A DNA stretch of 64,000 nt from Spirochaetota bacterium (GTDB lineage: Bacteria; Spirochaetota; UBA4802; UB4802), in contig JBBFLA010000017.1 of NCBI GenBank assembly GCA_037481795.1, positions 1,423-65,422 on the forward strand. Reading direction: 5' to 3'. This document shows, in pieces, positions 1 to 64,000 of the stretch. The position numbers and the translations under genes are program-made. The notes beneath the pieces were generated by a model that made no database searches, was not told the origin of the DNA, and saw nothing but the letters and a program-made list of their open reading frames with translations. Within the stretch, counting starts at the first letter, position 1; every line of letters begins with the position of its first letter.

Positions 1-359
1 AGCACAGATATTTTTAATCCCTCAATTTCCACTATAAGACAATCGCTGTATGCTTCGTCAAATTCAACACCTGTAATTGAAGTTATAATATCAATTCTTC
101 TGGGAGCTGTGCCTATCTGGAATATGGTTCCACTTTCAAGAAAGTCTTTTTCTGTAATAGAATAAAGTGGAGCTCCAAAACGCTTAAGGCTATGGAGAAC
201 TTTTATAGCATTTTGCTGGTCAGGTTTTATCCAGATGTCTATATCACCGGTAGCTCTAGGGTATCCATGAGCAGCAAGAGCATACGCACCAACTATAATA
301 AATTTAACATCTTCTTCTAACAATATTTGTAACATGTCTTTGTAATCGCTGTTCAGCAT
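1..359 (-). CDS. Nucleotidyltransferase-fold protein (DUF6036/AbiEii-like), runs off the window start
   Basis: Not in the ORF track. Manual translation from ATG 359: MLNSDYKDMLQILLEEDVKFIIVGAYALAAHGYPRATGDIDIWI..., with VGAYAL and T-x-D-x-D motifs; frame open to position 1. Confidence 0.8.
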   Translation of the reverse strand, partial: MLNSDYKDMLQILLEEDVKFIIVGAYALAAHGYPRATGDIDIWIKPDQQNAIKVLHSLKRFGAPLYSITEKDFLESGTIFQIGTAPRRIDIITSITGVEFDEAYSDCLIVEIEGLKISV

Positions 360-504
360 CTGATCCACCTAAAAAAGCCCATGTATCACGTGTAATCTCC
401 CAGACCATTGCAATACGTTGAGCGGGAGTGCCATCAACAAAATCATCATCCGGTATTTCATTTATTTTTTTCTTTAAAATGATTGTGTTTTTCCTTTTAT
501 CCAT
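304..504 (-). CDS. Small hypothetical protein, putative partner/antitoxin of the nucleotidyltransferase
   Basis: 66 aa; overlaps the NTase start; a homologous decayed copy sits at 51408-51605 in the same arrangement. Confidence 0.65.
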   Translation of the reverse strand: MDKRKNTIILKKKINEIPDDDFVDGTPAQRIAMVWEITRDTWAFLGGSDAEQRLQRHVTNIVRRRC

Positions 505-750
505 ACTACGCTTTTTGCTATTCTGTAGTTATGTAAAATCTTAAAAATTTTTTGCTATTACTGGCATAAGCTATATAATAGTCAGGATACATATCCTGGT
601 ATTGCAAGGTTACAATTGGTGTAAACATAATTCTACAAATGTCAAGTGAAATAACTATATAGAGAATGTAAAAAATAAAATTCTTGCATCTTTTTTATGA
701 GTTTGATTGTCTATATATAATTTCAAGAACACGAAAATCAGAGGCTTATT

Positions 751-1518
751 ATGAAGAAAGAACAATTGCGAAAACAAATTTTTGCCGGCAACTGGAAAAT
801 GTTCACAACAAAATCCCAAGCAGTTAATCTAACCATAGGTATTGCTGAAGGCCTTGTGGCTGGCAATCGTGAGATAGTGCTTTTCCCTCCTTCGGTATAT
901 GTTACCTGTGTAAGGACTGCCTGTGAAGGAACACCACTTAAAGTTGGATTTCAGAATATGTATTTTGAAAAGGAGGGAGCATTTACCGGTGAAATTTCGC
1001 CGGTTATGATAAAGGATGTTGGAGCCAGCTATGTGCTTTTAGGACATTCTGAGCGGCGCCATATATTTGATGAAACCGATGAATTAATACACAAAAAAGT
1101 AGTAGCGGCGATAGTTCATGAAATAACTCCAATGCTGTGTGTAGGCGAACTTTTAGAAGAACGTGAAGCGGGAAAATCCGAATCCACCGTAGAAACGCAG
1201 ATAGTCAGAGCCTTTGAAGGATTAACTGCGGAAGATGCTTGCAAGGTGGTTATTGCCTATGAGCCGGTTTGGGCTATTGGCACAGGCAAAGTTGCCACAC
1301 CTGAGATAGCACAGTCCATGCATGCTTTTATTAGAAAAATACTTGCAGCGCTCTATAATGATACTGTAGCACAGACTATCCCAATATTGTATGGTGGTTC
1401 TGTTAAACCGGATAATATTGCAGGGTTGTACGCAATGCCTGATATTGATGGGGTGTTGGTTGGTGGCGCAAGCCTTAAAGTACAATCTTTTCTTGACATT
1501 ATAAAGGTTGGGTTGTAA
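751..1518 (+). CDS. tpiA: Triosephosphate isomerase
   Basis: AGNWKM, GHSERR, AYEPVWAIGTG, YGGSV and LVGGASL motifs. Confidence 0.98.
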   Translation: MKKEQLRKQIFAGNWKMFTTKSQAVNLTIGIAEGLVAGNREIVLFPPSVYVTCVRTACEGTPLKVGFQNMYFEKEGAFTGEISPVMIKDVGASYVLLGHSERRHIFDETDELIHKKVVAAIVHEITPMLCVGELLEEREAGKSESTVETQIVRAFEGLTAEDACKVVIAYEPVWAIGTGKVATPEIAQSMHAFIRKILAALYNDTVAQTIPILYGGSVKPDNIAGLYAMPDIDGVLVGGASLKVQSFLDIIKVGL

Positions 1519-1571
1519 CAAGGCATAAATAATAGCATTTTTAAAATTTAATTAATATATAAAGGTGCAGT

Positions 1572-1907
1572 ATGAGTATACTTATTTCAATAGGAACAGT
1601 ATTGTTTGTAATATTGTCAATACTGCTGGTTATTATCATCCTGCTTCAGTCGGATAAAAGCGCCGGAATGGGTATTTTGGGCGGGTCCAGTAACACAGCG
1701 TTTGGTTCTTCAACTGCTGATATTATCACCAAAATTACCACTGTTATGGTTGCCCTTTTTATGATAGGTTCGTTAGGGCTTTCTGTTTTAGAATCATACA
1801 GAGCGCGCAGCCTGGAAAAAGACCTTTTGAGTGAAGAAAAGTCAGGTGGTGTTATTGAGCAAAAAGCTTTAGAAAAACCAGAAGAAAAACCCCAGCAGCC
1901 AAAATAA
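1572..1907 (+). CDS. secG: Preprotein translocase subunit SecG
   Basis: Two TM helices with a Gly/Ser-rich linker (ILLQ...GG...FG); follows tpiA. Confidence 0.93.
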   Translation: MSILISIGTVLFVILSILLVIIILLQSDKSAGMGILGGSSNTAFGSSTADIITKITTVMVALFMIGSLGLSVLESYRARSLEKDLLSEEKSGGVIEQKALEKPEEKPQQPK

Positions 1908-1969
1908 ATTGCGTATGGATATCCTTTGTAGTATAATGCTATAAATATTTTAAACCAATGGAGGAACCT

Positions 1970-2161
1970 ATGGCAAAAGAAGTGTATGTTGATCAGAGCG
2001 AATGTACAGGATGCGAGCTTTGTGTTGATACGTTGCCAGAAGTTTTTGAAATGACGCCCGATGGTGTGAGCAAAGTTAAAAATTCTAAAGGTGCATCAGA
2101 GGATAAAATTCAGGAAGTTATTGATAGCTGTCCGGCTGAGTGTATCCACTGGAAAGACTGA
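1970..2161 (+). CDS. Single-cluster ferredoxin
   Basis: CTGCELC...CPAECI; GGAGG RBS upstream of ATG 1970 (track start 1958). Confidence 0.92.
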   Translation: MAKEVYVDQSECTGCELCVDTLPEVFEMTPDGVSKVKNSKGASEDKIQEVIDSCPAECIHWKD

Positions 2162-2286
2162 TAGGTTACAGTATATAAATTGAATTCTAACCATACTTAC
2201 AAGGCATATTGGTGCAATATGCCTTGCAATGTTTATAGAAGTACGGGTTGGGCAATTATTGAAAGCGTAAAGGAGTAAACATAACA

Positions 2287-3438
2287 ATGGGAAGAAATTA
2301 TTTATTCACATCTGAATCTGTTTCGGAAGGGCATCCTGATAAGGTTGCTGATCAGATTTCTGATGCCATTTTAGATGAACACATAAAAGGTGATCCATAT
2401 TCACGTGTTGCCTGTGAAACGCTGGTTACCACTAACCGTGTTGTTATTTCAGGTGAGATTACCTCAGCGGTTACTGTTGACTATGAAGCAATAGCACGAA
2501 GGGTTATTGCTGAAATTGGCTATACGTCACCTGAAATTGGATTTGATGCAAAAAATTGTATCGTTGAGGTGTTTATACATCCGCAATCGCCGGATATATC
2601 GCAGGGTGTTACTGAAGGCCAGGGACTTTTTAAGGAACAGGGTGCTGGCGACCAGGGAATGATGTTTGGGTATGCGGTTGCTGAAACTGATGAACTGATG
2701 CCCATGCCCATTTTGTATGCACATCGTCTAGTCAAACGGTTAGCTGAAATTCGCAAAAAAGGTGAGGTAAACTTCCTGCGCCCTGACGGCAAGTCGCAGG
2801 TCACTGTTGAGTATGAAAACGATAAACCCAAACGCATAAGCGCCATAGTTATATCAACTCAGCATGATGGTGCAGTAACGTTGCCCACATTGGAAGAAAT
2901 GGTTCGTGAACTCGTGATAAAAAAGGTAATTCCTGCACATCTGTGGGACAGTAATACTAAAATATATGTTAACCCAACGGGTCGCTTTGAGATAGGTGGG
3001 CCTCATGGGGATACCGGTTTAACGGGAAGGAAGATTATTGTCGACAGTTACGGTGGAATGGGCAGGCATGGTGGTGGTGCATTTTCAGGCAAGGACCCGT
3101 CAAAAGTGGACCGTTCTGCTGCATATATGGGGCGCTATATTGCAAAGAACATTGTAGCTGCAGGGCTTGCGTATCGATGTGAATTGCAGGTGGCCTACGC
3201 TATTGGAGTTGCGGACCCAGTATCCGTGATGGTTGATACGTTTGGCACCAATACCATACCCGAAGCAGAAATTGAAAAAAGAATAAAAAACGTGTTTAAT
3301 TTAAAACCAAAATCCATTATTAATACACTTGATTTGCTTAAACCAAAGTATAAAGCAACAGCAGCATACGGGCATTTTGGCCGCAATGAATCAGGGTTTA
3401 CCTGGGAAGACACAAAGGTGGCAGAACAGTTGCGGTAA
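2287..3438 (+). CDS. metK: S-adenosylmethionine synthetase
   Basis: [35 protein letters not shown]; AAGGAG RBS. Confidence 0.99.
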
Positions 3439-3472
3439 AGCAGAATCTAATTCTAAACATTTGAAAACTATG

Positions 3473-3503
3473 AAAGGAATGCAGGAAGTGCATTCCTTTT
3501 TTT
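3473..3503 (+). terminator. Rho-independent terminator of metK
   Basis: aaaggaatgca-ggaag-tgcattccttt hairpin followed by a T run. Confidence 0.8.
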
Positions 3504-3599
3504 GTGTGAAATCCAAGTTTCCGTTTGAAGTGCACAGTTTAAATACTCTTGTAACACCTCATAGGAAGTTTTTATTTTGTTTTACTCTTTTTTTCTTGA

Positions 3600-4532
3600 A
3601 TCTGCCAGAAACTTCTGTCACAGGGTTACTCAGTACGTGCACTGGTATTGCCGGGTGAAAAATATGAAAACCTTTTACAAGCAGGAGTAGAAATTGTATA
3701 CGGTGATTTGACCAATAAGGAAACAATTGCTGGTATATGTAATGGCATACATACAGTGTATCATTGTGCTGCGCGGGTAACTGATTGGGGCACAAAACAA
3801 CAGTTTTATAGAGCTATCTATCGAGCTACATGCAATTTACTGGAAGAATCAAAAAACAATATACAGCGGTTTGTATATCTGTCGTCTATAGCTGCATTGG
3901 GCTTGGGAAAACATTTAAAAGGGAAAAAAGAAACTGACCTTCCACAAAAATCAGGTATTCCTTATAATGATGCAAAGGCTGATACTGAAATTCTGGTAAA
4001 ACAATATCATGAGAGCAGTGGATTTTCATGTACCATAATACGCCCTGCAAATGTCATTGGACCGGGGAGTGTGTGGGTCAGGGATATTGTTACACGGCTG
4101 CAGTCTGTGACAGGAGTTCCTTTAATTGATGGAGGAAGATATAGTGCCAGTCTTGTGTATGTGGATAATCTAGTAGATGGAATTATACGTGCAGGGACTA
4201 TGGAAATAGCAAAAGGGAAAACGTACCATTTCAGGGATGATTATGTGGTAACATGGAAGCAATATATCACTGATTTAGGGAAAATAGCTGGTAAAATGCC
4301 AAAAGGAAATATCCCATTTGCAATGGCGTGGAATGCAGCAGTTGTAATGGAAAAGGTGTGTAATCAGCTGCATATTCGTTCACCACTTACACGGCTGGCA
4401 GTGGCGGTAATTGGCAGGGATAATGATGTTGATACTACCATGACACAAGCAGAATTGAAATGGAAAACAATGGTACCGTATGATGGTGCAATGAAGGAAA
4501 TTGGAGTATGGGTTAAACATACATTATTATAA
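3600..4532 (+). pseudogene. NAD-dependent epimerase/3-beta-HSD-like extended SDR lacking its N-terminal GxxGxxG
   Basis: Frame opens only after TGA 3597 (ICQKLLSQGYSVRALV...). VYHCAA, LSS, YxxxK (YNDAK) and RPANVIGPG are present, but the first strand and nucleotide-binding loop are missing. Confidence 0.65.
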
Positions 4533-4635
4533 ATTGTATTGACGTAAAACCGCATCATATAAATAATCAACCTTTATTACATTCAATTCACAGTGTGTAA
4601 AACTATATTTTCTGTATATAAACATATGGGGTTGT

Positions 4636-6075
4636 ATGGAGTATCGCATAACTACAAATAAAATATATATAACTATAGCACTTTTCTTTTTTTTGGTGCA
4701 ACCAGTCTTTGCTCAGGAAAGTATTTCTCAAAGCACTGATGGACAGAACTATCGCAACATGAATATAGATATGCAGGTGGTGTACGGGCAATACAATGAT
4801 ATGCTGTCAACGGTTAACTTTTCACAGGAGCAGGAAGGCTTTGTATATCTACTCAGGACATATTTGAAAAAATCCAATGACTATGGATACAAGGATGACA
4901 TCTATAAAAACACAAGCTACTACCAGAACCGCATTGGATTTACCGGAAATGTGACAGCCACAGAAACCTGGAAATCGATATTTGATATAAGCGTACATAA
5001 TGATTCATACGGTATGGCTGAAAATCCTGTATACAGCCGTGAAGAAAAAGACAACGTTATCCTTGACTGGAAAAATATAGTAAAGTACAGCCCTTCATTT
5101 GAAATGTATTATGGCATAGGTGGTGCACAGTATTACCACAGGCTGGTTGGCACAACCACGCAAGGTGAAACAAGCCGCGTATATCAGGGACACGGCCAGA
5201 TTGGGGGTGAATATATATGGTCAGCTTCCAACCGTTTTAAATATTCATCCACGTTCTATGGCTATTCATACGAAGAATATGAAAATGATTTTTTTTGTAA
5301 CAATGAGATAGTTGATGACTTTAATATAACAAAGGATGTTGGAGTAACAATTGGTCTCAATGCAGATTTTAACAGGGATGACCACTGGTTGCTGGGACCA
5401 ATTATTGGAGCAAGTTATAAGGGTTTCAGTAATTCCAGCTTTGTATTACAGTACAGTTACTTCATGCAGCCGTTCAAGCCTGAAGAATTGTACTTACAGC
5501 AAAAGTTCATTGCGCCAATATACAATCTTGAACCGGCTCATGTTCATAAAGTTCATGCAAAGATTGATTATAAAATGAATAGTTTAATAACAATGCAGGT
5601 TGTGTCGCAGACTGAACATAGTAACAACTTCTACAATTATGTAACTGTCCCGGGCGATGTGTTGACTGCTAAGGGTGTTGAGTCGTGGATTTTTACCAAT
5701 AGTGTTATGCTGGTACTCAATATTGTGCCCAAAGTGCTCAATGTTGATGCACAGTATACCTATGCATATTATAATGCTGATGAACATATAACCTACAGGC
5801 CACAGCATCTGGTGGCAATGGCAATAACCTATAATGGGACAAAGTGGAAAATTAATCTTTCCCATGATATTGCAAGTTCAGTATATACCTCACCTGTTGA
5901 TGATACCAAACTCAAATCGCGGGTGGTTGGGTATTTAGATTTACAGCGAAAAATGCTTGAAGGCTTTTTTGCATATTTTAGAGTGGAAAATTTATATAAC
6001 AATCGCTATTATCTTAGGGAAAATTATCCGGAATCTGGTATCAAGGGATTGTTTGGCATACGGATATTATTATAG
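4636..6075 (+). CDS. Outer-membrane beta-barrel protein with a TonB-dependent-receptor-like C-terminus
   Basis: Signal peptide (VFA-QE); aromatic-rich amphipathic strands; C-terminal RVENLYNNRY...GIRILL resembles the TBDR end motif. Confidence 0.7.
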   Translation: MEYRITTNKIYITIALFFFLVQPVFAQESISQSTDGQNYRNMNIDMQVVYGQYNDMLSTVNFSQEQEGFVYLLRTYLKKSNDYGYKDDIYKNTSYYQNRIGFTGNVTATETWKSIFDISVHNDSYGMAENPVYSREEKDNVILDWKNIVKYSPSFEMYYGIGGAQYYHRLVGTTTQGETSRVYQGHGQIGGEYIWSASNRFKYSSTFYGYSYEEYENDFFCNNEIVDDFNITKDVGVTIGLNADFNRDDHWLLGPIIGASYKGFSNSSFVLQYSYFMQPFKPEELYLQQKFIAPIYNLEPAHVHKVHAKIDYKMNSLITMQVVSQTEHSNNFYNYVTVPGDVLTAKGVESWIFTNSVMLVLNIVPKVLNVDAQYTYAYYNADEHITYRPQHLVAMAITYNGTKWKINLSHDIASSVYTSPVDDTKLKSRVVGYLDLQRKMLEGFFAYFRVENLYNNRYYLRENYPESGIKGLFGIRILL

Positions 6076-6113
6076 GCGATAGTTCATAGTATATAATCAC
6101 AGGATAAAACACT

Positions 6114-6749
6114 ATGCACAGTGGTACATTAATTGGCGTATTTGATGCCGTGCCAACATGGGTAATGCTTTTACCAATTTTGCTCTGTTCGGTGATAGCT
6201 GTTGCAGCTATCGTTGAAAGGATAATTTTTTACCGGAGAATTAATGCCGATTATGCACTGCTGGTTAGCAGTGTACAAAAAGAATGCAGCGCAAACAATA
6301 TCCAGCAGGCATTGTTGTTGTGTAAAAGGGTGCCAGGTCCCATAAGCGAGCTCATCCACAATGCCATAACCTTTGCCAACACAAAGAAAGAAAGGGAAGG
6401 GCTTATTGCCGAACAGGTGTATGCTGCACAAAAAGCTATTGAAAAGCATATAGGCATTATAGCAACTATTGCTACCATAGCGCCAATGTTTGGGCTTTTG
6501 GGAACTGTGACCGGTATGATGAAATCATTCAGTGCGTTATCAAAGGTGGGCAGTGTAGCACAGGATTTGCTGGCGTATGGCATTGCTGAGGCGCTTATAA
6601 CAACAGCATTAGGTTTGCTTGTAGCAATACCGTCATGGATTTTCTATAATTATTTGGTAAGCCGTGTGGAAAGGTTTAATAAAGATCTTGAATACGTAGC
6701 AAATACACTGCTGGATTTCCCATTATGTTCAATAGAACAAAAACAGTAA
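6114..6749 (+). CDS. exbB: MotA/TolQ/ExbB proton channel protein
   Basis: APMFGLLGTVTGMM and GIAEALITTALGLLVAIP. Confidence 0.9.
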   Translation: MHSGTLIGVFDAVPTWVMLLPILLCSVIAVAAIVERIIFYRRINADYALLVSSVQKECSANNIQQALLLCKRVPGPISELIHNAITFANTKKEREGLIAEQVYAAQKAIEKHIGIIATIATIAPMFGLLGTVTGMMKSFSALSKVGSVAQDLLAYGIAEALITTALGLLVAIPSWIFYNYLVSRVERFNKDLEYVANTLLDFPLCSIEQKQ

Positions 6750-6792
6750 TATCGGTATTGCAATAACAAAAAAGGCATGCATTAAAGCGCAT

Positions 6793-7218
6793 ATGGATCA
6801 AGGGTTAAAAACTACAATAAAAGTAAAAAGTAAATTAGGGTATAGATCCTTAATTGATATTACGTCGCTTGTTGACATGACATTTTTACTGGTAGCTTTT
6901 TTTATGGTGACATCAAGTTTTGGGTCACTATCGTCTATTACAGTACACCTGCCCAAGGCAGTTCAGTCGGGGCAGATGCAGCATGCCAATATGGTAATCA
7001 GTATAAATCAAAAAAATGAGGTTTTTGTTAATGATGTAAAATACCCTTTGGGTGATTTGTTGCAGGAATTCAGGAAAAGAAAGGAATTAGTTAAAGACAA
7101 AGTGGTTATTATCCGCGGTGACAGGGATGCAAATTATGAAACAATCATTACTGTTATGGATCTTCTCAATCAGGCAGGCATCCCACGATTTACACTGGCA
7201 ACAGTTAAACCTAAATGA
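6793..7218 (+). CDS. exbD: ExbD/TolR family protein
   Basis: ITSLVDMTFLLVAFFMV TM helix with the conserved Asp; IRGD...VMD. Confidence 0.9.
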   Translation: MDQGLKTTIKVKSKLGYRSLIDITSLVDMTFLLVAFFMVTSSFGSLSSITVHLPKAVQSGQMQHANMVISINQKNEVFVNDVKYPLGDLLQEFRKRKELVKDKVVIIRGDRDANYETIITVMDLLNQAGIPRFTLATVKPK

Positions 7219-7297
7219 AAACTGCAAATAAAATATAGCAAACAATACCGTGAATGGTAAATGCTGTGGTTAAAATAGAATAAAGGAATTGGACAGG

Positions 7298-9820
7298 ATG
7301 AAGAAAGCAGGGATTTTTGTTTCAGTAATTGTTATACTGGCACTATTTAACGGTGGTTTTGGACAACCCTCAAAATATGAAGGAAAGATAGTTAAAAAGA
7401 TAGAGTTTACAGGGCTTTTTGATGTTGATGAAGAAGACCTGTTAGATGTTATGACCACTGAAGTTGGCTATCCCCTGAGAGCAGTGGAAATACGTGAGGA
7501 TATAAAGAAAATCTTTAAAACCGGAAAGTTTGAAAATATTATTGTTGAAACACAAGAATATGAAGATGGTGTTGCTGTTCGTTTTGTATGCACAGAACGT
7601 CCTACCGTGAATAAAATTATATTCAAAGGAGTTGAGGAAGTAAGCGAAACAACCCTGAAAGAGGAGTTGCCAATTAAAGAAGGAGATGTATACCGCAAAG
7701 ACAAGGTTGAAATGGCACTTACCAAAATCCGCAATAAATATGAAACAGAAGGCCTTTTCAATGCAATTGTGAAGTACAAAGTTGAAGAGGAAAAAGATGA
7801 AAAGAATGCGGTCAATGTTATATTTATTGTGGATGAAGGAGAAGATATCAAAGTACAGAAAATAGCTATAGTAGGCAATACAATTGTTCCTTTAAGCACA
7901 TTAAAAGGTTTATTGCAAACTGAAGAGGAAGGCCTCTTTGCTGATGCAAAATTCAATAAGGCCACCTATGAGGACGATAAAGCAAAAATACTGGCATACT
8001 ACCGTGAATTGGGATATTTAGATGCTGACATTGTTGAAGATACTGTGGAATACCGGTGGTTAGATCTAGAAACACAGGAAAAGCGTGGCATATACATTAC
8101 AATAAAATTGCGTGAAGGCGAGCGTTATTATTTTGATGGGTATGAAGTATCAGGTAACGAGGTATTTTCCACTCAAGAAATTACATCGCAATTTGAACAA
8201 ACCAAAATAGGCGATCCATTCAATGATACCCTGTATCAAAAAGATAGGCAGATGATAAGTTTTACCTATGCAACAAAAGGGTATATCTTTGCGCGTATAA
8301 TTCCGGAACGCAAAATAACTGAAAAAGAAGTGGATGTTGATGGAAAAAAAGAAAAACGAAAATTTGTCTTTACCCATTTCCATATTAAAGAAGGCTCGCA
8401 GGCATATATAGAAAATATCATTATCAAAGGAAATCAAAAAACCAAGGATAAAGTTATCCGCCGTGAATTGGTTGTCTATGAAGGTGAGCTTTTCAACTCG
8501 TACAAGATGCAGCTTTCGCGTGAGCGTTTATACAATTTGGGATTCTTCAAAGAAGTTAACTTTGATGTACGGCCGGGATCAAAAGAAGGGTACATGAACC
8601 TCATTGTAGATGTTGTGGAACAACCGTCAGGTACTATTTCGCTTGGTGGTGGCTGGGGTTCAATGACGGGTTTTTCCATCTTTGCTGATGTTGCTGAAAA
8701 TAACTTTATGGGCAATGGTCAGCGTATCTCACTTCGCTTTGAATATGGTCCACTGCGAAATTCTATTACGCTTGGTTTCAATGAGCCATGGCTTTTTGAT
8801 AAGCCCATTGGTCTTAATCTGTCTGTTTTCTATATGCTATCAACTATTGAACAAAGCTCAATTTTCACCAGTTCAAATCAAAAAGCATCGCATCAAACGC
8901 AGCAGTATGGTTATTCAATAGGGTTGAATTACAGGTTTTGGTATTACTATGGCATTGGCTCTGTGTGGTATCATGCCATGAAGGAAGTAATTAATGCATC
9001 CGGTAATAGCACCGATACTGTTTTTCTGGAACAGGCTCAAGGGTTACAGGAAAAGCGTAAGCTAACCCTGTATGCATACCGTGACTCAAAAGACAACTAT
9101 CTCAATCCAACACGTGGCTGGCGAGCTGAGTTTTCTGCGTCCTTTACTGGTGGCTATATAATTCGCGGTGATGATCACTGGGTGCAGTATTCCCCTGATC
9201 TGTACTGGTATTTTTCACCATTTCATTTGCCTTTCCTGAAAACACATCCGTGCGTCATTGAGCTGCGTTTTAACGGTACGTTTATAACCCCGCCATGGTT
9301 TAAAAATAAGATGTACAATATACAGGATCCTGATAAAAATCCATGGCTTGAATCTGAAGACCTGCTTTACATTGGTGGTCCTGAAACATTGCGCGGATGG
9401 GAAATCCTGGATTTTGACTTTCCCGATTCCTGGCGCTATGGTTTATTCCACCGAATCTTGTATGGTGCTGAATTTAGAATACCCATCCATCCAACATTTT
9501 TATGGTTTGTATTCTTCTTTGATGCAGGTTCGGTGTGGACCGATAGTTTCTGGGAAAAGAGCCTTGAGCAATCAACCAGGGACATCATCAATGAAGACAA
9601 AGCCAATGGCTTGCTCTATGATATAAGAGATATAAATAAGATTGACTATATGTCCTATTTTAAATATTCATATGGATTTGGGTTTAAGATTCAGATACCC
9701 ATGATGCCACTACGATTCTGGTTTGGACGAAAATTAGCATGGGTTGGCAGAGATGATGGCTATTTTAAACCATTGAGTGGTTTCCAGTTCCAGTTTGGTA
9801 TTGGGGATATGCGATTTTGA
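7298..9820 (+). CDS. bamA: Outer membrane protein assembly factor BamA
   Basis: POTRA repeats (GNQKTKDKVIRREL, LYNLGFF), NFMGNGQ, TLRGW lid motif, terminal FQFGIGDMRF. Confidence 0.95.
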   Translation: MKKAGIFVSVIVILALFNGGFGQPSKYEGKIVKKIEFTGLFDVDEEDLLDVMTTEVGYPLRAVEIREDIKKIFKTGKFENIIVETQEYEDGVAVRFVCTERPTVNKIIFKGVEEVSETTLKEELPIKEGDVYRKDKVEMALTKIRNKYETEGLFNAIVKYKVEEEKDEKNAVNVIFIVDEGEDIKVQKIAIVGNTIVPLSTLKGLLQTEEEGLFADAKFNKATYEDDKAKILAYYRELGYLDADIVEDTVEYRWLDLETQEKRGIYITIKLREGERYYFDGYEVSGNEVFSTQEITSQFEQTKIGDPFNDTLYQKDRQMISFTYATKGYIFARIIPERKITEKEVDVDGKKEKRKFVFTHFHIKEGSQAYIENIIIKGNQKTKDKVIRRELVVYEGELFNSYKMQLSRERLYNLGFFKEVNFDVRPGSKEGYMNLIVDVVEQPSGTISLGGGWGSMTGFSIFADVAENNFMGNGQRISLRFEYGPLRNSITLGFNEPWLFDKPIGLNLSVFYMLSTIEQSSIFTSSNQKASHQTQQYGYSIGLNYRFWYYYGIGSVWYHAMKEVINASGNSTDTVFLEQAQGLQEKRKLTLYAYRDSKDNYLNPTRGWRAEFSASFTGGYIIRGDDHWVQYSPDLYWYFSPFHLPFLKTHPCVIELRFNGTFITPPWFKNKMYNIQDPDKNPWLESEDLLYIGGPETLRGWEILDFDFPDSWRYGLFHRILYGAEFRIPIHPTFLWFVFFFDAGSVWTDSFWEKSLEQSTRDIINEDKANGLLYDIRDINKIDYMSYFKYSYGFGFKIQIPMMPLRFWFGRKLAWVGRDDGYFKPLSGFQFQFGIGDMRF

Positions 9821-10266
9821 TAATGAAACGTTTAGTTTTATTTATACTGTGTTTACTAATTGTATCATGCAATACAGTTGACAGAGATGACAGCCTTGCA
9901 ATAAGGTATGTTCAGTTGCCCATATTGTATAATTACATGATTCAGACATCGCCGGATGCTCTTATTTTGCAAAAGCGATATAATGAGTTAAAGATGCAGC
10001 TTGACACCCCATCAGTAAGTGATACTGAAAGAAAAGAGCTTACAGTAAAGCTTCAATCTATTGGAGACGAGATGGATAAGCAGAAAAAAATTTTTTTAAT
10101 GGATATTCAGCAGGCTATAGCAACTGTAGCAAAACGTAATGGGTACACAATAGTCCTTGGTGGCGGTGATACTGTTGTGTATGCCAAAGACGGGTATGAT
10201 ATTACCAATGAAGTGCTTAAGGAGCTTGCAGCATTGCGCTTGCAGAAATCACCTGCAGCAAGATGA
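9820..10266 (+). CDS. skp: OmpH/Skp-like periplasmic chaperone (predicted lipoprotein)
   Basis: Follows bamA; coiled coil; VAKRNGYTIVL...DITNEVL; IVSC lipobox. Confidence 0.8.
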   Translation: MMKRLVLFILCLLIVSCNTVDRDDSLAIRYVQLPILYNYMIQTSPDALILQKRYNELKMQLDTPSVSDTERKELTVKLQSIGDEMDKQKKIFLMDIQQAIATVAKRNGYTIVLGGGDTVVYAKDGYDITNEVLKELAALRLQKSPAAR

Positions 10267-10380
10267 TGCTTCGATAAACTCAGCAACCATGCTTCGATAG
10301 GAGGTCACTGAGCCTGTCGAAGTGGGTCATTATGAAAAATGAGATTGCTTTGTTTCAGCTTTGTGGGGGCTTGCAATGAC
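10266..10380. repeat. REP-like palindromic repeat cluster
   Basis: cttcgataaactcag / ctgagcctgtcgaag arms and gagattgct...gcaatgac, shared with the copies at 37622-37918 and 62249-62481. Confidence 0.7.
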
Positions 10381-10419
10381 ATTTATTCAAAATTTCCTGA
10401 TACCGGGAGTATTTTTGTT

Positions 10420-11091
10420 ATGCATATCATGAAACCTGTAATTAATATATTGTTAGTATTCCTTCTTTCCTGCAGTGAATATGGATACTATCAAAAAAAA
10501 GGGCAGAAACTTTTAAAAAATTATAAGGGTAATTACAGCATTGTTATCAGTAAAAAATTATTTATGTTATTTGTTGTAGGGCGGGAGGGTATTGTTGCAA
10601 AATACCGCATTGGCTATGGATTAAATCCTGATAAAAAGCCAAAGTTGTATGCAAACGATAACCGTACGCCTGAAGGGCTATATCATATAACAGAAATTTT
10701 AAGCATGGATGCTCCAAAAAAATCAAGTGCCTATAAAAAACTTTTAGAAATGAATAAAGTGTATTTCAGGGCAAAGGATGGCCACTATAAGTTTGGCCAT
10801 CCGGATGTTGATTTAGGCGATAACGCTTACGGACCACGATTTTATGCCATATCATATCCAAATAAGCATGATATAATGCGGTATGAAGAAGCTAAAAAGA
10901 ATGGTGTGTTGCCACAAATTAAAGGCAAAGTGCCATCCATTGGTAGTGGAATTGCCATTCATGGCAATAATGATCCTGATTCAATTGGACAGCTGGCGTC
11001 AAGTGGTTGCATACGCATGTATAATGATGATATAATTGAACTAGAACAGTTTATTCAGGTTGGTACACCGGTATTAATACTTCCAGATTAA
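10420..11091 (+). CDS. L,D-transpeptidase (YkuD family) lipoprotein
   Basis: RTPEGLY, IAIHG...SSGCIRM catalytic His/Cys; LLSC lipobox; GGGAG RBS supports start 10420 rather than 10339. Confidence 0.9.
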   Translation: MHIMKPVINILLVFLLSCSEYGYYQKKGQKLLKNYKGNYSIVISKKLFMLFVVGREGIVAKYRIGYGLNPDKKPKLYANDNRTPEGLYHITEILSMDAPKKSSAYKKLLEMNKVYFRAKDGHYKFGHPDVDLGDNAYGPRFYAISYPNKHDIMRYEEAKKNGVLPQIKGKVPSIGSGIAIHGNNDPDSIGQLASSGCIRMYNDDIIELEQFIQVGTPVLILPD

Positions 11092-11198
11092 AAATATTGC
11101 ATAAATTGTGTTGACATTTGCAATTCATTGCATAATGGTTGCAGTGGTTTTATCTATATATATCATTTACTAAAATAATAAAGAGCGAGGTAACAGAA

Positions 11199-11507
11199 GT
11201 GTTCCCATTTGAGATAGCATACGCAGCTAATGGACAGCAGGCATCAAGCCCATGGGTCAGTATTATACCACTGGTTTTAATGATATTGATTTTCTATCTT
11301 CTTTTGATACGGCCAACACAAAAGAAGGAAAAAGACCGCATGAAGATGATAGATCAGCTTAAAAAAGGCGATAAGGTCCTCACATCTAGCGGAATGATTG
11401 GCGTGGTGGTAAATATTAAGCCTGAAGAAAATATTATTACCCTGAAGCTTGCAGAAGGTGTAAAAGTGGACTTTGTCAAAAGTGCAATTCAGCAAAAATT
11501 ATCGTGA
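11199..11507 (+). CDS. yajC: Preprotein translocase subunit YajC
   Basis: FYLLLIRPTQK...LKKGDKVLTSSG; GAGG RBS before GTG 11199. Confidence 0.93.
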   Translation: MFPFEIAYAANGQQASSPWVSIIPLVLMILIFYLLLIRPTQKKEKDRMKMIDQLKKGDKVLTSSGMIGVVVNIKPEENIITLKLAEGVKVDFVKSAIQQKLS

Positions 11508-11546
11508 TCTGGTATTAATATACAACAGTATTAGCAGGAACAATAT

Positions 11547-12146
11547 ATGAAAGAGTGTCGTAATAGTTTTGTGGTATTGTGTATTCTCTGTATAGTGGTG
11601 CTGTGTGGTACTGCAATACCTATTTATGCGCAGGAAACTCCATCCACCAGTGTTCAGTCACCAGAAAATATACCAAGCAATGATACTCCTGCACAGGAAC
11701 TATCGCCCCAGATTCAAAACGAAATACCACAAACCGAAGCAGTTAATGAACCACAGGTTGTGAAAAAAGCTGAATCAGCAGATGCCGTAAAAAAAGAAGA
11801 AAAAAAGCCTGCCGTTATAGCAACTGAAGCAACACAAAAAAACGACTCTCAAAAAGGATTTAAAGTGGATAATAAGTCGCTGCTCAGTATCACGGACGGC
11901 GTTTTTAGATATTCCCGAATTCCGAACATTACTATTAAAGAAAATAATGAACAGATAATTGCACAAATAGAAGAAGAAAAACAAAATATAGATGCTAACG
12001 AAAAGGGTTTATTTGGCTTAAGCAAACAGGCATCTGACCGTATGGCAAAAATTATTTTAGTAGTGATTATTGTTTTTGTTTTTATCCTCTACAGGATGAG
12101 GACCAGAAGTACTTCAGGAAGCGTTTTGCGCAGATTTCCAAAATAA
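11547..12146 (+). CDS. Hypothetical protein between yajC and secD (signal peptide plus C-terminal TM)
   Basis: Low-complexity P/Q/E linker; C-terminal TM followed by a basic tail. Confidence 0.7.
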   Translation: MKECRNSFVVLCILCIVVLCGTAIPIYAQETPSTSVQSPENIPSNDTPAQELSPQIQNEIPQTEAVNEPQVVKKAESADAVKKEEKKPAVIATEATQKNDSQKGFKVDNKSLLSITDGVFRYSRIPNITIKENNEQIIAQIEEEKQNIDANEKGLFGLSKQASDRMAKIILVVIIVFVFILYRMRTRSTSGSVLRRFPK

Positions 12147-12170
12147 TACATAATAATACATGAGGTGTAC

Positions 12171-13826
12171 ATGACACGGGGATTATTGTATAAAGCTATT
12201 TTTATAATCTGTATTGTTTGTTTTGCTGTTATGCTCATTTTACCTACAATTGGGGAAAATACCCTACAGATAGTATTAAGCCAGGCATCTACTGAACAGG
12301 ATTTACAAACAATAAAGCAACGATTTCCTGAATCAAAGTATAAAATTGTGGTTAACGATAAAGAAGTTCTGGTTGAAGGGTATAATCTTAATGTAGCAGT
12401 AATGAATGAAATAAAACGCTACACTGGTGTTGTGGATGCCAAACTTTTACCACACTGGGCTGAAAAGGCGCTTCTTGCAAAAAAGATAAATTTAGGTCTT
12501 GATTTGCAGGGTGGTTCGTACCTGGTTTTGCAGGCAAACTACCACAAAATAGAAGAAAAAACCGGAAAACCATTGACCAACACTGAAAAGAATGAGATTA
12601 CCGAACAGGCACTGGAGTTGCTCAGGAACAGGGTTGATAAGTTTGGCGTGGCCGAACCATCAATACGGCCTAAAGGCAATGATGCAATTGAAATACAGCT
12701 TCCTGGTGTCAAAGATCCGGAAAGTGTTAAAAAGGCAATTGGTACCACCGGGCGTGTTGAGTACCGGCTTGTTGATGATGCGTATACCCAGAAAGCCAAT
12801 CAGTGGCTGAAAGAGCACTATGCAGGCAAAGGGTTGCCTGAGGATCAATTAGAACTCAATAAACTTACCGACACTATTAAAAATGCAATAGCACTTCCTG
12901 ATTCCTTTGAGTTATTATATTATTATGAACGTAATCCACAAACAGCCAAATTATTTCCGGCTTATCCCATAGTTCTTGAAAAGAAGGTTGCGCTTGCTGG
13001 CAATGACATAAGCAAGGCATGGGTTGCTCCGGATGAATACCAGCAGTTAGCAGTTCATTTTAATACCACACCGGAAGGTGCCGCAAAATTTGCTGAAGTA
13101 ACAGGTGAAAAAAATCACGGCAGGAAATTGGCGATAGTTATTGATGATAAAGTCCGCAGTGCACCATCAATCAGGGTGCAGATAAATACCGGGCAGGCAA
13201 TCATTCAGGGTGACTTTACTTATGAAGAAGTAACCGCACTTGCACGCATCATAAAAGAAGGTGCATTGCCAGTTGATTTAAAGATAATAGAAGAGCGCAC
13301 AGTGGGTCCAACACTTGGGATTGATTCAATACAAAGTGGGGTGAAAGCATTTATTGTTGGCATTGCAGGTATAATGCTTTTTATGCTCATCTACTATAAA
13401 TTTGCAGGGCTGATAGCCGATATAGGCTTGCTTCTTAATGGCATATTCATGTTAGCGTTACTCTCGTGGTTGGGGTTTACACTTACGCTTCCTGGTATTG
13501 CTGGTTTTATTTTAACAATGGGTATGGCGGTTGATGCCAATGTTATTATCTATGAAAGAATAAAAGAGGAGCTGAAGACAGGAAAAACACCCAGAGCAGC
13601 AGTAGCTCAGGGTTTTGAAAGGGCATTCTGGACAATCTTTGACTCAAATATTACTACACTGCTTTCAGCATTTGTACTGTCGCAATTTGGAACCGGTCCA
13701 ATTAAAGGGTTTGCGGTAACTCTTTCTATAGGTATTATCAGTTCTATGTTTGTTGCGTTGTATATCACAAAGTTTATTTTTGAAACAATAACTTCACGTG
13801 GTTCACTGAAAAAATTAAGTATTTAA
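12171..13826 (+). CDS. secD: Protein translocase subunit SecD
   Basis: LGLDLQGG, RVDKFGVAEP, TLTLPGIAG, GMAVDANVIIYERIKEE. Confidence 0.97.
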   Translation: MTRGLLYKAIFIICIVCFAVMLILPTIGENTLQIVLSQASTEQDLQTIKQRFPESKYKIVVNDKEVLVEGYNLNVAVMNEIKRYTGVVDAKLLPHWAEKALLAKKINLGLDLQGGSYLVLQANYHKIEEKTGKPLTNTEKNEITEQALELLRNRVDKFGVAEPSIRPKGNDAIEIQLPGVKDPESVKKAIGTTGRVEYRLVDDAYTQKANQWLKEHYAGKGLPEDQLELNKLTDTIKNAIALPDSFELLYYYERNPQTAKLFPAYPIVLEKKVALAGNDISKAWVAPDEYQQLAVHFNTTPEGAAKFAEVTGEKNHGRKLAIVIDDKVRSAPSIRVQINTGQAIIQGDFTYEEVTALARIIKEGALPVDLKIIEERTVGPTLGIDSIQSGVKAFIVGIAGIMLFMLIYYKFAGLIADIGLLLNGIFMLALLSWLGFTLTLPGIAGFILTMGMAVDANVIIYERIKEELKTGKTPRAAVAQGFERAFWTIFDSNITTLLSAFVLSQFGTGPIKGFAVTLSIGIISSMFVALYITKFIFETITSRGSLKKLSI

Positions 13827-13837
13827 GGAGTGGCACC

Positions 13838-14728
13838 TTGGAAAAGATAATCCCTTTTATAAGATACAGGTTTATTGCCTATGCAATTACAGTAACATTA
13901 ATTGTGGTATTTTCATTACAGACTTATCGAAATGGTGGTTTTAACTGGGGCATTGATTTTGTTGGTGGCATTAAGCTTACCGTAAAATTTGAGCAGGGGG
14001 TTGATACCGCACAGATTCGTAAGGTTTTAACCCAGAATAAAGTTAGTGCCGTCATCCAGCAGGTTGGAAAAGAAGAGGATAATGAATATCTTATTTCTAC
14101 CAAACTTGCCAGCCGTGCAGAAAATGTTGAGGAGAGTACCAAAGAGCTGAAAGCTGTTATTCAAAATAATTTTCAAAATGTTGAAATATTAAGTATTGAA
14201 ACTGTTGGTCCGGCAATTGGTGATTTTCTTAAAAAATCGGCGGGTAAATTGATTGCTCTATCAATTATAATAATGACGCTGTATCTTGCATTCCGGTTTG
14301 AATTGAAATATTCCATTGGAGCAATGGTTGCATTGTTGCATGATGTTATGCTTTCAGTTCTCTTCTGCGGATTTGCCGGTATTGAGATTAATATACCAAT
14401 AGTGGCTGCTATTTTAACCATCTATGGTTATTCGGTAAACGATACCATTATCATATTTGACCGTGTTAGGGAAAATTTACAGATTAAAACCAAACAGACA
14501 TTTATTGATGTAATAGATAAATCTATAACTCAGACAATATCCAGAACGCTGCTTACTGCGCTTACCACATTGTTTGCTGTATTTGCTCTGTATATGATTG
14601 GTGGTGAAGGCCTTAATGAATTTGCTAGTGTACTTTTGTTTGGTATTGTTATAGGGACATATTCATCTTTGTATATAGCTTCACCGTTTGTTCTGTACTG
14701 GGAAAAACTGACATTAAAAAAAGCCTGA
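13838..14728 (+). CDS. secF: Protein translocase subunit SecF
   Basis: GIDFVGG, GYSVNDTIIIFDRVRE, GTYSSLYIA. Confidence 0.97.
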   Translation: MEKIIPFIRYRFIAYAITVTLIVVFSLQTYRNGGFNWGIDFVGGIKLTVKFEQGVDTAQIRKVLTQNKVSAVIQQVGKEEDNEYLISTKLASRAENVEESTKELKAVIQNNFQNVEILSIETVGPAIGDFLKKSAGKLIALSIIIMTLYLAFRFELKYSIGAMVALLHDVMLSVLFCGFAGIEINIPIVAAILTIYGYSVNDTIIIFDRVRENLQIKTKQTFIDVIDKSITQTISRTLLTALTTLFAVFALYMIGGEGLNEFASVLLFGIVIGTYSSLYIASPFVLYWEKLTLKKA

Positions 14729-14731
14729 TAT

Positions 14732-15619
14732 ATGCCGTTGCGGCTTGCGATAACGTTTTTATGGAGTATTCTTTTTGCGGCTCATGTAAGGGCACAAACG
14801 GTAGACCCCTATAGCTATGATAAAATAGCAGGATTTGCCAATTACCTTGTAGCGCAAAAAGAATTTTATCGTGCATATCAGGAATTCCATCGCTTATACA
14901 TCTATTATCCTGCTCGCTATTCGTATGATTCTTTTTTTATTGCATCGCTTTATTGCCAGTATCAGGGCAAACAATACCAGCTTATACGTGACAGGGTGGG
15001 CTATAATTCTCTATTGAAACCACCGTTATGGGTATTTGCATTTGATGCAGCATTCAGCGATATAACGCAGGATTTAGAACACATCGTGATGTTGGCTCCC
15101 ACCGCAGAAAGTAGCAATAATGAAAATACTGAATATGAAACAATGGTATTGAAAAGAAAGCTTGCATATTCATTGTTGACAGTTGATAATTACAATGAAC
15201 TATCGCCCTATACTGCACTTACAAAAGAAATTGACCTTCAACGTATATACCAGTACAGCAATTTTACACGGGATAAGCTTAAAAATCCTTATGCTGCGTT
15301 GGGGTGGGGGATAATTCCTGGTGCGGGCTATATATATAGCGATAATACAGAAAATGGCATAATAGCGGCGATAGTTATTAGTGTATGTGCTGTGGTTACA
15401 TACTTTGCAGTAGATAGCGGTAACAGTGGTATTGCGTTTGTTACCGGGGCTGCCGGCACATTTTTTTATGGTGGCAGCATACTAGGTGGGTACCTGGCAG
15501 CAAAAAAGACTAACAACCAGATTACGAAAGAATTACGTGCTTATTTAGAAGAAGAATTGAAATTTGAACAGGACAGAGAAATCATTTTTAACAGATATGG
15601 AAAGCCAAAAACACAATGA
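14732..15619 (+). CDS. Hypothetical exported/membrane protein (TPR-like N-terminus, IIPGAG membrane motif)
   Basis: Signal peptide; KNPYAALGWGIIPGAGYIY followed by hydrophobic helices. Confidence 0.7.
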   Translation: MPLRLAITFLWSILFAAHVRAQTVDPYSYDKIAGFANYLVAQKEFYRAYQEFHRLYIYYPARYSYDSFFIASLYCQYQGKQYQLIRDRVGYNSLLKPPLWVFAFDAAFSDITQDLEHIVMLAPTAESSNNENTEYETMVLKRKLAYSLLTVDNYNELSPYTALTKEIDLQRIYQYSNFTRDKLKNPYAALGWGIIPGAGYIYSDNTENGIIAAIVISVCAVVTYFAVDSGNSGIAFVTGAAGTFFYGGSILGGYLAAKKTNNQITKELRAYLEEELKFEQDREIIFNRYGKPKTQ

Positions 15620-16826
15620 ATATATGACGCTGGCGATACAATTGGCTTTTGGTAGGTTGGGGGTAACGTCGCCAAATCCTGCAGTGGGAGCAGTTATTGT
15701 TAAAGATGATACTATTATAGCAAAAGGTTCAACCCAGGCCTGTGGTATGGATCATGCCGAGATAGTTGCCCTGAAGAATGCAGCAGGTAACACTACCGGT
15801 GCTTCAATGTATGTGACGCTTGAGCCATGCTGTCACTGGGGTAAAACCCCACCCTGCACTGATGCAATAATAAAAGCTGGTATAACAAAAGTAATTATTC
15901 CTGCACTTGACCCCAATCCTGCTGTTGCTGGTAAAGGGGTCAGAGCCTTGCAGCAGGCAGGCGTTGAGGTGGTGTTTTTACGCCAGTTTTCACAGCCAGT
16001 AATTGATTTAATACGGCCATTTAAAAAAAGTATTTTGCGACACAGGCCATTTGTTATTCATAAGGCAGCAATATCTCTAGACGGCAGGACGGCAACAACC
16101 ACGGGCGATTCTAAATGGATAACTTCACCTGTTTCACGACTTCTGGTGCACCGGCTTCGTGCATGTGCTGATACCATCATAGTTGGCAAAGCTACCGTTG
16201 AAACGGATAATCCAGCCCTTACGGTGCGCTATACTGATTTTCCGCAAGAGGCTGAAAAATTTTATGCAACCAAACAATATACTGCAATGGGCTATTCCAA
16301 CAGTTTCATCAATGGGCTTCTTGAATTATGGAAAACTGATGTAACTCATGATTTGAAAAAAGTTGTGATAGGGGTGCCAAAGTCATTACAGAATATTACG
16401 CTAGCTAGCGATAGCAATGCTTATTTTTTTACAGCACACAAAGACAAAGATGAACTTTTGAAGCGAGATGATTATGCCATTATTGCAAAACTCATTGACA
16501 GTGGGCGCATTCATTTTTTGCAATCAGATAGCGATGTGGAGCAGATTCATGAGTTGCTTGACATATTGCATACAATGGGTTCAATGATTGCAGTGCTGGA
16601 AGGAGGGGCAACAGTTGCTGGCTCTTTCTTTGATTCAGGTGAGCTTGATCAATGCATGTATTTTTATAGCCCAATTATAGTTGGTAAGGGGAAAAATGTC
16701 ATTGAAGGCAAAGGCAGGCAGTTTATTAAAGAGTCTATGGCTCTTTATGATGTAACCAGTATTTATTTAGGGCATGATATGCTTGTATCAGGATATAAAG
16801 AAAGCTATCAGTTTGAGGCGATGTAA
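15597..16826 (+). CDS. ribD: Bifunctional riboflavin deaminase/reductase RibD
   Basis: SPNPAVGAV, HAE, TLEPCCH..TPPC, SLDG...SKWIT, EGG. Confidence 0.96.
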   Translation: MESQKHNEYMTLAIQLAFGRLGVTSPNPAVGAVIVKDDTIIAKGSTQACGMDHAEIVALKNAAGNTTGASMYVTLEPCCHWGKTPPCTDAIIKAGITKVIIPALDPNPAVAGKGVRALQQAGVEVVFLRQFSQPVIDLIRPFKKSILRHRPFVIHKAAISLDGRTATTTGDSKWITSPVSRLLVHRLRACADTIIVGKATVETDNPALTVRYTDFPQEAEKFYATKQYTAMGYSNSFINGLLELWKTDVTHDLKKVVIGVPKSLQNITLASDSNAYFFTAHKDKDELLKRDDYAIIAKLIDSGRIHFLQSDSDVEQIHELLDILHTMGSMIAVLEGGATVAGSFFDSGELDQCMYFYSPIIVGKGKNVIEGKGRQFIKESMALYDVTSIYLGHDMLVSGYKESYQFEAM

Positions 16827-17468
16827 ATGTTTACCGGCATTATAGAAGAAATTGGTGTGGTACAATCTGTAAAGCAATCGGCAAATGGTAAATTAATTTC
16901 CATACGTGCGCGTACGGTTATTGAAGGTACTAAAATTGGTGATTCTATTGCCATTGATGGAGCCTGCCAGACTGTGACAGCAATTGGCAAAGATTTCTTT
17001 ACCGTATTTGCTTCGGATGTAACGCTTGGCATCACCACACTTGGAACATTTAAAACCGGGACTCGTGTCAACCTGGAACGTGCCATGCAGCCTATAGGTC
17101 GTTTGGGTGGACATCTGGTGCAGGGACATGTGGATGCAACAGGAAAAATTGTTTCATTGCAAAAATTGCCTGATGGGCTTAAAGTTACACTAACTGTGCC
17201 TGATAGCATCAGTAAGTTTATTGTGCCCAAAGGCTCAATTGCCATTGATGGCATATCACTGACGGTGGTGGACAAAAAAGACACAATAGAGCTTTACTGT
17301 ATCCCGGAAACTATCGCCAATACAACGCTTGCTCACAAAAAAATTGGTGACATGGTTAATGTTGAAGTTGATATAATTGCTAAGTATGTGTATTATATGG
17401 TTACACAAATAAAGGGTGGCGATAGTTCATTGGAAAAAAAGCTTAGAGAAGAAGGTTTCCTGAGTTAA
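16827..17468 (+). CDS. ribE: Riboflavin synthase alpha chain
   Basis: MFTGIIEE N-terminus, GGHLVQGHVD, KGSIAIDGISLTV. Confidence 0.96.
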   Translation: MFTGIIEEIGVVQSVKQSANGKLISIRARTVIEGTKIGDSIAIDGACQTVTAIGKDFFTVFASDVTLGITTLGTFKTGTRVNLERAMQPIGRLGGHLVQGHVDATGKIVSLQKLPDGLKVTLTVPDSISKFIVPKGSIAIDGISLTVVDKKDTIELYCIPETIANTTLAHKKIGDMVNVEVDIIAKYVYYMVTQIKGGDSSLEKKLREEGFLS

Positions 17469-17483
17469 TTTTATACCATAGGT

Positions 17484-19469
17484 ATGCTAAGTTTGCTAAG
17501 TAAATTAAGAAAAATCGTATTTGGTGATTCAAGGAATGTAACCGATCCATCCATATTCCACAAATTATCGCTTATAGCTTTTTTTGCATGGATTGGATTG
17601 GGTGTTGATGGATTATCATCATCATGTTATGGGCCGGAAGAAGCATTCCTTGCTTTGGGGAATCATCACTATTTAGGAATATTTATTGCAATTGGTGTGA
17701 TTATCACAATTTTTATCATAAGTGCAAGTTACCATTATATCATTGAGCTTTTCCCATCTGGTGGTGGTGGATATTTAGTTGCAAGTAAGTTACTTTCACC
17801 CACAGCAGGAATGGTATCGGGGTGTGCACTGCTCATTGATTATTTACTTACTATTACTCTTTCAGTGGCCAGTGGTGCTGATGCGCTCTTTAGTTTTTTA
17901 CCATATCGATATTACTCATATAAAATATTTGTAGCAGTAATAGGTGTGGTTATACTCATAATTCTAAACCTTAGAGGAGTAAAAGAATCAATAGTACCGC
18001 TGGTTCCAATCTTTATTGTTTTTTTAATTACACATATATTTGCTATTGTATATTCAATAACTATTCAGGCTGTAAATACACCACAATTGGTGAACAATAT
18101 AATATCTGATATTGGCAATTCAAGGGCTGAATTAGGTACTATGGGGGCCATATTTCTTGTCCTTAGGGCGTATAGTATGGGGGCTGGAACATTCACTGGT
18201 ATTGAAGCTGTATCTAATGGTATTCCACTGCTACGTGAACCAAAAATACAAACAGCAAAGCGCACTATGAATTATATGGCTGTATCGCTTTCCATAATGG
18301 CAGGAGGGCTCATGATAGCATATCTACTGGTTCATGTAGAATATGTGCCTGGCAAAACATTGAATGCCATACTGTTTGAAACAATATCTTCAAAGTGGCC
18401 TTCAGGGATAAAAGATACTTTTATATTTGTAACCCTTCTTTCTGAGACAGCTATTCTTTTTTTTGCAGCTCAAACTGGTTTTCTGGATGGTCCACGTGTG
18501 CTAGCTAATATGGCATTGGATCGTTTCATGCCAACAAGATTTGCATCATTGAGTGATAGGCTTGTAATGAAAAATGGTATTCTTTTGATGGGCATTGCGT
18601 CAATTTTACTCATGATATACTCTGGTGGTTCGGTTAAACTGCTGGTTATATTTTATAGTATCAATGTGTTTATTACCTTCTCATTATCACAGCTTGGGAT
18701 GATACGTCATTGGTGGATGGTTAGACATCAAGAAAGTTACTGGAAAAGGAAGCTTTTTGTTAATGGAACAGGCTTATTCCTTACTTCATTTATTTTATTT
18801 TCAGTTATAATTTTAAAATTCTCTGAGGGTGGGTGGATGACCATTTTTATAACAGGTTTTATGATTATGATTTCTGCTATAACAAAGAAACATTACAATT
18901 ATACAGCTAAACTTCTTGGCAGATTGAAACATCTTGTGGAATTGGTAAAAGTTGAAGAAAATCAGTATAGTAAAATAGTACCCGATAACGGTTATGAAAG
19001 TACCATCAACCCAAATGCACGTTTTGCTGCACTCTTTGTTAATGGATTTGGAGGTATGGGGCTTCATACACTTTTTTCAATTCAACGGTTGTTTCCTGGA
19101 GTATATAAGGATTTTATATTTGTTCAAGTAGGTCTTGTAGATTCAGGGTTGTTCAAAGGTGCTGCGGAAATTGATGCATTACGCGATTACTGCAATAGGG
19201 AACTTGATAGATATGTTGCATATATGCGCTATCATGGTTTTAATGCTTTAAAATATTTATCTATAGGTGTTGATGTAGTAGAAGAATCAATTAAAATTGC
19301 AAAAGAAATAATTGCACTGTATCCAAATACTATTTTTTTTGCAGGGCAGTTGGTATTCCCGCAGGATACTTTTTTAAGCCGTTTGCTCCATAATTATTCT
19401 GCATTTGCTATACAGCGTGAATTTTACCATAGAGGCATACCAGTACTCATTTTACCAATTAGACTTTGA
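17484..19469 (+). CDS. APC-family permease, KimA/YdaO-like K+ transporter
   Basis: DGLSSSCYGPEE, PSGGGGY, NLRGVKES, TGIEAVSNG; about 12 TMs plus a cytoplasmic C-terminal domain. Confidence 0.85.
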   Translation: MLSLLSKLRKIVFGDSRNVTDPSIFHKLSLIAFFAWIGLGVDGLSSSCYGPEEAFLALGNHHYLGIFIAIGVIITIFIISASYHYIIELFPSGGGGYLVASKLLSPTAGMVSGCALLIDYLLTITLSVASGADALFSFLPYRYYSYKIFVAVIGVVILIILNLRGVKESIVPLVPIFIVFLITHIFAIVYSITIQAVNTPQLVNNIISDIGNSRAELGTMGAIFLVLRAYSMGAGTFTGIEAVSNGIPLLREPKIQTAKRTMNYMAVSLSIMAGGLMIAYLLVHVEYVPGKTLNAILFETISSKWPSGIKDTFIFVTLLSETAILFFAAQTGFLDGPRVLANMALDRFMPTRFASLSDRLVMKNGILLMGIASILLMIYSGGSVKLLVIFYSINVFITFSLSQLGMIRHWWMVRHQESYWKRKLFVNGTGLFLTSFILFSVIILKFSEGGWMTIFITGFMIMISAITKKHYNYTAKLLGRLKHLVELVKVEENQYSKIVPDNGYESTINPNARFAALFVNGFGGMGLHTLFSIQRLFPGVYKDFIFVQVGLVDSGLFKGAAEIDALRDYCNRELDRYVAYMRYHGFNALKYLSIGVDVVEESIKIAKEIIALYPNTIFFAGQLVFPQDTFLSRLLHNYSAFAIQREFYHRGIPVLILPIRL

Positions 19470-19488
19470 ATTATATTCTATATAGTGA

Positions 19489-20526
19489 TTAGTTTTGTAT
19501 CTTGATTGGTATCATGCTTCCATTTTTATTGGCTGAACGATAAATAGCATGTATTACTTCTAATGCGCTATATCCACCATATCCACTTGATGTTACCGGT
19601 ATTGAGTTTTTCAGGCACTTTTTTACTTCTTTATAAAGCCTGGCAAAATAATCAGGTTTTCCTTTTGGGGTTACTGAATGAGCTACTAAGTCATTAAATC
19701 CGGTATACAGTTTTGACTTTGCGGGCTTATACAGTTGCAAATAACCATTACCAATAACTATCTTACCTTTTGTACCAAATATCTGCAATTCAAACATAAA
19801 GTAATCACGGTAACCGCCTGCTTCAAGTGTTACATGGATGCCTGAAGTGGTAATGCAATGAGCTATTGCATAATCTTCATAGAGTGAATCCTTTGAATAC
19901 CGGGTAGTGTACCCATGTACCTGTACTATATTACCAAAAAGATACTGCACAATATCAATTAAATGAGTGCCATCGTGGAGAAGAGGCCCACCGCCTGAAC
20001 CTGGTTGATGCGATTTTGACGGTGTAAAGACAAAACCATGCACCGAAGATATGGGGCCAATTTCATTGTTGCGGATAAGCCTTTGTACATAGTTGTACCG
20101 GTAGTCATACCGTCGTTCATGGTTAATAATGAGTGTTGTATTGTGTATGGTGCATGCGTCAATGAGGGCTTTTGCCTGTTTAAGGTCACTGGCAATTGGT
20201 TTTTCACATACAATGACCTTTGCGCCATTGTGAGCTGCTGCAATGCCAATTGGCGCATGGGTATGTGTCCACGAAGCAATAATTACGCATAGTGGCTTTT
20301 CCTGTTCTATTAGCTTTTGGTAATCGGTATAGCAGTGAGATTCAGGAATTCCTGCAACCTTTGAAAAAGTGTGCAAACGTTTTTCATTGATATCACAGGC
20401 ATGTGTTATGGGCAGCTTTGCAGCTTTTGTGCCACCATAATGGGTACATGGCTTATATCGTAGTGGGTCATTTTCCAGCAAAAATCCAATCCTGCCACAA
20501 CCAATGAGAGCAACCACAGGCTTCAT
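19489..20526 (-). CDS. Gfo/Idh/MocA oxidoreductase
   Basis: IGCGRIG, CEKP, GGPLLHDGTHLID. Confidence 0.9.
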   Translation of the reverse strand: MKPVVALIGCGRIGFLLENDPLRYKPCTHYGGTKAAKLPITHACDINEKRLHTFSKVAGIPESHCYTDYQKLIEQEKPLCVIIASWTHTHAPIGIAAAHNGAKVIVCEKPIASDLKQAKALIDACTIHNTTLIINHERRYDYRYNYVQRLIRNNEIGPISSVHGFVFTPSKSHQPGSGGGPLLHDGTHLIDIVQYLFGNIVQVHGYTTRYSKDSLYEDYAIAHCITTSGIHVTLEAGGYRDYFMFELQIFGTKGKIVIGNGYLQLYKPAKSKLYTGFNDLVAHSVTPKGKPDYFARLYKEVKKCLKNSIPVTSSGYGGYSALEVIHAIYRSANKNGSMIPIKIQN

Positions 20527-20532
20527 GAAATT

Positions 20533-21837
20533 CTATAAAATGGGTAGATAGGTATCAATTTCATAATCGGTAATATGGCGATTATACTGGTCAAGCTCGT
20601 AGTGTTTATTTTCTATAAATAGTTCCACCAGTTTATCGCCCAGTGCATCGCGCATCAGGCTGCTTTTTTCAAATAATTTTAGTGCATCAGATAAATTAGA
20701 AGGCAGTGACTTTTCAGAAAAAGTTGATTTTTTTTCACTGAGATTATGAGGTTTTGGCAGTGGGTCGTTATGCTCAATGCCTGAAAGCCCTGCAGCTAAG
20801 ATTGCTGAAAATAATAGATAGGGATTGCATGCAGGGTCCGGGTTTCTGAGTTCAACTCTAACTGAATTTGGATTATCAGTTCTTGATGTGGTAATGCGGA
20901 TAAGTGATGATGGATTATTGATACTCCATGATAGGTCAATGGGTGCTTCAAATCCATAATTAAGGCGTTTATACGAATTTACCCACTGATTGGATATGGC
21001 AAAGAACTCTGGAGCGTGTTTAAGAAGGCCTGCTATGTAATGCTTTGCAATGTCCGAAAGCATAAATTCATCGTTACTATCGTAAAAAATATTTACTTCG
21101 TTTTTGAATAATGACTGATGAATATGCATGCCACAACCATTGTACTGTGATAGTGGTTTTGGCATGAATGAAGCGTATATGTTATTTTGTTGGGCTATCT
21201 CCTTGGTTGCTGTTTTAAATGTCATGATGTTATCAGCTATGCTCAGAGCATCATCATGGCGCAGGTCAATCTCATGCTGACTGGGGGCGCCTTCATGATG
21301 TGATGTCTTCACGCCAATGCCCATTTCTTCCAGTGTAAGAACCATCTGGCGGCGGATATCGCTTGCAATATCAAGTGGGGTAAGGTCAAAATAACCTCCC
21401 CTATCAAGAAACTCCGGTGATTCGGAATTTTTGAATAAAAAGAATTCAATTTCCGGGCCAACATAGAATAAATAGCCTTTGTCAGATGCTTTCTTAAGAT
21501 TTTTATACAGAATGTACCGAACATCACATTCATAAGGGGTCATATCGGTATTATAGATATAGCAGAACATGCGTGCTACTGAATTACTCTTAGGGCGCCA
21601 TGGTAAAATTTCAAATGTTTCAACATCAGGCATGGCAATCATTTCTTTTTCGGTTTTACGTACAAATCCATGTATTGTAGAACCGTCAAAGCGCACTCCT
21701 TCCTCTAAAGCATCCTCAAGCTCGTTACTGGTTATGGCAAAACTTTTTAAAAACCCTAAAATGTCAGTAAACCATAACCGTATAAACTTCACATCATTAT
21801 CATGTGCCGTTTTTAAAATATATTCGCGATTGTCCAC
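20533..21837 (-). CDS. glnA: Glutamine synthetase type I family protein
   Basis: FDGST, GPEIEFF, HHE..PSQHE, FMPKP, GMHIHQSL, NSYKRL, ELRNPDPACNPYL. Confidence 0.88.
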   Translation of the reverse strand: MDNREYILKTAHDNDVKFIRLWFTDILGFLKSFAITSNELEDALEEGVRFDGSTIHGFVRKTEKEMIAMPDVETFEILPWRPKSNSVARMFCYIYNTDMTPYECDVRYILYKNLKKASDKGYLFYVGPEIEFFLFKNSESPEFLDRGGYFDLTPLDIASDIRRQMVLTLEEMGIGVKTSHHEGAPSQHEIDLRHDDALSIADNIMTFKTATKEIAQQNNIYASFMPKPLSQYNGCGMHIHQSLFKNEVNIFYDSNDEFMLSDIAKHYIAGLLKHAPEFFAISNQWVNSYKRLNYGFEAPIDLSWSINNPSSLIRITTSRTDNPNSVRVELRNPDPACNPYLLFSAILAAGLSGIEHNDPLPKPHNLSEKKSTFSEKSLPSNLSDALKLFEKSSLMRDALGDKLVELFIENKHYELDQYNRHITDYEIDTYLPIL

Positions 21838-21965
21838 TATCGTATACCGTTCCTCTTTATTCCATGTATTGAAGCTATCCGTATAACAGCTTCATAATAT
21901 TCTTCTCGTGAAATCTTTCCTTCGGCCATTTCTTCATACAGCAGTCTCAGGAGCAGATAAAACAT
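21837..21965 (-). CDS. 42-aa small protein translationally coupled to glnA
   Basis: MFYLLLRLLYEEMAEGKISREEYYEAVIRIASIHGIKRNGIR; AAGGAGG RBS; its TAG overlaps the glnA GTG (TAGTG). Confidence 0.65.
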   Translation of the reverse strand: MFYLLLRLLYEEMAEGKISREEYYEAVIRIASIHGIKRNGIR

Positions 21966-22057
21966 ACACCGCCTCCTTTGCATTGATATATGCTGCTGTT
22001 GTATTAATCGGCCTGAAGGTTTAATGAAATTAGAGGAAGTAGGGCTTATTTTGTCAA

Positions 22058-23050
22058 TTAAAAGCTTATATATATAAGCAAAACAAAAATGATAAGCAGG
22101 AGCACAAATAATGATATTATTACATACGTTAACTTTGAAAACCCAGCATCCTCATAGGTTGTTGCTTGAGATTGGGTTTTTGGTGATTGTTTGGGTATTA
22201 CTTTTTGCGTTAACGGGCCATCAATGATAGGATCATAAAGGCGTAATTTAACCTGCCGTTCATCTTCAATACACTTGCCATAAATACCAGGGCCTATACG
22301 GGTAAGTATTTCAATGGGCTCATTCTTCCCATCAGATTTTATATCTATAACTTCAGTAGCTATTGGCTTTATATGATTCTCAACACGTAACCCCAATAGA
22401 TCAATGAAATAATTTGCTCTGTCGGTATTGGGTATTATCTTTGTCATTATTTTATCACCAACTTTTAATTCATAGATAGGTTTACCTTTTACAGGTGCCA
22501 GTATTGGCTGTATATTCAATATAACAGCGCCTTCTTCCAGTTCAGCTTCAGCTGTTGATGATTTTTCTTCAGGTTGTGTGTACCTTTTTTCCTTTGTCTG
22601 GGCAAATTCTTCAGCAGTCACTTCCTGGATACTTGTTTCCAGTACAAGGTTTTTATCATGTATAACCCGGTTAATGGTATCAAAAAGAAATGTATCAATA
22701 CTATCGTAATCATAATTGTTAGCATAGTCATAGAGCTGGTTTGTTTTGGTGTCCTCAGTTGCAATTTCCTTGAAATTATCCATTATTGAAGTTGTTAAAT
22801 TTGCGTTAAAATTACCTTTCCATTTTAGTTCCAGAATTACCTGTTCATATTTATCCCATGGGAGGTGAGGTTCATTTTCATAGATATTGGAAAAGGTTGA
22901 AACGGCAACATTGTATGTATCAATACGCCTGTCCTGATTAAAGATAATTATAAAAAGCCCATATAAATTCATTGAAAGGGCTTTGAAACGCCCTTTTATA
23001 ATAATTAAATGGTCACTGAAAAGATTGTCATTTTCGCTTTCTATAGCCAT
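22058..23050 (-). CDS. Hypothetical protein with C-terminal membrane anchor (possibly DUF4899-like)
   Basis: 330 aa; PILAPVKGKPIYELKVGDKI motif; terminal TM. Confidence 0.75.
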   Translation of the reverse strand: MAIESENDNLFSDHLIIIKGRFKALSMNLYGLFIIIFNQDRRIDTYNVAVSTFSNIYENEPHLPWDKYEQVILELKWKGNFNANLTTSIMDNFKEIATEDTKTNQLYDYANNYDYDSIDTFLFDTINRVIHDKNLVLETSIQEVTAEEFAQTKEKRYTQPEEKSSTAEAELEEGAVILNIQPILAPVKGKPIYELKVGDKIMTKIIPNTDRANYFIDLLGLRVENHIKPIATEVIDIKSDGKNEPIEILTRIGPGIYGKCIEDERQVKLRLYDPIIDGPLTQKVIPKQSPKTQSQATTYEDAGFSKLTYVIISLFVLLLIIFVLLIYISF

Positions 23051-23260
23051 AAGTTATTCCACACACAAAAAATATTTATATATAGTATGTATCGGCATGT
23101 ATATATATTTTACTATAAATCTCGATAACTTTCGCTCAATAAAGATATTGGTGTATTCAATATAGTGACATAGATTATAATAATATTGTCAATATAAAAA
23201 TTTTTTATTTGATTAATTTTACAAGTATATTGTTTATAAATCTACTTGGATAAATGAACT

Positions 23261-24700
23261 ATGATGAGGAATCCTATGAAAGGGATTGAACTGCTTACTG
23301 ACCTGTATGAATTGACAATGATGCAGGTCTACATGAAAACAGGTATAATACAGAAATATGCGATTTTTGATATGTTCTTCAGAAAGAATCCTTTTAATTC
23401 CGGCTATGTTGTGTTTGCGGGATTGGAGCAGCTTATTGACTATCTGCAAAACCTTTCCTTTTCAAAGGAAAGCATTGACTACCTCTATTCGTTGCATGTT
23501 TTTTCCGATGATTTTTTGGATTATTGTAAATCGTTTCGTTTTACTGGTAGCATATTTTCATTTCAAGAAGGCGATATAGTTTTCCCCGAGGAACCAGTAA
23601 TCAGAGTGGAAGCTCCGTTAGGACAGGCTCAACTTATTGAAACGGCATTGCTTAATTGCATCAATTTTCAGTCGCTTATTGCAACAAAAGCTGCACGGGT
23701 ATGTTATGCTGCTAAAGGCAGGCAGGTGATAGAGTTTGGTTTGCGGCGAGCTCAGGGGCCTGATGGAGGCATCAGTGCAAGCAGGGCTTCCTTTATTGGT
23801 GGGTGTATTGGTACATCAAATGTTTTAGCCGGAAAACTGTATGGCATACCTGTTAAGGGTACCCATGCACATAGCTTTGTCATGGCGTATGATAGTGAAG
23901 TTGAGGCATTTAATAATTATACCAATGTATTCCCTGACAGCTCAATATTGCTGGTAGATACCTATGATACAATACACTCGGGTATTATTAATGCGATAGC
24001 CGCTGCAAAGAAGCTTCAGAAACAGGGAAAACATCTTGCAGGCATTAGGCTTGACAGTGGTGATCTTTTAGATTTAAGCAAAAAGGTGCGAAAGTTACTG
24101 GATGAAGAAGGTTTGGAGTATATAAAAATCGTTGCTTCAAATGACCTTGATGAATTTCGTATTGATGAATTGCTGCGTCATGAAGCTCCCATCGATGTCT
24201 TTGGAGTGGGCACGCGGCTTGCAACTGGCTATCCTGAGGCAGCTTTATCCGGTGTGTACAAAATGGCAGCAATAGAAAACGATGGAAAGTTAATCCCCAA
24301 AATGAAGGTATCTGATGAAATGTCAAAAGGGACCATTCCTTCAAGGAAGAATGTATACAGATACTATAATTCTGATAATACTCTATGTTTTGATATTATC
24401 TGCCAGGATGATGAGATTGTACTGGATGGTGATGTGTATGATATAAAGGGGAATAGATTTACTGTTGATAAAGATCTCTTTTCACGATGCATGCATATAC
24501 CTGTTTTTCAGAATGGAACTTTAGTTTATCAAAAGCCTTCATTACAGGAAATTCAGCATCATTGTGTTGCCAGTATGCAATCGCTACCTGAATCTTTGAA
24601 AGATTTGTATAATCCAGTTGAATATCAGGTTTACATAAGCCCAAAACTTTTCCATTTAGTGGAATCCATGAGGACTGCAATTCATAAGAAAATTGATTAA
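23261..24700 (+). CDS. pncB: Nicotinate phosphoribosyltransferase
   Basis: LLTDLYELTM, EFGLRRAQG, GTHAHS, LVDTYD, GIRLDSGDL, FGVGT. Confidence 0.96.
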   Translation: MMRNPMKGIELLTDLYELTMMQVYMKTGIIQKYAIFDMFFRKNPFNSGYVVFAGLEQLIDYLQNLSFSKESIDYLYSLHVFSDDFLDYCKSFRFTGSIFSFQEGDIVFPEEPVIRVEAPLGQAQLIETALLNCINFQSLIATKAARVCYAAKGRQVIEFGLRRAQGPDGGISASRASFIGGCIGTSNVLAGKLYGIPVKGTHAHSFVMAYDSEVEAFNNYTNVFPDSSILLVDTYDTIHSGIINAIAAAKKLQKQGKHLAGIRLDSGDLLDLSKKVRKLLDEEGLEYIKIVASNDLDEFRIDELLRHEAPIDVFGVGTRLATGYPEAALSGVYKMAAIENDGKLIPKMKVSDEMSKGTIPSRKNVYRYYNSDNTLCFDIICQDDEIVLDGDVYDIKGNRFTVDKDLFSRCMHIPVFQNGTLVYQKPSLQEIQHHCVASMQSLPESLKDLYNPVEYQVYISPKLFHLVESMRTAIHKKID

Positions 24701-24807
24701 ATATATTTAAAATGTAGTTGAAGTTGTTGACTTATATATTATACTATGGTGTTATTCATAGTAGGAATACACTATATTTTATTCTGGCTGGAGGTTTCAA
24801 TAGCTAT

Positions 24808-25266
24808 ATGAACAGTGAAGATGTAAAAAGCAAAATGACAGGTACTATAACCAGAAGTCTTGTGATAAAAGTAGTTATTGTAGCTTTCATCGTAATTTTT
24901 GTATTGTGGTTAATTTTTAATATTAAGGATTACGGTAAAGTTAATCTGGTAATTTCAAATGAGGAAATTACTTCAAATGATCAGGCTTCAGTGCAAAAAT
25001 TTACAGATAAGGACAAGATATATTTTTTTATTGATAGAGTCATCAAACCATCTCTTGACTGTAATACGGTTTCAGTTGTCATAGATTATTATGAAAACAA
25101 TTCTTTTACCCAGTATAAACAAATTATATTTGAAGTGGATAAAAATTTCAAGAATTTAAGTACCTATATACCGCAGGAGTATTTTAAAAGAAATGGAAAA
25201 TACCAGTTAAAGGTTTTACTGGATGGGAAACTCATGGTTACAAGGGAATTTGAAGTAGAAAAATAA
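24808..25266 (+). CDS. Hypothetical membrane-anchored Ig-like protein
   Basis: N-terminal TM; GKYQLKVLLDGK strand; GGAGG RBS supports ATG 24808. Confidence 0.7.
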   Translation: MNSEDVKSKMTGTITRSLVIKVVIVAFIVIFVLWLIFNIKDYGKVNLVISNEEITSNDQASVQKFTDKDKIYFFIDRVIKPSLDCNTVSVVIDYYENNSFTQYKQIIFEVDKNFKNLSTYIPQEYFKRNGKYQLKVLLDGKLMVTREFEVEK

Positions 25267-25283
25267 ATGTATGAAGGTGTACA

Positions 25284-26369
25284 ATGAAGCGATTTTTCAT
25301 ATCTATTAGTATTCTCATTTTTATATATTCAATTTCTGCAAATAGCTTTGCTGACCAGTTAACTGCTGACAGGGCTATACAGGAAAATAAGGAATTTATT
25401 GAATTTATGGATGTGCCACTATCAAATTTTGGTGAAAAATATAAAGAAACATTTAAAGACATATACCAGATACATTTTAATGCTGAGGTGGCATATCTAC
25501 AGTCAGATTATAACCGGGCTTTCAGGAATGTATATGAATCACAGAAAAAGCAGGCTGACCTATATTCACAGGTAGTACGCGAATACCTTGACGAAACAAA
25601 GAAATTTTTAGACTCAATTTCACCAGAAGTGATAAAGTCAAAAAATAAAAAGGCACGGTTATATCTTAATTTGGCATACAGGGACCGTGAGGTTGCGCGT
25701 ACCCATCATACTGTTGCAGATGCATCAAACCCAAAATTATGTTCAAATAAGATATATAAATATATTGAGGCAATAAAGGTTCTTCGCCGCGCACGAAGGT
25801 ATGGCTTTTTAGCCATGTTTGAATCGCAGACTGATGAAACAAAGAAAAAGATCTATAACCACCTTTTTGAGATAGAGCGTGAGAAAGGAAATCTATTCTA
25901 TGTCAGATTTATTTCTAAAACAGAGCAGGAAATAATTGACGAGATGCAAAAAGAATATTATGATGTTCAGATAGCAGCTGTGAATACACAGCCATCAAAA
26001 CAGGAAGATACCTACGAAAAACGTATAGAAAAACGAGCCCGTTTCAGGGATGAACGAAGGGTTGCTGAATATATTTTAACTGCAGAATTTGAAAAAGCTG
26101 AACCAATAATTCGAGATTATGTGAAAGATTTTAATTTTAATCTTATTGTGGCTACTATTGAATATTTAGTTGCCAGTAAATCGCCCATGGTAAGTAGTTT
26201 TTCAGTTGAGCATTTAAAGCGATATCATGACGATAATTACTCACGGTACTATAGCCCTTCAACACTTAATGCTTTTGCCGGTGAAATGAAAGTTGTTGAT
26301 GCTATAGAAAAAAAGCCTGAAGGGGAATTGTCTGAGGGAAAACCCCAAACAGATAACAAGCAGAAGTAG
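25284..26369 (+). CDS. Exported helical protein, resembles the Leptospira OmpL37 adhesin family
   Basis: Signal peptide; ENKEFI...SNF near the N-terminus and HDDNY near the C-terminus (family recalled from memory, not searched). Confidence 0.6.
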   Translation: MKRFFISISILIFIYSISANSFADQLTADRAIQENKEFIEFMDVPLSNFGEKYKETFKDIYQIHFNAEVAYLQSDYNRAFRNVYESQKKQADLYSQVVREYLDETKKFLDSISPEVIKSKNKKARLYLNLAYRDREVARTHHTVADASNPKLCSNKIYKYIEAIKVLRRARRYGFLAMFESQTDETKKKIYNHLFEIEREKGNLFYVRFISKTEQEIIDEMQKEYYDVQIAAVNTQPSKQEDTYEKRIEKRARFRDERRVAEYILTAEFEKAEPIIRDYVKDFNFNLIVATIEYLVASKSPMVSSFSVEHLKRYHDDNYSRYYSPSTLNAFAGEMKVVDAIEKKPEGELSEGKPQTDNKQK

Positions 26370-26432
26370 CAGACTATTTGATGCAGGTTCAGGGCAAAAG
26401 CATATTATGATAAATGTACAGGATGGCTTTCT

Positions 26433-26684
26433 ATGGATAATTCGGAGTTGCTCAATTCAATACACAGAAGAATGATGAATGAATTGCTGAATCGTTCTCA
26501 GGGCAGGTCAAGCGCACCCCAATTAAAAGAGATTATTGCGATAGACCAGAACTTACGAAAGGAGATTGCAGATCTTTATACACGCCTGGTGGAGCTTGGC
26601 GATAAAGAGATGGCAATCAATATTTTGTCGGATCATGTTGCCATCATGGTTGAGATGATAGTTAGCTTCAAAACTGAGAAATAA
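26433..26684 (+). CDS. Hypothetical helical protein
   Basis: 83-aa ORF within a co-directional run. Confidence 0.7.
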   Translation: MDNSELLNSIHRRMMNELLNRSQGRSSAPQLKEIIAIDQNLRKEIADLYTRLVELGDKEMAINILSDHVAIMVEMIVSFKTEK

Positions 26685-26704
26685 TCCATTCTAGAGGTAC
26701 GGTT

Positions 26705-27052
26705 ATGAAAAAACTCATTATCGCTATTCTTGGGATAGTATTAATAACATGCTCTGGAGAAGAATTTGGCGGTTTGGGTATTGAAGTGCCTGCCGGTCCT
26801 GAAAAGGTCAGTAAAACCAACCCGTTTGTTATAGCAAGTGTATATGAAGGAGGGACCGGATACCAGGCCGGGCTTAAAGAAGGTGATATTATTGTATCGG
26901 TTGATGGAGTTCCTCTTGAAGGATTGCAAAATGATTACATTGTTACAAACCTGTTGCGCGGGAAGGTAGGAAGTGTTGTAACACTGGAAATTAAAAGAGG
27001 TGACAATCTGATGCTGTTTAGGGTTATGCGGGGAAAAATTGTTTTAAAATAA
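26705..27052 (+). CDS. Stand-alone PDZ-domain lipoprotein
   Basis: LITC lipobox; FGGLGI loop; AGLKEGDIIVSVDG. Confidence 0.88.
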   Translation: MKKLIIAILGIVLITCSGEEFGGLGIEVPAGPEKVSKTNPFVIASVYEGGTGYQAGLKEGDIIVSVDGVPLEGLQNDYIVTNLLRGKVGSVVTLEIKRGDNLMLFRVMRGKIVLK

Positions 27053-27058
27053 AATATT

Positions 27059-27151
27059 ATGAAGAAAGTTATAGATAGGATTATACTGATTTTTTCGATT
27101 CTTTTCTGGATTGTCATTATTGCTGATAGCATATACTGGTTTTTCTTTTAA
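27059..27151 (+). CDS. Putative 30-aa single-TM peptide
   Basis: MKKVIDRIILIFSILFWIVIIADSIYWFFF fills the gap between the PDZ and HDOD genes. Confidence 0.4.
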   Translation: MKKVIDRIILIFSILFWIVIIADSIYWFFF

Positions 27152-27185
27152 AAGAAATAATGGATAGTAATAGCAGGTGGGGTTG

Positions 27186-28034
27186 ATGGCTCAAAATATT
27201 GTGGCCAAGGTTAAAGACTCAATAGAAAAAATGCCGCCACTATCTCCGGTGGTGCATAAAATAATAATTGTGGCAAATGATGTGACCTCATCAGCACAGC
27301 ATTTGACGGATGTAATTCAGCTTGATCCGGTATTGACTGCAAAAGTAATACGCATGGTTAACTCTGCATATTTTGGGCTACCACAGGAGATTAAATCTTT
27401 AAAGCAGGCTGTGGTTATGCTGGGTATTAATACCATAAAGAATGTTGCGCTGTCATCTGCATTGATGGGAAAAATTGCGTTAAAGAAGGGTGTGTTAGAC
27501 CCTGAGGAATTCTGGAAGCATTCTATTGGTGTGGCGGTTGCATCAAAATTAATTGCACAGCGATTGGGTATTGATAAAAAGCTTCTGGAAGAGTTTTTTA
27601 TTGCCGGGCTTATCCATGATATAGGCAAAGTTTTGATGAATAATTTTTTTCCGGATGAAATGAAACAGATAATTGATATATCGCAATCAAAGGGTGGATT
27701 GATTATTGATATAGAAAAAAATATTCTTGGACTAACCCATGAGGAGATAGGTATAGCAATAGGGAAAAAATGGAATTTTGAAAATAATCTTCTTTATGCA
27801 GTTGGAAGACACCATATACCGGTTTTGAAAGGTGATTCGGCCATCTATTCAATGGTGGTTCATGTAGCAGATACGTTTTCCAAGGTATTGAAAGTTGGAT
27901 TCAGCGGGAATTATGTTATTGATACTATTGATGAAGCAATATGGCAAACACTGGGAATATCTGAGGAGATAGTTTTTGATGCACTAACTCCTTTAAGTGA
28001 TGAGATACAAAAGGCTAAATTATTTTTACAATGA
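27186..28034 (+). CDS. HDOD domain protein
   Basis: DPVLTAKVIRMVNSAYFG, FWKHS, AGLIHDIGK, RHH. Confidence 0.92.
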   Translation: MAQNIVAKVKDSIEKMPPLSPVVHKIIIVANDVTSSAQHLTDVIQLDPVLTAKVIRMVNSAYFGLPQEIKSLKQAVVMLGINTIKNVALSSALMGKIALKKGVLDPEEFWKHSIGVAVASKLIAQRLGIDKKLLEEFFIAGLIHDIGKVLMNNFFPDEMKQIIDISQSKGGLIIDIEKNILGLTHEEIGIAIGKKWNFENNLLYAVGRHHIPVLKGDSAIYSMVVHVADTFSKVLKVGFSGNYVIDTIDEAIWQTLGISEEIVFDALTPLSDEIQKAKLFLQ

Positions 28035-28909
28035 GCACACTGACGGTCACATTCTGGGGAGTGCGTGGTTCCATACCTGTTCCCGGTCCTGATACCATGA
28101 AATATGGTGGTAATACGGCCTGCCTGGATTTGCGCTCAGATGCTGGTGACTGGATAGTATTTGATGCAGGGACAGGGCTTAGAGTACTGGGTGAATCACT
28201 GGATCTGTCAAAAAACTATACTGTTAATTTATGCATTTCTCATCCTCACTGGGATCACATTAATGGATTTCCGTTTTTTCCAGTAATCTATATTCCGGGT
28301 AATACAGTTAATATCTATGGCCCTGGAACATTTGAAAAGAGCTTGGAAGAAATAATACGCGGCCAGATGCAGTACAGTTATTTCCCGGTGCGTACTGATG
28401 AATTGCGCGCCAGTATACATTTTTATGAGATAAAAAACAACCAGTTTGAAGTTGGCAACTTTAAGGTTTATACGCACCTTCTTAACCATCCGGTAACCTG
28501 TTATGGATATAGAGTAGTATATAGGGATAAGGTATTTATATATTTAGGTGACAATGAGCCATATTATAATGTTTTTAAAGATAATGACCCGGAGGTAGTC
28601 CAATTTGCAAAGCAGATGAATGAGCAACTTATTGAATTTGTCAAAGGTGCGGATGTCCTGGTATCAGATGCACAGTATATACCGGCTGAATACCCAAAGA
28701 AAACCGGCTGGGGGCATAGTACAACGCATCACATTATCAATCTGGCACTTAAGGCAAAAGTTAAAACATTGTTTTTATTTCACCATGAACCCTTACGGAA
28801 AGATAAGGAAATGGACGCAATAGTTACTCACTACCGGAATGTGCTGAAGAAAAAGGGGCTTACACTTGAACTGTATGCTGCAGCAGAAAGAGAATCATAT
28901 ACATTTTAG
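28031..28909 (+). CDS. MBL-fold metallo-hydrolase (RNase Z/phosphodiesterase-like)
   Basis: FWGVRGSIP, GGNT, DAGTG, SHPHWDH, WGHS, FHHEP; ATGA overlap with the HDOD gene. Confidence 0.9.
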   Translation: MSTLTVTFWGVRGSIPVPGPDTMKYGGNTACLDLRSDAGDWIVFDAGTGLRVLGESLDLSKNYTVNLCISHPHWDHINGFPFFPVIYIPGNTVNIYGPGTFEKSLEEIIRGQMQYSYFPVRTDELRASIHFYEIKNNQFEVGNFKVYTHLLNHPVTCYGYRVVYRDKVFIYLGDNEPYYNVFKDNDPEVVQFAKQMNEQLIEFVKGADVLVSDAQYIPAEYPKKTGWGHSTTHHIINLALKAKVKTLFLFHHEPLRKDKEMDAIVTHYRNVLKKKGLTLELYAAAERESYTF

Positions 28910-29003
28910 TTATTGATAATAATGGCAGTTTACACCTGCGCAAGGAAGTAGTAAATTTTTGTGATTAGAATTCAGTACTAATTCTTTAAAAAATTTCATA
29001 ATG

Positions 29004-29052
29004 AAAATAGTGTACACCCCGCCGCCGAAGGCGGCGGGGTGTACACTATTTT
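29004..29052. repeat. Perfect 23-bp-arm inverted repeat between convergent genes (bidirectional terminator or MITE-like)
   Basis: aaaatagtgtacaccccgccgcc-gaa-ggcggcggggtgtacactatttt. Confidence 0.85.
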
Positions 29053-29127
29053 ATGTTTTGTTTAAATTCCAGCATTTAAGAATAATTAATGAGTAGAATT
29101 TATAAATCATTTATAAAAACATTGTAG

Positions 29128-30060
29128 TCATTCATAGATAATGGTATTCCTGCCAGAATTTTTTGCCTTGTAGAGATTATCATCTACCTTTTTAATAATA
29201 TCATCAACTGTTTCAAATTTGCTTAGCATATCCTTGATTGATACAATGCCAATGCTTGCTGTTACTTTAAAATTAAGATTGCGGTACACATGTTCGGAGT
29301 CCATTATCTCCTCTTTCATCCGTTTTGCAACATTGATAGCGTCATCTGCTTTTGTCTCGGGCAATATGACCATGAATTCCTCACCGCCATACCTGAATGC
29401 AAGGTCAGAATCACGAAGCTGGTTTATTATTATTGATGATATCTTGCGTAAAACGATATCACCAACCTGATGACCGTAATTATCGTTTACTAATTTAAAG
29501 TGATCAATATCAAGCATTAAAAGCGATAGATCACGATTGTAGCGTTTGGCACGTTTAAATTCAAGTTCAATTTGTTCAATAAAATATCTTCGGTTATATA
29601 GCCCTGTTAAGGGATCGGTAATTGAAAGCCACTTTAATATTTCAGTGCGCTGTTCAACCATTTCTTCAAGGTTGTTGGAATATTTTTCAAGTAACTTCTT
29701 TGATTCAATCAGTTCATTAACTATGGTGTCCTTTTCGCGCAACAGTGAATCTGATTGAGCTTTAAATTGTCCAAGCTGCTGTATTAACTGAATCAATAAA
29801 TCTTTTGAAAGAGGATCTGTGTAGGTATACTCTGCATTAATTAGTGACTGGATTGAACGCAGTAGTAGTATAAAAGGCTTTGCGGTAAACATAGCCATAT
29901 AGATACTGAAAAATATGTTTATTGCAGCAATACCCACAATAATGGTTGGAGTAAAATTTATAGCATTAATTATAAAGAAAAATATACAGATAGCTCCTGT
30001 CATCACAATATTGTATAGTAGGAATTTTATAAAGAGTGTTAATGTTGTTTTATTGAACAT
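29128..30060 (-). CDS. Membrane-bound diguanylate cyclase (GGEEF)
   Basis: Two N-terminal TMs, coiled coil, DPLTGLYNRR, DIDHFK, RxxD I-site, RYGGEEF. Confidence 0.93.
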   Translation of the reverse strand: MFNKTTLTLFIKFLLYNIVMTGAICIFFFIINAINFTPTIIVGIAAINIFFSIYMAMFTAKPFILLLRSIQSLINAEYTYTDPLSKDLLIQLIQQLGQFKAQSDSLLREKDTIVNELIESKKLLEKYSNNLEEMVEQRTEILKWLSITDPLTGLYNRRYFIEQIELEFKRAKRYNRDLSLLMLDIDHFKLVNDNYGHQVGDIVLRKISSIIINQLRDSDLAFRYGGEEFMVILPETKADDAINVAKRMKEEIMDSEHVYRNLNFKVTASIGIVSIKDMLSKFETVDDIIKKVDDNLYKAKNSGRNTIIYE

Positions 30061-30072
30061 ACAATAAGTGCC

Positions 30073-30855
30073 TTATGAGTCATAAAGGCCATTACGAATA
30101 CCTTCAATAAGAGCCATAGCGTTTTTCCCCAAATCAGGGAGATAGTAACCACCTTCTAAAATAGCAAATATATGACCTTTGCAGTACTGCTTTGCATGTA
30201 TTCCTGCTATCTGACCAATTGTGTAATAGTCCTGAGTTGAAAGATTTGCACCCCAATCTTTTATATACTGATCAAATCCTGCGCTTATACCTAATATATC
30301 AGCACTACCACATTGCTGTAATCGTGATTTTGTTTCATTGATAAAATCAACAGGGTTAGATGATTGAATATTCAGTACAGGGACATTTGCATTAGATTTA
30401 AAAATTGTATCGGTACCATCGCCAAAATGCAGGTCAATATCAAGAATAATAGCTTTTTGAATGATAGAATCAGTAAGGAGTCTTTTTATAGCAATACCCA
30501 TATTGTTAAAGTAGCAAAATCCCCAGTTATGGTCAGGGTTGGCATGATGTCCGGGTGGCCGTATCACTGCAAAGGCAGGCTTTCCTTCCATTGCCATTTT
30601 AGCAGCGGTAATCGCCCCACCTGCAGCAAGCTTTGCAACTGAAAAGCGCACTTCATCCTGTTTCTCCATGGTTAGCAAGCCTTCAGAATGGCAAAGAAGT
30701 ATATCATCGTCGGTGCAGCTTGTGGGGTTAATTATAGGGTAACTATCGCCCAATTCCTTCATTATTTGGTGTACACGTTGGGGTTTTTCCACTGATGCAG
30801 TTACATAGCTGGTTGTAAATAATGAGTCATAGACTATATAAAATGGACGTTCCAT
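30073..30855 (-). CDS. Histone deacetylase-family (Zn-dependent) protein
   Basis: RPPGHHA, GFCYFNN, DIDLHFGDG, SAGFD, LEGGY. Confidence 0.9.
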   Translation of the reverse strand: MERPFYIVYDSLFTTSYVTASVEKPQRVHQIMKELGDSYPIINPTSCTDDDILLCHSEGLLTMEKQDEVRFSVAKLAAGGAITAAKMAMEGKPAFAVIRPPGHHANPDHNWGFCYFNNMGIAIKRLLTDSIIQKAIILDIDLHFGDGTDTIFKSNANVPVLNIQSSNPVDFINETKSRLQQCGSADILGISAGFDQYIKDWGANLSTQDYYTIGQIAGIHAKQYCKGHIFAILEGGYYLPDLGKNAMALIEGIRNGLYDS

Positions 30856-30932
30856 AGTAAACCTTTTATAAAATATAATAATGAATGGTATTAATTATGA
30901 TATGCTTTCAAAGAGTAAATGTCAAATAAGTT

Positions 30933-31520
30933 TTAAAAGGGGCGTTCTTTTACGTTAAATTGCCACAGCTCAACCAGTTTTTCAAATTCCTTGTCTTTGG
31001 GTTTACCTTCATAGGCTTTATTCCGCCGCTTTATAAGATACATAACGGTACTATCTTCAAGTAAAAATTTTTCTCCCAATTCATTGAGTTTACGGATACA
31101 ATAATTTAGATTATACGTCTGAAAATCACCAATATGTTGCGACGATGCAATGGTTGGCTCAAATTTCATTAATAGCTCGGTAAAGTATAATGCAAGCCGC
31201 CATGAATCTTTACTACCACCAAGACCAGCTTTTAAATACATGCTCAGCTTTTCATATAAATTAATATTGTGATAGTATGATTCAAACACAATAGATATCA
31301 ATTCCGGGAAAAGATTGGTAATTTCTATTAAATCAATAGGCTCATTACGACGTATAAAATAATCAAAAATCTTTTTACTGGTATCATTATCCAGGGGCTC
31401 CGGGTCAATGAGTTCAACAAACATATCTTTTATGATAGTACGCACTTTACCTGCTTTTTTCAGGTATATCTCTATTTCTACCGGCTCAACGTAATAGTTT
31501 ATAGGGTCTTTAACTTCCAT
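30933..31520 (-). CDS. Hypothetical protein
   Basis: 195-aa ORF co-directional with its neighbours. Confidence 0.75.
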   Translation of the reverse strand: MEVKDPINYYVEPVEIEIYLKKAGKVRTIIKDMFVELIDPEPLDNDTSKKIFDYFIRRNEPIDLIEITNLFPELISIVFESYYHNINLYEKLSMYLKAGLGGSKDSWRLALYFTELLMKFEPTIASSQHIGDFQTYNLNYCIRKLNELGEKFLLEDSTVMYLIKRRNKAYEGKPKDKEFEKLVELWQFNVKERPF

Positions 31521-31537
31521 GTATGGTTACCATGCTC

Positions 31538-33799
31538 TCACTTATTGTTTTGTTTAGCTTTTAATTCGTTTATCTTTTGTAGTAATAGTTTAACTCTCTC
31601 TTTGTGTTTGTTATGTATGGCTGCGTTCATGGCTTTTTGTGCCAGATGGTCATCAACAATACCTTTATCAATTTTTTTCTCTAATTCATCTATTAAAGTA
31701 TAAAAAACAATGTTGAGTGTAAATAATTTTCTTTCTGATATGCCCCACAGAGTGTCACCTGGTTTTACAATGACAACCTCACCATCTAAAAGAATAAATT
31801 TGTTGCCAGGGTAAATCCAGTGTGGATTTTTTTCTTTAAGGCTTTTGATGTCTATACGGCTGTAGCCATTTTTCACTGCCACATCATTAGCGTAGAAAAA
31901 GATATCTGTATCAGAGACATGGATAGAATATTTTTTAGTAAGATATTCAATATAGCGTGCCTGCCGCTGGCGCTCCTCTTTTGCTTGATACAGTGTAAAT
32001 GCGTGGTAGCTTCCCACTATAATGAGTATAGCTATAGCTATAAAAGCTACAATAATTCCTGCTTTTTTCAAAACAGCTAAACGCTTTTTCAACTTCTCTT
32101 GAGCAATGAGTGATAAATCAAGTTTTTGTGTTTGTGTAGTTTCCTTTTTCCGTTTGTTTATTGCTTTTTCTATACTTTTAGCTTCTTTTGCAATAGCCGT
32201 GTTTTTTGAATAGAACAGGTCAAGCAGCAATTCTAATCTTTTGCGGTCTTCAATGATACGGTTAAATATATCAGTCATTGCATGTGGTTCAGGAAGTGAT
32301 GGCTCATCTAATTGTTCAATGGCGCCAAATGGATATTCCTGAGACACCTCTACTGGTTCGCATGTCATATATGCATACGAATTGTGCAGCATAATCGTAT
32401 ATTTGTATCCATCAGGCAATGGGCGTGATTGTATTTTATAAAGCAATTTTTCAATGCGTTTGTACAGGTTGCGGTCAGTTGTTGAGTGGAGTATAACACG
32501 CAGCGTTTGCATACTGTTAAAAAGTATATGGGGCGATAGTTCCTGTGAAAACAGCTTTTCAATTTCATCAAAATCTTCTTCTGAAATAGCTTTTGCCAGT
32601 TCCTTGTTGCAGCATGAAAGCATTTCAGATAATAGTTTTTTTTCATCAAGATAGTACCGTACATCATATTGATGTGAAGCAGTACAGTACAGAACATCCT
32701 TAATGGGTACTCCTTCACGGTTACTATCGACCACAATAACAGGTGAAAGGTTAGTACAGAGCATTGCTGCTTTTTTATAGATTGCATAGTCAATGATATA
32801 CAGATTGGCAGCAGTTTCTATGGCCTCGGTTATACCTGATGGGTCATGTATGTAGACAATAGTAACATCCTTTGTGGCAGGTTTTACATTTTTTAGTGTA
32901 ATAATACAATTATGTGATGATGCAATGTTGTGTATGGTTATGCCTTCAGGATTATCGCACACAAAATTTTTTGATGATTTATAATGCAGTGTGCACTGGT
33001 TAAAAAGCTTTTGCAAAAGTTTAATTTCATCATCATTGTCATAAAGTATCCTTAGCCTCCCACCTGTTGCGTTTTTCCATTTTATAAGTGGAACCAGTGG
33101 CATGCTAGTGGTGTTTGTGATTATGACATCACGGATATTTGCTGGGTCAATCTGAAGTTGTGCAAATGCACTATAGTAGCGTGTTGGGATATCAATAGTG
33201 CTGAAAGAACTATTTTTATAAAAAATGGTAGCATTATCAGTTATAACAAAACCGCAACCAGCATATCGTGAATTTTTGGAATATTCTGATAGCTTGGTGT
33301 GGACTAAAACATCGCCAGGATATTCCTTGTGGATTTCTTTTAAGTTAAACATTGTTTTCTGGTTGTGGAGTATCTTAAAGTTACTATCGGTATAAAAAAC
33401 CCCTAAAAATGTTTCTTTGTCAGAGATAATCTGTTCTTTTGAAAGCTGGGGTATGTCTTCTTCAATGTCAACGATGGTTGCATTATTGAGATCAAGCCCA
33501 AAAAGCTTTTGAAATTCAAGATAGCGCTTTACAATAAGCTTACTACCAATATACCGATTTGACGAAAGATAGCGAGGGTCAATGTTATACTGTTCACAGG
33601 CTGGGTTGCCAGTTATAAGATCAGTAATAATGATATTCTCAATTAAGGGGATAATACGCGGTGTTAGCGACAGGCTATTGCCAATGCGTATAAATGGCTT
33701 TTCATCTTCTAATGAATCGCCGGTAAATACAATGAAGCATTCAGGTGAAATGATAAATAGTCTGTCTTCATCATTTTTAATTATGTCTTTGAGTTCCAT
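31538..33799 (-). CDS. Large membrane protein with C-terminal LysM motifs
   Basis: One TM near residue 590; NPHWIYPG and VKPGDTLWGIS LysM signatures; large N-terminal cytoplasmic region. Confidence 0.8.
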   Translation of the reverse strand: MELKDIIKNDEDRLFIISPECFIVFTGDSLEDEKPFIRIGNSLSLTPRIIPLIENIIITDLITGNPACEQYNIDPRYLSSNRYIGSKLIVKRYLEFQKLFGLDLNNATIVDIEEDIPQLSKEQIISDKETFLGVFYTDSNFKILHNQKTMFNLKEIHKEYPGDVLVHTKLSEYSKNSRYAGCGFVITDNATIFYKNSSFSTIDIPTRYYSAFAQLQIDPANIRDVIITNTTSMPLVPLIKWKNATGGRLRILYDNDDEIKLLQKLFNQCTLHYKSSKNFVCDNPEGITIHNIASSHNCIITLKNVKPATKDVTIVYIHDPSGITEAIETAANLYIIDYAIYKKAAMLCTNLSPVIVVDSNREGVPIKDVLYCTASHQYDVRYYLDEKKLLSEMLSCCNKELAKAISEEDFDEIEKLFSQELSPHILFNSMQTLRVILHSTTDRNLYKRIEKLLYKIQSRPLPDGYKYTIMLHNSYAYMTCEPVEVSQEYPFGAIEQLDEPSLPEPHAMTDIFNRIIEDRKRLELLLDLFYSKNTAIAKEAKSIEKAINKRKKETTQTQKLDLSLIAQEKLKKRLAVLKKAGIIVAFIAIAILIIVGSYHAFTLYQAKEERQRQARYIEYLTKKYSIHVSDTDIFFYANDVAVKNGYSRIDIKSLKEKNPHWIYPGNKFILLDGEVVIVKPGDTLWGISERKLFTLNIVFYTLIDELEKKIDKGIVDDHLAQKAMNAAIHNKHKERVKLLLQKINELKAKQNNK

Positions 33800-35483
33800 A
33801 TCCCTCCATTGCCATAATGTGTGATGTTGTTTTTATAATTGCAATAAATTCATTATTATTTTTTGCATTCAGTATTTGTGGTACCACATTAGGATTTGAA
33901 CATAGCTGAGCTAACTTTGATATGATAAAAATCTGCACATCATTATCGTATTGAGGTGTAATAACAAAAAAAATTACTTTTGCTGGTTTGCCATCAGGGG
34001 CATCAAAATCCAGTCCCTGTGGATGTGTTGCGCATATAACGACAGGTTTTTTACATTCGGGAATGCGAGCATGGGGTATGGCAACATGCTGACCTATGCC
34101 GGTACTCATCAGTTGTTCGCGTTGTATTATTGCACGTGCAATCTTTTGTGCATCATACCCATAGTGCTTTTGTATGTGCTGTGATACTTGTTGTATCAAT
34201 TCATTGCGATTTGTGCATGTGCAATTAGGAATAAAATTGTTGTCTAAAAGTTCAATCAGGGAAACATCTTCTTTGGGTTTGAGTATTAATTTTAACAGTG
34301 GTCCTGACAACAGTGAGGTTGTAACAGCCATGACAACAATAGACGAGTACGTTGTGACATTAATAATTCCATACTGCAGTGCAAATATCCCAATAATAAT
34401 TCCCATTGTTCCGCTGGTACTCATCCCAACCCCTATAGCTAAAGAATCCCTGAATGTATTGTTGCTGATTTTGCCGGCAAAAAGGCTGGCGATAATATTT
34501 GAAATGAATACAACTAATGTAATCATACATGCCTGTATCAGCGATAGCTGGGTGATAAGATTAATCCCCAACCCAATTGAAACAAAGAAAAGCGGTGAAA
34601 AAAAGTTATCTATAAATTGATTGATAATCTCTTTGGTATGTGCGTTGAGGTGAGGTGAGTCGCCCAATATAATACCACCCAAAAAAGCTCCTAAGAAAGC
34701 ATGAATGCCAATGGCCTCGGTCAATGATGCCAGAAACATCGATAACACCAAACCCAGAGTTATGACTCCACCAGGCCATTCGGTGCGTGCCTGAACTATG
34801 GGAAGCAATTCATTGATGACATAGCGAAAAATTGTTAAAATGACAATTGTTAGTAATAGCGTTAACCCCAACGATGTGATAATAGAGAGTGTTGCAATAG
34901 AACCGGTTTCAACAGCCTTAATTAATGATGAAAAAAAAATCCAGCCGGTGATATCGTTAACCATAGCGGAGGTTAAAATAATCATTCCCAGGTCCGAATG
35001 AAAAATTTTAACATCCAGCAGTATTGTGGCAATGACAGGAAGTGCAGTAATGGATGTGACAATAGCAAAGAAGATGGACGCTGGTAAAGATTTATATGTG
35101 CCTGAAAAGGCTGGTATATACCACGATGCAATAAAACCAGCAATAAACGGAATAAGTATGGAAAATACACTAACAGCAGCAATTGATCTACCCTGTTTGT
35201 AAATTGATGAAAGTTCTACTTCAATGCCAACTTTGACCATAATAAATAGTAAGCCTAAAAAGATAATTCCCTTTAATAGTCCGGTTGAAGGGAATAGCCA
35301 GGTAAAAAAATTGGGTGCTATGCTGCCTATAACTGTAGGACCAAGCAAGATCCCTGCAATAATCTGGCCTATGACGGCAGGCATTTTTAAGCGTATGAAT
35401 AGTTCGCTAAAAAATTTTGCAACAATCAGCATTATGCTGATTGAAAGTAATAATGTTAATATTTCATTGGAAGATACATGCAT
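33777..35483 (-). CDS. Cation:proton antiporter (CPA2) fused to a PTS EIIA domain
   Basis: IAGILLGPT, TALPV, VNDITGW; C-terminal REQLMSTGIGQHVAIPHAR and FDAPDGKP. Confidence 0.9.
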   Translation of the reverse strand: MHVSSNEILTLLLSISIMLIVAKFFSELFIRLKMPAVIGQIIAGILLGPTVIGSIAPNFFTWLFPSTGLLKGIIFLGLLFIMVKVGIEVELSSIYKQGRSIAAVSVFSILIPFIAGFIASWYIPAFSGTYKSLPASIFFAIVTSITALPVIATILLDVKIFHSDLGMIILTSAMVNDITGWIFFSSLIKAVETGSIATLSIITSLGLTLLLTIVILTIFRYVINELLPIVQARTEWPGGVITLGLVLSMFLASLTEAIGIHAFLGAFLGGIILGDSPHLNAHTKEIINQFIDNFFSPLFFVSIGLGINLITQLSLIQACMITLVVFISNIIASLFAGKISNNTFRDSLAIGVGMSTSGTMGIIIGIFALQYGIINVTTYSSIVVMAVTTSLLSGPLLKLILKPKEDVSLIELLDNNFIPNCTCTNRNELIQQVSQHIQKHYGYDAQKIARAIIQREQLMSTGIGQHVAIPHARIPECKKPVVICATHPQGLDFDAPDGKPAKVIFFVITPQYDNDVQIFIISKLAQLCSNPNVVPQILNAKNNNEFIAIIKTTSHIMAMEGYGTQRHN

Positions 35484-35516
35484 CAGTGTGATTCCACAAT
35501 ATTTACAATTGTATTG

Positions 35517-36074
35517 TTAACTATAAATGACTGCTAATATCTTTGCTGGTGAATCGGTTGCCGTGTCCACTCTATGTGGTACTATTGAATCATAGTAAAT
35601 ACAGTCACCGGGATATAAAATGTCAGAGTAATCGGCCAGTTGTATTTTTACCTGGCCTTCAAGTACATAGATAAATTCTTCGCCTTCGTGGCTGTATGGC
35701 TGTCCGCCGGTAACAGGTTCAAGCGTTACAATAAAGGGCTCCATGTGCCGGTTAACTTTTTCAGGTGCAAGCGACTCATAGGTATACCCATACCGTACAC
35801 CTTCTTTTGATGCAACTCGTGAAGTCAATTGGCGCTCACTGCTTCGTACAATAGTAAATGGTGCCTCTGTTGTCTGGCCAAAGAATCTTCCCATTTCTAA
35901 GTTGAGGGCATGGGAAATTTTTATTAACGCGCCCAATGGTGGAGATATAAGATGATTTTCAATTTGTGAAATAAATGCAGAAGAAAAACCAGTCTTTTCA
36001 GCCAATTCATTTAATGACATGCCTTTGGCTTCACGGAATTCTTTTATTTTTTCGCCAACTTTTATTTCAGTCAT
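35517..36074 (-). CDS. XRE-family HTH plus cupin transcriptional regulator
   Basis: SLNELAEKTGFSSAFISQIEN; HEGEEFIYVLEG...GDCIYYDSIVPH. Confidence 0.92.
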   Translation of the reverse strand: MTEIKVGEKIKEFREAKGMSLNELAEKTGFSSAFISQIENHLISPPLGALIKISHALNLEMGRFFGQTTEAPFTIVRSSERQLTSRVASKEGVRYGYTYESLAPEKVNRHMEPFIVTLEPVTGGQPYSHEGEEFIYVLEGQVKIQLADYSDILYPGDCIYYDSIVPHRVDTATDSPAKILAVIYS

Positions 36075-36322
36075 AGGTTTGCTCCTTTGAAGAATAGGTG
36101 CTCGTATGTATTACTAGTTTCAGGATTTTATAAAAAAAGTCAAATAGAAATAATACATAATGATAGAATACATAGTACAGCTTCCAGTATCATTTTGATA
36201 AGTTTGGGCGCATGACGCATTTGTGGGGGCCATATGATATGGAAAGCGGGCGGCCGGCAATAGAGGTGGAGTATGTGGGGGCGATAGTAACTGTAGATGG
36301 TATTGTTTCACCGCAGAAGGCT

Positions 36323-36775
36323 CTATTTAGTGGCCAATTTCACCAATTCCGGCGGTGGTCCCCAGTAAAATTGACAACACGGAATGCCTTCTTCAAGATA
36401 AAATGAAAATGTGTAGCCACTAAAGCGATAGTTATCGGTATTATCTTCACTGTCTAAAGCTGCAAGATAATCATAAAGATAATTCTCTACACAATAGGCT
36501 ATAACCTTTGCCAATGACATCTTACAAACTTTCCGCACATCCATCACAAACTCATACTCATTTTCATACAAATATAAATGCACCCGCTTCCAAGCTTGAT
36601 ACCGCTTTCTATAACTCAATCGTGAATAACTTTTTACCGGGATGTGTTTATACGACAGCACATAGTTTATGAAATTAATAATAAACGTATGAAGCGATAG
36701 TTTACGGATAGTGGCATTTTCTTGTAAAAGCTCTAAGTGTTCATAGGCAATACAGGTAGTCGTTTCTATATTCAT
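36323..36775 (-). CDS. Hypothetical protein, probable tandem ribbon-helix-helix (DUF1564-like)
   Basis: Two strand-helix-S-helix units; GGGG RBS-like run upstream. Confidence 0.65.
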   Translation of the reverse strand: MNIETTTCIAYEHLELLQENATIRKLSLHTFIINFINYVLSYKHIPVKSYSRLSYRKRYQAWKRVHLYLYENEYEFVMDVRKVCKMSLAKVIAYCVENYLYDYLAALDSEDNTDNYRFSGYTFSFYLEEGIPCCQFYWGPPPELVKLATK

Positions 36776-36944
36776 ACATTTCCCCCAAAGTATATATATG
36801 ACACAACAATACTGCTACGAGAATAAATTGCAAGTACAAAAACTATGCAAAGAGAAATAGTATGAGCACTGAAAAAGAGAAACCATCTTAAGGTATTCAG
36901 TATAAGTGGGATAGGTGCTTTTGGAAAGTAAGCAGGGAATATAT

Positions 36945-37566
36945 ATGAACACAATGATGTATGGCACACGTGATGGGAAATTAATTGAGTGCATCACCGA
37001 CCAAAATGGCAACAGTAAGGACTAACACAAAAAAGTATCACAAGGCAATAAAATGATGGCGGCGTTTTTTTACCGAGCACCGGAGCATCACGGTGGAAAA
37101 GGGCGAGGACTGTTTGAGTTCCGATTAAAATCGGGGCGAGTTCCGCAGCTTCCACCGTGAGCAAGCAGTGCAGGGTATCCCGACGCACGTCGTGACAAAA
37201 AACGATAGCCGCCAAGACTTAGGGCAAGGGGATAGCAAAGGGAATGGGGGCTGTCGCATGAAGTCCCCGTTGCCATTGTGAAAAAGATTGACAGCATGTA
37301 AAAACGGCGTGGTGATGAGTAACAATGCAGTAAAGAGCATTACGCACAACTATACGTACGATAGTTTGTATCGGATGACGGAAGCAGAGGGGACTATACA
37401 GGAGAATGGCACAACGGTAAATAGTTACAGCAATAGATTTACCTACAGTGCCATAGCCAATATTATGAAGAAGCTACAGGTGGTGAAGGTGGCAGGGAAA
37501 GATGACCCCGGGCTAACGTATTATTACAGCTACCGATTCGTAAGCACTAAAAAAGGAGCAAAGTAA
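36945..37566 (+). pseudogene. RHS/YD-repeat gene remnants
   Basis: Fragments ITDQNGN (36945-37025) and HNYTYDSLYRMTEAEG...FTYSAIANI (about 37315-37566); no intact gene. Confidence 0.6.
37057..37274. other. GC-rich, highly structured element (nested long hairpin plus downstream hairpin)
   Basis: Pairings tggcggc/gccgcca, cgtttttt/aaaaaacg, tcacggtggaa/ttccaccgtga, ccgatt/aatcgg, cgacg/cgtcg. Confidence 0.6.
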
Positions 37567-37621
37567 CGATTAAATTGATAAGAAAGAGTCTGGTTACTAC
37601 CAGCAATGATAGGCCAATCTC

Positions 37622-37873
37622 GAGGGTGTCTCAAAACACACCTCTTTGCAGTGACTTTTGTCTTCCTGTCTTTGCGAGGAACTCTAGTGACGAAGCAATC
37701 CCATAGTTGCGAGCGCCGCAGGCGCGTGGCAATCTCATCTTCTGTGGCATTTAGATTGCTTCCCCTCGACAGGCGCTTACTGAGCTTGTCGAAGTACTCA
37801 GGACAAGCGATGCGCTCGCAATGACTTTGCACCCGCGTCAATGCTATCCCCAAGGTTTGTTTTGAGACGGCCC
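37622..37873. mobile_element. MITE-like element with IS1182-type ends carrying REP-like hairpins
   Basis: Imperfect terminal inverted repeats gagggtgtctcaaaac / gttttgagacggcccc; internal ttgcgag...gcaatc and ctgagcttgtcgaag modules. Confidence 0.6.
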
Positions 37874-38031
37874 CGTTGGGATGCGTGCAACACTTCGACA
37901 ATCTCAGGGCAGGTGACCTGAAGGGATGCTATTTTGCACTATGCAGGTGGAAAGATTTATATACAGTAACTATCGCCAAGCATTAAAATAAAAAGAAAAC
38001 CATTCCGTGGTTTCAGTGTAAAATATTACAA

Positions 38032-38766
38032 TTAGTTAAAAAGATCATGAAGAAAATCTTTATATGTATTTATTCCCTCTTCCAATTTATTTACCACTGC
38101 TGTCCCAATAATAAATCCATCAGCATACTGTAATGCCTGTGCTATGTCTTCTTTGTTCTGAATGCCAAATCCCAGGAGAACAGGAATCTTTGCAAAGGGT
38201 TTTGCAGTGGTAAGTATATGTTTAATCTCGTCACTGATAATAAGAGTGCTACCAGTGGTTCCCCTGAGTGAAACAGTGTAAAGAAAGCCCGTTGCCTGTG
38301 AACAAATATTTTGAATTTGCTCTACAGTAGATTCAGGTGTAATAAAATGAATGTAGTCTAAATTGTATGCTTTTGCATGTTCAACAAATCGATAAGATTC
38401 AACATACGGCACATCAGCCAGTATAATCCCATTCACACCATGTAGGGCAAAATTTTGAAAAGCAGTATCAATGCCGTTATGAAAAACCTTATTGGCATAC
38501 GTCATGATAAATATTTTTTTTGATTTGTCGTGATTAGTAATATAGTGGTTCAATTTGCTACAGCTTTGTAAAACAGCTTCTGTTGTTACACCAGCTTCAA
38601 GTGCTTTGTGGGATGCTGATGCAAGTACCGGTCCATCGGCTACAGGATCGCTGAATGGAAGCCCTATCTCAATAAAATCAAAATAGCGCAGTCCTTCTAT
38701 TGCTGCCTGCAAAAATGTTTCCGGGTCAGGATAATTGCCAACTAAGTAAAATCCATTGTATTTCAT
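38032..38766 (-). CDS. trpA: Tryptophan synthase alpha chain
   Basis: [33 protein letters not shown]. Confidence 0.95.
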
Positions 38767-39938
38767 ATATCCACTTCCTTCAATATAGTGTCTAAGTCTT
38801 TATCACCACGGCCAGAAAGATTAATGATAACCGATGCGCCGACAAAATTGTCTTTGTTTTCAAGTACATAGCCTAACGCATGGCTGCTTTCAAGAGCCGG
38901 GATAATGCCTTCAGTGCGTGTTAGTGTGATACAAGCATCCAGAGCTTGTTTGTCGGAACATGTTGCATATGTAACCTTATTGCTATCTTTCCAAAAGCTA
39001 TGCTCGGGGCCAACTGCCGGATAGTCAAGCCCAGCCGAAATAGAATGCACATCCATTACCTGTCCGTCATCATCTTGTAACAAATAGCTTAATGCACCAT
39101 GCAGAATCCCAGGCTTTCCTAAAGTAAGCGATGCACAGTGCCCTCCGGGATACAGCCCTTTACCACCAGCTTCAACACCAATGCACTGTGAAGAAGTATT
39201 AATGAATGCATGGAAGAAACCTGCAGCATTGCTGCCGCCACCAACGCAGGCAACACAATATTCAGGCAGCTTCCCTGTAATTGTTGAAAACTGTTGCAGT
39301 GCTTCATTGCCAATGACTTTTTGGAAATCCCGCACAATCATTGGAAATGGATGTGGACCACTCACCGAGCCAAGCAAGTAGTGTGTATTTTTCACATTGC
39401 GTACCCAATCGCGCAGCGCCTCGTTTATAGCATCCTTTAACGTCTTGCTTCCCGATGTTACCGGTATAACCTGTGCACCTAATAGCTTCATCCGTTTTAC
39501 GTTGGGCATTTGTCGTTCAATGTCAACTGCACCCATATAGATGGTGCACTCCAAACCCAATAACGCAGCAACCGTTGCAGTGGCAACGCCATGCTGACCT
39601 GCTCCCGTTTCAGCAATGATGCGCTTTTTACCCATAAAACGTGTAAGCAGCCCCTGTCCCAGTGTATTATTTAATTTATGCGCACCGGTATGAAGCAAAT
39701 CTTCACGCTTAAGGTAGATATTAATTCCTGTTTTACGGAAAAGATTAGAAGCAAAATACAGTGGCGTAGGTCTTCCAGCGTAGTGGTGCAGAAGGTGGTT
39801 GAACTCTTTTTGCATTGCTTCATCGTTTACAAAGTATGTATATGCTTCTTGTAACTCTATAAGAGCATTAATGAGTGTTTCAGGTACAAACCTTCCGCCG
39901 TAGCTTCCAAAGTATCCGTTGTTATCGGGATATGTCAT
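38763..39938 (-). CDS. trpB: Tryptophan synthase beta chain
   Basis: [48 protein letters not shown]. Confidence 0.98.
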
Positions 39939-40551
39939 GACCGCACTCCTTGATTGTTTTTATTAGTTGTTTCATTTTGGAAATATTTTTTATACCGGGA
40001 CTATCTTCTATGCCACTTGCTACATCAATGCCAAAAGGTTTTAATGTGGCACATAGCTTTTGGACATTATGTATATTTATTCCACCAGAAATAATGGTTC
40101 TATTCAGGTAAGAAAATGATGCAACGCTTCCCCAGTCAAATTGTTTTCCTGTGCCTCCTAATTGTGAGCTATCAAATGTGTCAAAAAGATAATAGTCTTT
40201 TTTATTAATCACAGGGACCACCTCAATGGAAAAATTTTTACTTACCCTCATACCAAAAAAAATAGTAAAATTGGGCGATAGTTCCACGTATAAATCCTCA
40301 GAGTAAACCTGCAGTGCCGCAAGACCTAGTGTTTTAGCAATGGATGCTACGGCAGTAGGACTATTATCTATAAATACTCCAACACTCATTACGCCGTGAT
40401 TATCGCAGATGGCGATACACTCTTTTGCTGTAGTAAAGTTGCAGAAGCGCGGTGAGCCTGTATAAAAGATAAACCCGCAGGCACTGACACCTAAGTTGCA
40501 GGCAGCTTCAACATCTTTAGGCCTGGTAAATCCGCAAAACTTAACAAACAT
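39922..40551 (-). CDS. trpF: Phosphoribosylanthranilate isomerase
   Basis: [29 protein letters not shown]. Confidence 0.93.
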
Positions 40552-41296
40552 GTGAAAACTCCTGTATAAGTTTTTGTGGATCAGCAGCTTTCATGAGAGC
40601 TGTTCCAACTAAATATGTGGTTGTTCCTGTTTGCTCTTTGATGTGTTGTATAGTTTTAGGATTGTCAATGCCACTGGCACAAATCTTTTTAATATTGTAG
40701 GGGATGCTTTTCAGTGTAGCAATAGCTGTGTCATACTCAAGTTCTAGCGTGTTCAGATTCCGTATATTGACCATTATATAATCAGGTTGTAATCTAAGAA
40801 CATAATCAAGTTCATCGTTTGTGTGTACTTCAATAAGTGGTAATAATCCTTTATGAATAGTATATGTATAAAGCTCGTGTAATTCATCATCAGTAAGCAT
40901 AGCTGCAATAAGCAGTATTATATCTGCTCCAGCGTTATATGCAACATCAATCTGTTCAGGATAACATATAAACTCTTTACAAAGGACTGGTAGTGTTACA
41001 GCCTCCGCTACACTCTGTACATCGGTATAGCTTCCACCAAAATACTCACTGTCGGCTAAAACACTCACAGCCTTTGCACCAGCTGTTTGATATAGTGTTG
41101 CTTGTGTTACCGGATCAACATTGTTAATTAAGCCAGCTGATGGTGAAGCTTTTTTAACTTCTGCGATGATATTAATAGAATTATCGCACATAAATGGATA
41201 CATGGGGCGCTTTCGTTTTGAAAATGTTTGTAACAGATTAATAACCTCAGAACGCTGCTTCAATTTTTTATGCTTCATCATTGCAAGTGAAAACAT
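40541..41296 (-). CDS. trpC: Indole-3-glycerol phosphate synthase
   Basis: IAEVKKASPS, LPVLCKEFI, GADIILLI, LVGTALM. Confidence 0.93.
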   Translation of the reverse strand: MFSLAMMKHKKLKQRSEVINLLQTFSKRKRPMYPFMCDNSINIIAEVKKASPSAGLINNVDPVTQATLYQTAGAKAVSVLADSEYFGGSYTDVQSVAEAVTLPVLCKEFICYPEQIDVAYNAGADIILLIAAMLTDDELHELYTYTIHKGLLPLIEVHTNDELDYVLRLQPDYIMVNIRNLNTLELEYDTAIATLKSIPYNIKKICASGIDNPKTIQHIKEQTGTTTYLVGTALMKAADPQKLIQEFSHVC

Positions 41297-41299
41297 GAG

Positions 41300-42304
41300 T
41301 TAACCTTCCTGAAGTTTGGTAAGTGTTTGTGCAACATTGCCACTATGAATGACATCAAGCGCTACCGTAAAATTATTGTCTATGGATGAATTATCATCCA
41401 GTACAAAAAGCGCCAGTGCTGCATTCAACGCTAAAAGCTTGCTAAGCGGTGTAGGTCTATTGCTATTAATAGTTTCAATAAACAGTGTTGCATTCTCCTG
41501 TGGTGACAAATCTTTTGGAATAGCATTAGCTTCATCTTTACTTAAAAAATTTTCTGGATTAATTGAAAACGTGCTGACCTCATTATCACGAATTTCAACA
41601 ACATTGGTTGGATATAGTGGTGACACCTCATCCATGCCATTTGTAGAAGAGTAAAGTATTAGCCGTTCATATCCCAGGGGCAATGCTGCCTGTGCATAAA
41701 CTTCCAAAAATGAAGGATGAAAAACTCCAATCATCTGCCGTTTTGGTTGCAATGGATTGGTAAGTGGTCCTAAATAGTTGAATATGGTTCTAACGCCCAA
41801 TTGTTTTCTAACCGGCGCAGCATGTTTCATAGCAGGATGATAGTTTGGCGCAAACAAAAATATAAATTTATTTTTATTAAAATAACGCACTGCATCCTGG
41901 CCTGAAAGGTTTACTGGTATATTCAAGGCTTCATAAAAATCAGCCGAACCGCTTTTGCTGGTTACGGAACGGTTGCCATGTTTTGCAATTGGGTAGCCCA
42001 TAGCGTTAAGAATAATGGCAACAGCACTGGATATGTTAAATGAATGTGAATGGTCACCACCAGTACCACAGGTATCAAAAACGCTTTCAGTGATGGGAAG
42101 GCTTACTGCAAATTTTCGCATTGATTTAATGGCACCACTGATTTCCTCAGGCTTTTCCCTTCGTACTTTCATTGCAGCAAGTACTGCGGCAAGCTCAACC
42201 TGTGATATCCTGCCATCAAAGATGGAATCAAATAGATACTCAGATTGTTCCATGGACAATGTGTTCCCTTCAATTGTTTGTGTTATAAGTTGTTCTGTAT
42301 TCAT
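41300..42304 (-). CDS. trpD: Anthranilate phosphoribosyltransferase
   Basis: DTCGTGGD, FNISS, AKHGNRSVTSKSGSAD, RTIFN. Confidence 0.96.
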   Translation of the reverse strand: MNTEQLITQTIEGNTLSMEQSEYLFDSIFDGRISQVELAAVLAAMKVRREKPEEISGAIKSMRKFAVSLPITESVFDTCGTGGDHSHSFNISSAVAIILNAMGYPIAKHGNRSVTSKSGSADFYEALNIPVNLSGQDAVRYFNKNKFIFLFAPNYHPAMKHAAPVRKQLGVRTIFNYLGPLTNPLQPKRQMIGVFHPSFLEVYAQAALPLGYERLILYSSTNGMDEVSPLYPTNVVEIRDNEVSTFSINPENFLSKDEANAIPKDLSPQENATLFIETINSNRPTPLSKLLALNAALALFVLDDNSSIDNNFTVALDVIHSGNVAQTLTKLQEG

Positions 42305-42863
42305 AACATCCTCCTGTAAAATTTTTTAAAATCTGTAAACCGTACTCTGATGCGTACGATTCCGGGTGAAACTGTACACCCCACACAAATTTAGTTTTAT
42401 GTTTTAAAGCCATGATTTCACCATCGCTTGAATGGGCTTCAATGCTAAGGCAGTTGGGGAAATTTATTTTACTTACCACCAGTGAATGATAACGGACAGC
42501 GGTAAATCGTTGTGGTATATTGTGGAAAAGATTTCCACCATAGTGCTCAATAATATCAGTTTTACCGTGCATGATTTTTTTTGCATGAACTATCGCTCCA
42601 CCATAAACATATCCAATTGCCTGCATACCTAAGCACACGCCCAGGATGGGTATATCATCAATGTTTTTAATAACAGTAACGGTAATGCCTGAATGCTGTG
42701 GGGACGAAGGGCCAGGTGATAAAATGATACCAATGTACTTGTGGAAATTAATTGAATCAAAATTGGTATCGTTACGGTAAACATCCACCGCGTGTCCCAA
42801 TATGCGCATGTACTCAACTAAGTTATAGGTAAACGAGTCGTAGTTATCAATTATACAGAACAT
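42270..42863 (-). CDS. trpG: Anthranilate synthase component II (glutamine amidotransferase)
   Basis: IDNYDSFTYNL, SPGP, GVCLG, RYHSL, QFHPES; TGATG coupling to trpE. Confidence 0.95.
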   Translation of the reverse strand: MFCIIDNYDSFTYNLVEYMRILGHAVDVYRNDTNFDSINFHKYIGIILSPGPSSPQHSGITVTVIKNIDDIPILGVCLGMQAIGYVYGGAIVHAKKIMHGKTDIIEHYGGNLFHNIPQRFTAVRYHSLVVSKINFPNCLSIEAHSSDGEIMALKHKTKFVWGVQFHPESYASEYGLQILKNFTGGCYEYRTTYNTNN

Positions 42864-44356
42864 CACACGATCTCCTTTAATGATGTAGTAACTTTTGCAA
42901 AAGGCAGGCTTACTGAAAGCGCTTTAAGTTTATTTACTATTTCATTAAATTCATTTTCCGGGATACTATCGTACACAATGCCAGCACCCGCCTGTAAAAA
43001 TGATCCTTGCGGTGAAAAAACTGCCGTGCGAATAGTAATACAGGTATCCATTGTGTTATTGAATCCAATGTAGCCAACACACCCAGCGTAAATGCCACGC
43101 GGATGTGGTTCAAGCTGGTCAATAATCTCAATAGCACGAACTTTTGGTGCACCACTCACTGTGCCAGCGGGAAAGCTGTGGCGCAGCACATCGCTTAAAC
43201 GTATGCCATCGTTGAGTGTGGCAGTAACATTTGAAACCAAATGAATAACGTGTGAATAATCTTCCGGTTGCATGAACTGTCCTACCTGCACGCTTCCCGG
43301 CCTTGCAATGATGCTTAAATCATTGCGTGCTAAATCAACAAGCATCAGGTGCTCTGCGCGTTCCTTTTCGTTATTGAGCAAAAGTTCCTTATTTTTAATA
43401 TTTTGACTTTTTGTTTTTCCCTGGGCGATAGTTCCTGCAATTGGCCGCAATGTGGCAATATTGTCCTGTACTTTAACATGAATCTCAGGCGAGCTACCGG
43501 CAACAGTAAGATCCCCATGTTTCATATAAAACATATATGGTGATGGGTTGACCTGCCTCAGTTTAAGATAAAACCGGTAAGGGTCAACAGGTTCATTGAT
43601 GTATGCCCGCATACTTAACACGATCTGTAACGCCTCACCATCTTCAATTAAGGTTTTTGCCTGTGATACTGAATCCATGAATGTTTCCGGCAAGCTGCTG
43701 AAATTCAGATTTATTGATTCAGAGTATGCAGGAAGGTACGGTAACGAAGTTGAGGAGAGAGCAGTGATAATGTTGTCTTCGTAGGAATCAAGGCGTTGTA
43801 TTGCCTGATTGTAGGCTGATTCAATGCTGCCTTCATCAGTGTAGATACATGTGGCAATATAGTAGGTGTTATACTTATTGTCGTAGCAGATGAAGTCATC
43901 AATGTGGTGCAGTGCCATTAAAGGATGCAGTGTGTCTTCATGTATGGGCTGGCGCAGGTGCCCGGTGTAGTTAACCAGATCATACGAAAAATAACCTGAC
44001 AACCCGCCATTGTATGAACCAAAGCGGTTAAAAGACGGTGAGCAATAGCGGGCTATGTATCTGTCAATAAAATCAAATGGATCGACACAGGGGATTGTTG
44101 TTGTTTTAGAGCTATCGTTTATAATAATATATGGTGGGGTAAAGTATAGCGTTTGTACAGGATTAAAACCTAAAAATGAAAATCTGCTTTGCTTTTTGTT
44201 TTGTCTGGCGCTTTCAAAGAAGATACAGTCACCGTTATTAATAAATGATTTTAATAGAAGCAGTAAACCCGGATGGGAAATATTAAGCTGTTTATAGATA
44301 GGGATGCGGTTATATGTGCTGCTTAAATTTTTGCATTGTTGTAATGTTGGATACAT
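42863..44356 (-). CDS. trpE: Anthranilate synthase component I
   Basis: NPSPYM, GSSPE, PIAGT, EHLMLVDLARND, FPAGTVSGAPK, QAGAGIV; AAGGAG RBS. Confidence 0.97.
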   Translation of the reverse strand: MYPTLQQCKNLSSTYNRIPIYKQLNISHPGLLLLLKSFINNGDCIFFESARQNKKQSRFSFLGFNPVQTLYFTPPYIIINDSSKTTTIPCVDPFDFIDRYIARYCSPSFNRFGSYNGGLSGYFSYDLVNYTGHLRQPIHEDTLHPLMALHHIDDFICYDNKYNTYYIATCIYTDEGSIESAYNQAIQRLDSYEDNIITALSSTSLPYLPAYSESINLNFSSLPETFMDSVSQAKTLIEDGEALQIVLSMRAYINEPVDPYRFYLKLRQVNPSPYMFYMKHGDLTVAGSSPEIHVKVQDNIATLRPIAGTIAQGKTKSQNIKNKELLLNNEKERAEHLMLVDLARNDLSIIARPGSVQVGQFMQPEDYSHVIHLVSNVTATLNDGIRLSDVLRHSFPAGTVSGAPKVRAIEIIDQLEPHPRGIYAGCVGYIGFNNTMDTCITIRTAVFSPQGSFLQAGAGIVYDSIPENEFNEIVNKLKALSVSLPFAKVTTSLKEIV

Positions 44357-44379
44357 TGTCTTACTCCTTGAATTAAAAT

Positions 44380-44412
44380 AAAAAAGCCGTGGATTCTGGT
44401 TAAACCCACGGC
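44380..44412 (-). terminator. Second (distal) trp attenuator terminator
   Basis: Minus strand GCCGTGGGTT...AATCCACGGC followed by TTTTTT. Confidence 0.8.
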
Positions 44413-44425
44413 CTATAGTGTGCTT

Positions 44426-44463
44426 AAAAAAAAGCCGTGGGTTTGATGTCCACCCACGGCTTT
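44426..44463 (-). terminator. First trp attenuator terminator
   Basis: Minus strand AAAGCCGTGGGT-GGACATCAA-ACCCACGGCTTTTTTTT. Confidence 0.85.
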
Positions 44464-44492
44464 GCCATTTTCATTTATACAATAATAGCCCT

Positions 44493-44564
44493 TCAGGTGG
44501 ACATCACGTTTGTCCACCACCACCAGCTATTATTAATTGCAAATGTTAATAATGTAATCTTCAT
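44493..44564 (-). CDS. trpL: trp operon leader peptide
   Basis: MKITLLTFAINNSWWWWTNVMST: four consecutive TGG codons, followed by attenuator hairpins upstream of trpE. Confidence 0.9.
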   Translation of the reverse strand: MKITLLTFAINNSWWWWTNVMST

Positions 44565-44643
44565 TGCCGTTTTACATTGACTGCCTTTAAAATTATATCG
44601 TTTTATGACATAAAAACTAAGAATAAAAAATGTCAACAATTTT

Positions 44644-44805
44644 TTATTTTTCAATCTTTACATCATCTTTTTGATGTTTATCTATGCTCTGTTCCACAGG
44701 GCATGATTGCGATAGTCAGGTCCGTATTCCAAGCTTTGGAAATACATAAATATTCAATGCAAACCACAGTGCCATAAGAATCAAAAACCAGATAGCTTCT
44801 TTCAT
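44644..44805 (-). CDS. Candidate 53-aa membrane-anchored selenoprotein (U30-x4-C35)
   Basis: MKEAIWFLILMALWFALNIYVFPKLGIRT-TGA-LSQSCPVEQSIDKHQKDDVKIEK; TGA at 44716-44718; SECIS-like hairpin 11 nt downstream; AAGGTG RBS. Confidence 0.65.
44684..44704 (-). promoter_or_regulatory. Candidate bacterial SECIS for TGA 44716-44718
   Basis: AUGC-C-CUG[UGGAA]CAG-A-GCAU stem-loop. Confidence 0.6.
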
Positions 44806-44823
44806 ACCTGCACCTTTTACCAT

Positions 44824-45129
44824 TTAACCACAGGATGAACCTGTATCAACCATAAAACCAGCACCATACGGTGTGTCCACAAAATCTATAGTAACATTTG
44901 TACCTGCATCCATAAATCGTGCAATATCGCTGTCATAGATTACCGGTATTTCGTTTGCAATTATAACAGTATCTTTAGTATTTTCTGACTCATCCAGAGC
45001 CAGACCCAAACGGGGACCACCTCATCCAATGCCGGCAAAAACCAAACGAAGTCCTGGATGCTTAAAATCAACATCTTTAGCAGCTTCTATAATTTTTTGT
45101 TTAGCCGAATCTGTAATAGTTATGCTCAT
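44824..45129 (-). CDS. HesB/IscA-like selenoprotein (Sec36)
   Basis: MSITITDSAKQKI...GLRLVFAGIG-TGA-GGPRLGLALDES...GSSCG; TGA (45022-45024) lies at the HesB GxCG Cys position. The ORF track shows only the part after the TGA. Confidence 0.88.
44984..45004 (-). promoter_or_regulatory. Bacterial SECIS for the HesB-like gene
   Basis: UCUGGCUC[UGGAU]GAGUCAGA: 8-bp stem with one G-U pair, 17 nt after the UGA. Confidence 0.75.
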
Positions 45130-45394
45130 AATTGTACCATGTTTAATATTTAAGATACTAATAAAATACTAATAATTTTAAAAAATTTCAAGAATTTTTT
45201 ATAGTATTTACAATATGCTAAATTGACAGCATCTTTAAGCCGTTTAACTGGTTTTTCAAAACTACTGTAAATTTTATTTTTTCCCATTTTTTAAATGTAA
45301 AATTTCCTCTTTCTATATTGGTTGAAAAACTGATTAAAATTTACAATAAGTTACTACACTACCATGTATTAATATCCTGTATTATTAAAATTAA

Positions 45395-45423
45395 TTGACA
45401 CTACTACATTATACGCGTATCTT
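45395..45423 (+). promoter_or_regulatory. Sigma70-type promoter of the MNT-HEPN pair
   Basis: TTGACA-17 nt-TATCTT. Confidence 0.55.
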
Positions 45424-45457
45424 ATAGTCTATCAGTTGATTAAAAGGGAAATCGGTA

Positions 45458-45781
45458 ATGTTACCAATAGAAAAAGAGGTTCTTGAGACAATTTCTGCTA
45501 TTCTTAAAAATAAATTTGGTAGCAGGGTTGTCGGGATATATGCATTTGGTTCGCGCGTTCGAGGGGATTTTAGTTTCGATTCGGATTTTGATGTTTTGAT
45601 TGTGGTAGATAATAAAACACCTGAAGTAGAACGTGAGATAATCTCAATTATTGTTGATGAAGAAATGAAATATAATCTTTCATTTTCTCCTTTGATAAAA
45701 GATGCAACATCCTTTGAATATGAAAAGCTTTATCATAGCCCTTTTTATGAAAACGTTGTCAAAGAAGGTATTAAATTATGA
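45458..45781 (+). CDS. Minimal nucleotidyltransferase (MNT) antitoxin
   Basis: FGSRVRGD...SDFDVLIV (GSx10DxD). Confidence 0.9.
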   Translation: MLPIEKEVLETISAILKNKFGSRVVGIYAFGSRVRGDFSFDSDFDVLIVVDNKTPEVEREIISIIVDEEMKYNLSFSPLIKDATSFEYEKLYHSPFYENVVKEGIKL

Positions 45782-46182
45782 CATTAAATGCAGATGAAAA
45801 AAAGACGTTGAGTGATATCCGAATGCAAAAAGCACTGGAATTTCTTGATGATGCCAAAATTAACTTAGATAATAAACGGTATAGAACCTCAGTGAATAGA
45901 AGTTACTATGCTGCTTTGAATGCCTTACGTTCATTATTAATTCTTGATGGAGCAAATCCAGAATCACATGATGGAGTTGTAACTATGATAAGTTTACGAT
46001 TTATAAAAACAGGTGTATTGCCAGTAGATATAGTTAAGAATTTTAAGATTCTCTTATCACGAAGGACAGATGTTGATTATGGCGATTTTGATAACATTAA
46101 TGAAGATGATGCAAAGGAATCGTATACAATTGCTTCATCAATTATTGAAACAGTAAATTATACACGGCAAAAGCTTGTATAA
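45778..46182 (+). CDS. HEPN domain protein (partner of MNT)
   Basis: NRSYYA, SHDGV, RRTDVDY; ATGA overlap with the MNT gene. Confidence 0.9.
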   Translation: MTLNADEKKTLSDIRMQKALEFLDDAKINLDNKRYRTSVNRSYYAALNALRSLLILDGANPESHDGVVTMISLRFIKTGVLPVDIVKNFKILLSRRTDVDYGDFDNINEDDAKESYTIASSIIETVNYTRQKLV

Positions 46183-46222
46183 AAGGTGTATAGAGAAGAT
46201 ATTCTTTTTTACGTTAAAAATA

Positions 46223-48598
46223 CTAATACACTATATCCAGCACTTCCTCAAAATAGCTTACAAACCGCGCATCAATCCCTTTTTTAATGTGTTCAGGCAA
46301 CTCATCAAAGTCTTTTTTGTTTTCAGCCGGGTAAATGATTGTTTTTACCTTAGCTCGTTTTGCTGCAAGGGTCTTTTCTTTTACTCCGCCAATGGGAAGC
46401 ACTCTTCCGGTAATGGTAAGCTCACCGGTCATTGCCACACTTTTTTTTATGGGTTTGTTTTTGGCAAGTGAGTACAGCGCCGTTGCCATGGTTATACCGG
46501 CTGATGGACCATCCTTTGGTGTGGCTCCTGCAGGCACATGCAGATGTATAAAATGTTTTTCAAAGAAATCGGGGTCAATGCCAAACTGCTTAACTTTGGA
46601 GCGAATATATGAATAGGCAATCTCTGTTGATTCCTTCATAACATTGCCAAGCTGTCCTGTTTGAGTAAATCCTTTTGTTTTTGATGGAATGGCAGTTGCT
46701 TCAATATACAGCGTTGCACCACCCAGGCTTGTCCAGGCAAGTCCCATAACAACTCCTGGAATTGGTTTTTTATACAGTGATTCATCGGTAAAGCGAGGTT
46801 TGCCCAAAAACTCTTCTAAATTTTGAGTTGTGACAGTAACTGTTGATGTTGTCCCTTCAATAATTTGTCGGGTAGCTTTTCGCATAATCTTTTTTATGTT
46901 ATTTTCCAGACTTCGGACACCAGCTTCACGTGCATATCCGTCTATGATATTTTTCAGGGATGCTGTATCTATCTTAACTTCGTTTTTATACAGTCCATGC
47001 TCTTTCAGTTGTTTGGGTATCAGGTATCGCTTTGCTATCTCTAATTTTTCTTCCAGTATATAGCCTGAAAGATGCATAATCTCCATACGGTCCATCAAAG
47101 GCAGGGGTATGGTGTCTAATTGATTTGCGGTTGCAATGAAAAGGATATTGGATAAATCATAGCGTACATCTAAATAATGATCAAGGAACTGAGAATTCTG
47201 CTCAGGGTCAAGTACTTCCAGTAATGCTGATGCAGGATCGCCCTGAAAGCTTGCTCCTATTTTATCTATCTCATCAAGCATGATAACGGGGTTTGATGTT
47301 TCCACCACTTTAAGGCTCTGGATAATCTTTCCAGGCATGGCACCAATGTAGGTCCGTCGGTGCCCTTTGATTTCAGCTTCATCGCGCATGCCACCAAGTG
47401 AAAAGCGATAAAATTTTCGGTTCAATGCAGCGGCAACTGATTTACCAATGGATGTTTTACCAACACCGGGAGGCCCAACAAAACAAATTATTGAACCGGT
47501 AATACTGCCCTTCTTTTTGCCAGCACTGATAAATTCTAAAATTCTATCTTTAATATCCTGGAGCCCATAGTGATCGCGGTCCAGAATTTTTTTTGCTTTA
47601 TGAATGTCATAGTTGTCCTGCGAATAAATTCCCCATGGCAGTGAAGTAAGCCAGTCTAAATAATTTCGGCTTACACCATATTCGGCTGAATGCGGCTCAA
47701 GTACTTTTAATTTTTCTAATTCTTCGTTAAAACGCTTTAATGCTTCTTCACTTAACTTAAGTTTTTTGACACGCTCTTCAAACTTTTCAATTTCAGAAGT
47801 TTTTTCGTCTTTTTCAAGTCCAAGCTCTTTTTTGATTTCTTTAAGCTGTTCTCGTAAAAAGAATTCCTTTTGATTTTTGGCAATACGTTCTTCAATTTGC
47901 TGTGAAATCTTTTTCTGTAATTTTGATAATTCTAGTTCTTTCTTTAAAAGTAAAAGTACCTTTTCTACACGCGCTTTAACATCAAATGTTTCAAGAATTT
48001 CCTGCACCTCTGCAGGTTCGGCTGAAGTGAGGGATGCAACAAAATCAGCTAATTTACCAGGGTCTTCTAAGCTAAAGCGGTTTAAGAAAAGTTTTAACTC
48101 TTCCTGAAATAATGAGTTTGATTTTATTAGCTCTTTTACAGACGAAAGGATAGCAGCCGAGTAGGCTTTCATCTCGTCGGTTGGCTCAAACTCAGGTTCA
48201 TAGTAATGGTCCACCTTCCAGCGAATCACTGGTTGCTCAGTCATAACCTGTACCAGGGTAAAGCGCTTCAATGCATTTACCATTACCTGTATGGTGTTTT
48301 CGTCGATAGGAGCTATCTTCAATACCTTGATGGTAACTCCAACCTTATAAAGGTCTTCAGATGTAACCATGCCTTCACGCTGATTCTGGATTAACACAAC
48401 GCCGCCAATTTTATGGTCGGATTCAGCAATGGCGCGTGCGGTGGCAAGCATGGTTTCACCGGTAAGCACCAGTGGTACCATCATGCCGGGGAATATAGGC
48501 CTGTGGGATATGGGTATAATGGGTATAATTTCGGGCAAAATTTCAGACGGCAGTATTAGGTGTTTTGACTCAACAACATGATTTGAATCATCAGACAT
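46223..48598 (-). CDS. lon: ATP-dependent Lon protease
   Basis: GPPGVGKTS, GHRRTYIGAMPG, LDEIDK, PKDGPSAG catalytic Ser. Confidence 0.98.
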   Translation of the reverse strand: MSDDSNHVVESKHLILPSEILPEIIPIIPISHRPIFPGMMVPLVLTGETMLATARAIAESDHKIGGVVLIQNQREGMVTSEDLYKVGVTIKVLKIAPIDENTIQVMVNALKRFTLVQVMTEQPVIRWKVDHYYEPEFEPTDEMKAYSAAILSSVKELIKSNSLFQEELKLFLNRFSLEDPGKLADFVASLTSAEPAEVQEILETFDVKARVEKVLLLLKKELELSKLQKKISQQIEERIAKNQKEFFLREQLKEIKKELGLEKDEKTSEIEKFEERVKKLKLSEEALKRFNEELEKLKVLEPHSAEYGVSRNYLDWLTSLPWGIYSQDNYDIHKAKKILDRDHYGLQDIKDRILEFISAGKKKGSITGSIICFVGPPGVGKTSIGKSVAAALNRKFYRFSLGGMRDEAEIKGHRRTYIGAMPGKIIQSLKVVETSNPVIMLDEIDKIGASFQGDPASALLEVLDPEQNSQFLDHYLDVRYDLSNILFIATANQLDTIPLPLMDRMEIMHLSGYILEEKLEIAKRYLIPKQLKEHGLYKNEVKIDTASLKNIIDGYAREAGVRSLENNIKKIMRKATRQIIEGTTSTVTVTTQNLEEFLGKPRFTDESLYKKPIPGVVMGLAWTSLGGATLYIEATAIPSKTKGFTQTGQLGNVMKESTEIAYSYIRSKVKQFGIDPDFFEKHFIHLHVPAGATPKDGPSAGITMATALYSLAKNKPIKKSVAMTGELTITGRVLPIGGVKEKTLAAKRAKVKTIIYPAENKKDFDELPEHIKKGIDARFVSYFEEVLDIVY

Positions 48599-48899
48599 AA
48601 AATTTTACCTCTTACAATTTGTTTTTTATAATAATGTAGCAGAGCGGGTTTTAAAAATCAAGATAAAATCATATAAGGGAATTATATACAATGCTAACTA
48701 TCAATAGAAAATTATTAATCCAGCTGGATTGGAAAAAATTATAAAAAAGGATTTACATATTAATAGCAGTAATTACAATGATACAACGATTGTACATCTA
48801 ATGTAATATTATTCATATTATTAAGAAACTACAATATATCATCAATGCACATTTGGAGGATACAGCACATACAATTAAAATGTTTTGTGGAGGATAAAA

Positions 48900-49904
48900 A
48901 TGATTATTAAAAGACTACTGCATATTTCATACACTTTAATTGTATTCCTTATTATTACTATTTTATCTATTGGTTGTAAACCTCAGCAAAAAGCAGTTCC
49001 TGCGCATGTTATTTTTACTCAAGGCGATGTAACAATACTTCGTAATGATGTAAACATCCCTGTAGTTTTGGGGCAGGTTGTAGAGACTAATGATATCATT
49101 GCAACAGGCAGCCAGTCTATTGCAGTTGTGCAAATAGCTGATAAGGCAGTCGTGCATATCGGCAGTAACAGTAAAGTAGCAGTAAATTCCCTCATAGACA
49201 CTTCCACAACACTGTATTTAGAAAAAGGTGAGATAATATCAAAGGTTGAACGCTTGCAGAAGGGTCAGGAATATGTTATAAAAACACGATCGGTTGTAGC
49301 AAGTGTACGTGGAACACAATTTCTGGTTAAAGCTGATGAAAAGATTGGCAAGATAGCTGTGAATACTGGCAGTGTAAGTGTAAAACCAATTGCTGAAACC
49401 AAAGAAGCTCAGGTAACAGAAGTTAAAGAAACAATGGTTGAAGCAGGTAAAGAGGCGATAGTTACTGTTGAGGAAGAAACGGCGGCTAAAGAGGTGCCGG
49501 TTGCCATACAGGAGATTTCGGTAAAAGACAAAATAAAGATTGAAACAGCCGCAAAGGTTGAAGTGCTGCCGCAGGAGGTTTTAGTAAAACCAGAGGCACT
49601 TGAAAAAGTTCAGGATACAATAAAACAGAATGTTGAGAAAGTACAGAAGATAGAAACATTGACAGATGATGAACTAAAACAGCAGATCAAAAAGGAGCGT
49701 ATAGAGCGCCTGATGCAGCAAAAAACAAGAACACTGGAGGAAATAAAAGAAGCGTGTGAACGCATTGATGTGGTGCGCTTATATTCTGGTAAGCAAATAC
49801 AGGGAGCAATTATCAGTAGAGGCGATAGTTATAAGATATTGACCACAACCGGAATAATAGATGTCCCAAAAAAGGATGTCAGATCGGTTAGCGTAATGCG
49901 ATAG
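48900..49904 (+). CDS. FecR-domain lipoprotein (LipL45-like)
   Basis: SIGC lipobox; VASVRGTQF FecR motif; coiled coil; C-terminal small beta domain; GGAGG RBS. Confidence 0.8.
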   Translation: MIIKRLLHISYTLIVFLIITILSIGCKPQQKAVPAHVIFTQGDVTILRNDVNIPVVLGQVVETNDIIATGSQSIAVVQIADKAVVHIGSNSKVAVNSLIDTSTTLYLEKGEIISKVERLQKGQEYVIKTRSVVASVRGTQFLVKADEKIGKIAVNTGSVSVKPIAETKEAQVTEVKETMVEAGKEAIVTVEEETAAKEVPVAIQEISVKDKIKIETAAKVEVLPQEVLVKPEALEKVQDTIKQNVEKVQKIETLTDDELKQQIKKERIERLMQQKTRTLEEIKEACERIDVVRLYSGKQIQGAIISRGDSYKILTTTGIIDVPKKDVRSVSVMR

Positions 49905-50077
49905 GTATGCACAATGACATGGGAAGTAGCGTCATTGCAAGATTAAATATCATCGTCATTGCGAGCGCAGCGCTTATTTAAGTTATTCCATTGCATACAA
50001 AAGCCCACAGGAATGAAAAAGCCTGATGCATGTAAGAGTATATGTGGGCAATATACAATACATTATAGGAGCATGTT

Positions 50078-51175
50078 ATGGTAAAGGGTAAATTAGTTAG
50101 TTATTTTGTTTTAGTAATGTGCGTGCTGATTGGTATTGGACTGATGGTATCTTTAGCATTTGCAGAATCCATATTTTTGAAGGATGGCAGCATCATTGAA
50201 GGAGATATAGTTAAAGAAACTGATAAGGCAATGGATGTAAAGCTACCTGATGGGAAGAAGATGACCATACAGCGTAAGGATATATTGAGGACACTGGTAA
50301 GTACCAGTTATAAGACAAAGATGTATATTATGAAGAATGATAAAACAGTACTACCAGTGTACATAGTGGAGGAAGACAATGAGAGTTATACTTACAGGAC
50401 AGAATTACTATCTGCTGAAGAGAATAAGATAAATAAAGACGATGTATTATTTGTTTCCAAGATACCACCAAAAGATTTTATAGATGAGGAAGTACAGAAG
50501 AAGGCAGCCGAATTAGGGATAAAAAAGCAGTATACACGGGAGCAAAACTTAAAATGGCGTGCACCGTTTATGCATTTTGGCTATTCAAATATAGGTATCT
50601 ATATAAATTCTGATATAAATGATGCATATTCAGAAGGCCGAAATTTGAATGCAATTGTTGATATATTCCCATGGCGATTCAGAAATGAAGGTGGCAATGG
50701 ATTTGATGCTATGATGAGGGTACGATTTGTGGGTAGTTATGATGAAATTGATCCCACTGATCAAAGAACCCAGGCAATGTTAAAACTATATCAGATAGCT
50801 ATCGAAGAAAAATACGAATCTAAACTCAATTTAGGTCAGATTTGTGGTGGAGCCCGTTATGCATATACCTTGGATTATGGCGTTTTAATTCAGCCATATG
50901 TGTATGGGTTATTGCAACTCTATTTATTCCATGAGGAAATAAAAATTGAATCGCTTAATTCTGATTTAATAAATGAGAATGTATCAGCTTCAAAATTGGG
51001 TTACCAGGTTGGGGCAGGAGTTGATTTTGGAATAACGTCGTATGTTGGTTTATTTATTGAAGGAATGTATAGCTACATTGGCGCAAAATTCAAAGATGGC
51101 AAAACAAGAAATGTTGATGGATACTACATTTACTATGGAGTAACCTGGCGCACATCGTATGGGTTGATTGAGTAA
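50078..51175 (+). CDS. Exported protein with a small N-terminal beta domain and a C-terminal OmpA-like beta-barrel
   Basis: AFA-ESIFLKDGSIIEG; GYQVGAGVDF...YYGVTW barrel strands. Confidence 0.7.
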   Translation: MVKGKLVSYFVLVMCVLIGIGLMVSLAFAESIFLKDGSIIEGDIVKETDKAMDVKLPDGKKMTIQRKDILRTLVSTSYKTKMYIMKNDKTVLPVYIVEEDNESYTYRTELLSAEENKINKDDVLFVSKIPPKDFIDEEVQKKAAELGIKKQYTREQNLKWRAPFMHFGYSNIGIYINSDINDAYSEGRNLNAIVDIFPWRFRNEGGNGFDAMMRVRFVGSYDEIDPTDQRTQAMLKLYQIAIEEKYESKLNLGQICGGARYAYTLDYGVLIQPYVYGLLQLYLFHEEIKIESLNSDLINENVSASKLGYQVGAGVDFGITSYVGLFIEGMYSYIGAKFKDGKTRNVDGYYIYYGVTWRTSYGLIE

Positions 51176-51407
51176 AGCATCTGACATATATTCATTGCAT
51201 TTTAGAAAATGTTTGACCTGGGAATAGGGGAAGTACATGCTATAATAGACAGACAACCGCTAATACAATGTTTGTACGAAATGATAGAAGAAGTGTTTAA
51301 AGAATTTTTAAAGGAGTAAACGGGTACTATTGGGAAATGTTATAAAAGCTAAAGAACATCTAACAATGAACAAAGTTTGTGAATGTAATCAATAATATTA
51401 CAAATTT

Positions 51408-51886
51408 ATGAAAAAACTTAATAGAACAGTTATTACGACAAAAACTTTAAAAGAAGTTGAAAATGAGTATGTTGAAGGTACTCCAGAAGAACGTATAAAT
51501 ATGGTGTGGGAAATAACATGTGATTTATAGGCATTTATGAAAGATACAAATTTTGAACGAAGATTACAAAGAAATGTTACAACTGTTATCAGAAGAAGGG
51601 GTTAAATTTATAGTTGTTGGAGCATATGCTCTTGCTGCACATGGATTTCCCCGTGCAACAGGTGATATTGGTATATGGATTGAGCCTGAACTGAGTAATG
51701 CAAAAAAAAGTTATATAGACTTTAAAACGTTTTGGATGTCCCCTTTTTACTCTAACTGTTGACGATTTATTGACAAAAGGTACTATTTTCCAAATTGGAG
51801 TTGCGCTAAGGAGAATTGATATTGTCACAGCAATTGATGGAGTTGAGTTTAATGAAGGATGGGGCGATTGCATTAACCTCATTTAA
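51408..51886 (+). pseudogene. Decayed copy of the small-protein plus nucleotidyltransferase pair
   Basis: Homologous to 1-504. TAG at 51528 replaces Trp; DxD is changed to DxG; frameshift in the A8 run 51702-51709; TAG at 51716; truncated at 51886. Confidence 0.85.
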
Positions 51887-51922
51887 ACTTCGTATTATCC
51901 GAAATAATATTTAGTATTTTCC

Positions 51923-51951
51923 TTGACAAACTTTTTAAATAAACATAACCT
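51923..51951 (+). promoter_or_regulatory. Sigma70-type promoter
   Basis: TTGACA-17 nt-TAACCT upstream of the AAA ATPase gene. Confidence 0.5.
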
Positions 51952-52010
51952 GAATAAACATAATATTATTATAGTTTATTAAAGGACAAATAAAATGGAT
52001 AAATAAACGC

Positions 52011-53192
52011 ATGTGGATTGAACGAGAAATATCAAAAACATTAAAAGCATTTGCTCAAAAAAGACCAGCAATTTTAGTTACTGGTTGCAGACAATCAGGA
52101 AAAACCAGTTTGATTAAACATGAATATCCTGAATTGCCCTATGTAACCCTTGATGTTCCATTATATGCTGAGGAAGCCACTATAGCGGGAGATGTTTTCC
52201 TGAAAAAATTTAAAAGACCTCTAATCATAGATGAAATTCAATATGCACCACAGTTACTGCGTCATATAAAAGTTGAAATTGATTATAACAGAAAAAACTA
52301 CGGACAATTTTTTATAACAGGATCTCAAAAATTTCCACTCATGGAAGGTGTTTCCGAAAGCTTAGCAGGGCGAGTTGGTATTATTACATTGCATACACTC
52401 TCTCTTAAAGAAATTCAAAATTGGGAAGGAGCTTACAATCGTGAGCTTTTAATACATTATATGCTCTTAGGTGGGTATCCAGAAATTTATGCTTCTGGTT
52501 TACAACCTTTTGAATTTTTTGATGATTATATAGTAACGTATATTGAACGTGATGTGCGCCAGATGATTAATGTTAAAAATACTCACTATTTCAATGCATT
52601 TATACGTTTACTGGCACTTAGATCAGGTCAGTTGATGTCATTACAGTCGCTTGCTTCGGAGGTTGGGGTAAGTGGACATACAATTAAAAGCTGGTTATCC
52701 ATTCTTGAAATTTCAAATATCATTTATGTCCTTTTACCATATTATGAAAATTTAGGGAAGCGGTTGATTAAAACTCCTAAAATATATTTTCTTGATACCG
52801 GGCTTTTGTTATATTTACTTGGTATCAGGTCACAAAAGGAGTTGTTGGATAGCCCTTTGTTAGGGAATATTTTTGAAACAGTATGCTTGGGCCAGATAAT
52901 ACGATATTATACCAATCAAGGTATTAATCCCCCTATATTTTTTTTCAGGGATGCTTATGGTCACGAAATTGATTTCGTTATCCCTTCGGGAGGAAAACTT
53001 ACTCTTATTGAGTGTAAATGGTTATTCCCGTTAGATAAACGAAAAGAAATTATTTCTAAGATTAAAAATATAATCCCACATGAAAAAATAAAAAAAATTG
53101 TAGTGCTGAGTTCACAAAATGAAGAAGCTGCGTTAGAAGATAAGCTTTTCCTTTATGGGTGTCATGATCCTGATAGATTTTTAAGTGATTGA
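52011..53192 (+). CDS. AAA_14 ATPase with DUF4143 domain
   Basis: GCRQSGKT, IIDEIQ, TGSQ, ESLAGR, KTPKIYFLDTG, EIDF...IECK. Confidence 0.92.
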   Translation: MWIEREISKTLKAFAQKRPAILVTGCRQSGKTSLIKHEYPELPYVTLDVPLYAEEATIAGDVFLKKFKRPLIIDEIQYAPQLLRHIKVEIDYNRKNYGQFFITGSQKFPLMEGVSESLAGRVGIITLHTLSLKEIQNWEGAYNRELLIHYMLLGGYPEIYASGLQPFEFFDDYIVTYIERDVRQMINVKNTHYFNAFIRLLALRSGQLMSLQSLASEVGVSGHTIKSWLSILEISNIIYVLLPYYENLGKRLIKTPKIYFLDTGLLLYLLGIRSQKELLDSPLLGNIFETVCLGQIIRYYTNQGINPPIFFFRDAYGHEIDFVIPSGGKLTLIECKWLFPLDKRKEIISKIKNIIPHEKIKKIVVLSSQNEEAALEDKLFLYGCHDPDRFLSD

Positions 53193-53267
53193 TAAAAAAC
53201 TGATTGCCAAAATAATTCCTGTATGTAACGATAAACGCACGTTGTGGCTTCCATAAGCAGGTTTGGC

Positions 53268-53687
53268 ATGTCTACCGTTGAATTAAAAATTAAAGGATAC
53301 CATTTAGACCTTTTTGGCCGTGTGAGCAATCAACGCTTCTTAGACTTTTTAGAGGATGCGCGGTGGAGCTATTTAGATACTATTGGCCTTAACTATGATG
53401 AATTTGCCAAACGTGGTGTATTTCTTGCAGTGGTCAATATTAATGTCAATTTTCGTGCACCTTCGTTTCTTGGTGATGTGCTGATCATTGAAACAATGGT
53501 TGATAGGATTGGCAATCGCAGTATAACAGTTAAACAAAAGCTGTACAATAAAAAAACCGAACAAATAATTCTGGATGCTGAAGTTGTATATGTTATAGTG
53601 GACCTGGCAACAGGTAAATCCATACCAATAGATAATGAAATGCGGCAACTGTGGCTGGAACTATCGAACAAAAAAAATACACATTAA
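53268..53687 (+). CDS. Acyl-CoA thioesterase (YbgC/FadM hot-dog fold)
   Basis: YHLDLFGRVSNQRFLDFLEDAR, NINVNFRAP, IGNRS. Confidence 0.85.
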   Translation: MSTVELKIKGYHLDLFGRVSNQRFLDFLEDARWSYLDTIGLNYDEFAKRGVFLAVVNINVNFRAPSFLGDVLIIETMVDRIGNRSITVKQKLYNKKTEQIILDAEVVYVIVDLATGKSIPIDNEMRQLWLELSNKKNTH

Positions 53688-53748
53688 AAATTTTGGTTGC
53701 TATGAATACCACTATACTGTATTATATTACAGAAGGTAAGTATCCATT

Positions 53749-54312
53749 ATGGAAGAGGGCATAATGAGAAAATATATCCGCTATGACAAGCTGTCCGCAG
53801 AGATTAAAGATGCAATTTATAAATATTGGGAAGCAGCAAAACAAAAAAAACCTGATATTGCATTCGATGATGCCATGGAGGACTGGTTTTTACATCAATT
53901 TGATACTTTCATGATTGCAAAATATCACACTCAGGGCGATAACCTGCGAAAGCATTTTCGCTTGGATGTTGAAATACCAATACGGGTGGTGGAGCTTCTT
54001 ATTGAATCTTCAAAAGATGAAGCTGAAGCGCTGGAGCTAATAGGCACAATAGTCAATATCAGCAAGGGGGGACTTTATTTTATATCGGATATCCCGCTTG
54101 AACTTTCTTCAATCATTCGTGTAGTTATTGATTTCAGGGCGGTGGATAATGAGCTTACTGATATTGAAGCATTGGCAATGGTTGTGCGCCAGGATAAGCG
54201 CGAAGATAATAGATACGGGATTGGTGTTATGTTCAGCAGTATTTATGATAACGGCAAGCGCAATCTTAATATATTTATATTAAAAAATCTTTCGTACTAC
54301 CTTTATTCCTGA
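53749..54312 (+). CDS. PilZ-domain protein
   Basis: RKHFR and NISKGG c-di-GMP-binding motifs; YGIGVMF. Confidence 0.85.
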   Translation: MEEGIMRKYIRYDKLSAEIKDAIYKYWEAAKQKKPDIAFDDAMEDWFLHQFDTFMIAKYHTQGDNLRKHFRLDVEIPIRVVELLIESSKDEAEALELIGTIVNISKGGLYFISDIPLELSSIIRVVIDFRAVDNELTDIEALAMVVRQDKREDNRYGIGVMFSSIYDNGKRNLNIFILKNLSYYLYS

Positions 54313-54753
54313 TTATTTCCCCAGTGAATCAATCTCAGATTTTAGCCCACTTTTTGTAATATCAAAGTAATAGCAATATCGCGTTGAACATGTTGAATCT
54401 CTTTTTTTTAAAGTGCCATAGCCCATGATGGTAGTCATAAGGTAATTATGCATTTTTGAATCAAAAACGTTATTTTGGGAAATAATATAATTTTTTAAAG
54501 AAACAAACGCTCGTTCCTGACCTTTTTGCTGTATAGATAGCTCATCGTAGTGTTCTTCAGCAGGAATTATCACGATAACCCTGAACGTGTTGTTGTCAAT
54601 AAATCCTTCCTTCTCATACTCAAAAAGAAGGGCATTGTTTTCTTTGGGTGTTATGTTGTTAACTGTTTTTTGTGAGGTGCATGAAGAAATATAACATATA
54701 AGAGGCAGATACAAAAGTAGAATATACATTATGAATCGCAAATAAGAAACCAT
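54313..54753 (-). CDS. Hypothetical lipoprotein
   Basis: ISSC lipobox; EGFIDNNTFRVI motif shared with the neighbouring gene. Confidence 0.75.
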   Translation of the reverse strand: MVSYLRFIMYILLLYLPLICYISSCTSQKTVNNITPKENNALLFEYEKEGFIDNNTFRVIVIIPAEEHYDELSIQQKGQERAFVSLKNYIISQNNVFDSKMHNYLMTTIMGYGTLKKRDSTCSTRYCYYFDITKSGLKSEIDSLGK

Positions 54754-54772
54754 AATAACCCCAATATCCTTG

Positions 54773-55261
54773 TTATTTACACTTCAAGGTTGCCAGTTTT
54801 TGCTGTAGCCCCTTTTCGTATATACGAACAACAGCAGTTTGGCTAAAGTCTTCATTGAAATAGGTAACTACTATAACTTTATTATCAATATACTGTTTTA
54901 TTTGTTGTAGCAGGCATTGTTGAATACTATCGGTTACCGATATGCCCTGTAATTGTGCGGTAGCATTAATAAGAGTATCATAACATTGCTTTTCAAGTGA
55001 TTTCATTAAATTAATATGTGCACTTTCTCTGGATGCAACTAATCCTTCAATGCCAGGATCAGGTTTTGCGGTAATGATACACTGGTAACAGTTGTCATTA
55101 ATAAAACCCTGGGTGGTAATATCATTACTTAATGATTTAATGTATGATTGATCATGGGTGCACGATAGAAGGATTATAAAAAGCCAGAAAGCAATAATTG
55201 TAACAGTTTTAGGAACATCAATGGAAGGTGGTTGTACTTTGGAAAATATACATTTAAGCAT
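54773..55261 (-). CDS. Hypothetical lipoprotein, paralog of the neighbouring gene
   Basis: LLSC lipobox; QGFINDNCYQCI. Confidence 0.75.
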   Translation of the reverse strand: MLKCIFSKVQPPSIDVPKTVTIIAFWLFIILLSCTHDQSYIKSLSNDITTQGFINDNCYQCIITAKPDPGIEGLVASRESAHINLMKSLEKQCYDTLINATAQLQGISVTDSIQQCLLQQIKQYIDNKVIVVTYFNEDFSQTAVVRIYEKGLQQKLATLKCK

Positions 55262-55342
55262 TGGTTTACCATTAAAGTAGAATCATCAATATAATATACA
55301 AAAAATAGAATAAATCGTTATATGTCAAATAAAAATTTATAA

Positions 55343-57727
55343 TTACTGCTTCTTCAACATAGTTATAATATCCCGTATCTGGTCGGCTTTAGGGTGGTTG
55401 GGCTTCATTGATAAAAGCTTTTCAAAATGATAGATAGCTTTTTCATTATTTTTAAATTTTCGGTAAAAAATCATCCCCAATTCTTCATGAGCATCCGCAA
55501 GAGATGTATTTATTTGCAGTGAACGTTCAAACTCTTTCACAGCCTGTTCAAAAACACCCTTTTCCTTATAGGCAATACCTAAAAAGAAATGTGCCTGATC
55601 ATTCATTGGTGAAAGATCAATAGCAGTTTTATATTCTTCAATAGCTTCATCATTCATATTGGCAGACAGGTACGCATTTGCTAAGTTATAATGAGCCTCA
55701 AAGGATTTTGGGTCATTTATTGTAGCCTGTTTAAATTGTTCTATGGCCTTGTCATGCAATTTGTTCTTTTTATACAGGTTGCCTAAGTTGATGTAAGCTT
55801 TGGTATAGTTTGGATTTTTGGTGATAGCTAATGAATAATATTCAATTGCCTTATTATCATCACCCAGCCCTTCATATGCCTTGCCTAATTCATACAGTGT
55901 TGGCGGATCATCATTCTTAATTGATAATGCTTTAGTATAAAAGGAGATAGCCTGTGTGTAATTCTGCTTTGTGGCTGCAATAAGCCCTAAATTGAAAAGT
56001 GCCTGGAAGTATTCAGGGTCAGCTTCAAGTGTTTTATTGTAGAATGTTTCAGCGTTTGAATACGATTTCATTTCATGATAGGTTTCGGCAATTTTAAACA
56101 GGGTATCAGGATTATTAGGCCTCAGTTCCCTGTCTTTTGTAAAATAATCAAGTGCCACCTTATAATTCTTCTGTTTAAGATAGATGTCGCCTAAATTAAA
56201 ATATGCCCTGTCTAAGTTTGGATCCTGTTCTATGGATTGCTTCAAGTCTTTAATAGCTGCCTGCAGATTATTCATTTTATACTGTGCAAGTCCTCGTGCA
56301 TAGTATGCTTTTGCAAATACTGGTTTTTCTTCTATGGCTTTTGTAAACTCATTAACTGCAGGGCTGTACTTCCCTTCAGAATAATAGATAAGTCCTAAAT
56401 GGTAGTGGGAATCAGCATTTTTAGGATTGGCAATAATTGCATTCTGAAATGACTTTTTGGCTTCATCATCTATCTGGTTATGATAATAGATGCGCCCCAT
56501 CCAGTAATGTGAATGGTCGTCGGTTTTATCAAGCTGTGTTGCCTTGGCGTATGCCTTCAGCGCTTCATCGTATTTCTTTTCTGCTCGGTATTTGTCGCCA
56601 AGCTCACGCCATTTAAGTGCCGATTCATTAACAGGATTTGCAGGTGTTGTTTGAGGTGTGGTCTCTGATAAATCTTTTGAATCTTTATCCCTGCTTATTA
56701 CTTGCTGCGCTGCGGATTCATTTTTTTCTTTTGTTACAACTGCAAGTTGTTGTGTATCAGGTTGACCAATAATAGAAGGTTTTTGTAATTTTGCAAGGGC
56801 ATTTGCATATTTGCTTTTTAAGTTTTCATCATTGCTGTTATAGCTTAAAGCCTGTTTGTAGTAGTCGGCTGCTTTGCTATAGTTGCCCTGCGAAGCATAT
56901 ATGTCGCCTAATTGCTCGGCAGATAGTGCATCGCCAGGATCTTTTGACAGCGCTGTAGAATATGCACCAACAGCTTCAGGTATTTTGTTCTGGGCAAGGT
57001 ATGCATCGCCCAGTGCGCGGTAATATTTACCAGTTCCTGGTGACAGAGTGATTGCCTTCTGGTATTGAGGAATAGCTTTGGCATACTGCTTTTTATGCAT
57101 GTAAAGATTGCCCAGGTTGTAGTATCCCTCTGGATCAGAGGGATTGGCTTTAATGCCTTTTTTTAGAATATCTTCTGCACCTTTATAGTTGCCTTTTTTT
57201 ATTTGCTGTTTTGCTATATTCCAGTAGCTTTCCTGATACTGTGGAGCAACGGCAATAGCGCTTTTATATTCTTTAAGGGCTTTATCTAACTTTTCCTGCG
57301 TATCATATACATTGCCCAATTTATTATAGGCTTGCGGATATTTAGGAAAGTACTTTTTGGCAAGTTCCAGTGTTTTTATTGCATTCTCATAATCGCCTTT
57401 GAGGGCATAGGCATGCCCCAATTCGTTCAATGCGTTATAATTATCAGGTTGCAGTGCCAATGCTTTTTTATAGTAGTCAATTGCTTTGTCCAGATTACCT
57501 GTTTCTTTATAAAGATTTCCTAATTTTATAAGCGTATCTACATCATTGGGATTTGTTTCCAGAATCTTTTCATACAATTCAATTTGCTTAAGGCGTATAT
57601 CAACGATATCCTTTAAAGCATCCTTGGGGCGTGAAAGAAAATAATATCCACCAAATAGCAGCAAAAGTATTATTGCAACAATACCTGCAATTTTCAGATT
57701 GCGGTAACGGTCATAATAGTATGCCAT
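55343..57727 (-). CDS. Large membrane-anchored tetratricopeptide repeat protein
   Basis: N-terminal TM; two long TPR arrays separated by a low-complexity linker. Confidence 0.92.
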   Translation of the reverse strand: MAYYYDRYRNLKIAGIVAIILLLLFGGYYFLSRPKDALKDIVDIRLKQIELYEKILETNPNDVDTLIKLGNLYKETGNLDKAIDYYKKALALQPDNYNALNELGHAYALKGDYENAIKTLELAKKYFPKYPQAYNKLGNVYDTQEKLDKALKEYKSAIAVAPQYQESYWNIAKQQIKKGNYKGAEDILKKGIKANPSDPEGYYNLGNLYMHKKQYAKAIPQYQKAITLSPGTGKYYRALGDAYLAQNKIPEAVGAYSTALSKDPGDALSAEQLGDIYASQGNYSKAADYYKQALSYNSNDENLKSKYANALAKLQKPSIIGQPDTQQLAVVTKEKNESAAQQVISRDKDSKDLSETTPQTTPANPVNESALKWRELGDKYRAEKKYDEALKAYAKATQLDKTDDHSHYWMGRIYYHNQIDDEAKKSFQNAIIANPKNADSHYHLGLIYYSEGKYSPAVNEFTKAIEEKPVFAKAYYARGLAQYKMNNLQAAIKDLKQSIEQDPNLDRAYFNLGDIYLKQKNYKVALDYFTKDRELRPNNPDTLFKIAETYHEMKSYSNAETFYNKTLEADPEYFQALFNLGLIAATKQNYTQAISFYTKALSIKNDDPPTLYELGKAYEGLGDDNKAIEYYSLAITKNPNYTKAYINLGNLYKKNKLHDKAIEQFKQATINDPKSFEAHYNLANAYLSANMNDEAIEEYKTAIDLSPMNDQAHFFLGIAYKEKGVFEQAVKEFERSLQINTSLADAHEELGMIFYRKFKNNEKAIYHFEKLLSMKPNHPKADQIRDIITMLKKQ

Positions 57728-57754
57728 ACAATACCTCTGATATTTTAAATTGTT

Positions 57755-58468
57755 TTATAATTCATCGTCACGGTAAATTTCTTCAAGCTTGTTCTTTGTC
57801 TTTTTTGTTTCGTGCCCGGCCTTTTTATCCTGCGCTTCACGCTGCACATCGTCAAGTATTATTCCGCCTAAATGTAATGCTTCTTCAATGGATACATCGC
57901 TTCCTGGTGGTGGTAATACAAATTTTGGGTCTTTTAATAATTCAATAACCCTTTTAATTTTTTCATATTGAGGGTCTTCCGGAGCTATGGCCAAAAATTT
58001 TTCCCATGACTCAATGGTTTTTTCTTTATCCCTGAGTAGCATTAAATACGTTAGGCCAATATGGTAGTAAGCAAATTTAAGCTGTGGATTAAGGCTGAAT
58101 GCTTTTTTAAAATATGCAAGAGCTTCTTCCGGCTGCTTTTTATAGTAATATACCTGTCCTATTCTGAATGCATCTTCGGCACTTTTTGGATTCAATTCCA
58201 TGGCTTTGATATAAAGCTGCAGTGCACCGTCATAGCGCTTTTTATATAAAAAAATATCACCCAGGTATGAATAGGCCAGGGCATTTTCAGGATTGGTTTT
58301 CAACTCTTCCTGAAATAAGAGTTCGGCTATCTCAAATTTTTGCTGATAGAAATATTTAACACCTTTCTTAAAAGGGGTGTCATCATCCTTTTTTGCACCA
58401 AAGGATAAAGTATAAGCGATAGTAACTGATAAAAGGGTTAAGAGACAAAATAAAACTATTTTCTTCAT
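57755..58468 (-). CDS. Exported TPR protein
   Basis: Signal peptide from ATG 58468 (MKKIVLF); about four TPRs. The 58609 start in the track is unlikely. Confidence 0.85.
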   Translation of the reverse strand: MKKIVLFCLLTLLSVTIAYTLSFGAKKDDDTPFKKGVKYFYQQKFEIAELLFQEELKTNPENALAYSYLGDIFLYKKRYDGALQLYIKAMELNPKSAEDAFRIGQVYYYKKQPEEALAYFKKAFSLNPQLKFAYYHIGLTYLMLLRDKEKTIESWEKFLAIAPEDPQYEKIKRVIELLKDPKFVLPPPGSDVSIEEALHLGGIILDDVQREAQDKKAGHETKKTKNKLEEIYRDDEL

Positions 58469-58691
58469 ATAAGTATTTCCATTATTGTTATTATCGGTAA
58501 CATGACAATGATAGAATACATAAAAACAGTATATGTGCATCAACATGCAAAAACTGTAACAAAAAAGAACAACATCATTGCACAAAAAGCTACAATAAAC
58601 CGTTTCCATTCAAAATTCATTGACACCTCCTATGTAAAATAGTGTACACTGCGCCATTTTAGTACTTGATTTGGAATCTACTCACCACAGC

Positions 58692-58812
58692 GTCATTTCC
58701 AGTTTGCCCTGGAATCTTTTATGAATTGAGATCCTGAATCAAGTTCAGGATGACATCTTATGACCAGAACCTGAATCAATCCTGAAATAAATTCAGGACA
58801 GAATTCAGGATT
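58692..58812. repeat. REP-like palindrome cluster (TCCTGAA...TTCAGGA type)
   Basis: gtcatttccag..ctggaatct, atcctgaatcaagttcaggatgac, tcctgaaataaattcagga. Confidence 0.7.
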
Positions 58813-58893
58813 AATTATAAACATAGTCAGCCCAATAAAAATACTCAATTAAATGATACCTGTCAAGCAACACAAAAATAAAAAAATATACTG

Positions 58894-58922
58894 TTGACAT
58901 TTTAGCAATATTGTTCTACATT
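58894..58922 (+). promoter_or_regulatory. Sigma70-type promoter of the DHH gene
   Basis: TTGACA-17 nt-TACATT. Confidence 0.5.
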
Positions 58923-58948
58923 TACTGCCAATATAACTGGAAATTCCC

Positions 58949-60103
58949 ATGCCTAAAGAAGGTTTTAAAACAGCAAAACAAAAAAATGATTGTATTGAAG
59001 CAATAATTCAGGAATTGGTAAACCGCAATGGTTTTCTTATATTAGGGCATACAAATCCTGATGAAGATTGTGTTGCTTCTATGATAGCATTTTCCCTGCT
59101 TGCAAAAAAATTTGATAAGCAGGTAAAAATATTTACATCAAAGAAGATACCGGAAAACTTCAAGTATCTTGTTGATATTGCCATCTATAACCGCATTGAT
59201 GTTGTCACAGCAATACCACGGTCATTTGCTGTTGATACTATCGTTATTTGTGATACTGCAAAACCTTCAATGATTGATGCCAACAGAGCCGTAATGCAGA
59301 TGCTTAAAAAAAGCACAATTCGTAAAATAGAAATTGACCATCATATTGGTGCCGATAGTGACTATGCTGGTGATCCCGGTTACAGGCTGGTGACCGAGGC
59401 ATCAAGTGCAAGTGAGCTTGTTGGGCAGATTGCGCTGAAACTGAGGGCAAAGAAAGAAATCTTAAAAAAATATGTTATTCTGGATCCACTGTCAAGAAAT
59501 CTGGTGCTTGCAATTTTAACAGGTATTATTGGCGATTCGCAAATGGGACGTTATTTGAAGTCATCACGAGAAAAGCGGATGTACAGGATATTCAGTACAC
59601 TGTTTAATGATATATTGAGTACATCCACAATAAAAGAATCAAATATTACCAATATGCATCAGATCTTTGAACAGCTGAAACAGGCATCTGAAAAAGAAAA
59701 ATATTGTTTCCAGTATATAAAGAAAAAAAGCAAGGTGTATAAATCAGTTGGATATGCAATGCTGTCTGAAGATGACATGCGCTATCTCTATGAAAATTTT
59801 GATGATGATGATATTATTTCAACGACACGAACACTTGCAGATATGCTGGCTGAAGATTCAGGAAAGGTTGGATTAGTTACATACTATGATATTCCTGAAA
59901 AATCAGATTTAGTGCAATTCCGTATGCGCCGCAGCCAGAATTTCAAAAACTATGATTTGCGTGAATTTCTCAATACAATGGGCATTGAAAATGGTGGAGG
60001 GCATGAAGGAGCAATTGGGTTCAGGTTGCCAAAAAATGCCGTGGACGATTATCAAAAGTTTGTGATGTCCCTGGTAAAAAAAGTAAATGCCCTTTTGCCA
60101 TAA
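58949..60103 (+). CDS. DHH-family phosphoesterase (NrnA-like)
   Basis: GHTNPDEDC, ICDT, IDHH, GIIGDS, GGGHEGAIG. Confidence 0.9.
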   Translation: MPKEGFKTAKQKNDCIEAIIQELVNRNGFLILGHTNPDEDCVASMIAFSLLAKKFDKQVKIFTSKKIPENFKYLVDIAIYNRIDVVTAIPRSFAVDTIVICDTAKPSMIDANRAVMQMLKKSTIRKIEIDHHIGADSDYAGDPGYRLVTEASSASELVGQIALKLRAKKEILKKYVILDPLSRNLVLAILTGIIGDSQMGRYLKSSREKRMYRIFSTLFNDILSTSTIKESNITNMHQIFEQLKQASEKEKYCFQYIKKKSKVYKSVGYAMLSEDDMRYLYENFDDDDIISTTRTLADMLAEDSGKVGLVTYYDIPEKSDLVQFRMRRSQNFKNYDLREFLNTMGIENGGGHEGAIGFRLPKNAVDDYQKFVMSLVKKVNALLP

Positions 60104-60111
60104 AAACATAA

Positions 60112-60225
60112 GGGAACTTTTAAAAACTGATTTTTAGAATGTTCCCTTGTGGGCACAATATATAGGATAAGACCGCTTTCTATTATTTGTATAATTTTGG
60201 AAGAAAGCAGTTTTTAGAGGTTCCC
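60112..60225. mobile_element. Short MITE-like element
   Basis: Terminal inverted repeats gggaacttttaaaaactg / cagtttttagaggttccc, plus an internal partial copy ending at 60146. Confidence 0.55.
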
Positions 60226-60349
60226 ATAAGGTTTGTTTAGGTTTTTAAGTACCTTTAGTTACGGTACAATGTAAAAAAATATTGATATCTATAGTCCATG
60301 TCAATTACTATGATAGTGAGCCACATTAAATATATTCCGGAGGAATACT

Positions 60350-62239
60350 ATGAAAAGAATTCTTATGGTATCATTCTATATGATTTTATCAGTCACAGTG
60401 GCAATGTTTTCGTTGCAATGTGCAGGTAAAGCAGTGAAGGAGGTTAAACCGGTAGAAAGTGATGACACCACACGTGACACTGCTTCAAAGGTAAAGGTTG
60501 ATGAAATTGAAGTAATAGAACCAAAAAAGATGAAATCTGAAGGGGCAGAAGAATCAAAAAGCCCAAAGGGTGAAATATTGAAAAAAGAATCATCTCCTGA
60601 AGCTTTAGCCAAACCAAAAGGAACAACACTGAAAAAAATAGAAGCCACGAAGGCTGTATCAGGATTAAAAGCAGGATTTGCCGACGATAATAAGCAATTC
60701 AATTATTTTGTAAATTTTATTAAAGATTACAAAGATAAAGTCCAGCATTACCCCATTAATATATCTGAAAGGATTATTTTTTATTGTAAGGATATAGCAG
60801 GCAAATCAATACCCAATGCTACGGTTCATGTTTATAGCGGTAAAAAGCTTCTTGAAACAGGTAAAACGTATGCTGATGGATCTTTTATGTTTTACCCATC
60901 TGAATATGATACTAAGTATACTACGTACATGCTTACATTTGAAGCGTTAAACACAAAGGAAAAAATTACAATAAACCGGCAGGGAAAGCGTGAATATACG
61001 GTTACATTGAAAACGCAGCGACCACAATACAAAAATGTCCCGCTTGATATACTCTTTGTGTTTGATACTACAGGCAGTATGGGTGAGGAAATTGCCCGCC
61101 TTAAAAAAACAATTGAAATTATTAATCTGAATATTGCATCACTGACAACCAAACCTGATGTTCGTTTTGGTATGGTGCTCTATAAGGATAAGGGTGATGA
61201 ATATGTTACTAAAATAATTCCGCTGACAGGTAACCTTGAAAAATTTCAAAAAGAGCTTGCATTGGTTTCTGCAGGTGGTGGTGGCGATGGTCCTGAGGAT
61301 TTGCAGTCAGCACTGGCGGATGCAGTTAAAAAAATACAATGGAATACTGGTGGTATACGGCTTGCGTTTATTATCACTGATGCAGAGGCACATTTAGATT
61401 ATGGGCAACAATATACATATGTTGATGCAGCGCATGATGCAAAAAAACAAGCTATTAAATTTTATTCGATAGGTACCGGCGGGCTCCCCTTAATGGGCGA
61501 GTTTATATTGCGGCAGATTTCACAGTATACTCAGGGCAGGTACATATTCTTAACGTATGGTGAACGTGGCGAAAGTGAGGGAGGCAAAGAAGGGAGTGTG
61601 AGCCATCACACCGGAGCAAATTTCCAGACCGACAAATTAGAGTCAATAATAATTCGTTTTGCAAAAGAAGAACTGGCATATCTTACCGACCAGCCACTGG
61701 AAGAGGGTGAGGCGTATTTTGATGCCAAAAAGGTTGATGATGAAACAAATGAAGAAACACTTCAAAAGCTTTTTGATATGGCATTAGCTCAATTAATTGA
61801 CTACTCGGCTATAAATATCCAGAAAGGTGAGCCAACTGCAGTGTTGCCCATACATTCAAGCGATGCTGCACTGAAAACAAATGCTGAATATTTTACTGAA
61901 CAGCTTTCAATGGCTCTTGGCAAAAACAAGGTATTTAAGCAGGTTGAGCGTAAAAACATGCAACAGATATTACATGAAATTGGCCTGGGGCAAACTGGTA
62001 TAGTGGATGAAACCGGTGCTGCAAAAGCGGGAAAGATGTTAGGAGCAAAAATGCTTGTTACCGGTACCATCTATGTAAAGAATAATAACTACGAACTATT
62101 CTTGAAGCTAATAAGGGTTGAAAGTGCTGAGGTACTATCGGCTACAAAGGCAATTGTTGACAAAAATTTAGGTGTTGCTGAAGGCGTAAAAAAGCTACAG
62201 CCAAAACAACCGGTAAAGAAGAACAAAAAAACATCGTAA
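60350..62239 (+). CDS. Lipoprotein with vWA domain and C-terminal CsgG/FlgO-like domain
   Basis: SLQC lipobox; DTTGSM MIDAS, GGGDGPED, ITDA; VERKNMQQILHE...GKMLGAKMLVTG. Confidence 0.85.
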   Translation: MKRILMVSFYMILSVTVAMFSLQCAGKAVKEVKPVESDDTTRDTASKVKVDEIEVIEPKKMKSEGAEESKSPKGEILKKESSPEALAKPKGTTLKKIEATKAVSGLKAGFADDNKQFNYFVNFIKDYKDKVQHYPINISERIIFYCKDIAGKSIPNATVHVYSGKKLLETGKTYADGSFMFYPSEYDTKYTTYMLTFEALNTKEKITINRQGKREYTVTLKTQRPQYKNVPLDILFVFDTTGSMGEEIARLKKTIEIINLNIASLTTKPDVRFGMVLYKDKGDEYVTKIIPLTGNLEKFQKELALVSAGGGGDGPEDLQSALADAVKKIQWNTGGIRLAFIITDAEAHLDYGQQYTYVDAAHDAKKQAIKFYSIGTGGLPLMGEFILRQISQYTQGRYIFLTYGERGESEGGKEGSVSHHTGANFQTDKLESIIIRFAKEELAYLTDQPLEEGEAYFDAKKVDDETNEETLQKLFDMALAQLIDYSAINIQKGEPTAVLPIHSSDAALKTNAEYFTEQLSMALGKNKVFKQVERKNMQQILHEIGLGQTGIVDETGAAKAGKMLGAKMLVTGTIYVKNNNYELFLKLIRVESAEVLSATKAIVDKNLGVAEGVKKLQPKQPVKKNKKTS

Positions 62240-62248
62240 AAAAAATTA

Positions 62249-62481
62249 TTGCGAGTGCCGCAGGCGCGTGGCAATCTTGTCATTTACTACCTGAGATTGC
62301 TTCGCTGCGCTCGCAATGACTTTTGCACTCCTGTCATTGCGAGGAACGAAGTGACGAAGCAATCCCATCTTTCGTGGTATTGAGACTGACTCGCTTCGAC
62401 AAGCTCAGCACAGGCGCTACGATCGCAGTGACATTTCGCTCGCGTCATTGCGTGCCCCATGGTTTCTTTTGAGACAGCTCC
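62249..62481. repeat. Second copy of the REP/MITE modular repeat
   Basis: ttgcgagtgccgcaggcgcgtggcaatct, gtcattgcgaggaacgaagtgacgaagcaatccc, cttcgacaagctcag; ends in ttttgagacagctcc. Confidence 0.75.
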
Positions 62482-62636
62482 ATTGTGTATTGTTATTAAG
62501 GGGATATAATGTATTGCCATGATAAATATTGAAACTGCCTGAAAGCTTTTTTCCAATACGCTTGCTTAGAATGTTATGTGATTAATACCAGTTTCCTTTC
62601 TGTATCGTGTGCAAGAATTGTGCTTAAGCTTCTATG

Positions 62637-62683
62637 AATATACTGTAAATTTTTGCTCATAAGCATAAAATTTACAGTATATT
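62637..62683. terminator. Long AT-rich inverted repeat, likely terminator of the 62728 gene
   Basis: aatatactgtaaatttt...aaaatttacagtatatt. Confidence 0.55.
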
Positions 62684-62727
62684 TTACGAATGTCAATATA
62701 TTTTTAGATTTAGGTTTATTTGGTTAA

Positions 62728-63999
62728 TTATTTTTCACCTATTTTAGGAGCAGTAGGAACTGCAAAATTATATCTAATTGCAAATGCCAGTGCTAAAGGA
62801 TTTTCATTGCCACTGGTCCACGCTTTGCCGGATACAAAATATGGGCCAACAGTAAATAAATCTACATTGGCAAGCCAATCAAAGGTAAAGTTATCAAGTT
62901 TATATGATACACCAATTGCAATAGAAGTTTGCGATGATGTAATATCATCAAATGTAGTAGGGGTAGTAATTGTGCCCTGATTGGTAATATTTTCGCCATT
63001 ATACGAAACAGGGGTATAAATATGCTGAATTACACCAAATCGTCCTTTCCAGTTTTCGGAAAGATTAGCTTCCAGTCCAACAATTATTGGAACTTCAATT
63101 GCCTGATAGGTTAGTTTATAGGTATCGACATTGTTTGCAGGCGTTATTGCATCCTCACCACTGTAGTTATTGGATAGCATTGTAATTTTTGTAGCAAACC
63201 CCACAAAACCGGTTACACTATTTGCCATGGACATTTCGTCACTGACCCCAATCATTATTATCTGTCCTTTCCTTTCAAAGGTATCTTTTGCATTTACATT
63301 ATTTGCTGGAGTGACAGTATCATTTATCTTCATTATTCCTTGGGTACTTCTGTTAATCATGCTGTATTGACCATAAAAATGAAACCTGTGTGAGTTTGTT
63401 GCCTGATAATTTATGCGCATTGCACCACCAATATCCATTGCACCGTTTGATTTGTATGACATATCAAAATCAATACCTGGTTTATCCTTTGTGTAATTAT
63501 TGTCCAGTACATACATGTAATAAAATGCACTTACATCCATGGTGACTTTGTTGTTAAATAAAATGTTTGCAGCAAGGCGAGCAGAATAATCTGCATTTAT
63601 TAAATTATATTCTTCGTGCTCGTTGGTAGCACTGGTGGCATCTCGTTTATGCTTCCATGAAGTGCCATATCCAAAATATGCACCTATTGAAAACCTATTG
63701 AATTGATATGCTACCATTGCGCTAAAATTTTTCTGTGTTAATTTTTCACGTAAAGCAGGGGATGTGGTATTTGTTCCTACCAGTGCACTTGCATCTTCCG
63801 GGTCGGTTAAGTCAAGTATAGATGTATCTATTAGCTCTACCTGGTATGCATCAAAGGTTTGAGAGCTTGATGAATGAGTATATTTTGATTTACCCTTTGC
63901 CGAGTAGACATCTTTATGGAAAAGACTATCAACCGATGTTGTATTCCATACTGTAGTATCAACTGGTGCACCAAGGTCCATTCCAATAAATAATTTGCC
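62728..63999 (-). CDS. Probable outer-membrane beta-barrel protein, 5' end outside the window
   Basis: Frame remains open upstream of ATG 63981; alternating aromatic/hydrophobic strands, ending ...AFAIRYNF. Confidence 0.65.
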   Translation of the reverse strand, partial: GKLFIGMDLGAPVDTTVWNTTSVDSLFHKDVYSAKGKSKYTHSSSSQTFDAYQVELIDTSILDLTDPEDASALVGTNTTSPALREKLTQKNFSAMVAYQFNRFSIGAYFGYGTSWKHKRDATSATNEHEEYNLINADYSARLAANILFNNKVTMDVSAFYYMYVLDNNYTKDKPGIDFDMSYKSNGAMDIGGAMRINYQATNSHRFHFYGQYSMINRSTQGIMKINDTVTPANNVNAKDTFERKGQIIMIGVSDEMSMANSVTGFVGFATKITMLSNNYSGEDAITPANNVDTYKLTYQAIEVPIIVGLEANLSENWKGRFGVIQHIYTPVSYNGENITNQGTITTPTTFDDITSSQTSIAIGVSYKLDNFTFDWLANVDLFTVGPYFVSGKAWTSGNENPLALAFAIRYNFAVPTAPKIGEK

Positions 64000-64000
64000 T

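Follow-up and report, generated by a model that had tools for sequence, protein, structure and literature searches.

A probable 53-residue membrane selenoprotein of an unannotated bacterial family, encoded next to a HesB-like selenoprotein gene

Does the TGA triplet that interrupts a very short reading frame behind a HesB-like gene of a Spirochaetota bacterium release a tiny membrane peptide, or is it read as selenocysteine (Sec), and what might the resulting protein do? The frame is located on the reverse strand of the window, the entire 64,000-nucleotide stretch of DNA that was analysed, and the initial annotation had proposed it as a hidden selenoprotein gene whose ribosome-binding site, ATG, TGA, TAA and hairpin all proved to be at the positions given for them. 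The accompanying claim that the list of open reading frames misses this gene entirely does not hold, since the table-11 ORF list of the locus includes a truncated 35-aa ORF at 44716..44823. The features of the locus are as follows.

44644..44805, reverse strand: coding sequence of the putative small selenoprotein, 53 residues plus a TAA stop, with TGA read as Sec
44811..44816, reverse strand: Shine-Dalgarno-like AAGGTG, 5 nt ahead of the ATG
44805..44803, reverse strand: start codon ATG
44740..44796, reverse strand: predicted transmembrane helix, residues 4-22, with conserved W14 and N18 (from the sequence and the homolog alignment)
44718..44716, reverse strand: in-frame TGA, codon 30, read as Sec (from the homologs and the Sec machinery)
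44701..44703, reverse strand: codon of Cys35, which forms the U-x4-C pair with Sec30; invariant column in alignments A1 (29 sequences) and A3 (36 Cys forms)
44680..44707, reverse strand: SECIS-like hairpin within the coding sequence (from its own fold, and from position and covariation across homologs)
44704..44684, reverse strand: core stem of this hairpin, with the GGA loop at 44695..44693 beginning 20 nt past the UGA
44646..44644, reverse strand: stop codon TAA of the small gene
44824..45129, reverse strand: HesB-like selenoprotein gene, upstream in the same operon; it, too, has an in-frame TGA (45024..45022)

The stop codon of the HesB-like gene (TAA, 44826..44824) is separated from the ATG of the small gene by an 18-nt spacer that contains the AAGGTG sequence. 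The HesB-like protein itself belongs to TIGR01911 / NF038090 and PF01521, and the in-frame TGA of its gene had gone unrecorded in the initial annotation. Read through, the small frame yields the product MKEAIWFLILMALWFALNIYVFPKLGIRT-U-LSQSCPVEQSIDKHQKDDVKIEK (53 residues), in which a single N-terminal transmembrane helix is followed by the segment LPKLGIRT-U-LSQSC and a charged tail. Judging from comparative sequence analysis, we consider it likely, with a probability of about 0.85, that a genuine gene is present at this locus and encodes a 53-residue, single-pass membrane selenoprotein of a widespread but unannotated bacterial family. The feature as a whole is far beyond chance because more than 100 homologous loci have an identical architecture: a short, acidic N-terminus; a single transmembrane helix with a conserved Trp and a conserved Asn; a helix-breaking L-P-(K/R)-x-G-x-x-T segment; Sec (or Cys), followed by four residues and an invariant Cys; and a charged, poorly conserved tail of approximately 15-40 residues.

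Homologs of the small gene were found in 34 of 61 related genomes. The 38 matches at E ≤ 1e-4 carry either TGA (36 matches) or a Cys codon (two matches) at the aligned position and never TAA or TAG, a pattern that bears out the reading of the TGA as Sec. The start codon lies exactly 29 codons before the TGA in 27 of the 30 related loci and is preceded in these relatives by GGAGG- or AAGGAG-like sequences; beyond the TGA, all 30 show a further 11-40 open codons. N18, P23, G26, T29, U30 and C35 are invariant in alignment A1. Conservation past the TGA, anticipated in the initial annotation, is thus found in the Cys at +5 from the Sec, which all 29 relatives share (three rows have it at +6 owing to an insertion of one residue), as do all 36 Cys forms of alignment A3. 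The TGA column is occupied by Cys in loci L023, L034, L059 and L102 and in the Cys-form protein clusters, so that the family exhibits what is expected of a bacterial selenoprotein, namely an in-frame TGA that aligns with Cys and has conserved flanks on both sides (T29, C35). These data weigh heavily against an alternative according to which the TGA is an ordinary stop of a 29-residue membrane peptide, while the conservation downstream stems from an independent RNA element or from another small ORF. Gene callers do give 29-aa products for members of this family (P0104 and others), but homologs that carry Cys at the exact codon and read on in frame, the lack of TAA or TAG in the related matches, the frames that remain open in every related locus, and the in-frame Cys at +5 are at odds with an ordinary stop, which we regard as very improbable.

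A scan with a degenerate DNA pattern that allowed TGA, TGC or TGT at the Sec codon listed 80 loci, 77 of which are family members (75 with TGA, two with Cys); the pattern excluded residues found at position 24 in many Cys forms, and because it forced Cys35 and several other residues, the 75:2 ratio of Sec to Cys and the invariance within this set are biased. By record title, these wider loci, at least 77 in number, span at least six phyla, including Desulfobacterota, Planctomycetota, Acidobacteriota and Thermodesulfobacteriota, and the carriers named in contig titles include Pelotalea chapellei DSM 13688 (L055) and Thermodesulfatator autotrophicus S606 (L080); since cultured carriers exist, the prediction is directly testable. 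A profile search returned 877 protein clusters at E ≤ 1e-3, and the 50 examined among the top 150 comprised full-length Cys forms, six sequences with W at the TGA position and one 29-aa truncation. With the single read-through protein as the query, one near-identical JGI protein was recovered in which W had been called at the TGA. An alternative genetic code with TGA as Trp was considered and ruled out: TGA ends 10 of the 36 long ORFs in the window, and the genetic code is therefore standard. The cluster closest to the natural Cys form P0012 (score 0.89, Planctomycetota) is unnamed, carries the label 'hypothetical protein' at a length of 56 aa and belongs to no Pfam family; it is taken as a lead only.

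The host possesses the complete machinery for Sec insertion. As the initial annotation had anticipated, selA, selB, selC and selD are all present, in a single selD-tRNA(Sec)-selA-selB cluster on contig C16 (G000:C16:22895-27285) that scores above the curated cut-offs; the tRNA-Sec scores 69.5 bits, and selD itself carries a TGA. The distribution of the TGA form follows this machinery across the related genomes, given that selB is above the cut-off in 33 of the 34 genomes with a TGA form; the exception, G006, has no selB above the cut-off but does have a selA fragment at a contig end. Among the 14 genomes without selB above the cut-off, 12 have no match to the small protein at E ≤ 1e-4, one has a Cys form, and one is G006. 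G039, in which neither selA nor an above-cut-off selB was found, carries Cys in both the small protein and its HesB-like neighbour. This parallel between TGA forms and the Sec machinery, with Cys forms in genomes where no such machinery was found, again argues against an ordinary stop.

The hairpin that the initial annotation had placed 11 nt past the TGA was confirmed in position, with a core stem AUGC that begins at this distance from the UGA, and RNAfold extends the structure to 44707..44680 and closes its GGA loop with a U-A pair. Its own fold, however, is not significant when taken alone (-9.1 kcal/mol, z = -1.5; 15 of 200 shuffles fold as well), which is a point in favour of the ordinary stop, and its support is comparative. 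In 98 of the 101 Sec forms, the main hairpin loop starts 18-24 nt past the UGA, and a G is found within the first three loop positions in 97%, so that the family has the stem-loop shortly past the UGA with an apical G; in the published bSECIS model, the loop lies 16-37 nt from the UGA. While the mean z over the 101 homologs is only -1.3, a perfect stem of at least 6 bp occurs at the hairpin site in 60% of the real sequences, compared with 4.7% of the shuffles (n = 2020) and 16% of the upstream controls. When columns 18-22 and 28-32 of a gap-free, codon-anchored alignment are set against each other, 65.7% of the cells are paired versus 47.4 +/- 1.9% in shuffles (none of 500 is as high as the real alignment) and 38.6-48.1% for slid partners, and the covariation score is 0.489 versus 0.243; this register was picked after scanning the same data. 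The register 21-26/30-35 is weak (51.0% paired versus 42.4% in shuffles), with a -1 slide performing equally well. RNAalifold reported no pairs and no consensus for the ungapped 101-sequence alignment because the hairpin occupies two or three registers. The stems differ in sequence between homologs yet stay complementary. A scan of the window against Rfam at gathering thresholds gave no match; therefore, no catalogued RNA family covers the hairpin. Contrary to what would suit an ordinary stop, no T-run follows the hairpin, and the first terminator-like site called on the reverse strand is at 44414..44384. Taken together, it is very probable on comparative grounds that the UGA at codon 30 is recoded by SelB and tRNA-Sec with the aid of a hairpin that starts just past the Cys35 codon, inside the coding sequence.

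Contigs of approximately 1 kb from RNA libraries (three metatranscriptome runs) of a relative with about 90% identity span 44300..45129, with 45188..45400 lacking RNA cover. Among the 40 sequence differences listed, none falls on 44716-44718, a further 50 differences being outside this listing; such contigs may contain DNA, and they say nothing of translation. Sequencing runs apart from four (X15, X16, X17 and X2) had small shares only.

Where would the Sec/Cys pair reside in the cell? The 12-residue core of the helix is free of charged residues across the 101 homologs. Residues 18-29 carry on average 1.94 Lys plus Arg and 0.07 Asp plus Glu, and the N-terminal flank carries 0.43 and 0.82, respectively (n = 101). 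Based on this charge distribution, the Sec/Cys pair is placed, with fair confidence, on the cytoplasmic face, right beside the membrane.

The genomic neighbourhood provides hints with respect to function. In 27 of the 29 loci of the window's order, the HesB-like selenoprotein is encoded directly upstream on the same strand, an association seen in none of the 76 loci that lie outside this order. Within this order, the small gene appears to be co-transcribed with the HesB-like selenoprotein gene and probably works with it. A homologous-protein search with a Cys-form HesB-like protein returned only three matches, and a predicted complex between the Cys-form HesB-like protein and the Cys-form small protein (both from L023) scored 0.00, which is evidence neither way. 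A reading of the region as a trp leader was rejected; the trp context is limited to the window's genus, and a leader ORF of its own, with four Trp codons, is found further downstream.

Neighbours vary from locus to locus among the 76 wider loci, 30 of which have none of the labelled ones. Those that recur encode FmdB zinc ribbon proteins (12 loci), ArsR/BigR-like regulators (11), rhodanese/YgaP/MBL proteins (11), TauE (8), CcdA (7), TlpA-like redoxins (7) and thioredoxin (6), and some family neighbours match the TsoR and TsoB models weakly. ArsR/SmtB metalloregulators are additionally present in three related loci, NikR in five, and CpxA/heavy-metal-like sensor kinases in five. Two of the 50 sequences examined, P0078 and P0127, are fusions to a bona fide thioredoxin domain; a search for longer homologous proteins found nothing, which constitutes weak evidence about fusions.

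One way to interpret this setting is that the protein is a genuine selenoprotein in which the Sec/Cys pair serves as a membrane site for a metal or metalloid (Fe-S, Hg, As, Ni or Cu) rather than as a redox catalyst, perhaps as an Asn-mediated dimer with four ligands that passes metal to or from partners. The ArsR/SmtB, NikR, FmdB and CpxA-like neighbours, the adjoining HesB-like Fe-S scaffold selenoprotein in the window's order, and the conserved N18 and W14, which could drive oligomerisation of the helix, would all be in keeping with such a site. However, the ArsR neighbours also match the BigR sulfite/persulfide sensor, and their presence alongside rhodanese, MBL and TauE genes in Planctomycetota indicates sulfur rather than metal. 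Since the thioredoxin fusions are better suited to redox cycling and no metal-transporter neighbour is recurrent, we consider a metal site unlikely.

The kinase neighbours suggest yet another function for a genuine selenoprotein, that of a small regulatory subunit whose helix docks on a larger membrane protein (a sensor kinase or transporter) and whose Sec/Cys pair reports the redox state. Such a function would resemble that of the 47-residue MgrB protein, whose cysteines couple PhoQ to the periplasmic redox state. In five Desulfuromonadales-type loci, the small gene follows a CpxR/CpxA-like two-component pair directly and on the same strand, and the strongest conservation in the family is inside and just past the helix (W14, L17, N18, L22, P23, G26), a pattern that would be typical of a protein-protein contact surface. 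Yet only five of the 76 wider loci have the kinase context, and there is no one membrane partner that is found again from phylum to phylum; a regulatory subunit is in our view still less likely than a metal site.

Judging from context and chemistry, the likeliest role of the small selenoprotein is that of a redox-active Sec/Cys pair at the cytoplasmic face of the membrane that is recycled by thioredoxin. In such a scheme, the pair would alternate between the selenol/thiol and the selenenylsulfide states, with thioredoxin as the reductant, a cycle that we propose tentatively and at somewhat less than even odds from the same considerations. The protein might thereby provide a membrane-tethered redox or sulfane-sulfur acceptor site under thiol and reactive-sulfur stress.

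The initial annotation had suspected that the family may be undescribed. No Pfam or NCBIfam family matches the window's protein, and eight unfused Cys forms have no match above a curated Pfam or NCBIfam cut-off, only weak ones at E ≥ 0.005. The review tables (PMC9312934, Table 1; PMC13188914, Table 1), with 87 and 119 families, respectively, contain no small membrane protein with a U-x4-C motif; the families of Haft and Tolstoy 2025 were judged via NCBIfam models and the review table, and the model comparison covered all catalogue rows but a few without a model or with cd/PTHR identifiers. All this agrees with a small selenoprotein family that gene finders have missed and that is unlisted in Pfam, NCBIfam and the tables of PMC9312934 and PMC13188914, with a listing in supplementary material being possible. 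Catalogues of bacterial selenoproteins contain about 110-120 families (PMC13188914, PMC13326102). They rest mostly on proteins already predicted by gene callers, and the family escaped them because a 29-codon ORF ending at the UGA is under the length limits of most callers. The family is common in anaerobes of sediment, sludge and groundwater, and with it the bacterial selenoproteome would gain a small membrane-anchored type, along with a compact example of a SECIS within a coding sequence that is rich in covariation. It would furthermore link the use of selenium to thioredoxin, HesB-like, and rhodanese/TauE sulfur-stress gene sets.

Several known systems can be compared with the small protein. 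TsoA, the 'LULAXC motif selenoprotein' (NCBIfam NF045695; PMC13188914, Table 1), likewise has a Cys close behind its Sec within a short hydrophobic stretch (L-U-L-A-x-C, where the small protein has T-U-L/M-S-x-x-C) and is associated with the ArsR-type regulator TsoR and the rhodanese/DsbD-like selenoprotein TsoB. However, its model comprises 144 positions and the spacing is U-x3-C instead of U-x4-C; NF045695 (cut-off 170 bits) matches neither the small protein at E ≤ 1 nor anything in the host genome at E ≤ 10, which sets the small protein apart from TsoA. The HesB-like neighbour is also a selenoprotein of the same operon and turned into a Cys form together with the small protein in one genome, but it has a soluble fold of approximately 100 residues and no sequence relation to the small protein. 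MgrB and the FeoB-associated Cys-rich membrane proteins likewise have about 50 residues, with a helix at the N-terminus and functional cysteines that lie outside the membrane but close to it; none of these families is known as a selenoprotein, and the small protein is without any Pfam or NCBIfam match that would connect it to them.

The closest analogue for how the small protein may work is provided by the eukaryotic SELENOK and SELENOS proteins, which are small and single-pass: their short N-terminus lies outside, a single helix follows, and the Sec is part of a cytosolic tail that is charged and disordered. In SELENOS, the Sec and a nearby Cys form a selenenylsulfide that thioredoxin reduces. 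With no Pfam family matching at E ≤ 1, the small protein is not a member of these families, and it differs from them in that its Sec is positioned seven residues past the helix break, whereas theirs occupies penultimate C-terminal positions, and in its use of a bacterial in-frame hairpin in place of the eukaryotic 3'UTR SECIS. Put as one, admittedly doubtful, overall proposal, peptides of approximately 50 residues with a Thr-Sec-x4-Cys motif on the inner face of the membrane would be recycled by thioredoxin and might capture reactive sulfur species or peroxides near the membrane, or pass such a signal on to partners; they would then represent a bacterial family that is analogous, but not homologous, to SELENOK and SELENOS, that depends almost wholly on Sec in anaerobes from at least six phyla, and that current annotation overlooks.

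On the reverse strand, the small gene follows the gene for a HesB-like selenoprotein, and the initial annotation, made from the sequence alone, had proposed that its in-frame TGA encodes selenocysteine within a U-x4-C motif. The gene layout it described was confirmed in its coordinates:

45129..44824, reverse strand: HesB-like selenoprotein gene, motif GIG-U-GGP
45024..45022, reverse strand: in-frame TGA of the HesB-like gene
44826..44824, reverse strand: TAA stop codon of the HesB-like gene
44816..44811, reverse strand: Shine-Dalgarno-like AAGGTG, within the 18-base gap between that stop and the next ATG
44805, reverse strand: start ATG of the small gene, 18 bases past the HesB-like stop
44718..44716, reverse strand: in-frame TGA of the small gene
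44646..44644, reverse strand: terminal TAA of the small gene

The frame runs from MKEAIWFLILMALWFALNIYVFPKLGIRT through the TGA into LSQSCPVEQSIDKHQKDDVKIEK and ends at the TAA. The table-11 ORF list lacks this full frame, as had been claimed, but it does contain a truncated 35-aa ORF at the site, so that the gene is not missed entirely. The HesB-like neighbour scores below the cut-offs of NF038090 (49.5 bits) and TIGR01911 (43.5 bits) and above that of PF01521 (35.5 bits). We consider the small gene a genuine selenoprotein gene with a probability of about 0.85-0.9; the selenocysteine interpretation of its TGA is supported by the existence of Cys homologs, the absence of TAA and TAG at this position, the Sec machinery of the host, and a hairpin found across homologs.

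A comparison of the read-through protein with 61 genomes of the same order yielded 38 matches at E ≤ 1e-4. Exactly one TGA is present at the aligned position in 36 of these, the two stop-less forms (L023 and L034) carry Cys at position 30, and TAA or TAG, which the initial annotation had named as evidence against its proposal, occurs in none. The same small gene was seen at every extracted related locus; in 27 of 30 loci, its start codon precedes the TGA or Cys codon by exactly 29 codons and follows GGAGG- or AAGGAG-like sequences. Residues N18, P23, G26, T29, U30, and C35 are invariant in 29 non-identical aligned sequences, with W14 nearly so; conservation past the TGA, a check that had been proposed, is thus found in C35. 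The consensus for the order reads M..(hydrophobic)..W..LN.W.LPK.G..T-U-M-S-x-S-C-S-L-E. Within the phylum, 35 of 301 sampled genomes possess the gene, and since all of them come from the window's order, where they represent five families, its distribution across bacteria is patchy.

The complete set of selA, selB, selC, and selD, whose presence the initial annotation had wished to see confirmed, resides in one compact cluster on contig C16 of the host genome (G000:C16:22895-27285). It comprises selD with its own in-frame TGA (367 bits), tRNA-Sec (24099-24188; 69.5 bits, above the Rfam gathering score), selA (484 bits), and selB (312 bits); by this gene content, the host is able to make selenoproteins. 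TGA terminates 10 of the 36 long ORFs of the window, so the genome uses the standard code, without a general read-through of TGA. Among the 61 related genomes, 47 contain selB above its curated cut-off. The TGA form was found at E ≤ 1e-4 in 34 genomes, 33 of which have selB; the exception (G006) is an assembly of 280 contigs in which selA is present as a fragment truncated at a contig end. In 14 genomes, selB does not reach the cut-off; 12 of these have no significant match, one is G006, and the last (G039), in which selA was not found, encodes a Cys form of the small protein and also a HesB-like neighbour with Cys in place of Sec. The TGA forms hence track selB; an equal occurrence in genomes lacking the Sec machinery, which the initial annotation had named as evidence against its proposal, is not seen.

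RNAfold placed the hairpin where it had been described, with a core stem that begins 11 nt past the TGA, an extension to 44707..44680, and a GGA loop. Taken alone, this hairpin is unremarkable (z = -1.5; 15 of 200 shuffles fold as well), and its loop placement recurs in homologs: in 98 of 101 distinct Sec forms RNAfold positions the main hairpin loop 18-24 nt past the UGA, and 97% have a G within the first three loop bases. The stems are highly varied (UUCGC/GCGAA, CUCUC/GAGAG, AUCGA/UCGAU, GCGCGG/CCGCGC, CUUCC/GGAAG), and the peptide encoded past Cys35 shows no conservation outside the window's order. Of the real sequences, 60% have a perfectly paired stem of 6 bp or longer whose loop falls at 18-24 nt, versus 4.7% for dinucleotide shuffles (n = 2020) and 16% for the upstream 45-nt segments. 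In a gap-free alignment anchored on codons only, columns 18-22 and 28-32, a register chosen after a scan of the same data, are paired in 65.7% of the cells, versus 47.4 +/- 1.9% in shuffles (0 of 500 as high as the real alignment) and 38.6-48.1% for slid partners; cells changed on both sides number 144, versus 86.7 +/- 6.1 in shuffles. Column 18 corresponds to the wobble position of codon Cys35 and shows covariation with column 32 (CG 48, UA 23, UG 7). The signal was weaker in a second register, and RNAalifold found no structure in the ungapped alignment of Sec forms. Two distant Cys forms with available DNA lack a stable hairpin at this place (L059, z = +0.4; L102, z = -0.6), and both Cys forms inside the window's order retain it, which suggests that these arose by recent Sec-to-Cys conversion.

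Beyond the order, one genome per prokaryotic species was scanned with a degenerate pattern from N18 to C35 that allowed TGA, TGC, or TGT at position 30, and at least 119 stretches matched. Among the matches listed (80 loci), 77 are clear family members and three (L050, L101, L105) are chance matches; L110 is identical in sequence to L038. The 77 members have TGA in 75 cases and Cys in two, which is not an unbiased Sec:Cys ratio because the pattern forced several residues. According to their record titles, the members other than L110 derive from Desulfuromonadales and Geobacter, Syntrophobacteraceae, Syntrophaceae, Desulfomonile, Thermodesulfobacteria, Planctomycetota (Pirellulaceae and others, Kuenenia), Acidobacteriota, KSB1, Anaerolineales, and Cytophagia, with Pelotalea chapellei DSM 13688 and Thermodesulfatator autotrophicus S606 as cultured carriers. 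When 1.84 billion protein representatives were searched with a profile, 877 matched at E ≤ 1e-3, 45 of them at E ≤ 1e-10. The 50 sequences inspected from the best 150 are mostly proteins of 47-90 residues that share this architecture and have position 30 occupied by Cys; P23, G26, T29, C30, and C35 are invariant across 36 aligned natural Cys forms. Six of the 50 (P0002, P0009, P0044, P0110, P0135, P0150) have W at the Sec position and evidently stem from contigs called under a code reading TGA as Trp; some of these six also carry extensions at the N-terminus that are long and spurious. One of the 50 is an unrelated repeat protein and another (P0104) a 29-residue truncation, a length shared by five further matches in the profile list.

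In three activated-sludge metatranscriptome runs, possibly of one campaign, a relative's contig of 987-1167 nt covers 44300..45129, from the HesB-like start codon across the small ORF to the region before trpE, at a mean word depth of 369-426; contigs from RNA libraries may include DNA, and neither a single transcript nor translation follows from them. Compared with the window, it shows 82 differing positions and 6 gaps in 830 nt. None of the 40 differences listed falls at 44716-44718; 50 more lie outside the listing. In run X17, the contig stops at 45129 and continues into adapter-like letters.

Just upstream of trpE (44356..42863), trpG, and trpD lies a 23-codon leader ORF, MKITLLTFAINNSWWWWTNVMST (44493-44564, reverse strand), with four consecutive Trp codons, followed by hairpins with T-runs (44384-44470; one called at 44414..44384). 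This arrangement looks like a classical trp attenuator; the region had no Rfam match at gathering thresholds. On the other side, a nucleotidyltransferase (PF01909) and HEPN (PF05168) pair with a 4-nt overlap (45458-46182, forward strand), which looks like a toxin-antitoxin module, sits between Lon (48598..46223, reverse strand) and the HesB-like gene. In 17 loci of the window's order, Lon precedes the HesB-like gene and ends about 200-750 nt before it, so the pair looks like an insertion.

Averaged over 101 homologs, the five residues at the N-terminus carry 0.43 K+R and 0.82 D+E, and residues 18-29 carry 1.94 K+R and 0.07 D+E; the 12-residue helix core is uncharged. By the well-established positive-inside rule, this distribution would place the C-terminal part, with Sec30 and Cys35, on the cytoplasmic side, at a distance of a few residues from the membrane. 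The HesB-like selenoprotein gene precedes the small gene in 27 of 29 loci of the order, at a distance of 9-24 nt in 21 of 22 measured loci (180 nt in L027). The 76 wider loci have other recurrent neighbours: ArsR/SmtB regulators that also score for BigR (11), rhodanese, YgaP-like, and MBL-rhodanese (Blh-like) genes (11) accompanied by TauE exporters (8), mostly in Planctomycetota, CcdA (7) together with TlpA-like redoxins (7), thioredoxin (6), NikR (5), and a CpxR/CpxA-like two-component pair directly upstream (5). In 12 loci, an FmdB-type zinc-ribbon gene (TIGR02605/PF09723) encoded on the same strand adjoins the small gene, downstream in L044, L052, L058, L070, L072, L106, L117, and L121 and upstream in L062, L078, L087, and L100; in some organisms, FmdB itself counts among the listed selenoprotein families. 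None of these recurrent neighbours is found in 30 of the 76. Two homologs are fused through linkers of 25-35 residues to thioredoxin domains that pass the thioredoxin equivalog cut-off (P0078, 121.8 bits; P0127, 105.7 bits). The most economical reading, which we put forward tentatively, is that Sec30 and Cys35 would form a membrane-tethered selenol/thiol pair that is recycled by thioredoxin and serves under thiol or reactive-sulfur stress; live alternatives to this inferred mechanism are a site for metal binding and a regulatory subunit that senses redox state.

The family is probably absent from published catalogues, in agreement with the earlier surmise that it may be undescribed. Neither the read-through protein nor eight unfused Cys forms matched a Pfam or NCBIfam family above its curated cut-off, the few matches at E ≤ 1 all having E ≥ 0.005; the Cys forms bear the source name 'hypothetical protein', and the nearest ESM Atlas cluster (56 aa) is unnamed. 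A small membrane U-x4-C protein has no row in the family tables of a 2022 review (87 rows; PMC9312934) or a 2026 review (119 families and subfamilies; PMC13188914), almost all rows of which are tied to Pfam/NCBIfam models that gave no match. The available portions of deep-Sep (PMC12013277), the Olavius study (PMC1976440), Fujita et al. (PMC1914089), BSepDB (PMC13326102), and Haft and Gwadz (bioRxiv 2022.07.06.499078) do not mention such a protein, and full-text literature searches, which covered the main texts, found no description of the family. The TsoA model NF045695 matches neither the small protein nor anything in the host genome at E ≤ 10. By motif, TsoA ('LULAXC') is the nearest catalogued family, and it differs in that its model comprises 144 positions.

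Follow-up and report, generated by a model that had tools for sequence, protein, structure and literature searches.

Two adjacent, co-directional genes in the genome of an uncultured spirochaete (Spirochaetota) almost certainly both encode selenoproteins, as judged from their sequences: a soluble HesB/IscA-like protein (gene 1) followed by a single-pass membrane peptide (gene 2). The two proteins probably constitute a functional pair, and the explanation that best accounts for the whole, which we hold tentatively and at a little less than an even chance, is that they form a membrane-docked ligand or relay pair. Positions are those of the window, i.e. the whole 64,000-nucleotide stretch of DNA that was analysed; the features concerned are the following.

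44824..45129, minus strand: gene 1, HesB/IscA-like selenoprotein, 101 residues by translation, Sec at residue 36, then a TAA stop.
45022..45024, minus strand: in-frame TGA, Sec codon of gene 1.
44984..45004, minus strand: SECIS hairpin of gene 1 from RNA folding, 8-bp stem, loop UGGAU at 44996-44992.
44806..44823, minus strand: spacer of 18 nt between the two genes, with a Shine-Dalgarno-like AAAGGTG.
44644..44805, minus strand: gene 2, single-pass membrane selenoprotein, 53 residues, then a TAA stop (44646-44644).
44716..44718, minus strand: in-frame TGA, Sec codon of gene 2.
44680..44707, minus strand: SECIS hairpin of gene 2, stem beginning 11-12 nt past the UGA and (U)GGA(A) apex at 44695-44693.

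The initial annotation had noticed in both genes an in-frame TGA and a downstream hairpin with a UGGA apex, and translation and folding bear this out. That both are genuine selenoprotein genes is further sustained by the Sec machinery, the conservation of the TGA codons, the Cys homologues and the conserved hairpins. The genome possesses a tRNA-Sec and a SelB (311.6 bits for a cut-off of 242), and also encodes a Sec-SelD and a Sec-peroxiredoxin, the latter found by a family search. For gene 1, the TGA is retained in 63 of 66 genome matches. For gene 2, searches of 101 related genomes (E<=0.001) gave 61 places, 58 with the in-frame TGA and three without it, a conservation that we judge to exceed chance. 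Natural Cys forms of gene 2 exist too, with TGC or TGT at the place of TGA in genomes G039 and G018; P0002-P0013 and 54 of 80 metagenome loci are further examples.

Public gene calls list the gene 2 products at 29 residues. This is what would be seen if the UGA were a true stop, gene 2 encoding a 29-residue peptide and the hairpin serving transcript stability or the control of the trp leader. We regard this as very improbable, since the reading frame past the UGA is conserved and has a Cys that never varies at +5, natural homologues carry TGC or TGT instead of TGA, the hairpin after the Sec codon is also present in loci that are not close to a trp operon, and its geometry fits the bacterial SECIS consensus. 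As the public calls stop at residue 29, selenoproteome counts miss this family.

In the part of PMC13188914 that we consulted, the bacterial SECIS is given an apical loop of 3-9 nt having a G as one of its two leading nucleotides and then G or U, an upper stem 4-16 bp long, a distance of 16-37 nt from UGA to loop and a minimum free energy of -7.5 kcal/mol or lower. The loops U-G-G-A-U of gene 1 and (U)-G-G-A-(A) of gene 2 conform to this rule. The loop of gene 1, on the 8-bp stem, lies 25 nt downstream of its UGA, and that of gene 2, on 7-8 pairs with one mismatch, lies 19-20 nt downstream, both within the consensus. The folding energies, -15.3 kcal/mol for gene 1 and -12.2 to -13.7 kcal/mol for gene 2, are those of the whole folded stretch of 58-60 nt and not of the hairpin alone. 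A scan of 44300-45300 against Rfam (E<=10) returned no SECIS family.

The hairpin of gene 1, encoded by the conserved residues L-A-L-D-E-S, is not unusual by itself: 41 of 200 shuffled sequences fold as well (z -0.79). We consider it real because 24 of 25 homologues preserve the stem, with one-sided changes only, and not from the shuffle score. The hairpin of gene 2 is more distinctive against shuffles (z -2.2, 7 of 200 folding as well) and displays compensatory changes, GC (8 sequences) versus CG (10) at alignment columns 22/28, and AU, GC, CG and GU at columns 21/30. Paired cells amount to 177 of 208, compared with 80-123 in slid registers; these pairs were counted by a script in both loop registers, RNAalifold giving no consensus because two loop registers coexist. 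The natural Cys forms reveal what becomes of a SECIS once Sec is replaced. In the Cys form of locus L020, synonymous changes have broken up the stem of gene 1, and likewise in the decayed Cys copy of genome G003. The hairpin of gene 2 persists in the Cys forms of loci L020 and L035.

Throughout the spirochaete order concerned, both genes keep the UGGA loop, which had been proposed to be a lineage-specific recognition motif of SelB. This proposal does not hold, because SelD and the peroxiredoxin of the same genome have SECIS loops devoid of it (GGC and AGUU respectively); both UGGA loops come under the general bacterial rule, with G and then G or U where a small apical loop begins. Besides, the UGGA loops are built from the Leu/Val-Asp/Glu codons (CUG-GAU, GUG-GAA) of conserved residues, and among 22 unique Sec mRNAs of the wider peptide family just five contain UGGA.

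Gene 1 matches PF01521 of Pfam over residues 1-95 (35.5 bits for a cut-off of 26.3) and is the sole match to this family in its genome. Its Sec lies in the context GIG-U-GGP, at the place where the solved IscA-type chains 1nwb and 2apn have, in the alignment, the conserved Cys of their GGC(S)G motif; its lone C-terminal Cys is Cys100. In an alignment of 22 sequences (A2), U36 and C100 are invariant, while 21 of them are devoid of a second C-terminal Cys. A-type carriers canonically have three ligand cysteines, one central and two in a C-x-C near the C-terminus. Gene 1 thus shares with IscA, SufA and ErpA the fold and the position of the first ligand residue, but the ligand set is cut to Sec plus one Cys, and its scores fall far under the equivalog cut-offs of these three proteins in NCBIfam. 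Because gene 1 is the only A-type carrier homologue of the genome, it may perform the housekeeping carrier job.

The closest known kind is that of the HesB-like selenoproteins (TIGR01911, NF038090), which likewise have Sec for the first conserved Cys of the PF01521 fold. With U scored as C, gene 1 reaches 49.5 bits with NF038090 (IscA_HesB_Se, cut-off 85) and 43.5 bits with TIGR01911 (cut-off 66.35). As both cut-offs are missed, we file gene 1 as a divergent subfamily of this kind, not as a member of either model. According to the table consulted in PMC13188914, the motif of HesB-like selenoproteins is UxGP, which U-G-G-P fits, and in both cases the SECIS lies within the ORF. A protein of this family was verified by 75Se labelling in Methanococcus maripaludis (PMC11097638; table of PMC13188914), and the function of the family is termed “not clear” in the portion of PMC11097638 consulted. 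Gene 1 differs from this family also by having one Cys only at its end, as the last residue or adjacent to it, and is trailed, in this order, by a second selenoprotein gene; the portions of the selenoprotein literature examined describe no partner for HesB-like selenoproteins. A word-indexed protein search with the Cys form of the HesB protein found three relatives only.

Gene 2 displays an N-terminal transmembrane helix, then LP-K-x-G-x-x-T-U-x4-C, then a charged tail; P23, G26, T29, U30 and C35 are invariant in 28 sequences (alignment A1). The start implied by the initial annotation, ATG 44823, is probably wrong, being absent from the close relative L009. The best start is ATG 44805, for an ATG stands at this place, 29 codons before Sec, in 26 of 30 homologous loci; the codon is GTG or TTG in L024 and L019, and is missing in L021 and L023.

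No match to gene 2 was found in Pfam or NCBIfam at E<=1, and 26 of its Cys-form relatives gave no match in these databases naming a related family. In the table of 119 families of PMC13188914, as far as this source was available, no row fits T-U-x4-C after a single transmembrane helix. The family of gene 2 therefore appears uncatalogued, the Olavius-symbiont proteins OS_HP1 and OS_HP2, whose sequences are given in figures only, being outside the comparison. The literature on HesB-like selenoproteins, on selenoproteins with YgaP or, judged by titles and abstracts, on small bacterial membrane proteins with selenocysteine yielded no such peptide. The peptide would thus be an apparent selenoprotein family missing from Pfam, NCBIfam and the consulted table of this 2026 inventory. 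TsoA (LULAXC motif, NF045695), whose short motif is the most alike among the listed families, also has Sec followed by Cys a few residues on, a likeness that concerns the printed motif only. The motif of TsoA in the table is U-x3-C as opposed to U-x4-C in gene 2, which does not match NF045695 at E<=1.

Conservation of the neighbourhood was the check put forward for the pair, and the pair recurs: among 36 genomes of one spirochaete order, 27 have HesB directly upstream of gene 2 on the same strand. The spacer measures 6-24 nt in 22 of 25 homologous gene pairs, across six families. The two genes are usually translationally coupled and probably co-translated. The view of the initial annotation, a soluble Fe-S-carrier-like protein accompanied by a membrane-tethered Sec/Cys peptide, is supported, as a conserved, tightly spaced module, by the PF01521 match, the transmembrane motif and these short spacers. 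A sample of 401 genomes of the phylum gave 56 with gene 2 and 65 with the HesB subfamily (E<=1e-24); all belong to six families, the same for both genes, within one order, and neither gene occurs in the six genomes of a seventh family. Where the two genes are unlinked, a Sec-HesB still exists elsewhere in the genome in all five cases tested, which speaks for the pair. Among the 80 genomes of this order, 54 have both genes, two gene 2 only, 11 HesB only and 13 neither; since related genomes are not independent, this table overstates the support for co-occurrence.

Both could nevertheless be real selenoproteins that act independently, the peptide being a general membrane thiol or selenol element for stress or sulfur handling that shares a promoter with HesB, e.g. 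for selenium- or stress-dependent co-expression. The genes are unlinked in nine of the 36 genomes, eight of these belonging to one family; no gene 2 was found in 11 of the 65 genomes with the HesB subfamily, and the two genomes with the peptide only go in the same direction. Of 80 metagenome loci of the wider peptide family, just two have HesB as a neighbour, the usual neighbours elsewhere being genes for zf-HC2 anti-sigma, YgaP-like, rhodanese/TauE and cytochrome-bd-like proteins. From these two observations, the unlinked genomes and the two loci of 80, it follows that the peptide needs no neighbouring HesB. Independent action nevertheless seems rather unlikely: it does not account well for a 6-24 nt spacing kept across six families, for identical distributions at the family level with co-occurrence in 54 of the 56 genomes that have gene 2, for the joint change to Cys in G039 and the joint decay in G003, nor for the loss by the HesB subfamily of the third A-type ligand Cys, which fits a partner supplying ligands.

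The wider peptide family comprises 1173 cluster representatives at 50% identity in a full HMMER scan, compared with which the 45 relatives of a word-indexed protein search are a large undercount. Its members are mostly found beside anti-sigma, YgaP-like, rhodanese/TauE or thioredoxin genes, and not beside HesB. In 29 metagenome loci, a zf-HC2 anti-sigma gene is directly upstream in eight, a YgaP-like transmembrane protein is encoded within two ORFs in nine, and in three a metallo-beta-lactamase+rhodanese gene stands upstream and TauE downstream. Two natural fusions join the peptide to a thioredoxin domain (TIGR01068, over cut-off). Reciprocally, the peptide was found at none of 13 loci of Cys-type HesB relatives, mostly from Desulfomicrobium; these loci are all of the Cys type because the search pattern held a Cys codon. 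A lead from the ESM Atlas, below 0.9 and set aside, is a cluster of hypothetical proteins in which Planctomycetota is the commonest taxon. The membrane thiol proteins of sulfur trafficking, YgaP-like (PF11127), rhodanese and TauE, share with the peptide family a neighbourhood and a conserved Cys/Sec pair by a membrane helix; the likeness is of context only, as no sequence relationship was detected. These neighbourhoods, with Cys and Sec forms both common in metagenomes and in thiol- or sulfur-stress contexts, point to a putative general small membrane redox element.

How the pair might work can be outlined as follows. The peptide is predicted to be N-out/C-in, from the positive-inside rule only, read by eye on K24 and R28 after the helix, and this topology would place its Sec/Cys pair at the cytoplasmic face of the membrane. 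The soluble HesB-like protein would dock there, and the two proteins, offering two Sec and two Cys ligands together, would share a labile cargo or pass it from one to the other. This cargo could be a [2Fe-2S] cluster or iron, or else sulfane sulfur or selenium held as a selenenyl-sulfide or a persulfide. We consider such a cargo-sharing or relay mechanism possible but doubtful in this precise form. The homodimer of HesB alone could supply four ligands, as in A-type carriers, so that a partner is not required for the ligand count. A complex prediction for the two Cys-form proteins of G039, with HesB entered as one sequence and the peptide as a 15-row alignment, scored 0.00 in two runs with the controls not folded, and speaks neither for nor against the pair. 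HesB-like selenoproteins occur in many lineages without such a partner.

A bolder reading would make of the T-[Sec/Cys]-x4-Cys membrane peptide a widespread and as yet unnamed redox or sulfur-relay module on which, in this order, the only A-type carrier of the cell has come to depend as its obligate partner at the membrane, the mixed 2Se+2S site holding or handing over an Fe-S cluster or a persulfide/perselenide at the cytoplasmic face. We find it unlikely as stated; if true, it would be the first functional handle on HesB-like selenoproteins. The conserved, co-evolving partner in any case offers a concrete and testable hypothesis for this family.

Alternatively the pair could serve the metabolism of selenium itself, through capture, storage or delivery at the membrane for SelD, and not that of Fe-S or sulfur. 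The detected selenoproteome is small, being limited to SelD, one peroxiredoxin and the pair; the genome yielded neither formate dehydrogenase nor FlpD, NiFe hydrogenase or thioredoxin in a Sec form. A de novo genome scan, combining a coding score and a hairpin filter, produced no convincing candidate other than SelD and the two genes. In addition, G003, G014, G020 and G032, members of the order without a SelB over the cut-off, have no intact pair; in G003 gene 2 is absent and what is left of gene 1 is a decayed Cys copy. We nonetheless regard a role in selenium metabolism as improbable. The de novo scan is heuristic, has an output dominated by in-frame neighbours and antisense frames, and missed the Sec-peroxiredoxin, so that it is not exhaustive. 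Loss along with the Sec trait is expected of any obligate selenoprotein. Conversely, G039 (84% complete), where no SelB was found, retains both genes, still adjacent and both with Cys, and G009, G033 and G042 have SelB and neither gene.

Returning to the membrane-docked pair, its organization recalls the selenoprotein operons reviewed in the consulted part of PMC13188914, i.e. grdA-grdB, prdB-prdC, frhA-frhD-hdrA, SAO and Tso: the Sec genes are likewise co-directional, each with its own SECIS, and are assumed to act in one pathway. The present case differs from these operons by the very small size of both genes and by a peptide of an unlisted family; a HesB-like protein is in none of those described there.

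Two further features may bear on the transcription of the locus.

45163..45191, minus strand: promoter-like site upstream of gene 1, TTGAAA, 17 nt, TATTTT, by consensus match only.
44564..44493, minus strand: trp leader ORF, 23 codons, with four consecutive Trp codons.

The promoter-like site matches at 9 of 12 positions, and such sites are not above the shuffle expectation in this region. Past gene 2, a TTGACA (44636-44631) begins 7 nt after the TAA, for which the consensus scan found no acceptable -10 box, and no terminator-like site was found between gene 2 and the trp leader; the 7-nt gap and the absence of a terminator, both noted initially, are correct on the sequence. The trp leader is followed by a terminator-like hairpin, then by trpE. 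The Rfam hits over the leader region are below threshold (trpB motif, 34.4 for 59 bits; Phe_leader, 25.7 for 55 bits).

Metatranscriptome contigs of a relative about 90% identical cover both genes and continue through the trp leader into the beginning of trpE, a continuity which does not prove a single transcript. In each of the four RNA runs, which may be of one campaign, the RNA contigs end near 45129, with adapter sequence coming next in run X17; this is no more than a faint indication that a transcript ends at the start codon of gene 1. Finally, genus g1 alone has the pair next to the trp operon, trpE being downstream in seven of its eight loci (L008-L013 and L015) and nowhere else; this adjacency is not a functional link.

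The two adjacent genes, lying on the reverse strand, each contain an in-frame TGA and a downstream hairpin:

45129 (ATG) to 44826-44824 (TAA), reverse strand: gene 1, HesB/IscA-like, 101 residues if the TGA is read through
45024-45022, reverse strand: in-frame TGA (Sec codon) of gene 1, from the reading frame
45004-44984, reverse strand: gene 1 hairpin, 8-bp stem and loop UGGAU, from folding
18 bases, reverse strand: spacer between the genes, with a Shine-Dalgarno-like AAAGGTG, from the sequence
44805 (ATG) to 44646-44644 (TAA), reverse strand: gene 2, small membrane peptide, 53 residues if the TGA is read through
44718-44716, reverse strand: in-frame TGA (Sec codon) of gene 2, from the reading frame
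44707-44680, reverse strand: gene 2 hairpin, 7-8-bp stem with one mismatch, apex (U)GGA(A), from folding

The read-through product of gene 1 carries the motif GIG-U-GGP and ends in ...GSSCG. It matches PF01521 (Fe-S_biosyn) above the gathering score, being the sole match in the genome (G000), and its top NCBIfam matches are the HesB selenoprotein models NF038090 and TIGR01911, both under their cut-off. The profile built from 22 orthologues aligns to two solved IscA-type chains, the Sec column falling on their ligand Cys, and U-GGP agrees with the UxGP motif listed for HesB-like selenoproteins in the table of a 2026 inventory (PMC13188914). Gene 1 is thus, by its sequence, a member of this known kind, whose function is called unclear in a passage of PMC11097638. 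Across the 22 orthologues only U36 and a single terminal or penultimate Cys are invariant, so that the usual third ligand Cys is missing from this subfamily. Cys-type HesB-like proteins of Desulfomicrobium and Desulfovibrionaceae MAGs (L039-L041, L043, L045) share the core GCGGPRLGLALDE with gene 1 and end in a Cys-rich tail (...GGGCSSCGCGGSCG), which may supply extra ligands in cis; no peptide gene was found near these five.

The gene 2 product consists of a hydrophobic helix (about residues 4-22), the segment P-K-L-G-I-R-T-U-L-S-Q-S-C-P and a tail rich in Lys, Asp and Glu. The initial annotation implied a start at ATG 44823, which is missing in a close relative; of 30 homologous loci, 26 have an ATG exactly 29 codons 5' of the Sec codon and two more have GTG or TTG there. 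Searched in all six frames, 101 related genomes yielded 61 matches at E<=0.001, 58 with the in-frame TGA and three without. In 28 aligned non-identical homologues P23, G26, T29, U30 and C35 are invariant, W14 and N18 nearly so; Cys replaces Sec in two genomes, G039 and G018. Beyond these genomes, 5.8 billion clusters were searched by word index, which brought up 45 relatives; each of them is either unnamed or "hypothetical", and many stop at the UGA with a length of exactly 29 aa. When 1.84 billion representatives were scanned in full with HMMER, 1173 matched at E<=0.001 (54 at E<=1e-10); the 35 fetched are mostly of 45-110 aa with ...LNRW.LP..G..T-C-MSG.C..., and a few have the TGA rendered as W. 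Neither gene 2 nor any of 26 stand-alone Cys forms has a meaningful match in Pfam or NCBIfam, the table of 119 families in PMC13188914 contains no row fitting gene 2, and no description of such a peptide turned up in the papers searched. On these sequence grounds gene 2 encodes a real selenoprotein, whose family appears to be uncatalogued in these libraries and this table.

The organism can decode Sec. Its assembly (3.3 Mb, 146 contigs, 36.7% G+C, 93% complete) holds one tRNA-Sec and a SelB above the curated cut-off, in a cluster (G000:C16:22855-27285) where a Sec selD (one in-frame TGA, GSG-U-AAK) is followed 180 nt downstream by the tRNA-Sec and then by selB. A 2-Cys peroxiredoxin (G000:C8:17024-17819) bears Sec at the peroxidatic position, FTFV-U-ATE. 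Formate dehydrogenase, FlpD, NiFe hydrogenase large subunit and thioredoxin were looked for in this assembly and none came up in a Sec form, and a heuristic scan for more selenoproteins gave nothing further; the scan missed the peroxiredoxin and is therefore not exhaustive. Three matches to FlaA, the spirochaetal flagellar sheath protein, against none in 14 control genomes, indicate a spirochaete; FlaA is also present at a related locus.

Both hairpins agree with the bacterial SECIS consensus as stated in PMC13188914 (loop of 3-9 nt starting with G then G/U, 16-37 nt from the UGA, MFE <= -7.5 kcal/mol). Compared with shuffled sequences the gene 2 hairpin stands out (z -2.2) whereas that of gene 1 does not (z -0.79), and the case for the latter therefore rests on conservation. 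Its stem CUGGCUC/GAGUCAG and loop UGGAU are retained in 24 of 25 orthologues, with one-sided changes only, and this stretch encodes the invariant residues L-A-L-D-E-S. In a natural Cys form of gene 1 (L020) these residues are retained, their synonymous codons differ and the hairpin is lost; it is lost too in the decayed Cys copy of genome G003. This loss, read from sequence, is what a functional SECIS would be expected to show. The gene 2 hairpin starts at the conserved Cys codon, 12 nt 3' of the UGA, and occurs in two loop registers. Its stem covaries: one position alternates between GC (8) and CG (10), a second takes AU, GC, CG or GU, and 177 of 208 stem cells are paired, against 80-123 with the partner slid. 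That these are two real selenoprotein genes is, to our mind, almost certain.

The matching UGGA loops noticed at the outset hold throughout the spirochaete order to which the pair belongs (26/26 gene 2 sequences, 24/25 Sec gene 1 sequences). Their reading as a lineage-specific SelB recognition motif had to be abandoned: in the same genome the loop is GGC for SelD (6-bp stem) and AGUU for Prx (7-bp stem), the wider peptide family has UGGA in only 5 of 22 unique Sec mRNAs (the rest having GUC, GGA, AGUUC or CGUGC), and in both genes UGGA arises where a Leu/Val codon meets an Asp/Glu codon.

The neighbourhood, whose conservation the initial annotation had proposed to test, is conserved: HesB is the immediate upstream neighbour of the peptide gene, in the same orientation, in 25 of the first 30 loci, and over all genomes in 27 of 36. 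The spacer measures 6-24 nt in 22 of the 25 and 180 nt in one, with an overlap or mis-chosen start in two. Of 401 genomes sampled evenly across the phylum, 56 match the peptide profile and 65 match that of HesB (E<=1e-24; one further weak match lies outside), both profiles being confined to the same six families of the order; neither matched in six genomes of a seventh family or in 321 genomes of other orders. Among the 80 genomes of the order, 54 have both genes, two the peptide only, 11 HesB only and 13 neither, counts that are descriptive as relatives are not independent. The two genes change state jointly. In G039 (84% complete), where no SelB was found, both carry Cys and remain neighbours. 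G003, of the same genus, has in gene 1 (L038, on G003:C39) TGT for TGA, a SECIS loop UAGAU and a 3' part no longer aligning, with no gene 2 and no SelB above the cut-off. Three genomes (G014, G020, G032) lack both genes and SelB, and three others (G009, G033, G042) lack both genes although SelB is present. The main rival explanation is that the two proteins act independently under a shared promoter; it draws some support from nine genomes whose genes are not adjacent, eight of them of one family (f4) where the genes are unlinked and one of another family. A Sec-HesB was found elsewhere in the genome for all five such genomes tested. We consider it rather probable that the genes form a functional pair. 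HesB-like selenoproteins, selenoprotein operons and selenoprotein genes whose SECIS lies inside the ORF were all known before; the novelty lies in the peptide family, which the libraries and inventory checked do not contain, and in the conserved way it is coupled to a HesB-like selenoprotein.

A further point for independent action is that the wider peptide family often occurs without HesB nearby. In 80 metagenome loci (Cys in 54, Sec in 25-26, one Sec call being doubtful) HesB is next to the peptide in only two. The 29 loci with enough flank have a short zf-HC2 anti-sigma gene directly upstream (8/29), a YgaP-like TM-domain protein within two ORFs (9/29), a cytochrome-bd-subunit-I-like gene downstream (5/29), DUF302 upstream (3/29), or a metallo-beta-lactamase+rhodanese gene upstream with a TauE exporter downstream (3/29). 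Two putative single genes, P0142 (171 aa) and P0192 (208 aa), fuse the TM helix and T-C-MSG-x-C to a full thioredoxin domain (TIGR01068: 121.8 and 105.7 bits, cut-off 96.8). These neighbourhoods are of thiol, redox and sulfur-trafficking type, so that T-[U/C]-x4-C may be read as a redox-active or ligand-donating pair at the membrane surface. As a side observation, in L092, L100, L113, L117, L132, L146, L155 and L160 a Cys peptide directly follows the short zf-HC2 (ZAS-type) anti-sigma gene, often with the YgaP-like TM protein and the cytochrome-bd-subunit-I-like gene next, forming a recurrent operon.

The positive charges directly after the helix suggest an N-out/C-in topology, which would place Sec30/Cys35 at the cytoplasmic face where the soluble, leaderless-looking HesB-like protein could meet them. 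The HesB ligands being here only Sec36 and Cys100, the two partners would gather two Sec and two Cys, enough for a [2Fe-2S] cluster or a metal, or for S/Se atom transfer by selenenyl-sulfide exchange. This holding or relay of a cargo at the membrane is our leading proposal for a mechanism, put forward tentatively and at less than even odds.

The surroundings of the pair comprise:

46223-48598, reverse strand: lon, upstream of gene 1
45458-46182, forward strand: nucleotidyltransferase (PF01909) and HEPN (PF05168) pair, inserted between lon and gene 1
44564..44493, reverse strand: trp leader ORF, 23 codons with four consecutive Trp
44384-44462, reverse strand: trp leader hairpin region, terminator-like hairpin directly before trpE
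42863-44356, reverse strand: trpE, downstream of the leader hairpin

The TTGACA starts exactly 7 nt past the gene 2 stop, and no terminator-like site lies between gene 2 and the trp leader, both as first described. The leader and the terminator-like hairpin before trpE make up a classic trp attenuator; Rfam gave sub-threshold matches only in the leader region (trpB motif 34.4 vs 59 bits, Phe_leader 25.7 vs 55). Visual inspection shows another G+C-rich hairpin with a T run ahead of the terminator-like one. Metatranscriptome contigs of a ~90% identical relative, from four runs (X15-X18) that may be one campaign, extend in one piece from 45129 to beyond 44300, bridging gene 1, gene 2, the trp leader and the start of trpE. 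They are compatible with co-transcription and read-through; contigs cannot prove a single transcript. The link to trp is a local one, since loci with trpE after the pair are confined to this genus, where they make up 7 of 8. In all four runs the contigs end at about 45129, where the start codon of gene 1 begins, and in one an Illumina adapter directly follows, so this may be the 5' end of a leaderless or nearly leaderless mRNA.

Upstream, many genomes have a co-directional lon directly before the pair. The PF01909/PF05168 genes, of MntA/HepT toxin-antitoxin type, occupy this site in some species of the genus, lon being directly upstream in others. In one family (L025:678-938, L030:776-1048, L033:845-1108) the pair is immediately preceded, on its own strand, by genes for an ArsR/SmtB-type regulator (PF01022) and a DedA/VTT membrane protein, which hints at a metal- or metalloid-responsive control. 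Finally, in several families of the order an unannotated lipoprotein of ~190 aa (lipobox ...C-GGGSSSDS...; no Pfam match) is encoded 3' of the pair and possibly joins the module there as a third component:

L020:1725-2315, L021:1819-2382, L022:1755-2327, L035:811-1401, L036:1748-2308 and L028:2329-2865, strand of the pair: ~190-aa lipoprotein gene
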